Source: Eledone cirrhosa (taxonomy: Eukaryota). Taken from it: DNA of 64,000 bases. Location: contig OZ024741.1 of NCBI GenBank assembly GCA_964016885.1, forward strand, positions 332,072,001-332,136,000. Reading direction: 5' to 3'. Positions 1 to 64,000 of this stretch are shown here, piece after piece. Numbering within the stretch: the first letter of the stretch is position 1; the number at the start of each line of letters is the position of its first letter. Under the pieces are notes generated by a model. The model was not told the DNA's origin and made no database searches. It was given only the letters and a program-made list of their open reading frames with translations. The translations under genes were made by a program, and so were the position numbers.

Positions 1-87
1 TTTATTGCCCTGCACTTTTTTATACAGCTGTCGTCTTTCATGCGCATCACGTGACCATACCAACGTAGCCTTCTCGCGAGTAAACAA
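1..87 (-). mobile_element. RTE-clade LINE fragment, continues beyond the window edge
   Basis: Near-identical reverse complement of ~3985-4071, the ...RRLRWYGHVMRMKDDSC... region. Confidence 0.85.
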
Positions 88-317
88 TATATATATATAT
101 ATATACACAGTTCAAGAGTAACCAATCTTAAAGAGAGAGATGGAGATAGGTGAGGAGATAGGAGAGGAGAGATTGGTGAATTAGTTAGAAACCAAAGCGT
201 AAAGGCATGTGCTCAATGTGCAATATGCAGTGGAAAGCACCTAGGTGGCTGGGTTCATGCAGAAGTTAGGCGCGCAGAGCTGGAAATATTCATTAGTTAA
301 GCAAAACAAGACCACAA

Positions 318-605
318 ATAACGGTCTCTCTATCACCATCGAGCCAAACCATAAAGTAGTAAACTTCCTAGACGTCACCCTGGATCTTAACAATAACCTA
401 TATTATCCTTACCATAAACCAGGTGAAATACTTACATTATTAGCCCACACTCTAACCACCCACCGGCAGTCATCAGAGCAGTAATCAAATCTATCTCGTA
501 TAGGATCTCCATGCTATCAGCAAATGTGGAGATATTTATAAACCATGCACCATATTATAATAAGGCTCTTTCTGAATCTGGTTATGAACAGTCCATTTAC
601 TACAT
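318..605 (+). pseudogene. Penelope-like element RT C-terminal remnant, frameshifted
   Basis: Translates ITIEPNHKVVNFLDVTLDLNNNLYYPYHKP, then after a frameshift HSNHPPAVIRAVIKSISYRISMLSANVEIFINHAPYYNKALSESGY; FLDV..Y.KP..SNHP is typical of PLE RT. Confidence 0.75.
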
Positions 606-719
606 ACCTAAATGCCATAAACAGCACTTCACCACAATAACCATAATAAACTTAACACTAGAACTAGAAATACCTTAGCATATAGCCAGATTCGCCGGAA
701 TTTTAGCAGTTACAGCACT

Positions 720-1170
720 TATACATAAAAACTGCCACCAAATTAAAGCACAACCGGCCTGATATTGTTGTTTGGGACCACACATTGAAAATGTGTTCTG
801 TTGTGGAGATCAGCTGCCCACTTGATGTAAACGTTGTCAGAAAAATACGGGAGAAGGAGGACATCTACGGACCATTGATGAGGAGTTTACAAATCCAGTA
901 TCCAAGATACACCTTTAGCTTCATACCCATCATTATTGGAGCTACGGGTTATATACTAACCCGCTTGGACCAATGTATAACTGAACTTGGATTTGCGGAC
1001 AAAGAGCGCAGCTCCCTAATTCATAGTCTACAAATGGCTGTGATAGCTGGCACCTTCAAAATTTGCAAAACATTCTTGCGATTCAAAGGATGACAATTTC
1101 TTTTACAACCTTGCCACCAGGAAGGTGGCCGGTCAAAAATATACTCGAAATTACGAGAAAGAGATAAACA
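720..1170 (+). mobile_element. 3' end of a non-LTR retrotransposon with restriction-like endonuclease (R4/Dong- or NeSL-like)
   Basis: Reads KHNRPDIVVWDHTLKMCSVVEISCPLDVNVVRKIREKEDIYGPL...PIIIGATG (RPD..E..K..Y motif), stop at 1093, 3' hairpin gccacc-aggaa-ggtggc, then TA-rich repeat. Confidence 0.75.
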
Positions 1171-1602
1171 TAAACATATATATATATAAACATATATATA
1201 TATATCAATTATATATATATATGAATCCTTGAAATGTCATAAAGGATTCTGCATGTGTGTGAATATGAATGGAGAGAAATGTGTATGTGTATATGTATGT
1301 AGGTGGTGGGGAGTTGAAACTCCAAGAAAGCTGAAGAAAAGAGGAAATAAAAGAAAAAGTAAACAACAAATTACAAAAAAAGAAAATTAAAATAATAAAA
1401 ACCACACTAAAGATAGAAATACAAGAATAAAATCTGCTGGGTTGCAGGGGGCGAGGTGGCAATGGCTGTAGTGGAAAAAATCTGCTGCAGGGAACTGACA
1501 ATTAATTTAAATAAATAAAAAAAAAGATTTTTTAATGTATTATTAAGCATACACACACATAAATATGTCTATAAATATGGGGGTGAATATATATGTATGT
1601 GT

Positions 1603-2768
1603 TTCATCATCATCGTTTAATGTACATTTTGCATGCTAGTATAGGTAGAATGTGTGCTGTCCTGTTGTGAGACATCCAGGTCGGAGAACTGTGTTTTGCT
1701 CACACAGAACTAATTTTGGCTTGGTTTCTATGGCTGTATGTCCTTCCTAATGCCAACCACATTTGCAGCATGTACTGGGTGCTTTTTTCGGTTGCACCTA
1801 CACGACCACTTTACAGTGTGGGCTGGGTGCTTTTGTCATGGCACCTACACAACAATTTTACAGTGTGGACTGCCTAATTTTTCTCGCAGTTCAGTTATGC
1901 TTTCCAATTTTCACAGGTCCTCTGCACACAGTGCCTAGGTCTCACTACCTTTCATTTTTGGGGAAAAAACTTTTTTTAGTGAGCAGTGGTAGTAACTCTC
2001 TGAACTTTCTCCAACCCATTCTCACTCTGGCTACTGTGATTTCAGAACACCCTCCACCACTGCTAATTTTGTCATCCAGGTAACAGAAATTATCTACTAC
2101 AGAGCCCTCTGGACATTTTAAGGAGGTAGTATCCTGAGAGCTCTTGCTACTTACTGCCCCTGTGCACCGGCCACATGTAAAACCTGCACTTTTTGTTAGT
2201 CTACATGAGATCTCTTGTGTACCCATAGTTTTCATTTGGGACATAGGATGGAATTTCTATCTACACCTTTTCTGCACACTGAGCAAGGTCATTTCCCTGA
2301 GGAGATCTGGGCCCTCCTATCCTTTCTACTTGCTAGAACTTTAGTCTTTACCTAATTGACTTTAAGACCTTTTGATTCTAGGCCATGCTTCCAGGTTTGG
2401 AATTTCAATTCTAATTTAGCTATAGATTTAGCTATAAGAAGTTCCTATGGGCAGCCAGTCTTAAATTCCCCCATTATTGTCTGCAGGACACATACATATA
2501 TATTCACACCCATAAACAGGAGGGAGTTAAGAACTGAGCCTTGATGAACACCAACCTTCATGCTAAATTCTTTGCTATAGTCATTGTTAATTCTGACTTT
2601 GTTGACTGTTCCTCCATACATGGCTTGTACTGCCCTCACAAGCCATTCGTCTAATCCTAGTTTTCTAAGAGTCCACCAGATAATGGAATGGCAGAGACTC
2701 TGTCAAAGGCTTTCTCCAGGTCTACAAAAGCCAAGTAGATGGGTTTTCCTTTAGCAAGGTACTTCTCA
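1603..2768 (-). mobile_element. Degenerate 5'-truncated RTE-clade LINE
   Basis: Broken frames give EKYLAKGKPIYLAFVDLEKAFDRV, VGVHQGSVL and SSGGGCSEITVARVRMGWRKFRELLPLL, homologous to 44491-47393; (GAT)n tail at the left end. Confidence 0.9.
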
Positions 2769-2782
2769 TGCATGTGTATGTG

Positions 2783-2815
<33 letters not shown>

Positions 2816-3721
2816 ATGTGTGTGTATTATAGATACATACATTTTTATTTATATATAGAGAGAGAGGGGGAGAGGAGGGGGAGAGGGGGATGTAAGAGAG
2901 AGAGAGAGAGAGAGAGCGAGAAGTGGGGGGAGGGGCTAGCTACCTAAAAAAATAGGCAGACAAGATATACACACATGAATTAAATATCCCTGAAATGCAC
3001 ATGAGGCCCCTTAGAAGTTGTTGACAACTTTTGACTAGTGATCACTAGTTGGTCACAAATAAAATCTGTCTACACAATGGAATGAACTTCTCTGATGAAA
3101 ACCATCAAAATATTACCAAACTCATCCAACTTAGTAAATTAAAATATTACTACTCTATTCTCTTTCCTTTCATTTATCTTGTACAGCTATCTATGGTTCA
3201 TATACTTAACTTTCAAAAACTTAAGAGACTTAACTTTTAACATCCTGCAATGTTTGAGCATAAAATGTTTGAAACAGATCTTATTCAATTGTTTTTAGTA
3301 TCTTTATTAGTGGAGAGATTGTTGTAAAAGTTTGCAGTACTAATTCTTAACATCCTATAATGATTTAGCAGAAAATGGCTAAAAAGTTTTGTGAATTAAA
3401 AATCATTATTGTATCTTTACTAGTGCAAAGATTATAATGAAAACTTTCACAAGACAAGTCTTTAGTCTTTAATGTGATACAGTCATAGCAGTATTGGACT
3501 TAGCTATAAGTTAAATAAGCTTTAGTTCAGAGTCACACACACACTCGGCAGCGGCATCATTGTCATCATCATCTAATGTCCATTTTCCATGCTAGCATGG
3601 GCAGTCTCTTTGTGAGAGATCATATCAGAGGACCTTGATTCGCATACACGAAACTGATTTTGGCTTGTCTTCTACAGCTGGATGCCCTCCCTAATTATAT
3701 AAATATATATATATATATATA

Positions 3722-3803
3722 TAACGAAGGAAATGTGGTAAGGAACCAGATGGACCATAACGCACCAAAGTACTCAATACTTAGGGTAGTAGAGTGGGTA
3801 ATA
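3722..3803 (-). repeat. Short-element family X, truncated copy without the hairpin
   Basis: gtggtaaggaaccagatggaccataacgcaccaaagtactcaatacttagggtagtagagtgggtaata is shared with copies at 5441, 21643, 22926, 34716, 37549 and 43722; (TA)n on both sides. Confidence 0.85.
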
Positions 3804-3823
3804 TATATATATATATATATATA

Positions 3824-5042
<1,219 letters not shown>

Positions 5043-5437
5043 CACCTCTCAAAGTCAATGACACACGACCGTGACTTCTGGCGTCACGCAGTAATACAGG
5101 GTACCCGACCTCCCATGGGTACATGCTGAAGCATATAAACAATATGCCCCCACTCCCCCCACCGCAAGGTGGTCGTGGAGGTGCCATGGCAAAAAAGCAC
5201 CCAGCCCACACTGTAAAGTGGACGTGTAGGCGCCACGAAAAAGCACCCAGCACTCACTGTAAATGAGGTTGGTGTTAGGAAGGGCATCCAGCTGTAGAAA
5301 TCAAGCCAGATCAGTTCCTGTATGAGCAAGGCATGGTCAGCCGACCAGACACTGCCCACAACAGGACAACCCGTCTAACCCATGCTAGCGTGGAAGAACG
5401 GACGTAAAACGGTGATGATGATGATGATGATGATGAT
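5043..5437 (+). mobile_element. RTE LINE 3' end (subfamily A)
   Basis: Reverse complement of ~44491-44887; ends in (GAT)n. Confidence 0.9.
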
Positions 5438-5440
5438 ATA

Positions 5441-5583
5441 GGAAAGCTCCGGCTTAGCTGTTGAAACAGCCGGAGCTCAGCTGTCGGGGTCCTGACTCTT
5501 TTCCTACCTACTCTACTACCCTAAGTATTGAATACTCTGGTGCATTACGGTCCACCTGGTATCTTACCACACCTTCTTTGTTA
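5441..5583 (+). repeat. Short-element family X, diverged copy
   Basis: gaaacagccggagctcagctgtcggggtc...ctactaccctaagtattga...cttaccacac matches the family consensus. Confidence 0.8.
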
Positions 5584-7239
5584 TATATATATATATAATT
5601 CATTCATTATCATTAACATTAATATAAAATATAATAATCATTGATCTAAAGTTTTTTTAAGAGAAGGGCCTCAAATTTTATATAGCTTAGGGCCTCAGCA
5701 TGTAGAAGTCCAGCCCTGATTCATAGTGCTGTTTTATTGTTCTCAAGAATGTCTTGCTAATGTGCTATCATGTGGTATATGATGCTGAGAGTTAAATTCA
5801 CAATAAATATGAATGTTATCTATAAACTGGTGTTAAAAAACTCTCAGGAGGGCCTTCTAGAGAAGAAACCCTCCCGAAGCAGGTGTTTCTGCCCTTAACT
5901 TCTGTGTTCATGAGACAAAGGATGATGAAACCTGTGTCAACATTTAAAGTGGGAAAATAAAATAACAATGTAAAATACTTAACTTCAACTAGACTTTAAT
6001 CTTCTCAATATGAATTACATTGAAGATTAATATAAAAATGATGGGAGATTTTAACTGTTTTTACATAATAACCTTTGTTAAGTTACCTTCCAAACACTAG
6101 CTTAATAATGAGAAATTTATATCCACTTCAAATTCTTGGTTATTTTTAAAGTTAATTGAAAATCATAGACAGTATCTTTGATTAGATATACAGTAACAAA
6201 TGGGTTAACATGTTTATATATATCTAAAAACCTGGCATCAAATTTTGTGTAAGGACCTTTCTTAAGTTATATTCCAAACACTAGCTTAATAATGAGAATA
6301 TTATCTTCCTAAGTCACACCAAATTCTTGGTTATTTTAAAAATAAGTTGAAAATTATAGCAGTATCTTTCGATAGAAATATAGATTATGATAGCAACACA
6401 TTATGATACCAACCCAGCCAAAACCTTACCTAGATCTACAAAACATAACCGCCCATTTTTAAATAATTTCCTGAATCATACCAAATTTTTGGTTATTTCC
6501 AAAATTAGTTGAAAATTATAGACAGTGACTTTCATCAGAAAGTATGATAATGAAGGATTAAAAAAAAAATCATTTCCTAAATCCAATAGAGAATGGTAAA
6601 CTTGAATGGTAAACCTTTCACCTTGTTATACATAGAACAATGAACAATTACTTCTACTCCCACTATCATTTAAAAAAGTAGAACAAAATGTAAACTATTA
6701 TATTATATCTAAGACATTTAGATAAGGAAAATGTTATTATCACATGAATGATAGAAAAAAAAATATATATAGGTGCATATGTGTGTTTGTCAGTATATAT
6801 ATGTGTGTGTGCCTGTGTGTCTGTGTCTGTGTGTCTGTGTCTGTGTGTCTGTGTCTGTGTGTCTGTGAATATTGTATGCAAAAAGTAAATGGAAACAACA
6901 AAGTCCAATGATGAAATATATTAGTTTAATGCTTGATATAGAAGGAAAATAGTATTTACGTTTCAGACACTAGTCCATTGTCAGAAGACAATGAGAAATG
7001 AAAGATGAAATAGAAAGATAGAGAGTGAGAGAAGGAAAGACCAGAAAAATACTTTTGAGAAAAGCACATGTATTCAGTCAGCCATATATATATGTGTGTA
7101 TATGTGTGTGTATATATATAGTGTATATATATATATATAGTAGTACAAACTTGGTATAAATATTCAAGGGTTTAAAGCACTCAGTCCATAGGATGAGTTA
7201 AGTATAATTTAATTAGTTACAACAGTGACATGTACATGT

Positions 7240-7339
<100 letters not shown>

Positions 7340-7394
7340 TTATATATATAGATATATTTATATATATCTATATATATTTATATATATATATATA

Positions 7395-7750
7395 TCACCT
7401 TGAGGTCACCTTGACCGACCAGTCTGTCAGGCGCCGCTGGTCACAGCACGTTGCTGTTTTAGCCATACGATCATGCCATGCCACTGGCTGGGCGGGCAGG
7501 CTGTAAGTCTAAAGTCTGTCTTATGCCAGAAGACTCATTTGGCCGATGCTTATCCCGGCTTCATGACGTGAACCGACTGAGAGCACAAGACTCCCCCCTT
7601 GGACAGGACGCCAGTCCATCGCAGGGTTATATCTCCAGCTATTGCTGGTACTCATTTTCAGCTGAGTAAACTGGAACAACGTGAAATAAAGTGTCTTGCT
7701 CAAGGAAACAACATATCACCCGGTCCGAGAATTGAACTCACTCATGTGCC

Positions 7751-7753
<3 letters not shown>
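7395..7753 (-). mobile_element. tRNA-derived SINE with CORE/V-like domain
   Basis: Minus strand has a B-box-like gagttcaattct and ccttgagcaagacactttatttcacgttg; related copies at 21843, 30283, 35338, 39290, 48380 and 56983. Confidence 0.8.
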
Positions 7754-7793
<40 letters not shown>

Positions 7794-8897
7794 TTATTTA
7801 TATATATATTTATTAAAATAACAGATTATATATATATATAAGAAAATGAGGGGTTTAAAGAAAAAAAAATGAGATGTCCTACACGATTGAAAGTATAAAG
7901 GAAAGAAATCAAAAATGCAACTGGAGTCTTTTTAAGAATATTTATTTGTTTCCTTCACCAGTTTCACAGTTCTTATGCTTTTCAAAAGTAGAATTGAGGG
8001 TTTGTGGTTTTTCTCGCATCTGCAAGATATATATATATATATATTTGGTTGACGTACGTCTCCGAACATATGTGTATTTACATGTAGGTATGTGTGTACG
8101 CTTGTTATATATTGTTATATACGTATTTATTTATATACATTTATTTAATTATATGTATACATGCACACACACACACACATATATATATATTTTTTTTAAT
8201 ATATATTTTTATGTGTATTTGGTGTATACATTCGTATGTGTGCGGGTACAGGTATTGCGTGGGTTCTGTATGTGCGTGCGTTTTTTTCTTTTTGTGTACG
8301 TGCGTGTATTTGTATACCTATGGCGAGAGTTTTCGCATATGCTTGTGTATGTACGTATATGGATGCGTGTATGTATTTATTTAATTTCAATTACCTCTGT
8401 ATTTTATTTACTTTATTCTTAACTCTGAAGCCGAGAATCATTCGGTTTCCTAGTTAGAATTTTAGTCTACGACTTCAGTTATACCATTTACGTGGCTTTG
8501 TCTTTGCGTGCAATTGTTCTCCCCACTCCACATATGACGTATTATCTTCGTTTTGTTCGTTCATTGCCAGAGAACGTCTCTATGAACCACCTAATAGAAT
8601 ATTAGTGTACGACTTCTTTTATACCATAAACATGGTTTTTTCTTTGTGTGTAATTGTTTTTCACCACTCCAAATAATGACGTATTATATTCGTTTTTTCC
8701 CGTTCTTTGCCAGGGAACGTTTCCATGATCCAAAGTATCGTCTTCCTGTCTTCCTCCGGTTGCAACGTTTTTGAAATATTCACTTCTGCGTTCACAGATT
8801 GACTTTGTTAGTTTCAGAAGATCCCATTAAGGGTGAAAGCAGCGATTCTTTGCTTAAACTTTAATCTGTTATTTTAATAAATATATATATATATATA

Positions 8898-9475
8898 TGA
8901 ATGAAAATAGACCAAGAAACGGGACTGTCCATCATCAGTAGTCTGCTGATTATCATTGGTATTTCTTTCGCATTAAAGACTAGATACCTAAAATCAGTGC
9001 GAGCGATTACTAAATTAAGTTATTGGGACAGACCAAATTGGAAGGGGAAAGTAAACAAACAACATGGTAGTAATGCAATGTAAAGAGAGGAAAAGAGAGA
9101 CAAGTCAATGAATATTGTGGGCTTAAGTCCGAACAAATCAATTGACAAGAAGAAGCAGACACGCGAACAGTGAGAGAGAAAGGATTTCATACAGGTCAGA
9201 CAGGAGGAAGTCAGAGAGGGGGAGTAGCAGAGAGTGAGTGAGTGAAAGTGTGAGGAAGAGGCCAGCCGGGAGTGTGTGACCAGCAGAGGGAGTGAAAGAA
9301 AGCAAGAGGTACAAGGAGAGAGAAGGGGGAGAGAGAAAGAGGATAGCAGTAACTTAATTTAGTTATCGCTCACACTGATTTTAGGTATCTAGTCTTTAAT
9401 GCGAAGAAATACCAATGATAATCAGCAGACTACTGATGATGGACACTCCCATTTCTCGGTCTATTTTCCTTCATA
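8898..9475. repeat. Element with ~125-bp terminal inverted repeats in (TA)n
   Basis: 8898-9022 is the reverse complement of 9350-9475; interior and arm sequence resemble parts of 23830-24450. Confidence 0.8.
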
Positions 9476-9519
9476 TGTATCACATTCGCAACAACGCAGC
9501 ACGCCATTTTTACATTCAC

Positions 9520-9551
<32 letters not shown>

Positions 9552-10140
9552 GTATATATATATAATATATATTATATATATATAAATATATATTACATAT
9601 ATATAAAAGAAAGTAAGGTTCTTTTAAAATGTCCAACATGGGTAAAGATATATGAAAAAGAAATTGAAAATGCAACTGGAATCTTTAAAGAATATTTATT
9701 TACTTTACCAGTTTTACAGTTCTTATGATTTTCAAGAGTAAAATTGAGATGGAGGGTTTATGTTTCTGGAAAAAGTCTCCAGTTACATTTTTAATTTTTT
9801 TCCCTATATATAATATTTTAAATGAGTTGATAATACAACCATATAAAGAGAAAAAACATTTTAAAGCTCACAGCACGATAGGTATCACACTCCTATGATA
9901 ATTCTTTGGGCTTGTAATGGTAAATATTATTTGTACTTAATTCAATTCTGATAAGATTATTATAACAGGAATGGAATATTCTAGTTAGTTTAATAAAACG
10001 GTCGTAAATCAATTAAATGATTTAATTTAAATCCTTGTTAATCCTTATTCTTTTATATATATAAATATTTAGAAATGTCCATCCTATAAATAATTAAAAA
10101 AACTCAAAGATGCAATATATGTCAGTTTTCTTGTTAGCAG

Positions 10141-10297
10141 ATGTATCTACAGCAGACAACAGTGACATCTGGTGGGAGAGGATTTGAAGAGAACACCTTT
10201 ATGGGTCCCGACTGTTGGAGTGACATGCTGTTCTCTCATGTGGACACTGGACATTGCTGGACAGAAAGAGACTTTGGCCAGTATGAGGAAATACCAG
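10141..10297 (+). CDS. Candidate exon 1 of an unidentified host gene
   Basis: Pyrimidine tract + tagcag| acceptor and CAG|gtatgt donor; only the frame MYLQQTTVTSGGRGFEENTFMGPDCWSDMLFSHVDTGHCWTERDFGQYEEIP is open throughout; unique sequence; ends in phase 1. Confidence 0.6.
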
Positions 10298-11154
10298 GTA
10301 TGTTGTATGAGAGAACACTGTCACATTTCTGGTTTCTTAGTCACACATCTTGCATAATAATACCTAAATAATTAATTTGAATGTCCTTCACCATAAAATT
10401 ACTAGATGGCATGGCATGGCATGGCACCTACATGTGTAATATATATAGACGCATATTTATTATATATAACACAAGTAAGAAGTAACTATAAGGTTGTATC
10501 AAAACAATTGTAAGGGTTAAACTATGTAAGAACTTATTTCTGTCATCCTAATTTATGTATCACACATAAATGGATCAGACATAGCTGCCAATCTGGGGTT
10601 CTGTTTAAACTCGTGAATATGAGGCAACAAAGGGGAAAGCTCATCATTACTATTCCCAAGAAAATATTTTTAAAAAAAGGCAAAGAAAGGCAACACTTTG
10701 AGAGTGTGGTAATAGTTGAAGCTGACATAATAAATCAGGACCAGTAATATTACAATTCTGGATCTGATCTAGACTCTTGAGGTACATGGCAGAAGCTTTA
10801 GCTCTGGTTTGATTTTTGTGTAGTGAATGAAAGAGAAATCCTTACTTTATTATAAAGTCCCTTGCCATCAGGTAGATATTCCTGATAGTTACCTGAACTT
10901 TGAACGAGATGATAGGACTGAAGACCAGATAATTATAATGCTAGAGAAAACTCCTATGAGATGCAACCTCCTAGGAAGCCAGTTAAACCTGCAAAGGTGT
11001 GAGTTATAAATTTAATTTTTGAGAGAAATTGGGGCAAGTAGAATTGCCAAGAAACATTGCTAGGAAAGCAATAATTAAACATCTGCCCTAGGCGGTAGGG
11101 TTCATGTACCATCTCCACTCAGTCAAGATATTTATGCTATATGATAAATTCACT

Positions 11155-11660
11155 TTTAGACACAAGACTAGCAAATTTGAAGGGGGGTGAGGAAGTCGGT
11201 AGAACCAACCCCAGTACTTGACTAGTACTTTATTATATTGCCCTCATAAGTCAGAAAGTCAAAGTTGACTTCAGAGAGATATGAACTCAGAATCAGAATG
11301 AAAAGAACCTGGAACAAACCTTACAAAGCTTTCATTCAACATTTTATTGGTTCTGCTAATCCACTGCTCTTGCTTCTACTATATAATTCTTAACATTGGC
11401 CTTTAAAGAATGGAAAGCAAAGTTGACTTTGGCAGGATTTGAACTCGTAATGTAAAGAGCCTGGGACAAATATCACAAAGCTTTCATTCAATGATGTAAT
11501 GGTTCTGTTAATCCACTGCCTTTACTTCTATATAGTTCTTTTTCCCAATAGCCCTGGATTTCAGCGAGACTTGAACTCAGAATGTAAAGAACCATGAACA
11601 AATACCACAAAAGATTTAACCTGACGCTCTACTGATTCTGCCAATCCACTGCTCTCACTT
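11155..11660 (-). mobile_element. Cluster of three degenerate Deu/Nin-domain-like SINE copies
   Basis: Repeated aaagttgact..ttgaactcagaat...aatccactgc blocks, homologous to the 18655-19062 copies. Confidence 0.65.
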
Positions 11661-12109
11661 CTAATATATAATAAACTGAATAAGTGAAATCTGTTAATGT
11701 TTTCTGACAGTAGAATGCAAGCTGTTACTGTCAGCTTTAAATATCTAAAGTGGCCATAACAGAAACTACAACAACTTACTTATAAGTCATATAAATATGA
11801 TAAACATTGCTTTTATAAGAACAAGACAAACATCCATTTTGTTCACTGTAAATATTAGCTCTATTGATTGGAATAATAGATATTGCTGTAGCCATCATTG
11901 TTGTTGTTATTGTTGTTGCCATCATTGTTGTTGTAGTTGTTATCATTGTCATAGTTATGGTATGTTTTCATTACCTTCATCATTGTCTTCATCCCTATCA
12001 TCATTACCTCCACCACAACTATCACCATCACCGTCTTCACCACCACCATCACAACCACAACCCCACCATCATTGTCATCACTCTTATCATTACCTCCTCT
12101 ACAATTATC

Positions 12110-12800
12110 ATTACAAGTGGCATCCCAGACGAGGGGTTTGCCACTGCGGAACGGGAAGATGGTCATGCCATCTGGCCTTTTGCCGTCCCCTTGATTCAGC
12201 CCCACCGGCTCGAGCTGGGAAGGGAAGCCTGCAGTGTCCAAGCCATGCTTGGTGATCTCGTTGAGGGCAGCATGGCGTGGAATGCAGCTGACACTGTGGC
12301 GACAGGAAAGCGGGTGGAGGCCGAAAGAGTCCACGGTGGAACCGCAGCGACATTGGTGTGGCTGGCAGATCTGGAGGCCGAGCCTCAGGGAAACGCCGAT
12401 TCGCAGGCTATGGTTGTCTAGCTGCATGCCAGTGGAGAAGGAGGGCAGGGCATGGAGCCAGGCACCACAAGCAAAGCGGTGCTGGTCAAGCTGGCGCGTG
12501 AGCCTGTCTGAGGCCAAGCTGCACTGGATGGCATCCCAAGTGCGTTGGGGGGATTTGACGTCAACAGAGGGAGAAGGAGGAGGGACGTCTACTGGGCTAA
12601 GTCCCAGCCGGTCCCATTTCTCACAGGCGGCCTCACGTTCTCTGAACACAGGGGGTTCTGTTGTGTTTTGAAGAACCCTGCTGATGAGGACGCGGCACGA
12701 GGTTACCGACGAAAGATACGCTGGCAAAGCTAGTGAGATCGGGGACTGGAGGCCAAGGCCACCATACCTGACCGGTAAAGTGGCCTGCTGCCACCCTATG
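12110..12800 (-). mobile_element. CRE-clade-like non-LTR retrotransposon fragment (CCHC knuckle + RLE start)
   Basis: GAWLHALP...LRLGLQICQPHQCRCGSTVDSFGLHPLSC...RHAALNE...EPVGL..GDGKRPDGMTIFPF..GKPLVWDATC; GC-rich island inside (CAT/CAC)n. Confidence 0.85.
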
Positions 12801-13572
12801 TCGTTACCTCATCTACACCACCTCCATCACTGTCATCATCATCATCACTATCACAACTGCTGCTGCCGCCATCACCACCACATCCCAACTATCATCACAA
12901 CCACCATCACCACCACCATCATTGTTTGCATTTTAATATAATTCTTTATTTCCTCCTTCTTCCTGTCTCTGTTGTAATAATCCCCAACACTGCTCCTTAC
13001 AACATGTCTTCATCTTGTAATACCACAAATATAAGGCTCTATATTTGACCCTTTCATGACCATATTTCTAATGAAATATACCATATTTTGATTAATTATT
13101 TAATAAGCACTTTCATACCAAACTAACAGAAGCCCCATTTGGTTCTGTTTGTTTAAAGTATTTATATTTATATTCATCTCAAAAGCTTCCATTATAAAGA
13201 GCAATCTTCAACTGCATCAAAGACATAACTTCCCTAGTGTTGGTGCTATGTAAGAGAATCAAGCCAAAAAATGCTTGCCAAAGAAAGGCTTGGGGGGAAC
13301 ACTCAGTTGTGTCCAAAACATGACAACCTCTCCTGTGTACTCAGTTAAACATAAGACCATACATAAGGGAGATGACAGATCTCTGGCTTGTCTGGGAGAT
13401 CGGTAGCCCCACTTCAGTATTGACTTCATCCAACCCTTGCTAACAGGGAAAGCAGAGATTAAAACAATGATGATGATGAAGATACCAAGGCAGAATTACC
13501 ATTATTCATTTTGAAGAAATTTTCCAATTACTGAGTTTTATCTTTCTATTGATGGTGAGATACATATATGTA

Positions 13573-13638
<66 letters not shown>

Positions 13639-14966
13639 CACATATATGATGCATGCAAGTTCTCAATTATTTTTAAAATAACGTTTTCATTATTATGCTA
13701 GTGGTTGTAAGACTCTTTAACAAAGTTCTTAGATAATTATGGACACTTCAGAACAAAAAGCTTTGAATCATAGAAGCAGAAATGGTTTCAAGAGATTTGG
13801 TTAACCCTTTCATGAGCATATTTATAATAAAATATACTCTCTTTCAATTAAATAATGCAGAATTTTGAAGGATTTACTCAAATAATTATTTCATTCCTAA
13901 TGTAATAACTTAACATATGGTTCTTGAATAATATCATGCTGGAAGATATAAATTTTGGTGGTTTTCTTTCATAGAACCAGAGCCAGTTTTGACTGGGCTG
14001 GTATAAAAATGTTAAGACAGTAAAGTGTGATTTAGGGAATTTGGCTGTTAATTGTAACAAATCAAGTAATCATGTAGATATTTCTTTGTTGGCTTATAAA
14101 TTGTATTTTTCTTCTTCTGCTGCTGTTCTTACTTATTCCTGGGATGGTCAGGCTGAGAGGGGTGGGGGGTGGGGGGACAGAATCTTCTGTCACACTTTCT
14201 AGAAGCTCCTATCAGAAGCAACCATTTCCAAATGATCCGGCTGTGACCAACCCAAGCTCATGGATATTATCCAGCTATTTTGCATGTGGTCTACCTCTGG
14301 GTTTCCTGCCAGTTGGTTGGGTTTGCCCTATAAAATCTGTCCAGGGATTCTTTCCTTAGACATAATCTTAGTGTGTATTCAAAGGGGATGTAGAAGTAAA
14401 GATATGAAGATGGTGTGATGGTTCTATTTACAAGAATACAGATCGGAGTTGGCTACCCACATGGGTATGCCCCTCAAGGTGTAGTGGCTGTTCCAGTGCT
14501 TTTCCTTCACCATCCTCCAGGACAATGTCTTCTCCATCTTATCAGCCAGGACCACGAGGCGGACTGACCTTTAAGTTTCATTCATGGTTGTCACATGTAG
14601 AACAGATTTACTTGCATTTTATTATATTGCGTAGACTTACACAGCTGTCTTTTGTTCACATATTTTGTTATTGTTGTTGTAGTTGTTGTTGCTGTCAGGG
14701 AGGGAAAAGCAACATCCATAACTCTTTACATTACATTAGTTCAATATATCAAACAACTAAATAAATTTATAAATTTACCCAATTTAACATCATTGAATTT
14801 TCTCAATCGATAACAAAAGTTTTGCTCCAAAGAACATCGAATTTCTCCAATAATTTATATTCCAATTAGGAATTTGGATATATAATAATATACATGTTAG
14901 AAAATCATTACTTACTTTTGGTAACGCTTCATAGTTAAAGACAAATGAGGTTAATTCTTTCAATAG

Positions 14967-15006
14967 AGTTATGGGAAGTTGGGAAGTCGACATTCTGGGA
15001 TAATTT
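14967..15006 (+). CDS. Candidate exon 2 (40 bp) of the host gene
   Basis: ttctttcaatag| acceptor and |gtgagc donor; phase 1 to 2, (E)LWEVGKSTFWDN(L); bridges the phases of the neighbouring candidate exons. Confidence 0.45.
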
Positions 15007-15450
15007 GTGAGCTCAAGAACTACATATTTCTAAAATAACTAACTTCATATTTGTGTGCATGTGTGTATGTGTGCATGTGTGTGCATGTGAGTGTGTGCAC
15101 ATGTATGTTTGAGAATGTACATGTGTGTGTATATATGTGTGTGCATGTGAGGATATGCACATGTGTGTGTATGCATGTGTGTGTGTATGTTTGTGAAAAT
15201 CATTATCATCATCATTATCCTCATCAATTTTACATCAGCTTGTCCAAGCTTCCATAGGTTTGATGAGTCTTCTACAATACATCATCCTTCCACTTATTTC
15301 TCTCCTTTGTCAAGTCCTTTATGACCTTCACCATCTAGAGATTCACTTTCACCATTTCTGCCCAAATATTTCTCAGCCTCCCTCCACCATATCTTCCTTT
15401 TATATTTACTAATGTTATTAGCTAAGTTTGTACACACACACATACACATA

Positions 15451-15483
<33 letters not shown>

Positions 15484-15524
15484 CCCGTCTAAACCCATGC
15501 TAACGTGGAAGATAGACGTTAAAC

Positions 15525-15563
<39 letters not shown>

Positions 15564-15599
15564 ATATAGTATTTGACTAAATAGAATTAGTCTGTTAGT

Positions 15600-15718
15600 T
15601 GGCATTTAAAAAAACCCTCTGAATGGAAAAAAGGATGAGTATTGATGTACATGGGACATGAATCCACATTTTTGGTTTGTTGGACCAATGTGTTACCATT
15701 ACACCAACACGCCACCCA
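15600..15718 (-). mobile_element. tRNA-like SINE head (degenerate)
   Basis: Minus strand gggtggcgtgttggtgtaatggtaaca...gtggattcatgtcccatg has A-box and B-box-like motifs. Confidence 0.5.
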
Positions 15719-15996
15719 TGCTTCCTTCAATTCATTTAGAAGCTATAAAATCATAGCAGGTATATATATATATATATGTATATAAATAGCTGTTTCCAAA
15801 CATGACTTGCTTTGTGTCTCCCTATTTATATACATATATATATACCTGTTATTTAATATATACCAGACCACCCATGACCCGTTGGGTCACGTTACGTCAG
15901 GATATTTTAAAAAAATCATGTTCACTTAAAAATAATTTTTAAATAATTAAAATATACACAGACATGTATATAATGTGAAATGAAACTGGAAGACCC

Positions 15997-16030
<34 letters not shown>

Positions 16031-16537
16031 ATATATATATATATATATGTGGGTGTCTGTGATCTATATACACTGGTCATAGATACACACACATATATTT
16101 ATACACACACATATATATATATATATACACAACAACACCACCAGCTCTCTCTCTCTTCCATTCTCCTTCTCTGTCTCCTCTCCCTCTCTCTATGTCCCTC
16201 TTTCAATCTACTATCTCACAACCACTATCACTTTCTCTCTATCCTTCTCTCTCTCTCTTTCTCTATGTTTATGAAGGTACCTAGAAAAACCCTGTATCTT
16301 GGGAAGCTGTGCTCCAATTTACACGAAACTTGTTTTATTCCATTTCTATTCCCATTTCAGAGTCAACTTCCTTTCAAAGTATTTTCCCATTATGCTCCCT
16401 TTTGGTTGTATTACATTACAGACAAGCAAGCAAGCAATCACAGAGTTTTAGTAGTATATATATATGCGTTAACCTAATATATCCCTTCCATATACTGTAT
16501 CGATTGTGTTGTTATTTCTGTTTACGTTTTACGTACT

Positions 16538-16591
<54 letters not shown>

Positions 16592-16961
16592 GAACAATGA
16601 AACCAAAAGACAAAGCTTAGTGCTTAATCAGTTCCTTGTTTTATAATCATTTAAGAATGTTGATTGGTCATGATAAATCGATATAGTGACTAATTGATAT
16701 TTGTTATGTAACTCTATATCATTAGTCTTGATACTCTAGATCCATCTTACTTGTCAGAAACAGTATACACTCACACACAGATATATATATACATATATAT
16801 ATAAATACATATATATATAAATATATATGTATATATATATATATATTAATAAGAGGAATTCCAACTTTGTCTGATTTACTCGTTTTATTTACAATCCTTT
16901 AAAATTTATAATGGTATTATAATGAAATAGTATGGTAGAATATTAAATGTTAAGTGTTAAT

Positions 16962-17000
16962 TGAACAAGTACTTTCATGCTTTCGCAATCTTCAGGTTCA
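16962..17000 (-). ncRNA. Minimal type-I hammerhead ribozyme, mirror copy
   Basis: Exact reverse complement of 17073-17111. Confidence 0.7.
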
Positions 17001-17072
17001 TAATGTGTGGTGACAATCAAGTTTGCAATTTTCAACTGTGAAAATTGCAAACATGATTGTCACCACACATTA

Positions 17073-17111
17073 TGAACCTGAAGATTGCGAAAGCATGAAA
17101 GTACTTGTTCA
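17073..17111 (+). ncRNA. Minimal type-I hammerhead ribozyme (PLE-type)
   Basis: TGAAC-CTGAAGA-tTGC gaaa GCAt-GAAA-GTAC-T-T-GTTCA: stem I TGAAC/GTTCA, core CUGANGA..GAAA, palindromic stem III AGTACT. Confidence 0.75.
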
Positions 17112-17286
17112 ATTAACACTTAACATTTAATATTCTACCATACTATTTCATTATAATACCATTATAAATTTTAAAGGATTGTAAATAAAACGAGTAAATC
17201 AGACAAAGTTGGAATTCCTCTTATTAATATAATCTTCTATACACAATCATACACACCCGTGTATATTTATCTATATATATATATAA

Positions 17287-17434
17287 ACGTGGTTGGTGTT
17301 AGGAAGGACATCCAGCTGTAGAAAACCTGCCAGACAGTCCTTTACGAGCGAGACAACCAATCTTGCCTCAAGTGGGACAATTCCCGTCTAAACCCATGCT
17401 AGCGTGGAAGATAGACGTTAAACGATGATGATGA

Positions 17435-17437
<3 letters not shown>
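17287..17437 (+). mobile_element. RTE 3' tail fragment
   Basis: gtggttggtgttaggaaggacatccagctgtagaaaac...cgttaaacgatgatgat matches 4567-4727. Confidence 0.85.
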
Positions 17438-17493
<56 letters not shown>

Positions 17494-17660
17494 TGAGATG
17501 TTACTAGTACTCTATACATAAGAAAAGTAGAGTGTAGATTTTAGGATTTTCTACTTATGGTTAAGCATTTTCAATTTCAAACTGCAGGGCCGAACATTTT
17601 TAATGCTGGCATGCATGCTTGCACACACACACACACACACACACATATTCATATATAGTA

Positions 17661-18181
17661 CTAGCTAAAGTACCCGTCCTTTGGACGGTTCAAGTAGCTT
17701 TCGATGTATCTCATTAAACTAAACAAAGTAAATTTGAATACATAGAAGAAAAACGTACTTTATGTAAACATGAAAACCTTAGGCACTATTCTAGCGAAAT
17801 AATTAATATGTGAGCTCGGTGTCATCCATTATCCCATGTAACAACAGAAATCCAGTCTAGGTATAAAGTACAAAGAGTAAAGTAAAATCCAAATGACCCG
17901 AATTGTAATAAGCAAAATCCCAAAACAAAATTTTTGACAACATCAAAAATGAGTTCCTATTGTATTGACGAAAGATAATTCTTGTCTTACTTAATCACGA
18001 AAATTGACACAAATAACCGAAACTTTTTTAATGTCTCAAAGGTCCCAATATTGATTTTTGAAAGCCTTTGTAGATCATGTACAGGTTTTGTGCAAGGAGA
18101 AGCTCTGTAAAAAATTTCAAAGAAATCGCATAAAAATTGTCCACACACACAGAGAAAACTTCAGCTTTATATATATACAGA
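17661..18181 (-). mobile_element. Non-autonomous Helitron
   Basis: Minus strand starts A|TCTGTATATATATAAAG and ends with hairpin ccgtcc-aaa-ggacgg then CTAG|T. Confidence 0.8.
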
Positions 18182-18231
18182 TAATTAAAATTTCATACAC
18201 TTAACATGTATGCACGACCTTAAGTTTCCAG

Positions 18232-18322
18232 GTCCAGTTTTGGCCATCACTATACAGTAGAGGAACTGTTACAATACTGGCCTTTAATAGGGTGCCAGGA
18301 TGAAATTACCTATGGATATCAT
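18232..18322 (+). CDS. Candidate exon 3 of the host gene
   Basis: tttccag| acceptor and CAT|gtatgc donor; the only open frame is phase 2 to 0, SSFGHHYTVEELLQYWPLIGCQDEITYGYH. Confidence 0.55.
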
Positions 18323-18654
18323 GTATGCATGCATACATACATATATGCATTGTTATATTGGGAGGGGGGCGGGGCGGTCGGTCAGATTGTCAATAACAAA
18401 CACATGCAACAGTTGAATTTCACTTCATTATCAGTTTTATTATTAGTTAGGTAACTAATCCATTCCTTGGTAATAAAAACAAGATGGATTAAATAGAACA
18501 AAATCAAAACAAAAAAAAAGAGACAGAGCACAGCAATAATATTCATTGAAAAGGTCACATAATGTGTGATGAAAGATCTTTGACAAATATGGCGGTTAAA
18601 CAACTATCTGGTTACTAAACTAACTGAAGAATGGATTAGTTAACTAACTAATAA

Positions 18655-19062
18655 GTGTTTCTTATATAGGCACAAGGCCAGCAATTTTGGGGGATTAAAT
18701 CGACCCTAGTGCGTGACTGGTACTTTATTTTATTGACCCCATAAGGATGAAAGGCAAAGTTAACCTCGGCGGGATTTGAACTCAGATCACAAAGTAATTC
18801 TATGCTGCAGAGCATGGTGTCCGATCTTCTACTGATACTGCCAATCCACTGCCCTAGTTAACTAACTAATAATTGTTTCTACTTTTGGCACAAGGCCAGA
18901 AATTATTCCAGTGTATTACTGGTACTTTATTTTATCGACCCTGTAAGGATGAAAGGCAAAGTTAACCTTGGCAGGATTTGAATTCAGATCATAAAGGGGC
19001 GTAACTCTATGCTGCAAAGCATGGCATCCGACCCTCTACCAATACTGCCAATCCACCAGCCT
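18655..19062 (-). mobile_element. Two tandem tRNA-derived SINEs with Deu/Nin-like domain
   Basis: Minus strand gagttcaaatccc B-box followed by tttgcctttcatccttac..gtcgataaaataaagtaccag; many copies in the window. Confidence 0.8.
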
Positions 19063-19749
19063 TAGTTAACTAACTAATGATAAAACTGAAATGAAAATCA
19101 ATTGATGAATGTGTATTTATTAGCAACATGATCCTCCCAATGCATAACAATATCTGTTTCTACTCATGATTTTACCCCAAGAATCTTACAAAATAAATAC
19201 AAAAATAAAGTATATATGCATATGTGTGTGTGCGTGTGTGTGTATGTGTCTGCATGTATATAGTATATATATGTGTGTGTGTATGTATACATGTGCGTAT
19301 GTATGTGTATGTGTGTGTGTATATATATATATATCGAAAAAGGACACTCTTCGACAAACCTACATTTGGCGCAAAATCAATTTTTAACATTCACGTGACC
19401 TCTACCGACCAATCAAAATTGTTTTGACTACAAGAATTTTTGCAACACAAATTGGCGCGAAACTTATAGTACTTATTCACGTGACATTCAACAAACAACC
19501 AAATCTTAATACATCTGGAGCCACTTTTTTCACATAAAACAGGTAGAATTTCCAAAAGTGATCAGATTAGAGCAAACATCACGGGCGTTCTATCTCAAAA
19601 TTATTTTTGAAAAGCATTAGAAATGCACAACCGGTAAAAACTTAAAACTAAAACTGAATACTAACCAATACTTATTACTAATTTTTACTTATTCCTAATT
19701 AAACTATTTTTCACTGGGAAAAATTTGTCAGCATTTTCTTTTCCTTTTA

Positions 19750-19820
<71 letters not shown>

Positions 19821-20574
19821 TCAAACTTAGCTAATAACATTAGTAAATATATATATATATATATCCAGTTTCTCCTACAATGGAGAATTTTTTAACCATG
19901 CTGCTTTTTATTACAATGATGTCATAAAAAGGACAGTGGTTTCAAAGATAGGCTATATTACATTAATTGTTTCTACTTTAGGCACAAGGCCAGCAATTAC
20001 CCAGTGCATTACTGGTACTTTATTTTATCGACCCCGTAAGGATGAAAGGCAATAATGATTGATACACTAAGTAGCATGTATTCAATGTGAATATATGATA
20101 GAGTATACTCTATGTAAGTAATACAAGTTTTAGTTGTCACAATGGTTTGTAATGAAATACACTATAAAAATCTAAACAAGCATTTTAATCTCTGTGACTA
20201 GAGAAAAAGGAGATTTATCTGGCTGGTTTTAGTGCCTTCAGCAGCTATGTACTCCTATATTCTAGAGAATATAATCCATTGGTGGAAAGTTTTTAGATAC
20301 AAATAAACAATAAAAATAAATTTTGTATCATAGATCTGAGGGTGGTTTCAAGCAGTTTGGTATCAAAATTATTATTTAATTACTAACATAACAAATTATA
20401 TTGGAAGGTTTTTATTTAAATAGGAACCATTTTAAATGGGTATTTTTTGTATCAAAAGGGTGGTTTTGTTTCATAGAACTAGAGACAGTTTTGGTGGGTT
20501 GATATCAAAAGAGATGATATATAGAAGCAACAAAGAAGCTGAAGAAGAAGTATAATCAGCGATATGGAATGAAC

Positions 20575-21295
20575 CTTTGTCAGTTTCGACGATGAATGTT
20601 CTGGTTGTTCGATCAACAGAACAGCCTGCTCATGAAATGAACTTATATGTGGCTGAGCATTCCACTAATACATGAATCCATAACATTATTTTCACGGTGA
20701 TACAGCATAACAGAGCGTGTGACAAAGCTGGTCCTTTGAATTACTGGTACCATCCATCTGATGGAGTTCCAAACAGTTTCCATCTACATAAGTTCATTCA
20801 CAAAGCATAGTTTAACCCAAGACTATGGTAAATAACACTTGCTCAAGATACCACACTCTAACAAGACCCAAGGCCATGGTAAATAATATCAGCTCAAGAT
20901 GTCACACACTCACAAGACATAGGTCAACTTAAATGACACTTGACCAAGAAGCCAGACATTGGGATCAAACCTTGCTGTATCAATTTATAACTATAGGGTA
21001 TTAGCAAGTCTAAATAATATGATCCTTGTACATTCCACAGACACGTGTATCCTTAACATAACTCTCACAGACACAGAGTGACACAGTGTGTATTGTGAAA
21101 AGGCTAACTATAATTTGAATTATAAGTACAGTCCATTTGACATGCATCCAAACAGATTCAGTCTACCCCAATGTCACTCACATGGCATGGATTGACCCAA
21201 GGCTAAAGTAAATAACATTTGCCAAAATTGTCACTTTGTAGGATCGAACTCGGGAGCCATATTGCGAAACGTACTTCTCGATTATTCAGTCACAG
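20575..21295 (-). mobile_element. Cluster of degenerate SINE-like repeats
   Basis: Internally repeated blocks (cagtttccatctac..acccaaggcta..acacttgc..gggatcgaac); gtggctgagcattccac also occurs inverted near 42058. Confidence 0.5.
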
Positions 21296-21478
21296 TGCAT
21301 CAACGATAACAATATATGTAAAGGGAAATAATTCCTAAAAATATTTCGCAGTAGCGTCCCTTGAAAACTCACAATCTATTAAATGTTATTTATTTGATGT
21401 CTCATTTATGTAAGCATGGAAAAGCGGACGTAAAAGCGATAGTGATGTGACACACACACACACACGCTCTCTCTCTCT

Positions 21479-21831
<353 letters not shown>

Positions 21832-21842
21832 ATATATATATA

Positions 21843-22075
21843 TGAAGACGCATGGCTTAGTGGTTAGAGGTTGTGAGTTCGATTCTTGGAAGGGATTTTT
21901 GTTACGTTCTTGAGAAAAACACTTTATCTCACGTTGCCCCAGTTCACTCAGTTCCAGTTCACTAAGCCTTTCCCTTGGACAACATCGGGAGACTAGTATG
22001 CATGGGCGACTGCTGGTCTTTCACAAACAACCTCACCAGACTTGTGCCTCGGAGGGGAACTTTCTAGGTGCATTA
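21843..22075 (+). mobile_element. tRNA-derived CORE/V-like SINE
   Basis: tggcttagtggttag A-box, gagttcgattc B-box, cttgagaaaaacacttt. Confidence 0.75.
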
Positions 22076-22875
22076 TCCTTACCCATATATTATATATATA
22101 TGGTCTTTATTGTGCTCAAATCTATTCATAAGGCACCTATTGTCATCTGTTGTAATGCCCATATTCCTAAGAAGAAAATATATTAAAAGGTATTTAAAGA
22201 TTGCATAACATAATTTTAAAAATATATTAAGAATACCTAATAAAGAAAATAATTAAAAAATATATTCTACGAAAATTATAAAACATATACAGAACTTCAG
22301 TATATACAATGTTTTTAGCGTCGATAGATTTATAATCATTTGTAAGAGATTTTATTGATAGTGTTCACTGTGTTTTGGAGGCAAGCATTGCTCTTTCACA
22401 CTCCTCATTGTAATGGAGTATTTATAAATACGAGAATACTAAGCTTACAATGCTTTCCACAACAGTACAAAATGATGAAGGATCAAAACATCCTTCAGTA
22501 TTAAAGGATTGCTTTTCTATAAATTTAAACAGCTGAGAGGTGCTTATCTGTAACTCCTAGTGTCCCTCTCTCTGCCTTTGTTATTCGAACTGAAGAAATC
22601 TCCGAGACTGGGAAAATCCCAGGGCCCTCTCTGTCCCACCTCCCACGTTCCGTTTTCGGAAAAGAAGGTGATTGCAAGCATGTTGGAGGTCAGATTAGTT
22701 GAAAACACACGAAAAAACCTAGGTAAAAAAAATGTTCACGATCTTCATATATATGTCTCCATCTTCCACTGTTGTGTGTGTGTGTATATATAACCCCCCC
22801 CCCCCATCTCAAGCGTGAACCTAATACTAACACTTTGTACTGCACTCTTCGCTATTGTTTTTGTTTTCTGTTTTA

Positions 22876-22925
<50 letters not shown>

Positions 22926-22930
<5 letters not shown>

Positions 22931-23123
22931 AAAAAAGTATGACTCCGACGGCAGATGTCAAGCCGTTTCGACGGCTATTTCTGGACCAGAAATAGCCGTC
23001 GAAACGGCTTGAGCTCTGCCGTCGGGATCATACTTTTTTCCTATTACCCACTCTACTACCCTAAGTATTGAGTACTCTGGTGCGTTATGGTCCATCTGGT
23101 TCCTTACCACATCTCTTTCGTTA
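22926..23123 (+). repeat. Family X copy with a 119-bp terminal palindrome
   Basis: 22926-23044 is symmetric about 22985 with a few mismatches. Confidence 0.92.
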
Positions 23124-23149
23124 TATATATATATATATTTATACATATA

Positions 23150-23318
23150 TGAAAAGTTCCGGGCTTTGGGAAAGTACAGGAGGATCAATTAATTAAGCTT
23201 TTATTCAACATATTCCCCTCTCAGATACACAAACTTATTGCAGCGGTCCTTTCTCCCCTGTAAAAGTAACAGCTCTACCCTTTTGCGATACACTTAAGCC
23301 AGGAACTTTTCAGCACCA
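23150..23318. mobile_element. Tc1/mariner-like MITE
   Basis: Terminal inverted repeats tgaaaagttccgggctt / aagccaggaacttttca. Confidence 0.6.
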
Positions 23319-23776
23319 CAGTATATATACACATACAGCAAGAATGGGAGACGCATATGCATAGATAGAAAAGAGGTAGTGCGGAGGGGGGTAGTGAGAG
23401 AGGAGGAAGAGGAGGGGGAGAGATTAAGTCAGATGTCAGACCGGCAGACAACAAACATAATAAAATGTAGAAAAGTTTTAGTTAGTTAGAGAGAGGGGGA
23501 GGTGGATTTAATCAGAGCTGAAATAGTATTTCACTTTCTTTTTATAGATATGAGAGATGATCAGACAGTATCACTGAACTAGAAATAGCAGTAAATTCTC
23601 ACCCAACTCGTCCCACCACTCCATTTTCAGAAAATAAGTCGACATTTATCTTGATAGAGGTCAGATTAGTTGAAAACACACGAAAAACGTTATTTATTAT
23701 CAATTAGTAGTCATCGTACAAACAAACTTGCTTTTCATAAGAATATAAATATATATCATACTATATATATATATAT

Positions 23777-23829
<53 letters not shown>

Positions 23830-24448
23830 CGTTTATTCTCATATTTACACATATCTTTTCCCTCGCTATCACCCGTCTATTTCGTTCTTACTGCTTCCTC
23901 TTTCTCTGTATCTTTACCCTCTCTAGCAGTCACTCTCTCTGTTAGCCTATTCCTCACCCTTCACTCACTCACTCTCTGTTACTACCTCTCCTCCTCCTCC
24001 TTCTTCCCGTTTGACCTGTGCGTTATTCTTTTCTTTCGCACCCTTGGTCAGGCAGGTCTCCTTTTTTTTCATCCTTTTTTTTCACTCTCTCGTCTACGAT
24101 TTCACAGAACTTATGTTTACCGAATTCACAGACTAGACCCCTTCTTCCTCCCGTTAGACCTGTACGGAATTCCTTCCTTGCTCACATTCCAACCAGGTTT
24201 GATGGTCTTTATTCTCTCTCGTTCACGATTTCACCGAACTTATATTCATGGAAATTTGGGATTTGATTCCTTCTTCCTCACTTTTCGTTGCTTCACCATC
24301 TTTGTTTGTTTACACTCTCGTGTCCCCTTTATTTACGTGTCCCAACGACTTTTTTTAGCCGTTGCTCGCACCAACCGGAGGTATATGGTCTTTAAAGCGA
24401 TGAAATACCAATGATGGTTGGAAGATCAATGATGAAGGACTAACTTTA

Positions 24449-25160
<712 letters not shown>

Positions 25161-25202
25161 ATAACTTGCCTTTGTTATTATTGTTAAATGAAATAATATG
25201 TA

Positions 25203-25250
<48 letters not shown>

Positions 25251-25496
25251 CTTAATATTTGATTGCTTAGCACCCAACATAATGAATATATAATGCATAA
25301 ATATATTAATGAAAGTAAATAAATGAATGTATTTGATTAAAATAATTCATTATATTGCTCACAAAAAAAAAAAACAACTACAAATAGCAGCCGATGGCAA
25401 CTTCCTTTTCGACTTTAAGGGTCTTCACCCTATTCTATAAACTATTTCTAATTTCTCTACACATGAGCTCGCCGTTCTTCATATTTCCAAATATAA

Positions 25497-26394
25497 TCTA
25501 TATATATAAAACTGTGGTTGTCTGTCTGTCTATCGATTTTTGGCACACATCTCCTCTTAGAATCTCTCACGGAATTGCACCGAAATTGCTATACTTGTAT
25601 ATTGAGCCCTAGCGAAGACATCGGAAAAAAAAAATTTCAAATTGACCCACCCTATGTGACGAAATCGAATATAATGTATCGATTTTTGAGCGTAAGTTAT
25701 CAGTTATTTCCCTTTGTTCTGTTTACATTGAGCGTCTTACGTAAAAAATTACGCTGGCTTTCTCAGCGTTTAAAATGACATTAACAGTTGTCGAGCCAGC
25801 AAAATATTGACCTGCAAAATTCATCAGTTCGAACACTAAGCTTCCGTTTTGCTTCATTTCCATTTAAAAGCATTTTAAAACAATATTTTTACTTGAAAAC
25901 AAGTCTATTTAAAGACTACGTAAAACAAGCAAATATTTCGTCGTTAGGCGTGCAGACAGACAGTCGTGCAGACAGACAGTCGTGCAGAGAGGTGATATAG
26001 GCGTGCAGACAGACAGTCGTGCAGAGAGGTGATATAGGCGTGCAGACAGACAGTCGTGCAGAGAGGTGATATAGGCGTGCAGACAGACATAACTGATAAT
26101 TTGGTTACGCTAATGTTTTTCTCTGCGTTGCAGTGTTTACATTTTCGATCTTTGTTAATAAATAACCAGTGCAGTTTTTATCCCCAGCAACCTCTTTTGT
26201 TATAACATTCGGGTTATCGTTATGTTTTCTTAACTTCATAAGGCATATTGTTGGTTGAGGGAATATTAATCAAAAACACCACATGCAAGTCTGCACAGTA
26301 GACACTACAGTTTTTAAGCCAAAAAAGAAACTTAACATTGTAACTTTAACACAGCTACTGAGCGACCCCGAGCAACGCCGGGCTTTACTGCTAG
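25497..26394 (+). mobile_element. Non-autonomous Helitron with an internal 37-bp tandem repeat
   Basis: A|TCTATATATATAAAAC start; 3' hairpin cccg-agcaacgc-cggg then CTAG|T; aggcgtgcagacagacagtcgtgcagagaggtgatat about 3 times at 25946-26090. Confidence 0.85.
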
Positions 26395-27177
26395 TATTAA
26401 ATAAAGCAGCAATTTAAGAAAAAGAAGAAACGAATATACATTTTCAAAATCACGAAAATTAACGAAACGAAGAAAGGATGAAAAGTAAACAACATCATAC
26501 GAATAAATAAATACATAAAATATAGACATAGTGTAGATAACGAAGGAACATGGTGAGTGGAGAGATGCTGTGCTGAAAAGGACTCGTCCAACCCATGCAA
26601 GTGTGGAAAAACGGACGTAAAGCAATGACGAAGATTATGATACTCATGAAGGCGGCATTTGGTTTAAATCATTCATATAATATTGTGTACATTAAAACAC
26701 AAGGAATATCAAAGAAAGAACCAATGAGAAAAGGAAGGCATATTTTCATGAAAAGTAGTAAAGAAAAAACAACGTCGTACAAGAACTATATGCAGACGAC
26801 AATTGCCTCAGCAGACGACACTTACTTGGCTATGTGTAGCTGCGTGTGTGTAGTTGTGTGTGCATATGCGTTTTTATTTAGTGTTGTTCTTTCTTGGCCT
26901 GCCACTTAGTTCTGTATGAATGCTCCTCTTTTAACCAATATGGTAATAGTTTCATTACTATATTTCTACTGAAAAACTGATTATGATATTCAAGAATTTC
27001 GAGTAAGCCAAGGTGCATAACAAATGGTTAAAATAGTCAGAGTTATCTACCTTAGACAAGCTGCAAGTCAATGCTTGCTAAAGGGAAAAATGCGATATTT
27101 ATATAAGACACACACGCATTTGATAATCAGATGGTGAAAATATAATATAACATTTAGATATTACATTGCATTATGTG

Positions 27178-27260
<83 letters not shown>

Positions 27261-27808
27261 CGGTGTGTGTGTGCACATACACATACAGGTATCTACCTGT
27301 CTATGTTAGGGCCAATAATGGCGACGGTGAGATAGATCTAGAGCAGAAGTACCCAACCGTTTTACATGAAAAGGCCACATTAACATTCCAAATTTAGGTG
27401 GGGACGGCATATTAGAATTATCCATAATATCGAAGACAGTTCACGTTATTATGATGACAGACTTGCACTTAACATTGCCACGTTTTCAATCAAAACTTGT
27501 TAGATACACACGTGATTTCTTTTTCGAGAAAGTCTTTTAAAGTCTGTCGCCTTATCTATATGTTGAAGGACATAGAGACACACACGCACCCCCCCCCCCC
27601 CCCACACACACACGCACCCCCCCCCCCCACACACACACATACGCCCACACACATATACACACACACACACACTTTTTGTCCCTTTTTGAAGTTGCGTTGC
27701 CTATATGTTGAATTCTTTTCACAAAAATGCACACACAGAATACACACGTATGTACATATGGAGTATGACGGAGAGACAGAGAAACAGGTTTTCTTTTATA
27801 ATCTAGAT

Positions 27809-27855
<47 letters not shown>

Positions 27856-28159
27856 TGCAAAGTAGTTTGAATTTATATAAAAATTAGCGTGAATATTTGA
27901 AACGTAGCAAAAAATCCTGTCATGCAGTAGCTGGCTACGTGCAATCTGCTTGATAAGAGCATGTTTTCCGAAATTCACCAACATTACACCTGATATTCCC
28001 CTTCCATACATACGCACGCATGTATCAGTGTGTATTTCATGACTCATACACTGTTCACTTTCCTGACGTTTGAATATCATTTATGTACTATACATGTACC
28101 TTTGATGAGTTGTAGTGCACCTGAACACTGTACACAATAATAATAATAATTATTATTAT

Positions 28160-28775
28160 CGTAGAGAGTCGGACGCCATGCTTTGCAGAATAGAGTTACC
28201 GTCCTTTACGGTCTGAGTTCAAATGCCGCCGGGGTTAACTTTGCCTTTCATCCTTACAGGGTCGATAAAATAAAGCACCAGTAACGTACTGGTGTTGATT
28301 TAATCGACTTTCCCCTCCACCCAAATTACTGGCCTTGTACCTGTACTACAAATCAGTCGGACACCATGCTTTGCAGCAAAGAGTTACGGCCCTTTATGGT
28401 CTGAGTTCAAATCCCGCCAAGGTTAACTTTGCTTCTCATCCTTACGGTGTCGATAAAATAAAGTACCAGTAATACACTGGAATAATTAGTGGCCTTGTGC
28501 CAAAAGTAGAAACAATTATTATCTTGTTCTAAGGGCTGCCTGCGACTCTAGAGCCACAGTTTGGAGTTCCCTGATCTGGAGTATCAAGACAAATAACTGT
28601 TTCTACTTTTGGCACAAGGCCAGCAATTACGCCAGTGTATTACTGGTACTTTATCGACCCCGTAAGGATGAAAGGCAAAGTTAACCTCGGCGGGATTTGA
28701 ACTCAGACCGTAAAGGGACGTAACTATGCTGGAAAGAATGGCGTCCGACCCTCTACCGATATGCCAATCCACCAG
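28160..28775. mobile_element. Three Deu/Nin-like SINE copies (two +, one -)
   Basis: gagttcaaat..gttaactttgcctttcatccttac..gtcgataaaataaag at ~28215 and ~28403; inverted copy at 28595-28775. Confidence 0.8.
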
Positions 28776-28899
28776 TGTTACATAACTATCGACTAGTCAC
28801 CATATCGATATATCGTAATCAATCAAACTTCTGAAACGATTGAGCACTAAACTTCGTCTTTTGTTTTCATTGTTCAACACACACACACATACACACACA

Positions 28900-28982
<83 letters not shown>

Positions 28983-28991
28983 GTATATATA

Positions 28992-29073
28992 TACAGGGTT
29001 TCCCCCAAAACCGTATACACACTTCAATAGCATTCTAATAAATATGTGCATACATATTTTTGGGACACTATGT
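28992..29073. mobile_element. Miniature Tc1/mariner-like MITE
   Basis: TA-cagggtttcccccaaaa ... ttttgggacactatg-TA imperfect inverted termini. Confidence 0.5.
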
Positions 29074-29847
29074 ATATATGCTTTTTTAAATATTTTATGT
29101 AAATTTATATTATATACTGTCAATTTATATTATATACACACACATGCATACATGGTGGCTGCCAACTCGTTTTCGAGTACCGCCACTACTTTATATCCTT
29201 GTAGGAGAACTCCTACCGATGCGCTGAACGAGTGTGACTTTTTAGTCCAGCCAGCGACTTGAAAACTCTGGTACAAACACTAGACTTGTGACAATTATTG
29301 ACACATAGTGCTGGGCTCATGGTACCATGTGACGACAAGTGCAGAGAGATCTCCAGATATAAAGCAATGCCTGTGCCGTGAAGCTTTTATAGTGAGCAAA
29401 GGCAGATGCACAAAGCCAGTCCCACTCTCTTAACCAAGATGATATTTACCAAAAAGAAGAACAAGTCAACATCATTGGATACCATCAGAGTTGCAGGTGT
29501 TATATCAGAGTTTTCCTTCTCCTAGAATTCTGCCTTGACAAAGGCTAAGGGGTCATCTCTCCCGGTGATTTTGGATGGCCATTGACTCTTAAGAGCTCCT
29601 TTGCCCTTTGACAGGTTTTGTTTTTAGTCCTGCAGGATGTCAAAAGTCACCCTCCTCACCAAGAAACCTTGGTGGGGTTGCCAGTTTAGTCGCCAACGAC
29701 CTGACCATGAGACAGGTTGTACTGGGATACATGTTACCAGTAGCACCAACTGGTGACTTGACATAAATACATACATACATACATACGTACGTAGGTGAGA
29801 AGTGAGTGTGTGGTGTGTAATTTGAAGTAGTCAAGTAGTCAATTTTA

Positions 29848-29905
<58 letters not shown>

Positions 29906-30555
29906 TATATTACTAAAACTTTTTTATTGTGTGCTTGTCTTTAATTTGATACAGCCAAAACAGCACATAATGGGAAAATACTTTGGAAGAAAGTACCCCG
30001 GAAATGGAAATACAAATGAAATAAGTTACATGTAAATCAAAGCACAGGTTCCTGAGATACGGAGTTTTTCCGGGCACTAGAAAGAAAGAAATGGTGGCTG
30101 TGAGAGAGTAGATAGAAAGAGGGGGCGGGGGAGATGGAGACAGAGAAGGAAAATGGAAGAGAGATAGAGAGAGCTGGTGGTGTTGTTGAATGGAATTATA
30201 ACTGGTGACTTCAAAGAATTGAATACATCATTACTGTATCTAAATCGAATTTGGTGACTGAATATTAAGTCATATGTATCAGTGAAGGTGTGTGGCTGAG
30301 TGATTAGAGAATTGGATTCGTAATCGTGAGGTTGTGAGTTCGATTCCTGGATAGGGTAATGCGTTATGTCCTTGAGCAAGACACTTTATTTCACGTTGGT
30401 TTTTCTACCTGGAGTTGCGACCGATAGATAATATTAGCAACTGGAAAGACCAACGGAAACATTGTTTCCGATTTGACGAAAAGTTGATCGACTTCCTATG
30501 TATCAGTGTTAGGACAGGATGTGTGTAGCAAATATTTCCTGCTAAATAGGAAGTG

Positions 30556-30598
<43 letters not shown>

Positions 30599-30693
30599 TG
30601 GTGGGGGGGTGACCAGTGTATGTCGGTCACAGACCCCACCCACCCCACCCACACACACATATATATGGTCCTTCCAATTTCATCTTACATTAT

Positions 30694-30955
30694 ATCACGC
30701 AGTAATACAGAGTACCCGACCTCCCATGGGTACAAGCTGAAGCATATAGACAATATGCCCCCACACCCTCCCACTGCAAAGTGGTCGTGGAGGAGCCACG
30801 GCAAAAAAGCACCCAGCCCACACTGTAAAGTGGACGTGTAGGCACCACGGAAAAAAGCACCCAGCACTCACTGTAAATGAGGTTGGTGTTAGGAAGGGCA
30901 TCCAGCTGTAAAAATCAACCCAAAATCAAACGGACGTAAAACGGTGATGATGATT
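30694..30955 (+). mobile_element. RTE subfamily A 3' UTR fragment
   Basis: Matches 5083-5305 plus the tail. Confidence 0.85.
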
Positions 30956-30959
30956 ATAT

Positions 30960-31062
30960 ACGTCTGTGTATATATTAATTATTTTAAAATTATTTTTAAG
31001 TGAACATGATTTTAAAAAAATACTTTTAAGTAATTGTGACCCAACAGGTCACGGGTGATCTA

Positions 31063-31063
<1 letters not shown>
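30960..31063 (+). mobile_element. Helitron 3' end; an inverted relative lies at ~15862-15965
   Basis: gtgacc-caaca-ggtcac hairpin followed by CTAG|T. Confidence 0.55.
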
Positions 31064-31125
<62 letters not shown>

Positions 31126-31612
31126 TATATATGTGTGTATGTATATCATCAGTTTTATGTGTGTACCAGCTCAGTCTTCTCTCATGCACAGTACATCTGG
31201 TTCTTCTTATATTCAGTTCCTCTTTGAGTTCATTAGTGGTGTGTCATTTATAAACACTAGTATTACACATCGAACAGAGTATACAGTCACACATCTACAT
31301 TCAATATCCATGTCTCACTACGATGCACAAAAAAAAGATACTTCATACAATCTACACTTTCTCCCCTCCACCCCTCCATAAGAAGAAATTGTGAATTTTC
31401 TTCATCAAATCAGTGATTTCTTTAATACTCTAGTTATAACGTTTGTGTATGAGAAATATTATAAATTATCTTAGCCCAATGCAGCTGTAGTGAATTATAA
31501 TGATGTTTATTTCTAAATATTTCTTTTATTCAATCTTATTTTAAGTTAATAACTATTTATATTTTAAAAATTAGTATTCTTTTCCTTATTTTGTATAATC
31601 AACTTAATCCAG

Positions 31613-31719
31613 GGCTTTTTCACTCCTCTTGAAGGAACCCCTCCATGGTTGATTTCCACCACTTTCTGTTTGGTTTTGGTTGTCAGCAGTGTAGCCGTAC
31701 TCACCACACTTGGCCAGTT
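31613..31719 (+). CDS. Candidate exon 4 of the host gene (hydrophobic segment)
   Basis: aacttaatccag| acceptor, phase 0, GFFTPLEGTPPWLISTTFCLVLVVSSVAVLTTLGQ; possible donor TT|gtgggt, otherwise read-through to a stop at ~31756. Confidence 0.55.
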
Positions 31720-31900
31720 GTGGGTTGGCATTTTGTATAAGCACCATAAAATTTGACATTCCTAATAGTCACTCTAATTCTGACTAATTCTTAAGTGGAA
31801 TTTCGAAATGGGTATATCACTATAAATCTTATGTTGTAGCAGGTCAGTGACATCCAATGCCCCCCACCGTCATTAAATGGAGCCTATCCTTTCTTCAGAT

Positions 31901-32128
31901 TTAACCCTTTAGTATTTAAACCGGCCGTATCCAGCCAGAATTCTCTCACCTCTTTCTGTTCAAACTGGCTATAACTGGCCACTCATACCGACGTTAAGGT
32001 ATTGTTCACAAAAATATAATATCAAAATCACATAGATTCGATATTATGGGAGATAATTATATGTGATAAAGCCTTTGCTGCAAAAATACAATAGTGAATA
32101 TAGAATAATGTAAATGCGAAAGGTTTAA
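31901..32128. mobile_element. piggyBac-like MITE
   Basis: TTAA-ccctttag ... cgaaaggt-TTAA termini. Confidence 0.5.
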
Positions 32129-32901
32129 ACAGAGCTGATTTCTTCAAAGAGAGAGAGAAATATATAAGAAAAATCAACCCCAGTATTTGACTGGTATTTT
32201 ATTTATTAACCTCATAAGTCAAACATGGGCAGAGAATGCAAGGTATACATGAAGGCTGGAGAGAAATGAAGTGATTATGCTTTGATGAATGTGTGATGTT
32301 AATGTGCACAAGCGGTAAAGCATGGAAGAGCTGAGAGAGAAATAGATTATAAGAAGAATTAAATGTAGGGTGCAAGGGGGAAGACTGTGCTGGTATGGAC
32401 TTGTGATGCATATGGATGATGATCTTTGGCCAGGTGTTATAAGTGGAGGGAAGCTGAAGTAGAGAAAACCCGTTCATTTCATGCAAGCCTGGAAAAACAT
32501 ATGTAAAAGAAAAAAAAATTATGGTGGAAAGGAAGAAAAGTAAAGTTGATCTTGGCAAGATTGGAACTCAGGCCACTGAAAGCCAGAACGAATATCCCAA
32601 AGCATTATATCCAACATTCTAAATATTTCACCAATTATCTTGATGCTAAGGTAGGGGTCATTAAAATAGCTACTGGCTAAATTAATTCTAAATTAATAAC
32701 TATACTTATTAATTAAAACAGTTATAAATAGGTCCCTTAATTATGTGTGTATGTATGAGTGTGTGTATATATGTGTGTGTTTGAATGTTTATGTGTGTGT
32801 TTGAGGTATTACTTGTAGTGGCACTGCTAGGTAGCTCTCACCTCCCCTTTTTTTCAACTCTTTCATTACCATATTCCTAATAAAATACCCTGTCTATGTC
32901 T

Positions 32902-33313
32902 TTAACCCTTTCATTAGCATATTCTTAATGAAATTACTTGCATATATATTTAACTCTTTCAGAACTCTTCCTACATATTTAACCCTTTCATTGCCATACT
33001 CCTAATGAAATACACTGCCTATGTCTTTAACCCTTTCATTATCAGATTTCTAATGAAATACGATGTCTATTTGTTTCAATTAATCCTTAAAATAACCAAT
33101 CATTTGGAGGAATTTATTAAAATACCCAAGCTTTTCATTATTAAGCTGACATTTAGAACATTATTATGATGGAATGTTTTAATATAATGGTTAAAATTTT
33201 AAAATGAACAAGTTTCAAGTCATAAATCCAGACCAGTTTCAGGCAGTTTGATATCAGAAGAGTTAATTGGAATACAATATATTTCATTGGAAATATGAAC
33301 ATGAAAGGGTTAA
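32902..33313. mobile_element. piggyBac-like MITE with reiterated left end; relatives at ~6070, 13800, 20200, 57720, 59180, 61776
   Basis: ttaaccctttcat occurs three times and atgaaagggttaa closes the right end; internal sequence is shared with the listed loci. Confidence 0.55.
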
Positions 33314-34445
33314 ATGAAGATTTTGAACCTCAAAGTTGAGGTGAAGTGTTGGAAATAATCCTTAGAATATTCTAGAAACATTATTAGATTATTCGACTTT
33401 ACATTGAGAAGACTAGAGGATATTCTCTCTTAGAAAATACAGAAGAATCATAGGGAGTCAACATTTACTTGAATCAGAGGAAAAGTCTTATACACACAGA
33501 TGTACATAAACAACCATAATAATATACCATGTATCTTTGTAGATTCATTTATATATTCCTGTCTATGACTCTAAAATGTACAAAAAATACACACATATAC
33601 ACACAATTACATTTGTTAATAAAAGTTTCTAAAATAAAAGCATGATGGAAGGTATTAATATAGGGATAAACATATTAAAATGTGCAAGTTTTGTTTCATA
33701 AATCCAGGCCAGTTTCAAGCAGATTGATATCAAAAGGGTTAATTTAATTTCAATATCTCTGTTTCTTATTTCTTCCACTAGACACTAACATAACAAATTA
33801 CATTCTGTGCCAAATGCCAGCTCATACATTAGTTGTGGTTAACACATACATACAGGAGTGAACGAGGTACAGAGGGTGTGAGTGAGTGAGTGTGTGTGTG
33901 TTTTGCATATACACATCATCATCATCATCCTCATCATGATTTGAGCTTATATCTGCCTTTTCCATACTTGCATGGGTTGGACAAGACCTTTGAGGCAGGT
34001 CTTTCTACAAAGAGTAGTTCTGCTAGAGAGTAGTAAATATTATACACCAAGCCAAGAATGATGAAACACAAAGTTGGGCCCAAGAAGATTTTGAGTTCAG
34101 AAGCCAAGGAGCCAGGATAAACATTGCAAGACATTTTGTCTAATGTGTGACCAATTCTACCAACACTGAGTAGCTTATTCTACCCAGAATATATATTTGC
34201 ATTTGTACCCATAATTTATGGAGCATTAGTTTCCTCATTATCATCATCATCAATTAACATTCACTTTCCATTCTGGGATGGATTGTATGTCAATGAAAAG
34301 TCTTAAAGGGAGGGCGAGATGGCTGGCAGAACAGAAAAGGTGGCGCTAAGAAAGATAGGGTATAAAGAAATGTGTGATGTATGTATGTTTATCATCATCA
34401 CCATTTAACTCTTATTTTCCATGCTTGCATGGTCTCCCCCCCCCC

Positions 34446-34476
<31 letters not shown>

Positions 34477-34477
34477 G

Positions 34478-34717
<240 letters not shown>

Positions 34718-34976
34718 GAAAAGAGGAGTCAGGGGGTCCTGACACTTTTCCTATTACCCACTCTACTACCTTAGTCCACCTGCTATCTTACCACACTCTC
34801 TTTGTTTTATATATATATATATACATACATACATACACATATATATATAACAGTCACATATGTACATAGAGATGTGTGTGACTTCACATGTGTTTCTATA
34901 TTTGCATATTTATAGAAAGTCGAGTGAGAAAAACATAAACATATATGTATGTGTATTTACTCATATATATTTATAT

Positions 34977-35013
<37 letters not shown>

Positions 35014-35337
35014 CATACATGCACATACACATGCAGATTAATAACTTGTTATATGACTAGCTTGTCTTACTTGTAACTTGTCATTTAAGATTACATTCAT
35101 ACACACATATAAACACACATATATACATACATATAAACACACATGGATATACACACATATATATATATATATATACATACACACATACATATGCATATAT
35201 ATGCATTTACAAACACATTCACACACACGCACACACACATATATATAAATATATATTTGCATACACACAAACACACACATATATATATATATATATATAT
35301 GTGTGTGTTTGTGTGTATGCAAATATATATATATATA

Positions 35338-35690
35338 TGGAGGCACATGGCTTAGTGGTTAGAGCATTAGCCTTGCAATCGAAAGGTTGTGAGTTCAATT
35401 CTCAGACCGGGTGATGTGTTGTTTCCTTGAGCAAGACACTTTATTTCACATTGCTCCAGTTTACTCAGCTGTAGAAATGAGATGATAGGGACTGGGGTCC
35501 ATATCATTCCACTGCAAAGTGGTCGTGGAGGTGCCACAGCAAAAAAGCACCCAGCACTCACTGTAAATGAGGTTGGTGTTAGGAAGGGCATCCAGCTGTA
35601 GAAATCAAGCCAGTATCAGTTCCCGTCCCACCTTTGCAAGCAGGGAAAAAGCGGATGTAAAATGAAATGATGAATGATGATGATACATAC
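35338..35690 (+). mobile_element. SINE head joined to an RTE-type 3' tail
   Basis: A/B boxes and ccttgagcaagacac at 35338-35480, then RTE 3' UTR sequence (gtggtcgtggaggtgcc..gttggtgttaggaagggcatcc) and GAT repeats. Confidence 0.7.
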
Positions 35691-35744
35691 GTGGAAAAGT
35701 AAGAAATCGGAGAATAGACCGTTAAAACATGTTTATGTAAAACA

Positions 35745-35784
35745 GCACCTACGTACGTTTCGCCCAGTTGGGCTTCTCAAGGGC
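35745..35784 (-). ncRNA. Hammerhead ribozyme, U3-A8 core variant
   Basis: Minus strand gccc-TTGAGAA-GCCC aact GGGC-GAAA-CGTACG-T-A-ggtgc; palindromic stem III ACGTACGT and GUA triplet; stem I imperfect. Confidence 0.6.
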
Positions 35785-35907
35785 ATAAATAACCAAAAGT
35801 GTTCCTTACATTGCTCGGAAAGAGGTTTTGGGGTTAAATTCACGTCAAGGTTCATTGCTCGCAAAAAATAATGTGTTTTGATTTTGCAGCAGGTCAATAT
35901 ATATATA

Positions 35908-35953
<46 letters not shown>

Positions 35954-35991
35954 AGGAAATTGTAGTTTACTTGAAGCATTGCGTAATGAGG

Positions 35992-37491
35992 TATAAACGT
36001 TTGGAGTCAGAATGTCAGAACAATGCAGGTATGGATATAGAATATAAATACAAATGCAAAAGATATTGCTGACAATTAGTCTTTTACCTTAAATTTATTT
36101 GAATATCCTTAATTTCGGAGGGAAGTAAAGTGTTGTAATTAGCTTGCCAAGTCATGCTGACAGGAAATAGCAAAGAAATTCCATTCTATTTCTAATGGCA
36201 AAGAGTGAAGGTTAGGTGGATAAAGGGTTGTCTCCTTTTAAAAGGGTTTGGACATGTATGTCTAAGTGTGTGTGGGAGAATACGTGAAGGTGTAAGCATG
36301 CGTGTGTGTGTGAGTGTGAGCGGACATGTTTATATGTAAATGTGGGGGCTAAATGCTCTATCATGTTAAAACTGCTCTATGTGTGTGTATGTGTGTGTGG
36401 GAGAGAGAATAAGTGAAGGTGTAAGAGTGCGTGTGTGTGTGTGAGATGGTACGTGTAGGTGTAAGTGTGAGGCTAGGTGTTCTATCATGTTAAAAATTGG
36501 TTGTTGAGTTCTAGTCTATTATTGATTGGGGGTTGTGTTTTGTCTATAATAAGTGCTTCTTTAATTCTAAGATTGCCAAGGTTTCTTTCCTTAGCTTCTA
36601 TCCTAACTATTATGTTTTTGTCGGTGTTTTGCATTTCACTAGGTGTTTCTTAAATGAGGAAGAGTTAGTGTTGAGGTGTTCTTTTATTCTAATGTGAAGT
36701 GGTCTGGTGGTGCTACCTGTGCAGAAATTGCTGCATTTGTCGCACTCTAATCTGTATATGATGTAAGCCTGGTGACATAGGTCTGTGTCGTCGATGGGGC
36801 AGTTGGCTAGCCTGCAGCGGTTGTCATGTCTGGTGGAGTGTCTTTTGGTTAGCTGTCCGCGTAGAGAAGGTCCTGAGTGGGCTAGCTGGATATCTAGTCC
36901 CTCTCATCTAATAGCTCTGCGGATGGCTGTTGTTGTTTCATCACTGAAGTGTTGGAGCTTCAGGAAACAGGTGTTAGTGCCTCGGGTGTGGTGTCCTCTC
37001 TTGTTTCTGGTACGGTTCGCAGTGGACGTCGGGTATCCGTTCAGTTTAAATACTTCCAGGAAATGTGTAGTGTGTGTGTCCCGGTCTCTTGCGTCGGTGC
37101 ATTTGTTCTGGATATGTGTTAGTTCGTTCCTTATGTATCCAAACTTAACGCTGACTGGGAGGGCTGATCTGAAATGTATGAACAGGTCCCTGCTGGTGGC
37201 TTTTTTATAGAAGCAGGTGTGGATGTCACATTCCTCTGTTACCCTGAGTTGAAAGTCCATTGGAAATAGAATGGAATTTCTTTACTATTTCCTGTCAGCA
37301 TGACTTGGCAAGCTAATTAGAACACTGGATTAACCCCTTTACTTCCCTCCGAAGAAGAGATATTATCTTGAAAATTAAGGATATTCAAATAAATTTAAGG
37401 TAAAAGACTAATTGTCAGCAATATCTTTTGCATTTGTATTTATATTCTATATCTATGCCTACATTGTTCTGGCCTTCTGACTCCAAACGTT

Positions 37492-37495
<4 letters not shown>
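35992..37495 (-). mobile_element. 5'-truncated Penelope-like element with inverted pseudo-LTRs
   Basis: Core 36485-37260 encodes RT C-terminus (FYKKATSRDLFIHFRSALP...FKLNGYP) and GIY-YIG (IIYRLECDKCSNFCTGSTTRPLHIRIKEH...RIKEALII); 35992-36198 is inverted relative to 37257-37495. Confidence 0.88.
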
Positions 37496-37529
<34 letters not shown>

Positions 37530-37867
37530 ATTATATATATATATATAAATAGGAAAAAGTATGACCCACTCTACTACCCTAAGTATTGAGTACTCTGGTG
37601 CGTTATGGTCCATCTGGTTCCTTACCACAACTCCTTCGTTTTATATATATATATACATATACACAGCATATATATAAATGTATGTATGTGTGATTAGCAG
37701 CATATTTTGTATTCTTTCCTTGTTTGTCTGATATTTCCATTCTTTAATTTTTATATTTATTCCTTAAATATATTTTCTAGACAGCTTTTTAAACCTTTTT
37801 CTTTGTTTGTCCTTTTATATCCATCTTCCTATAGTCAGTTTATTTTCATTTCCCTTACAACTCTCTC

Positions 37868-38341
<474 letters not shown>

Positions 38342-39655
38342 TCCTTTCATATGATTTCATATTTCTCTAACATTCTTTCTCAATATTGTATCTGTTTTTC
38401 TTCAAATATATATCCAGATTTATTTTTAAATTATGTTTTAAAATGATTTTTGTTTTGTAATCTTTTAATTTTGTTTATCAATATCTGCCGATATATATAT
38501 TGTGTTTCATCGTAGTTAGGTTGTAGTTAGAAGAGAATTTAAGATTTTTAAAAATCAACAAATAAAAAAACAATAACAAAAAACCTATGTAAAAACCTAT
38601 GTAAAAATCTGTGTAAAAATCTATAATAAAAATCAGTTGTTTGAATTTTAAATTTAAGTTGTAAATCTAATTTATAGTTTGTATTCTGCCAATATGTATG
38701 CAAATCCATCAAAAACCCTGAAGGAGCTTTTAAAGCCTGGTAAATTGAAAAACTTCAGTTTCTATTTAAATTTTGGAGATGAGGAATTATCATTATTATG
38801 ATTGGCAGTGAGTTCAAATCCCACCGAGGTTAACTTTGCCTTTCATCCTTACGGGGTCGATAAAATAAAGCACCAGTAATACACCGGGATAATTGCTGGC
38901 CTTGTGCCAAAAGTAGAAACAATTATTATGCCATACCATGCCATGGGTACTTAACTCTTGATGAAGTCGTAGGGGTGCCATCGTTACATATGAGAATTGA
39001 GAATTTAGACCTATATCCTTCTCCAGGTCAGGACACAGCAGATTTTTTCCAGACAGAGAGAGTGGGGGGGGGGGACGACCACAGTATTAAACTGGTACTT
39101 TATCAGTGGAGATGGCAATAAACTGGGAGTGCTATTGATTGAATCGACCGACATGATCCCAGACCTCATTCGCTTACCAAGTGGGGTGGAACTCATCAAA
39201 TTGGACCAAGGAAACAGTGTTTCCAATGGTCTTCCCAATCGTTGATGCTATCTACCGGTTGTAACTCCTGGCAGAAGGAGCAACATGAAGAAAAGCGTCT
39301 TATTCAAGGACATAATGCATCGATTGGTCTGGGATTTGAACTCGCAACCTCATGATTGCAAATCCAATTCTCTAATCACTAAACCATGTGCCTTCACTTC
39401 TGAAGGTAGTGCTGGTACCACAATAAAATGCACCAAGTGCATCCTATTATGTGGTTGGTGTTAGGAGGGGCATCCAGCCATAGAAACTATGCCAAATATG
39501 GACCATATGATCAATATGTGGTCTCTCTGAGCCATTTAGTCTCAGACAGTACAACCCATACTGATATGGAAAGAGGACACATGATGTTGATGTTTGACTC
39601 AGGAATCAACCTCTTGACCATGAGGTAAACTAGAACACTGAAACATTTAATATGT

Positions 39656-39858
39656 ATGAGGGTCAGCTGAAAAGTTCAAAAGCTGACCAAGATACTGTCA
39701 TGGAATGACCAAATGAGGTTTATTTTTCAACATAGTCCTTGAAAAGAAACAATGCAGTTATTAATAAGAAGAGTTGAAATTAATACATGCAAGATTTCAC
39801 AGCTTTAGCAACATTCCTTCATAGTCAGCCTATGAACCTTTTAACCCACCCTCGTGTA
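39656..39858. mobile_element. Mariner-like MITE
   Basis: tatgagggtcagctgaaaagttcaaaagctgac / gtcagcctatgaaccttttaacccaccctcgtgta imperfect TIRs. Confidence 0.65.
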
Positions 39859-40385
39859 TTGGGAATGGTGGAATAGCAGAATTGATAGAGCATCCAATAA
39901 AATGACATTAAAAGGTTCTCTCCCAGAACATATCAACACATGTAACCCATGCTGGCATGGAATATAGACAAAGTTTTAAAATAGTTTTCATGCTTCCAAA
40001 ATTAGCCACAATTAAGACACATTGCTATTATTTTCAAGAATAAAGAATTCCTGAAAAAAAACCCCAGAAAACTGCTTAACTTTTGACTATAGATTGACTT
40101 CGACCGTAAATACACTGAACCCAGTGCTTTTTAAGAATCCTTAGATCAGCTTCCATATTCACATGAAACAAAGAAATAGTTAAAACCATTAGCTCAGATC
40201 TAACAACTTCGTTTATATGGCTTCTAAACTATTGATTCCTTTTGTATAATTCTTTCAAATCTCTCTCTCCCTTCCTCAACCTCAATCCACCACCACCACT
40301 GCTGTCACTTTTCTATTTGTCTCTATGACATATACTCTCTCTTTCTTTCTTTCCACCCTCTTCTGTTTGTAATTATCTGTACAAT

Positions 40386-40438
<53 letters not shown>

Positions 40439-40562
40439 CTTCACCCTCTCCTGTTTGTAACTATCTCTACAACACCTTCTCTCTCTCTCTCTATCCCCTC
40501 TCATTTGTATAACAACTCTCTCTCTGTTTGTCTGTGTAACTATCTGTACAACAGTCTCTCTC

Positions 40563-40642
<80 letters not shown>

Positions 40643-41454
40643 TCTCTCTCTCTTTCTCTCACTCTTTCTGTCTCTTTTATTCTGAAACTAAGTTTAACCT
40701 CTTCAATAAAACTTTACCTTCTATCTATATCAGCCTTCGATATTACAAGGTCTACTGCTAGAATTAAACCACAGAAAGCAACCAGTTTTAGATTTTAGGA
40801 GGGCAGAAAATAAAGGACTTAAGAATTGTAGAAAATATTTCTTGATATTCAAAGGTTTGATTCGGAATAAAACAGCAAACAAATAAGAAAAAACTATTAA
40901 TTCTTTGAAAATATTCAATGAAATCAGAACAAAAATGCTACCCAAGGTTTCAAGACCCAAATTTAACCATACTTCCAGAATCAAATTAGTGGCCTTTCTT
41001 CAGGTGCTTATTCGAGTTTATAAGATACCTTTAAAAAGTATCTTGCTAAAAACGTATTTTAACAAACCGAGATAACTCCAAAATGTAAATTTGAAATCCT
41101 TCACATGTTTCTATTTGTAGTGTATAGCAGAAGTATTGTATTATGTGATGGAATGTAATAAAGAGATGGCAATATTTATTAAGATATGGAATTGAGTAGT
41201 ATAAAAAGTGTATTGTATTATGTAAGTGTGGAAAGATAAAGATAAGATATAATAGTTTCTACTTTTGGCACAAGGCCAGCAATTACCCAGTGTAATACTG
41301 GTACTTTATTTTATCGACCCCGTAAGGATGAAAGGCAAAGTTAACCTCGGCAGCATTTGAACTCAGAATGGCAAGGGCCGTAACTCTTTGCGTCATGAAA
41401 GCATATAAATCAATTTAAGGTGGTTGAAAATCAATCAAATTTGTTTGAGTAACA

Positions 41455-42055
41455 ATCACTTGGGTCTTGAGATGGAGGCATCCTCTAAAAATTTCCCTCC
41501 GAGTTCAAATAATATTGTTCAGAGATGACAAACCTTGTAATATCCTAAATTTCTCACTCAGAGATGACATTTCTTGGTACAATTGGTGTAAGGACTGGAT
41601 CTTTCAAGTATCTTCCAAGAGATCTTATGTGGGGCTCCTTTCTCTTTTAATTGCCATACTTTTTGCACTAGGGCTGTACTGGTTCTCACATCAGAATTCC
41701 TGATGGAGAGGAGATGCATGTAAAAACGTTGTTTAAAGCGATCTTGCATCCTACAGACTTATCTTTTGCTAACTTCAGAATTGTCTGTGTTATTATGTGT
41801 AATCTCTGCCTCATACACAAACGATTTGATATTACAATTCTGTTGGAGTGGGCAGTTCTCTTTAATCCTACAAGAGCAGCTATGATTATCGTTGGGTATA
41901 TTCTTTGCAGTAATATTTGATCTCATAGACAAGCCACATAAATAGGATATCTTGACGGAATTATGATTGAATATTTTACTATATCTATGTTGTGGTGAGA
42001 AACCTATTATCAAATAAATCTAAAAATGTCTTACTTACATTAGTGTTTACTAAGT
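41455..42055 (-). pseudogene. Penelope-like element GIY-YIG remnant with Cys-rich linker
   Basis: SKIFNHNSVKISY..CSCRIKENCPLQQNC.IKSFVYEAEI...FKQRFYMH...TSTAL..VWQLK...ISWKILE.SSPY...KKCHL, with in-frame stops. Confidence 0.8.
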
Positions 42056-42484
42056 CTGTGGAATGCTCAGCCACTTGCAAGTTAATTTCATAAGAAAGAA
42101 TGTTATATTGTATTGATTGAATGACAGGGACACTCATAATCAAAACCCGATGTTCCATTTGAATGGGATAAAACGAACAAGAGAATGGCAGGGAGTTGAA
42201 AAATAATCATCTAGATCCTTGAAAAATATATAGAAATAGATAAATGTATTTCGCTAGAAATATTCATAACATTGCTCATGATCAAACATTAGAAATATAG
42301 AACTAAAATAGCTAACACTTTCAGAAAAAGTTTTTAAAAATATACAAGTAATGAAATACATATTTTCTTATATATTTATTCCATCTGTTAAAATGAAAGA
42401 AGAAAGGGTGAATATATCATTTTATACAAACACTGTAAACATTCACTTTTCATTCATAACATATTAAACAATCTGCATCCTCAT

Positions 42485-42528
<44 letters not shown>

Positions 42529-42531
<3 letters not shown>

Positions 42532-43301
42532 TCATCATCATCATCAACGTTTAACGTCCGTGTTCCACGCTTGCATGGGTTTGGACGGGGGTATTCCCAC
42601 TTGAGGCAAGAGTGATTGTCTTGCTCGCATAGGACTGTCTTGCAGGTTTTCTACAGTTGGATGCCCTTCCTAACACCAACCACATTTACAGTGTGGGACT
42701 GGGAGGTTTTTACCGTGTTGCCTACACGGCCACATTACAGCGTGGACTGTGTGGTTTTTTTGTCGTGACACCTACACGATCTCATTTGTTTCGGCCTGGA
42801 TGTTGTGGCACCAACATAACTTTACATAGGAGGGGGTGGTGTGGATGGGGGTGTGGGTGGTGGGACGGGGGTGTATTTTGTTAGAGATGCCTACTGGCTG
42901 TAGTAGGTTTTACTATGTATTTAGGTAAGGCGGGTCTTCTCTATTACTGAGTACCGCCAAAGGTCTCGGTCCAGTGACATTGTCTTGGAGAGGTGTAAGT
43001 GTGTGAGGTCGGAATTTAGCAAGTCATCCCAGGATTTTCTAGGTCTGCCTATTCCGTGGCTACCGTCTATCTTTATTGCCCTGCACTTTGTTATACAGCT
43101 ATCGACTTTCATGCGCATCACGTGTCCGTACCAACGTAGCCTTCTCTCGAGTAAACAACATCTGATCCCTCTTATTTCTAATTTTTTCCTTAGTTCGTTT
43201 ATGCTTTGCCGTTCACGTATATTACTATTGCACATCCAGTGGAGCATACAAGCTTCGTTCCTCTCTAGTCTGCGTATATTCTCTGCGCACAATGCCCAGG
43301 T
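42529..43301 (-). mobile_element. RTE LINE 3' end (subfamily B)
   Basis: ORF 42921-43292 is nearly identical to 3794-4222; (GAT)n tail; (TA)n flanks. Confidence 0.92.
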
Positions 43302-43360
43302 ATATATATATATATATATATTATATTAATAAATGGAAACTATATTTATAAAACCATATT

Positions 43361-43425
43361 TATTTCATTATACATATTTCAAGGACACCAAAGCAAATTA
43401 TGGTGCGCTTTCATCAGATAAAATA
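43361..43425 (-). ncRNA. Type-I hammerhead ribozyme with long stem II
   Basis: Minus strand TATTTTAT-CTGATGA-AAGcGCACCA..TGGTGTcCTT-GAAA-TAtgTA-T-A-ATGAAATA; 8-bp stem I. Confidence 0.65.
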
Positions 43426-43582
43426 TAATATAGATCAGTTTTATAAACAAATATTGACATACCCTTAAAAGAATGCGACCATGTCTGTTGGAAACTCCCG
43501 GATAGTTGAGTGCTTTATATCAGTTATAAAAATATTTGCTTGTTGTATCCCAACAAATATAACTTCAATTAAATATAACTTC

Positions 43583-43675
<93 letters not shown>

Positions 43676-43721
43676 ATGTATATATATATATATGTATGTA
43701 TATATATATATATATATATAT

Positions 43722-43924
43722 ATAGGAGAGAGTATGACCCCGACAGCAGAGCTCAAGCCGTATTGACGGCTATTTCTGGACTACTTTAGTCCAGAAATAG
43801 CCGTCGAAACGGATTGAGTTCTGCTGTCGGGGTCATACTCTCTCCTATTACCCACTCTACTACCCTAAGTATTGAGTACTCTGCTGCATTATGGTCCATC
43901 TGGTTCCTTACCACAACTCCTCCG

Positions 43925-43927
<3 letters not shown>
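43722..43927 (+). repeat. Family X copy with a 127-bp terminal palindrome
   Basis: 43722-43848 inverted arms around an acttt loop. Confidence 0.92.
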
Positions 43928-43964
<37 letters not shown>

Positions 43965-44206
43965 TTATATATACATATGAATAAATACATATATATATGT
44001 ATTTGTATGTATATATATATATATATCTTTTAATTTGAGTTATTGATACTCTGGACAAATGTCCACTGAGCTTTTCTACTGAGAAACATAATCATCATAT
44101 ATCTTATATATGTTATGATACCTTAACTTAGTATATATCTGCTCCAAATTCTTAATTTGTTGAGCTGTTTATTCTATGACTAGTACTTCACCTGTCTTTC
44201 TAGCAG

Positions 44207-44243
44207 ATATGACGCCCAGTCCTATTTGTATTTGCTGCCATAG
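44207..44243 (+). CDS. Candidate terminal exon of the host gene
   Basis: cctgtctttctagcag| NAGNAG acceptor (44204 or 44207); phase 2 start gives (L)YDAQSYLYLLP-stop, followed by unique AT-rich sequence. Confidence 0.35.
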
Positions 44244-44490
44244 TTAAAACATTCTTCACATTATGCAGTCTATAGTTTTGGCTGAATCTCTGATCCAAAC
44301 AGATATAAAAATGTTTTGTACTTTTTTTGAATTTATCCAAAGACTTTACTAAAATCGATACATGGTAATTGATAATTGACTGTTTACACTGATCTTTGCT
44401 TTGGTTTATGAACTATGAAATGGTACTGTAAGAAATATAAGAACTTTTCCACCTTAAAATATGTACTTTTTCCTAAATATCACGTGCTTT

Positions 44491-47393
44491 ATCATCATCA
44501 TCATCATCATCACCGTTTTACGTCCGTTCTTCCACGCCAGCATGGGTTAGATGGGTTGTCCTGTTGTGGCCAGTGTCTGGTCGGCTGACCATGCCTTGCT
44601 CATACAGGAACTGATTTGGCTTGATTTCTACAGCTGGATTCCCTTCCTAACACCAACCTCATTTACAGTGAGTGCTGGGTGCTTTTTTCCGTGGCGCCTA
44701 CACGTCCACTTTACAGTGTGGGCTGGGTGCTTTTTTGCCGTGGCACCTCCACGACCACCTTGCGGTGGGGGGGGGGGGGGGGGCATATTGTCTATATGCT
44801 TCAGCTTGTACCCATGGGAGGTCGGGTACTCTGTATTACTGCGTGCCGCCAGAAGTCACGGTCGTGTGTCATTGCCTTTGAGAGGTGTAATTGGGTAAGG
44901 TCGGCTTTTATCACCTCATCCCAGGTCATCTTGGGTCTCCCCACTCCGCGGTTTCCATCAACTTCTAGTGCTTTGCACCTTTTTATGCAGCTGTCATCCT
45001 TCATACGCATCACATGTCCATACCAGCGCAACCGCCTCTCCTGCACACAGCATTTGATTCCTCTTATGCTCAGTCTCTCTCTCAATTCATTTATGCTTTG
45101 TCGTTCACGTATATTACTGTTACACATCCATTGGAGCATGCAGGCTTCGTTTCTCTCTAATCTACGTAGGTCTTCCACCTTCAGCGCTCAGGTCTCACTA
45201 CCATGCAACATCACTGTTCGGATACACGCATCATACAGTCTGCCTTTCATTCTGAGGGAGAAGCCTTTTGCAGCTAGCAGTGGTAGTAGTTCCCTAAACT
45301 TCTTCCATCCCGTTCTTACCCTAGTTATTGTTCTTTCTGAACACCCACCTCCGCTGCTAATTCGGTCACCTAGGTAGCAGAAGCTGTCTACTGTTTCTAC
45401 AGAGCCCTCCCAGAGATTGGTGGTACTTGTTTCCTGTGGCTGTTTGCTGCTTGCTGTCTCAGCACAGCTGCTGCATGTGAAGCCTATATTCTTAATTAAG
45501 CTTCCTGAGATCCCGCCACATCTCTTGTGTACCCATTGTTTGCATTTGGGGCAGAGAATGGAGTTCCTACCTACACCTTTCCTACATACTGAGCAAGGCC
45601 ATTTCCCTGAGGGGATCTGGGTTCTGTTTTCTCGTCTACTTACAAGGATCTTAGTCTTTGTCATGTTGACTTTGAGACTCTTTCTTTCTAGTCCCTGCTT
45701 CCAAGTTTGGAATTTATTCTCTAGTTCTACCATAGATTCAGCTATGAGTGCGAGGTCATCAGCATACAGGAGTTCCCATGGGCATCCGGTCTTAAACTCC
45801 TCCATTATTGCCTGCAGGACTATGATGAACAGGAGGGGGCTAAGAACAGAGCCCTGGTGGACCCCAACCTGTACGCTAAATTCCTCGCTATACTCATTGC
45901 TAATCCTAACTTTGCTGACTGCTCCCCTATACATAGCTTGTACCGCTTTCACAAGCCATTCATCTACTCCTAGTTTTCTAAGAGCCCACCAGATTACAGC
46001 ACATGGAACTCTGTCAAAGGCTTTCTCAAGGTCGACAAATGCCAAGTAGAGTGGCTTACTTTTAGCTAGGTACTTTTCCTGTAACTGCCTCACAAGGAAG
46101 AGGGCATCAGTGGTGCCTCTTCCTGGTACAAACCTAGATTGCATCTCGTCTAGTTTCACCCAGTCCCTAATCAACTGTGCTATAACTCTTTCTGTTACTT
46201 TCATGACCTGGTCCATCAACTTTATACCTCTATAGTTTCCTCTATCTAGTGCATCGCCTTTACCTTTGTAGCAGTTGACAATGATGCTACTGCACCAATC
46301 TTTTGGTATGACACCTTCTAGTATTACCTGGTTAACAATACGTGTGGTTATAGTGTGACCTACAGACCCAGATGCCTTCAGCATCTCGGCAGCTATACCC
46401 GATGGACTGGTTGCCTTCCCAATCTTTGATTGCCTTACTTACTACGCTGCTGCTGACTTGTACTGCTGGCCCCTCTATAGGGTCTACTTGGGGTAGGGTC
46501 TCTTCTTCCCATGCATTCTCCTCATTTAGTAATCTATCATAATGACTCTTCCATGCATCTTTCTTCTCAGCACTTGTGAGGGCAAGCTCACCTTTATCAT
46601 TCCGGATACACTTCTCTCCAATGACATCACAACTATCTCTGACACACTGCCTCGCAATCTTGAATACCTCCTGTTTCTGGTCCTCACATTGCAAAACATG
46701 CTTGAATTTTCTATCCTCTGCTTCCCTCCTAGCTAAGTATACTTGTCGCCTAGCTTTCCTCTTGGTCTCTATGTAATGTACCCTGCTCCCCCCGTTCTTC
46801 CATTCTTTCCATGCCTGTCTCTTGGCCTTAACTGCTTCATCTACCTTATTGTTCCACCACCAAGTCACTCTCCTCCTGCTTGAGGTCTTACTCCAGCCAC
46901 AGACCTCATCTGTCGCCTCTAGTAAATTATTTTTTAGGAACTCCCAGTTCTCTTCTACATTAAATGTCTCTATCTGTTCTTCTTTACTGTCATAGACGTT
47001 GAGTAAAATATCTTTAAATCTCTTACTGGTTGAGGGGACTTTCAGCTTCCAGATCTTTCTTCTCCAGGTTGGCCTCTGTTTCCAGGTTCGGCTAGTTCTA
47101 ACCGTGAGGTCGCTGACAACTAAGCTATGTTGTGATGTACATTCCTCACTAGGGAAGGCTTTTGTGTTTACGACCGTCCATCTGTCACGTCGTCTGATGA
47201 GGATAAAATCTATCTGACTGGAGTGCTCCCCTGATCTATAGGTGATCAGGTGGTTGTCGGGTTTTTTAAAGTTTGTGTTACATATCGACATGTCATTGGC
47301 GTCACAGAATTCTAGAAGTCTGAATCCTTCCTCATTTCCTGTGCCAACCCCATGGCCTCCATGTACTCTATTGAAGCCGTCGCAGCGTTTACC
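44491..47393 (-). mobile_element. RTE-clade LINE (subfamily A), ~2.9 kb, 5'-truncated, two frameshifts
   Basis: APE C-terminus (SQIDFIL..SQHSLV), RT (NYRGIKL, AFVDLEKAFDRV, GVHQGSVLSPLLF, YADD), C4HC3 finger, RRLRWYGHV..GRP, (GAT)n tail. Confidence 0.97.
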
Positions 47394-47649
47394 TATATAT
47401 GTACCTATATATGTACAAAATACTATATGTTTCTCAAACGATATATGGCTCTTTATAATCTTTTAATTTGAATTATTGATGACCATATAACCCAGCTCGT
47501 TCCTAACCATATTTCCTGGCCTTTTCCTAGTTATATTTCCAAGCCATATTACCAATGAAAATGACTGCTTATGATTTTCAAATTATTTTTAAAATAATGA
47601 AGAATTTAAAGGGTTTTCAATATAGCTTACTTTCTCATTATTTATCTGG

Positions 47650-47912
47650 TCTGTTATGGCTCTTTACATTCTGAGTTCAAATCCTGTTTCAGTTACCATT
47701 ACCTTTCATCCTTACAGAGTCAATAAAATAAAGTACCAGTAACACACTGGGTCAATTTAATCGACTTCAAATTGCTGTGCCAAATATAGAAACTACTATT
47801 ATTATCCCGCCGAGGTTAACTTTGCCTTTCATTCTTACGGGATCGATAAAATAAAGTACCAGTAATGTACTGGAGTAATTGCTGGCCTTGTGCCAAAGTA
47901 GAAACAATTATT
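47650..47912 (+). mobile_element. Two Deu/Nin-like SINE fragments
   Basis: cctttcatccttac..caataaaataaagtaccag occurs twice. Confidence 0.75.
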
Positions 47913-48033
47913 ATAGAAATGTTGGTTAGTTCATCTGTCTAATACGTTGTGCTAATAACATGAATACCAACGGCTTGACTCCTATACTGGTCACCTTTAG
48001 ATTAAAAGATGTCTATTTATCTCAGTCTCTCCT

Positions 48034-48064
<31 letters not shown>

Positions 48065-48379
48065 TTTTGTCTGTATGTCTATCTATCTTAGTCACTTTCT
48101 CTCTCACTCTCTCTGTATATGTCTGTATGTCAAGCTATCTTAGTCTCTTTCTCTCTCCCTTCCACTCCTTCCCTGCCCATGTAAAGCACTGTGAAATGAT
48201 ATGTTTTATGTTTTACTCATGAACAATACATCATCCACTCTAGGAATGAAAGCCACAACCTTATGATTGTGAGTTTACCAACCCCAACCACTAGGTCATG
48301 TGCCTTCACTAATCAACAGAAAAATCTATTGTTTCTAATTCTTGAATTATATCCAACTTTAGATTGTCATGTCATGGTC

Positions 48380-48710
48380 ATTTAAGGCCCCACTCGGTCA
48401 CAAATGACCATGGTTTTGCACCTAGAAAGTTTCCCTCCGAGGCACAAGCCTAGGCAAGGTTTGTTTTTTGTTGAAGACCAGCAGTCGCCCATGCATACCT
48501 GTTTCCCCACTCCGCGCCACCAATGTTATCCAAGGGAAAGCCAATGGCCAATACAGCTTGGCACCAGTGACATCGCAACTCATTTCTACAGCTGAGTAAA
48601 CTGGAGCAATGTGAAATAAAGGACACAAAGCATCACCCTGTCTGAGAATCAAACTCACAACCTCTCAATTGCAAGCCCAATGCTCTAACCACTGAGCCAT
48701 GCACCTTCAC
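48380..48710 (-). mobile_element. CORE/V-like tRNA SINE
   Basis: Reverse complement of the 21843-22075 family. Confidence 0.75.
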
Positions 48711-49332
48711 ACCTTTAGAATCTCCTGTCAGATAAAATACTTGACAGTGTTTAGTAACAACATTCTATGTCCTGTGTTCAAATCCTGCCACGGCCAACTT
48801 TGCTTTCATCTTTCCAGAGTCAATAAAATTACCTAAGTACCACTAGAGTACTGGGATTGATTTAATCAACTTCCCCCACCCATCAAAATATTTGGTCTTG
48901 TGCCTAAATTAGAAATTATTATTATGAATTTAATTTATTATACATAGTGTATGACAACCTCTCTGTTTCTCTCCTCCTCATTCTCTCTCCTTCTCTCTCT
49001 CTCTATCCCTCTCCCTTTCTCTCTCCTCCTCTCTCACTCTCCCTCATCTCCCCACCTCATCCCCTCTATCTTTCTCCCTCCCCCCGCTCCCTTTCTCCGT
49101 CCTCTCCCTTTCTCCGTCCTCTCCCTCTTCCCCTCTCCCCCTTTCCTCACCTCATCCCCTCTATCCTTTTCCCTTCTCCCTCTCTCTTTCTCCGTCCTCT
49201 CCCCCTCCTCTCACACTCTCTCCTCCCCTCTCTGTGGTAAAAGGGGATTCATTCTTTTAAGAGTTGAAATCATAATGAAGACTGTTTCAGAAACTAAAAT
49301 ATTACAGGAAAGACATATAAAGAGTAAATGTA

Positions 49333-49371
<39 letters not shown>

Positions 49372-49429
49372 ATATACCTGGCTAAATAAATATATAAATA
49401 ATATACCTGGCTAAATAAATATATAAATA

Positions 49430-50604
49430 AATGGCCATGCTCAGTGTGTAGGAAAGGAGTAGGCAGAAACTCCATTTTATGTCCCAAATGCAAAGTATGG
49501 GTGCATAAAAGATGTAGTGGGATCACAGGTAAGCTAACTAAGAATATAGATTTTATGTGGCCAGTGCTCAGGTGCAATAAGTAGCAGCAAATGCCCACAA
49601 AATACTAGCTCATTCCATTGCCCAGATGGTTCTACAGAAAATAGTGGACACCTTCCGTTACCTGGGTGACAAAATCAGCAGTGGTGGAGGGTGCTCCGAA
49701 AGCACTGTAGCTAGAGTCAAAACGGGATGGAAAAAGTTCAGAGCGCTTATACCACTATTGGCCGCTAAAGGTTTCTCTCTAAAAATGAAAGGCAGGTTGT
49801 ATGATGCCTGCATACGAACAGCGATGTTACATGGCAGTGAGACATGGGCCTTGTGTGCAGAAGTCCCAACGCAGACTGGAAAGGAACGAAGCTTGCATGC
49901 TCCGTTGGATGTGTAATAGTAATATACGCGAACAGCAAAGCATAAATGAACTAAGTGAGAAATTAGGAATAAGAGGGATCAGATGCTGTTTACTCGAGAG
50001 AAGACTACATTGGTATGGTCATGTGATGCACATGAAAGATGACAGCTGTATGAAAAAGTGCAGGGCGATCAAAATAGATGGTAGCTACGGAGTAGGCAGA
50101 CCCAGAAAAACCTGGGACGACTTAATAAATTCCGACCTCACAAACTTACACCTCTCCAAGACAATGTCACTGGACCGAGATCTTTGGCGCTATGCAGTAA
50201 TACAGAAGACCTGCCTTGCCTAAGTAGAAAGCGAAACCTACAGTCAGTAGGCACCTCTTAACCAAAATACACCCCCGTCCCACTACCCCTACTCCAACTG
50301 CCATCTACACCACCCCTTTCGATGTAAAGCTATGTTGGTACCACAACATCCAGTCCTAAATAAATGAGGTCGTGTAGGTATCACGACAAAAAACACACAG
50401 TCCACGCTGTAATGTGGCTGTGTAGGTAACACGGTAAAAACCTCCCAGTCCACACTGTAAACATGGTTGGTGTCAGGAAGGGCATCCAGCCGTAGAAAAC
50501 CTGCCAGACAGTCCTGAGCAAGACAACCAATCTTGCTTCAAGTGTGACAATTCCCGTCCAGACCCATGCTAGCGTGGAAGATGGACGTTAAACGATGATG
50601 ATGA
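49430..50604 (+). mobile_element. RTE LINE 3' portion (subfamily B), frameshifted
   Basis: WPCSVCRKGVGRNSILCPKC, FRYLGDKISSGGGCSES..MLHGSETW, RRLHWYGHV; UTR and (GAT)n tail. Confidence 0.93.
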
Positions 50605-50744
50605 AATAATGTAGATGGCTAAAGAAATATATAAAAGTAAGCCTTGGATTCTTACATGACAACAATATTTATAAATTTTATAAATTTTTTATTTGAGAAA
50701 TAATGTTCAAGTTAGTGTGGAAGAAAATGTAGTTGTTATGTATA

Positions 50745-53425
50745 TGGTGGTGGTAGTGATGATGATGGTTGTGGTGTTGGTGGGAGTGGGGGTGGTAGTG
50801 ATGATGATGGTTGTGGTGTTGGTGGGAGTGGGGGTGGTAGTGATGATGATGGTTGTGGTGTTGGTGGAAGTGGCGGTGGTAGTGATGATGATGGTTGTGG
50901 TGTTGGTGGGAGTGGGGGTGGTAGTGATGATGATGGTTGTGGTGTTGGTGGAAGTGGCGGTGGTAGTGATGATGATGGTTGTGGTGTTGGTGGGAGTGGG
51001 GGTGGTAGTGATGATGATGGTTGTGGTGTTGGTGGTAGTGGGGGTGGTAGTGATGATGATGGTTGTGGTGTTGGTGGGAGTGGGGGTGGTAGTGATGATG
51101 ATGGTTGTGGTGTTGGTGGAAGTGGCGGTGGTAGTGATGATGATGGTTGTGGTGTTGGTGGGAGTGGCGGTGGTAGTGATGATGATGGTTGTGGTGTTGG
51201 TGGTAGTGGGGGTGGTAGTGATGATGATGGTTGTGGTGTTGGTGGGAGTGGCGGTGGTAGTGATGATGATGGTTGTGGTGTTGGTGGGAGTGGCGGTGGT
51301 AGTGATGATGATGGTTGTGGTGTTGGTGGGAGTGGGGGTGGTAGTGATGATGATGGTTGTGGTGTTGGTGGTAGTGGGGGTGGTAGTGATGATGATGGTT
51401 GTGGTGTTGGTGGGAGTGGCGGTGGTAGTGATGATGATGGTTGTGGTGTTGGTGGGAGTGGCGGTGGTAGTGATGATGATGGTTGTGGTGTTGGTGGGAG
51501 TGGGGGTGGTAGTGATGATGATGGTTGTGGTGTTGGTGGAAGTGGCGGTGGTAGTGATGATGATGGTTGTGGTGTTGGTGGGAGTGGGGGTGGTAGTGAT
51601 GATGATGGTTGTGGTGTTGGTGGAAGTGGCGGTGGTAGTGATGATGATGGTTGTGGTGTTGGTGGGAGTGGGGGTGGTAGTGATGATGATGGTTGTGGTG
51701 TTGGTGGAAGTGGCGGTGGTAGTGATGATGATGGTTGTGGTGTTGGTGGGAGTGGCGGTGGTAGTGATGATGATGGTTGTGGTGTTGGTGGGAGTGGGGG
51801 TGGTAGTGATGATGATGGTTGTGGTGTTGGTGGTAGTGGGGGTGGTAGTGATGATGATGGTTGTGGTGTTGGTGGGAGTGGCGGTGGTAGTGATGATGAT
51901 GGTTGTGGTGTTGGTGGTAGTGGGGGTGGTAGTGATGATGATGGTTGTGGTGTTGGTGGGAGTGGCGGTGGTAGTGATGATGATGGTTGTGGTGTTGGTG
52001 GGAGTGGCGGTGGTAGTGATGATGATGGTTGTGGTGTTGGTGGTAGTGGCGGTGGTAGTGATGATGATGGTTGTGGTGTTGGTGGGAGTGGGGGTGGTAG
52101 TGATGATGATGGTTGTGGTGTTGGTGGTAGTGGGGGTGGTAGTGATGATGATGGTTGTGGTGTTGGTGGTAGTGGGGGTGGTAGTGATGATGATGGTTGT
52201 GGTGTTGGTGGTAAAGGCGGTGGTAGTGATGATGATGGTTGTGGTGTTGGTGGTAGTGGCGGTGGTAGTGATGATGATGGTTGTGGTGTTGGTGGTAGTG
52301 GCGGTGGTAGTGATGATGATGGTTGTGGTGTTGGTGGGAGTGGGGGTGGTAGTGATGATGATGGTTGTGGTGTTGGTGGTAGTGGGGGTGGTAGTGATGA
52401 TGATGGTTGTGGTGTTGGTGGTAGTGGCGGTGGTAGTGATGATGATGGTTGTGGTGTTGGTGGTAAAGGCGGTGGTAGTGATGATGATGGTTGTGGTGTT
52501 GGTGGTAGTGGCGGTGGTAGTGATGATGATGGTTGTGGTGTTGGTGGTAGTGGGGGTGGTAGTGATGATGATGGTTGTGGTGTTGGTGGTAGTGGGGGTG
52601 GTAGTGATGATGATGGTTGTGGTGTTGGTGGTAGTGGCGGTGGTAGTGACGATGATGGTTGTGGTGTTGGTGGTAGTGGTGGTGGTAGTGATGATGATGG
52701 TTGTGGTGTTGGTGGTAGTGGGGGTGGTAGTGATGATGATGGTTGTGGTGTTGGTGGTAGTGGTGGTGGTAGTGATGATGATGGTTGTGGTGTTGGTGGT
52801 AGTGGCGGTGGTAGTGATGATGATGGTTGTGGTGTTGGTGGTAGTGGGGGTGGTAGTGATGATGATGGTTGTGGTGTTGGTGGTAGTGGGGGTGGTAGTG
52901 ATGATGATGGTTGTGGTGTTGGTGGAAGTGGCGGTGGTAGTGATGATGATGGTTGTGGTGTTGGTGGTAGTGGTGGTGGTAGTGATGATGATGGTTGTGG
53001 TGTTGGTGGAAGTGGCGGTGGTAGTGATGATGATGGTTGTGGTGTTGGTGGGAGTGGTGGTGGTAGTGATGATGATGGTTGTGGTGTTGGTGGGAGTGGG
53101 GGTGGTAGTGATGATGATGGTTGTGGTGTTGGTGGGAGTGGGGGTGGTAGTGATGATGATGGTTGTGGTGTTGGTGGTAGTGGTGGTGGTAGTGATGATG
53201 ATGGTTGTGGTGTTGGTGGGAGTGGGGGTGGTAGTGATGATGATGGTTGTGGTGTTGGTGGGAGTGGGGATGGTAGTGATGATGATGGTTGTGGTGTTGG
53301 TGGTAGTGGTGGTGGTAGTGATGATGATGGTTGTGGTGTTGGTGGAAGTGGCGGTGGTAGTGATGATGATGGTTGTGGTGTTGGTGGGAGTGGGGATGGT
53401 AGTGATGATGATGGTTGTGGTGTTG
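50745..53425. repeat. 42-bp minisatellite, about 64 copies
   Basis: Unit ggtggtagtgatgatgatggttgtggtgttggtgg(g/a/t)agtgg(g/c/t); period visible directly. Confidence 0.98.
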
Positions 53426-54734
53426 GTGTTGGTGGTGGTGTTGGTGATAGTGATAGTGATGATAGTGGTAGTGATAGTGATGATGATGGTAGTGCTGTTG
53501 TTGTTGGTAGTGGTTGTGGTGGTGATGGTGGTAACAATTGTGGTGGTAGAATTTGCATTCGGGTAAATGGCACAAAGTTGAAACCATTCAATGTGGGTGT
53601 TGGACTCTGTCAAGGGTGTGTACTGTCACTACAGCATTGACATGTGCAGTCGGGCTGGAAGTGATATCAAGAGCAGCAGGTGTAGGATCACTTGGCTGAA
53701 ATTTGCAGATGACATGTGTATGTGTATGTATGTATTATGTATGTGTAGGCCTTTCCCCCCACTTAAAAAACCTCAAAGCACAGGCATTGCTTGTTCAGGA
53801 TATGTTACAGGTTCGTGTGGCTGGCCGTAGCCTAAAAGTGCACCAAACTCTATAATCTGACCAGCGTTTGCAATACTCTCAGCAGAGTTTGCAGCCATCA
53901 TGTGTGTATATGTATGATGATAATGTAAATTATTGTGTACAGTGCTCAGATGCACTACAACTCATCAAAGGTGTATGTATAGTACATAGAATAATGTACA
54001 AATGTCAGGAAAATGAACAGTGTATGAGTCATGATATACATACACACACACACATAGAGAGACATAAGGGCGCCTACTTCAAACAGTGGAAGGATCACTG
54101 AGATAGTGTGTCGAGGCATGGGGGCGGGGGGACAACTGCAAATGAGATGAGAAACTGAACTCCACCAAATATGTAATTTATTTCCCTAGGCTATGGTCAG
54201 ATTTTTTTTCACAAACTTTGTATATCTTTGTGCACACACATGTGCAGCTAACTCAATATACGTTTTTTCTAAAAAAATATTTTTTTTATTTCTACCACTT
54301 TTCACTCTCTATCTTTCTATTTCATCTTTTGTTTCTGATTCTATCTTCCAATGAAGGACTAGTGTCTGAAACGCATCTTTAAATACATATATCTATATCT
54401 CTCTCTTTCTCTGACAATTTGCAGCACATAAAAGAAGCAAGACCAGAACATTATCAACATCAGGAAAGGGACAGAACTGAACATCTCTGACAACAACAAC
54501 TACTTCAACAACAACAGCAACAAAAGATAACCTGTACTTAAGCAGTGTTTTGTTTTTTTTACCAAAGACCCAACAGTCCACTGGTCAAGCAACAACAGCA
54601 ACAACAAAAGCTAATTTGTAATCTGTAGTTCACCAATGTTTTTGACCAAATACCCAACAGCCCACAGGTTGAACAACAATTGACACAGTAAGTAAATTCT
54701 GTGACACCTGGCCAAAGGTTACTGCAGATAGATT

Positions 54735-55010
54735 CAATATATACTATGGAACATGGATTAAATTCTCACCATGGTACATGGATACAATTCTCACCATGGT
54801 ACATAAATATGATTTTCACCATGGAATATAAATACAATTCTCACCATGGAATATATATATATAATCCTCGCCATGGTACATATAAACAATTCTGACCATG
54901 GAACATGGATTATATTCTCACATGGAACATGAACACACTTCTCACCATGGAACATGGATTAAATTCTTACCATGGAGAAACATGGATTTAATTCTCATCA
55001 TGGAACATAA
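54735..55010. repeat. Degenerate ~26-bp tandem repeat centred on CCATGG
   Basis: ttctcaccatggaacatggattaaa-like units, roughly 10 copies. Confidence 0.8.
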
Positions 55011-55012
55011 AA

Positions 55013-55092
<80 letters not shown>

Positions 55093-55192
55093 CAAGAGTA
55101 TTGTAATATTTTCAGAATTTTTATCTTTCCAGAGAAAATATTTCACAATCAGATGATAAGATTGTGCACATTTAACAAAGGATGAATTAACA

Positions 55193-55770
55193 CATTTAGT
55201 GTAATGAAACCCTAAAGAATATTTGGGCTCACATTCAATATGCCCTTAACTATATGTTCTTCATGCAGAAGATATCCATTGAAAATAATTTCACCTTCAT
55301 GTTATAAGACTGTACTTGTATGTATTTTTAATAAAAAATATAATATATTTAGTGTAGTGTGTCCTAAAGAAATATTTAGCACACATTAAATATATTAACC
55401 TGCCCTCAAATATATGTTCTTCATGCAAAGGTGTCCCTAGGAAATATTTTCACATTCATGTTATAAGACTGTACAAGTATTTTTTAATAGACATCTAATA
55501 TATTTAGTGTAGTGTGTCCTTAAGAAATGTTTGGCACACATTAAATATATTAGTTTACCCTTTGTCCTTAGTTATATGTCCTTCATACAAAAGGCATTCC
55601 TTGGAAATAATTTCTCCCATCAGTTGTCAAGGCTGTATACTTTGAGTAAATGGCAGGCTATTTAATGTAGTGCGCCCCAAAGAATGTTTTCACTTACTAC
55701 ATTTAATATATTAGTCTGCCTTTTCCATGTTCTTCACACGAAAGCCATCCCTTGAAAATAATTTCACATT
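55193..55770. repeat. Diverged ~155-bp tandem repeat, four units
   Basis: atttagtgta..taaagaa..atatgttcttcat..gaaaataatttcac recurs at ~55194, 55347, 55502 and 55660. Confidence 0.8.
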
Positions 55771-56299
55771 GTATTTTTGTAAACAGAAAGAATGTTTTTC
55801 TTTGTATAATTTCTTTGTTTCCTTTTATTCTTTTTAACAACTAGACTATTTAAAGAAACAAACAAATCTCACACTACCCCTTTCCTTTCAATTCCTCCAT
55901 CTTATTCAAATCTCAACATGCTATTTTCATTTCTAAACTACAATTTAGCTCCACATAACATCACCTTTTACAGAGTTCTGTGTATTAACCTCTATAGGAA
56001 CGTTGGCATGGTGGTTTGTACTGCTAGAAAAAAACAGCCAAAACATTCAAATTGCATCCTACCATCACAGAAAAAAATATAATAACCAAAAACAAAAGAG
56101 AAAACAGGATTAATAATGTGGTCTTGGGTTTCCTGTATATAAAAAAAAAAACGGGATGGCACAGGTGAAATGTCATTCATGATAGGTCAGCTGGATCAGG
56201 GTTGACATGGAGGTAAGCAACAGAATTTCTTTTACAAGCTGGGGAGCATTAGAATATGAAGGCATATTTATCATACTTAGTATCACACCAACTGTGGTA

Positions 56300-56542
56300 C
56301 CACACCCATAATGGTGACATGCTCACCCTGGTGCCATGCCCACCCTGGTGACAAGCCCATCCTGGTGACAAGCCCATCATGGTGCCATACCCAGCATGGT
56401 GACATGCCCTCCATGGTGCCATGTTCTCCATGGGGCCATGTTCTCCATGGGGCTATGCCCTCCATGGTGACATGCCCCCCTTGGTGACATACCCACATTG
56501 GTGACACACCTACATTGGTGACATACCCACTATGGGTGACAC
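56300..56542. repeat. Degenerate ~16-17-bp tandem repeat
   Basis: catggtgacatgccc-like units. Confidence 0.8.
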
Positions 56543-56982
56543 ACACAGCTACTGCCACTACTTTAATTGGTAATCCCACCTCTATGTCAACTGCTACTAC
56601 CATCATCACTACCACTACTATTACCATCACAACTACCACTACCACCACTACCATTACCATTCCTACCACCACTATTATCACTAGCAACAACAAGAACTGA
56701 AGAAATAACAGCAAGTAGCAACAACAATAATTTGTGGTCGCTTGACTTACCAGATTTAGCCACCAAATTTCAATGAAGTCACACATTCATAAAACACTAG
56801 CACACACAAACGCACACTGGATACTATAGTCTTAGATGTGCCAGAGGAAATGGTAGATAATCATCACTTGAATGAATGCTTTGAACATAGGTTTGCTCTG
56901 TCAGGGCTCAACAAAACCAGCTGCAGTAACAACAATGACAATCAAGCCCAAGAGAGAGGTTTTAAACTAACCCTGCCAGAAA

Positions 56983-57490
56983 GTGGAGGCGTGTGGCCTA
57001 ATGGTAAGGGTGTTGAACTTATGAGCATAATCTTGTGGTTTTGATTCCTGGACTGGGTTGTGTGTTGTGTTCTTAGGTAAAACACTTCATCTCACATTGC
57101 TCCAATATACTCAGCTGAAAATGAGTACCAGCAATAGCTGGGGGTTTAACCATGCCATGGACTGGCATCCTGTCCAGGGATGAGTCATGTACTCTTAGTC
57201 GCTTTATGCCATGAAAACTGGAATAAGCACCGGCCTGATGAGCCTCTGGACTTGAGTCACACTTAAAAACTGCGATGGTCTGGCATCCTATCCAGAGGGG
57301 AAATCTTGTATACTCAGTTGCTTAACACCATAGAGACTGAAATGGGTACTGACCTGATGAGCTTCCAGATTTTAACTCAGTGATGGCATCCTGTTTCGGG
57401 GGGGTATCTTATACATTCAGGCGCTTCACACAACGGAAACTGAGATAAGCACTGGCCTGATGAGCTCCCAAGCTCAAGACAGATTTTAGA
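56983..57490 (+). mobile_element. CORE/V-like SINE with triplicated 3' tail
   Basis: tggcctaatggtaag A-box; tail module gatgg..ggcatcct..cctgatgagc repeated at ~57156, 57275 and 57382. Confidence 0.75.
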
Positions 57491-60279
57491 CTGCTAGAAA
57501 TAGCAACCAAATCTCCCTCATACTATAACCTATCTAAATGGAGGATGACATTAGCCAATGTTGTTGGTCATTGATATACCAAAAACAATGTAAGATTGCC
57601 ATTCTTGGTATAGCTTCAATTATAGCTCTGCTCAATTGGTGATAAACAAATAAACAAATAAACGACAACAATGACAATCATAACAACAACGATAATAAAA
57701 CTACAAATATATGAGTCATATTATCCCTTTTGTTACTATATTGCTAAAGAAATACAATGTCTATGATTTTCAAAATATTTTGAAAATAATCAAGAATTTG
57801 GAGGGATTTAGTAATAATATATTTAAATTTGTCATCATCAATCTGGTGTTTGGAACATAACATAACAAAGATTCTTACATAAAATTATGTTAGAAGGATT
57901 TTTTAGATAAAAACACTTTAGATAAAAACACTTTCAAATAAACAGTTTTGTATTGAAGAACTAGAGGTGTTGGGAACATAACATAACGAAGGTTCTTACA
58001 TAAAATCCTGATAGAATGTTTTTTTAGACAAATATAACATTCTACAACAAACAGTTTTGTGTCATAGGGTCAGAGGCGGTTTCAGAGAGTTTAGTATAAA
58101 AAATGTTGAAAAAATATTTAAAAAAAAAAAATCATTTATATGCACCTCCAAATAAATGACTATTACAACAATAACAACTACAACAGCAACAATAAAAACA
58201 ATGACAACTACAACAATAAAAAAAGGTCTCAAGAAAAAGTGAAACTACTTCCCACCCCAACACCACTCTGCCAAAATTGCCAATAAAACACACGCACTAT
58301 TCAATCTTCAATTCAGCTTTATTTTTAGTCATCCGTACGTCAAAGTTCTTTTGTCACACATCGAGGAGGTTACAGAATGTGTGACAAAAGAACTTTGACA
58401 AACTAATAATTAATAATAAAGCTGAAGTGAAAGTCAAATATTGGCGAAATAGACAAAAAAATTAATATTTAGACATAAAATAAAAGGAAACTTCAGTTTT
58501 ATAAGAGAAAAGTAGAATTTATATACTTCATCCATCATCAGAATGACAGCCACAACACTCCTTAATTTCTGTTCCAAGTTGTTCTGTATATCAACACATC
58601 CTTTGATGCTTTCAATAGTAATTAATTTTTTTTTTTTGAGAAATGTTTGTTAACCTCATGCTCAACCCTGCTTCATGAAATATTCAGACATAACATTTCC
58701 AAAAATTAAGTGCAATTTTTCGGGGAAACTATAAAAACATCTGGTCTGCCAAGGGCCTCTTCTTTTTCTCTCATCCTACCTGTACCTATATGAACTATAA
58801 ACCAACAAGGGAATCTCTACACAGTCACTCAGATTACTATAATCAATAGACAGATCTCTCTCAAATGACACCCCTAACTCAGTGGTTCCCTAACCAGGTA
58901 CCATGAGATGTAATTAAGTGTGCCATGAAAGATTCTATTTTCAAATGTGAACAATTCAAATTGAAATATATAATACAGTTCAGATATAACTAACTATCAA
59001 AATGGGAAACAACTAAACTAAGAATGAAAACAATACCAAAACCCACCAAGGACATGTTTCTCATTGACAACTTGGCTCCATTTATTGACAAAAGAAGTAC
59101 ATTTTTTTTCTTATCTTTTTGTATTTCAATTATTTATATTTTTACTTTACCCTATGTTGATATGTAAAATATCTCTCTTAAACGTTTTGATAACAACCCA
59201 CCTAAAGCCACCTCTGATTGTTTCTATGAAATAAAACCGCAAGGGTTCCTATTTAAAATACATCTTCCAACATTATTTTATATTTCAATCTTTTGTTAAG
59301 TTACAAATGCCATCTGAATAAAATAACTTCAGTTCTTTTCTTTTAATACTTCTATTATTACACAAAAGCTACAAATAAATAATAGATTAGAAATGCACAG
59401 AGAAGATTGTCTACTATAACGGCACCACACATCGATATTTCAGACTACATTTTGTTTTGAACCGTTTTCGTTTTCACATTTGAAAAGAGGGTATTAGCCC
59501 TGAAATATTATGTTGAAATATGCTGGGTAAAAAACCCCCAAAAAATGACTTTGTTTTGTTTTATTTATCATCGTTTTCTCTTTATATATTGTATTGGCTT
59601 TCTGAAACTTCTCAGTTATTTATTACTCATTTCATAATGCTTCATATTAACTAGACCACTTTAAATACAATGTATTTTTTTAGAAATATTATAAGAAAAG
59701 GGTTAATGACATAAACAGAGTATGTCTTTAAAGGTATGGTAACAAAAGGTTTAAATGAATTTTAAAATTTAATTACAAAGTGTGTCAAATTTTTTTAAAT
59801 TGTTATAAATTGTGTTGAAAATAAAAAAAAGTAGTTCATTAACAGGGCACATAAACCCACTGAATGGAAAAAGATGGGCATCAGCATATATGGGATACTC
59901 ATCTTTTTCCATTCTGTGGGATTATACGTTTTGTTAATAGACTACTTTATATATTTAAAAAGTTATGGTAAAGCCATCTATTTCAATTTTCAAACTTTGC
60001 TCACTGCTTTCTAAACACTTCCTTTAAAAAAGTGTTTGGGAATAACTGCTCTAGCATCTTAAAGAAAGGACATATCGGAGAATGTAATCATAGATATACT
60101 TATACCACTAAAAGAAATGATGATTGTGGTTGGCTACCTGGAATACATTTAATGACAAGTCTGCTGAGTCACAGAGGACAAAACAACAAGAACAACAGTC
60201 AAATAAAGTATTAAGGGAGAGTGGGCATGACGACAATTTAAATACAAATATTAGCAAATTTTTGGTGCAATTTTATATA

Positions 60280-60465
60280 ATTGTTTCTACTTTTGGCACA
60301 AGGCCAGCAATTACCCAGTGTATTACTGGTACTTTATTTTATCGACTCCGTAAGGATGAAAGGCAAGGTTAACCTCAGCGGGATTTGAACTCAGATCGTA
60401 AAGGGCCGTAACTCTATGCTGCAAAGCATGGCGCCCGACCCTCCACCGATACTGCCAATCCAACT
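60280..60465 (-). mobile_element. Deu/Nin-like SINE
   Basis: Closely matches 18870-19062. Confidence 0.85.
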
Positions 60466-60651
60466 TCCATAATACAATATGGTTAGCATTAGAAACCAAG
60501 CCAGAAACAGTTCTGTATGAGCAAAGCCAGGTCACCTGATCTGACTTATCTCACAATGAGACAACTTGTCTAATCCATGCTAGCATGGAAAATAGATGTT
60601 AAATGGTGATGATGATAATGATGATACATCAACACATAGAAATTATAATAA

Positions 60652-61767
60652 CTAGCTGACGTACCCAGCTTCGCCCGGGTAAACATGATAAGAGAAGACA
60701 GGTAAAAGAGAAAATGACTGTATTGGATGTTTGTCTGGTTACAGTATGAGGTGAGTCCGTGGTGTCTGTGTGATACAGAAAACAGTAAAAAAAAATCTTC
60801 CAGATATACCAGATTCTTCGTTGTACCGTTTGTGCATAGTATATGAACAATTCTAGGTGCTGCCACCTAGAATAGTGACCTCTAGGAGATGGTTCATCTT
60901 CTGCCTGACTGTAAAACATGTATCATTGCATAGATATGGTTGTTCCATGTTTCTCAAAAGGATGATGGAAGTTCCAATCTTTTATATTATATGTAGATAT
61001 AGATATAGATAATTAATATAAAAGATGATGCTCAGCCAGTTCGTCTTCAACCATTGCTGCTTGGCTCCAGTGTTTTGTTGGCGTTGTTCAGCTAGCTCCT
61101 CTTCATTCATGGCGGCACGTCTTCGCCTCTGAAGTTCGGCATTCCGATGGCGCTGTTCGGCCCGTTTTTTTTCATTCCTGGCTGCACGCCATCGCTGCTG
61201 TAGTTCACTGTTTGATAAAGTCGAATTGATTTTATTATCAGTATTCATTTCGAGCAATTGTCAAAAAATGACACAATAATAACTATAAAAGATGTCCGTC
61301 AATGTAAAAAAAGGTCCCTATTTACTCCCTTCACAACTCTGTGTATGTTAGACTGACAGACAGGCACATAGACAGATAAACTGCGTGGCGATTGTGGAAC
61401 GCCCCACGTACACACACATACATGCATGGAAACGCGCACACGCACGCAAACTTACACACGCACCCGTGCACTTACACACACACACTCACACATGTTGATA
61501 GTTTTTACTTTCTGTGGAACACTGCACGCACACACAGACACATAAACATATGCGCACGTACATACACATGCACACATGGTAATAGTTACAGCGTTCACTT
61601 TGCCTCTCTGTTTCTTATTTTCCCCTCTCATTCCCTCATTGGCATTATGCATATTAGTTTAAGTTTGGCGTCGTTGAAGTGGGCGGAGTCGTTTGAAACC
61701 TATGAACCAGTGATAATCGAGAATTATGACACACGGAATACTGACGTTGTTGAAATTAATATATAGA
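60652..61767 (-). mobile_element. Non-autonomous Helitron retaining an N-terminal coding remnant
   Basis: Minus strand A|TCTATATATTAAT start; 3' hairpin acccgg-gcgaag-ctgggt then CTAG|T; internal R/E/Q-rich ORF 60982-61257. Confidence 0.8.
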
Positions 61768-61775
61768 TATATTAC

Positions 61776-62281
61776 TTAACCCTTTTACTGCCATATTTTT
61801 AATGAAAACACTGCTTATTATTTTCAAATCATTTTGAAAATAAACAAGAATTGGGGAAAGATTTAATTAATAAAAATAATTTTCTCATTATTAAGCTCGT
61901 GTAGGGGTGATGGATTGGCAGTATCGGTAAGACGTCAGACAGCCTGCTTTGCAGCATAGAGTTATGTTCTTTTACATTCTGATTTCAAATCCCACCAAGG
62001 TTAGCTTTGCTTTTCATCCTTACGGTTTCGATGAAACCTCAGTGTGCTACTGGTACTTACCAGTAGCACACTGAGGTTTATTTAATTGACTTTCCCCATC
62101 CCTAAAATTATTGGCCTTGTGCCTAAATCAGAAACAATTTTTAAGCTGGTTTTTGGAGCAACGCTTAACAAAGGTTTTTATATAATATCATGATGGAAGG
62201 TTTTTATAAATATAAATATATAAAGTTTTGTATTGTAGAAAAACAGGTGATTTCAGGTGGTTGTGTATCAGAAGGGTTAAC
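61776..62281. mobile_element. piggyBac-like MITE with a nested Deu/Nin-like SINE (~61903-62140)
   Basis: ttaaccctttt ... gaagggttaa termini; the SINE interrupts the ttaagct motif. Confidence 0.6.
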
Positions 62282-62384
62282 CTATGTCAAAATCAAAATA
62301 TGGAATATGTCAAACAATTTATGCATATACACATACAGGTGCAATGCCCAAATCATGTATACATACTTGTATGTATATATATAT

Positions 62385-62507
<123 letters not shown>

Positions 62508-62805
62508 TTTGGACATGTTAATATTGTATATATGTACAGTTTGTTTCAATAAAAATTTATGTGGCAATGTAATACGGATTTTGATATTATTATATACACA
62601 TAAATGAGTGTGTACGCGTGCGCATGTGCGTGTGTGTATATATACATATATATACTTTTTCTATTAAATACATGGCAAACTGCCGTGTACCGTCTTAGGT
62701 ACTACAAGTTTCCCGAAGTAAGTTAATTTTATTTCATTTGTATATTTACCTATATGATTACATATTGAGGGTTCTTTCTTTAGTGATTACATCCATACAT
62801 TCAGG

Positions 62806-62859
<54 letters not shown>

Positions 62860-62863
<4 letters not shown>

Positions 62864-64000
62864 GAAAGACGTAAAATAAGAAAATTATAAAAATTAACTT
62901 ACTTACTAAAATTTCACTCCAACTAATTAGTTTCTGAAAGGGAATAAACATGGTTTCCGAATGGAGCAACATGGAGAATACCTTTCGTCACCAGGAAGTC
63001 AATTCTCAGCTAAGTTACCAGGCGATGCGTGGACACAGGGAACTTATACAAAAATAATTCAGTGGATGGAAAAAAGCAAGTGAGGACTAAATTCCAAGAC
63101 ATTGAAAAAATCACTGCCTACTTGGTCGGTGGCAAATTCAAAAGAATCAATCACGTGACATCGAGGTTAATCAGTGAGGAGTGGGGTGTTAAGAAGACAG
63201 TAGCCGAACTATTACTATGAACTATAGTAGCAGTTTTGGCAAATTTCTGCTCAACAAAATAATTTGGAGATAACTATAAAGAATTTGTATATCTACCAAC
63301 ATATATATACAGATGCATACCTATGCTAGCAAATATATAGGTTTTGTCTTAGTAACTTTGTGGTTCAATGCTAGGGGATGCAGAACAATTATATGAAAGA
63401 TGTAAAATAAGAAAATTATTCTCCAAGGTATTCTCCATGTTGCTCCATTCGGAAACCATGTTTATTCCCTTTCAGAAACTAATTAGTTGGAGTGAAATTT
63501 TAGTAAGTAAGTTAATTTTTATAATTTTCTTATTTTACGTCTTTCATATAATTGTTCGGCATCCCCTTGCATTGAACCACAAAGTTATTAAGACAAAACC
63601 TATATATTTGCTAGCATGGGTGTGCATCTGTATATGTATGTTGGTAGATATACAAATTCTTTATAATTATCTCCAAATTATTTTGTTGAGCAAAAATTTG
63701 CCAAAACTGCTACTATAGTTCATAGTAATAGTTCGGCTACTGTCTTCTTAACACCCCACTCCTCACTGATTAACCTCGATGTCACGTGATTGATTCTTTT
63801 GAATTTGCCACCGACCAAGTAGGCAGTGATTTTTTCAATGTCTGGGAATTTAGTCCTCACTTGCTTTTTTCCATCCACTAAATTATTTTTGTATAAGTTC
63901 CCTGTGTCCACGCATCGCCTGGTAACTTAGCTGAGAATTGACTTCCTGGTGACGAAAGGTATTCTCCATGTTGCTCCATTCGGAAACCATGTTTATTCCC
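62860..64000. mobile_element. 531-bp unit present as two inverted, differently permuted greater-than-unit-length copies
   Basis: atatgaaaga(c/t)gtaaaataagaaaattat at 62860 and 63391; inverted copy aaggtattctccatg at 63425 and 63956; both periods are 531 bp. Confidence 0.85.

Follow-up and report, generated by a model that had tools for sequence, protein, structure and literature searches.

Head-to-head insertions of a non-coding 531-bp hammerhead element in Eledone cirrhosa, probably mobilised by a Penelope-like protein

Introduction

Metazoan non-LTR retrozymes are described as non-coding, AT-rich units with a type I hammerhead (PMC7229834; bioRxiv 10.64898/2026.07.22.740005), which occur as monomers to short tandems in genomes that also hold Penelope-like elements, PLEs (PMC7229834). 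Their units span 51-972 bp according to the preprint, which models retrozyme sequence as derived from the pLTR of a PLE (bioRxiv 10.64898/2026.07.22.740005). For EN+ PLEs of the Neptune/Nematis kind, the accounts in PMC8557442, PMC3846280 and PMC11167929 give partial tandems with an inverted 5'-truncated copy, a one-ended tail of 30-40 nt, a microsatellite bias and two internal start sites of reverse transcription. A PLE protein cuts both strands and extends them, starting at two internal sites by which the tail is defined; in vitro, this was reported to occur without strand preference between the two start sites, and a hammerhead was not required for insertion (PMC11167929). What causes the inverted arms and the one-sided tail of PLEs, and whether a hammerhead or a circle is needed, is an open question in the field (PMC8557442; PMC11167929).

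The family analysed here was noticed in a window of 64,000 nucleotides from Eledone cirrhosa (contig OZ024741.1), and, as judged from its sequence, it has the features expected both of a non-LTR retrozyme and of a non-autonomous PLE. With the retrozymes it shares the non-coding AT-rich unit, the type I hammerhead, the range from monomers to short tandems and the presence of PLEs in the same genome (PMC7229834; bioRxiv 10.64898/2026.07.22.740005), and its unit length of 531 bp falls inside the published range. Unlike the non-LTR retrozymes described in PMC7229834, it forms mostly head-to-head insertions of one to two units with two fixed ends in (TA)n, its hammerhead has a loop II of about 38 nt, an accessory hairpin and a pseudoknot, and it is known here from DNA alone; the terms 'inverted' and 'target site' were not found in the accessible text of that paper. 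LTR retrozymes, which carry a type III hammerhead in their LTRs and make a 4-bp TSD, do not match, as the topology is type I and an LTR pair is absent; a TSD is unreadable in (TA)n. With EN+ PLEs the family has in common all the features listed above except the tail length, which is 115 nt here, and it differs from them in having no ORF (PMC8557442, PMC3846280, PMC11167929). Inverted arms and a one-sided tail have thus already been described for known elements. A literature search, mostly of open-access main texts, found no strict short/long pairing of ends for a retrozyme, no tail as long as 115 nt and no template-dependent flanking repeats. The family is of interest since it offers thousands of short, fully readable insertion products that follow a strict short/long rule, a naturally core-mutated copy and a one-base template difference that tracks the flanking microsatellite, each of which would permit a direct test in the existing in vitro PLE system.

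Architecture of the insertion

The copy in the window consists of two head-to-head arms of the 531-bp unit (561 and 772 nt), flanked by (TA)n on both sides. Positions in the unit are numbered U1-U531, with U1 at 63425 on the plus strand. The left arm (62859..63419, minus strand, 561 nt) runs from U97 to U126 of the next pass and thus has its 3' end at what we call the short start site, U126; it adjoins a (TA)n tract at 62809..62863 (TRF), which may be target, insertion product or both. The right arm (63425..64000, plus strand, and on to G000:C2:332136196) runs from U1 into the next pass, where it stops at U241, the long start site, 196 nt beyond the window end and next to a second (TA)n, after which a LINE-like fragment was read by eye. 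The two start sites are separated by the 115-nt 'tail' (63551..63665, plus strand), for which two hairpins are predicted (z -3.2). At the junction (63417..63424, plus strand), a 3-nt overlap and a 5-nt templated insert (U8-U12) together repeat U5-U12.

The repeat structure given in the first-pass annotation was borne out, apart from its extent. The direct repeats at a spacing of 531 are present (62859-62888/63390-63419 and 63425-63469/63956-64000), the inverted arms agree at 98% (62940-63419/63521-64000) and 100% (62859-62984/63425-63550), the reiterated junction reads TATTCTCC+AAGGTATTCTCC, and the left flank is (TA)n as described; the extent has to be corrected, since the window cuts the element and the right arm is really 772 nt long. 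The unit has 35% GC and a longest Met-ORF of 93 aa, and an ORF for RT and GIY-YIG is absent from it. Five uncommon variants, including a change of A6 to G in the hammerhead core (A6G), are present in every covering pass of this copy, and no parent with its haplotype was found in the assembly.

The hammerhead motif

A complete type I hammerhead motif lies on the minus strand at 62916..63007, with a predicted cut between 62921 and 62920. It holds the pseudoknot leader, stem I, the core with A6G, stem II with the accessory hairpin and the palindromic stem III; its catalytic box (62988..62994, minus strand) reads CTGGTGA, and the family majority is CTGATGA. On the plus strand, the beginning of the right arm carries the 3' half of a hammerhead without a core (63425..63493, predicted cut site 63488|63489), and a second hammerhead (63933..64000) is interrupted by the window edge, with the leader at 63933-63938, stem I at 63941-63945, the core at 63946-63952 and the accessory hairpin at about 63967-63991. 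The family motif is read as a leader GAGAA(T), stem I ACTTC/GGAGT, the box CTGATGA, an extra C, stem II GAAAGG/CCTTTC, an extra A and then GAAAC-TAATTA-GTT with the palindromic stem III, which places the predicted cut at U64|65. In subfamily B, stem I is the perfect ACTCC.

The first-pass annotation had likewise proposed a hammerhead at the right-hand end and noted that position 6 of the core is a G in either copy. A type I motif is indeed present and the G was confirmed, but the stretch GAAAC-CAT-GTT (63983-63993) that was taken for the 3' part of the core lies in the accessory hairpin of loop II: its sequence is not kept in subfamily B, while GAAAC-TAATTA-GTT, located 23 nt further downstream, hardly varies and has after it a partner for stem I, which had been called not obvious. 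In the plus-strand copy this true 3' core box falls immediately outside the window. Of 55 aligned rows, 53 have an intact A6, and the other two, with G, belong to the copy in the window.

Searching a consensus with Infernal had been suggested as a check. The Rfam hammerhead models gave no match (E<=10) to the unit, as represented by the window stretch and four loci. The alignment shows the core boxes, stems I-III and compensatory pairs. Base pairing is kept in 95.7% of cells across 28 rows, compared with 35-51% in slid controls, and double-sided changes affect four pairs, two in stem II and two in the accessory stem; as these rows represent only 3-4 lineages, this amounts to about four independent events. 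RNAalifold recovers stems I, II and the accessory stem unaided, and the sense strand folds better than its shuffles (z -3.8; antisense -1.0; 30 shuffles). The pseudoknot between the leader and loop II is invariant within the family. Folds of the monomer draw the core CUGAU into pairing with stem III and so give an inactive conformation, and this predicted sequestration is in line with activity as a dimer or with the assistance of a protein. A single base is missing at the predicted cut site in one of the 115 ribozyme rows listed, which had been chosen for their intact anchors. A reading as a type III hammerhead was rejected, as the required GUA is GGA in most rows and a G stands at U499 in 42 of 52.

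The minimal hammerheads of PLEs described in PMC4209133 likewise have an extra nucleotide after position 9, G10.1-C11.1, a palindromic stem III, a 6-bp stem II and a 5-bp stem I, and pseudoknots between stems I and II are given for about 40% of hammerheads in PMC3088659. In contrast to the hammerheads set out in these two papers, the present motif has an extra A before GAAA, a GUU cleavage triplet and the hairpin in loop II with the leader pseudoknot, although this architecture may already be shown in figures or supplements of hammerhead papers. A hairpin in loop II combined with the leader pseudoknot was seen in five unrelated families of the assembly. The same layout with other complementary pseudoknot letters was found in L052/L192/L198 and in L070 by a descriptor scan, which gave no match in block-shuffled DNA, and by eye in L061 and L039. 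Three of these pseudoknotted repeats are located at L061:1180-2510 (a head-to-head pair), L070:820-1200 and L039:2980-3270. In the fetched loci taken together, over ten additional hammerhead families are grouped near the same (TA)n tracts, several of them as tandems (L061:8046-9100, period about 500) or inverted pairs.

Copies, ends and pairing of the arms

In the 3.0-Gb assembly, a 22-mer from the 3' arm of the ribozyme has 9,169 exact, dispersed matches (control 0), with a tandem spacing of about 520 to 570 bp among the matches listed, and 2,477 unit candidates were counted genome-wide (40 scored), so that the unit is not a chance arrangement. At least three subfamilies can be distinguished. 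The 116 distinct loci that were examined (70 of subfamily A, 23 of B with about 82% identity to U, and 23 of C with about 89%) are the best-scoring matches of five queries, by which long and young copies are over-represented; the arms of subfamily A diverge on average by 1.8% from the family majority. These loci comprise 58 head-to-head pairs, 50 single arms and eight complex cases, and the longest array has about four units (L013). A sister retrozyme family with a unit of 459-467 bp and 2,415 candidates (L052:6678-7420; L215-L239) has the same pseudoknotted hammerhead layout and two ends 105 nt apart, and it keeps the first tail hairpin after its short site.

When the start and end phases of the copies were mapped, as had been proposed, the 187 arms of the 116 loci were found to have two fixed 3' ends and variable 5' ends. 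In total, 162 arms end at U126 (93) or U241 (69). Both start sites end in TATA and thereby match the target, unlike the anole element, whose start is given as not homologous to the cut DNA (PMC11167929), and a TA run lies within 10 nt of 91 of the 93 short and 52 of the 69 long ends. Among the 58 pairs, 13 have a non-canonical end and were left out; of the 45 that could be classified, 41 combine one short and one long end (p=5e-9 against 0.5), and this combination also holds for 13 of 15 pairs among loci found with internal queries. Pairing of this strictness is quantified here for the 531-bp family, which sets it apart from the available descriptions of EN+ PLEs (PMC8557442, PMC3846280, PMC11167929).

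The variable 5' ends are concentrated at U60-90, a short way 3' of the predicted cut, where they were counted for 35 of the 187 arms against about 11 expected. The peak lies at U70-77 rather than at U65, and this cluster fits the end of a cut RNA as well as stalling of the RT on the fold. The inner junctions of the 58 pairs are variable, with a BLAST overlap in 34, none in four and short inserts in 20. In L1 twin priming, an inverted arm is primed by the second target strand, the inner junction shows microhomology and the second priming site is variable. Our pairs resemble that process in the proposed origin of the inverted arm and in the inner-junction microhomology, and they differ in the fixed position of both priming sites and in arms whose overlap can reach whole units. 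A hairpin-rich repeat (L003:1209-1453, L089, L103) likewise has two ends against TA, at a distance of about 80 nt, and in L089 and L103 it is joined to the unit with no TA between them.

Priming, template and mobilising protein

We think that the family is a non-coding 531-bp hammerhead element that is mobilised in trans by a Penelope-like RT/GIY-YIG protein through two-ended priming at two fixed RNA sites, and we give this reading a probability of about 0.75. The copy family, the hammerhead structure and the fixed ends of the arms all speak for the retrozyme or Penelope-type origin that had been suggested at the outset. The protein would cut both strands in (TA)n, and cDNA would be primed from each DNA end at the two fixed internal RNA sites, so that each arm would represent a first-strand cDNA; the two arms would then be linked through microhomology or through short templated inserts such as the one at 63417-63424. 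Each arm, on its own strand, is antisense to the ribozyme strand and begins at a (TA)n end, which is what two target-primed first strands should look like. The extension of both target strands from two internal sites by a PLE protein (PMC11167929) supports this reading, and the lack of a strand preference between those sites in vitro counts against it. As a cut linear monomer would permit only 62 or 177 nt from the two start sites, longer arms must cross the predicted cut site. Arms longer than one unit, 97 of 187 in this query-biased sample, agree with the earlier proposal of greater-than-unit reverse transcription and would result from read-through of the ribozyme junction, either on a unit-length circle or on an uncut multimer.

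That proposal had also included a switch of the RT onto the opposite strand, and a fold-back, either through a strand switch or through self-priming with an antisense template (PMC3846280), in which one RT makes both arms, has to be weighed against two-ended priming. Near-mirror junctions with phases within 15 nt, found in 8 of 58 pairs (3.4 expected by chance), indicate that a minority may be fold-backs, and rare variants common to both arms would also suit that mechanism. Against this, both outer ends are fixed start sites, and some pairs join different templates (L021; element-to-PLE junctions L016, L132). In the copy in the window the phases are offset by 96 nt, and the left cDNA offers only 126 nt to a right arm of 772 nt, which excludes a fold-back there unless an antisense RNA ends exactly at U241; for the family as a whole we consider it improbable. 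Far less probable still is a local inverted satellite or an assembly artefact. No Logan contig of four runs bridges the junction, but then no contig spans the element at all, and the two arms have a divergence of 2% and different phases, 57 further head-to-head pairs occur on many contigs with a junction of their own each, and the dispersion of the motif matches is equally at odds with a local origin.

The more serious question is what the template was. The same enzyme and two-ended priming could act on linear RNA that is transcribed through a tandem genomic copy and left uncut, with a dispensable ribozyme and with units homogenised by gene conversion or unequal exchange. This is a real contender, which we nevertheless hold at somewhat less than even odds, and a unit-length circle, as judged from the sequences, would have a little more than an even chance. 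The linear template gains from A6G in both arms of the copy in the window, which was probably ribozyme-dead when it was copied, so that cleavage in cis would not be needed for every insertion; an uncut linear template and a circle cut in trans are equally thinkable in this case. An A6G lineage that is itself mobile was considered and rejected, as there are four exact matches, of which the two outside the window lack the other variants and have the G in one pass only. Likewise in favour of linear RNA, mutation of the hammerhead leaves insertion normal in vitro, and the main substrate is reported to be unprocessed RNA (PMC11167929), two register-specific shared variants occur among 2,313 three-way sites, and L013 has nested, DNA-level patterns. 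The latter is a four-unit array (L013:974-3070) whose nested variant patterns suggest an expansion at the DNA level after insertion.

The variants shared between passes favour a single unit that was copied repeatedly. In subfamily A, inherited variants agree between successive passes in 27 of 27 cases (3.2 expected), and rare variants common to passes remain in 12 of 195 cases outside L013 (about 0.75 expected), which counts against the linear template. Within one arm, moreover, locus-private variants recur between passes no less frequently than they do between in-register arms (1.9 versus 1.0 per kb, a comparison inflated by L013), and the ribozyme pairs are kept, with compensation, across subfamilies. 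Concordance is weaker in B (18/36) and C (7/11); part of the discordance in B probably stems from the (CT)n end described below, and one column has no explanation. Gene conversion can mimic such sharing of variants. An A-to-I imprint was also looked for and rejected, as sense-strand A>G equals T>C in subfamily A (61 vs 82; rate ratio 1.04) and B and C gave nothing significant.

Mobilisation in trans by a Penelope-like protein is likely, and the partner itself is inferred, since no pLTR homologous to the unit was found in 40 of 10,598 GIY-YIG candidate loci of the genome. The same 40 loci contained no autonomous element that shares unit sequence, and the only two unit matches in them are separate copies set off by (TA)n. 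One autonomous RT+GIY-YIG element (L059:3357-8240, minus strand) has a CX4CX2C linker, frameshifts and a partial-tandem pLTR, and by the linker criterion given in PMC8557442 it belongs to the Neptune/Nematis type. Copies of this element have two ends in (TA)n that are separated by a 66-nt tail, and they form short/long head-to-head pairs at 10 of 39 loci and no long/long head-to-head pairs, in a sample for which the query selected the long end; a descriptor scan found no hammerhead in the L059 pLTR. Among the 116 loci, retrozyme arms are joined head-to-head directly to this Neptune-type element in L016 and L132, both as short/short, and one arm is joined to another repeat in L089, although these direct joins may also be nested insertions.

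Flanking microsatellites

The flanks of subfamily B differ from those of the other subfamilies at the long site. There, the internal template of B reads CTCT, which is expanded in none of 21 internal passes, whereas 15 of 18 terminal long ends (L131-L155) have at least four CT units before (TA)n; genome-wide, exact patterns gave 183 expanded and 9 unexpanded B ends. Subfamilies A and C, which differ by one base, are without CT expansion, and all 16 short ends of B pass straight into TA. A TA-CT-TA target was found nowhere in the other fetched DNA, which indicates that (CT)n arises at or after insertion. In-phase (CT)m beside (AT)n is mostly long elsewhere too (39 cases with m>=4, six with m=2), and this background does not separate stutter of the RT from later slippage. 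Among 48 single arms, the TA run is longer at the 3' ends than at the 5' ends (median 36.5 versus 9.5 nt). A search for empty sites returned a match for two of the 116 loci, and the one that was informative already has a TA stretch of 6-23 nt.

That (CT)n comes from RT stutter rather than from later slippage is therefore a tentative reading, to which we lean less than to its counterpart. A fuller model is unlikely as a whole. In it, a Penelope-type RT dimer would prime both break ends at two fixed sites on a circle made by the ribozyme, with a structured RNA module between these sites, would continue beyond its start and would stutter on the first bases in a telomerase-like manner, thereby writing the adjoining microsatellite, (CT)n where the template reads CTCT and (TA)n in the other subfamilies. 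If this model were true, the 'microsatellite targeting' of PLEs would in part be synthesis, and retrozymes would be a source of microsatellites in repeat-rich genomes.

Other repeats in the window

Two further repeats were observed in the window. A 42-bp repeat at 50745-53448 has 64 copies with 96% identity (TRF), and its period is a multiple of 3. Inverted 135-nt copies at 60337-60471 and 61902-62036 share 78% identity and probably belong to a SINE-like repeat.
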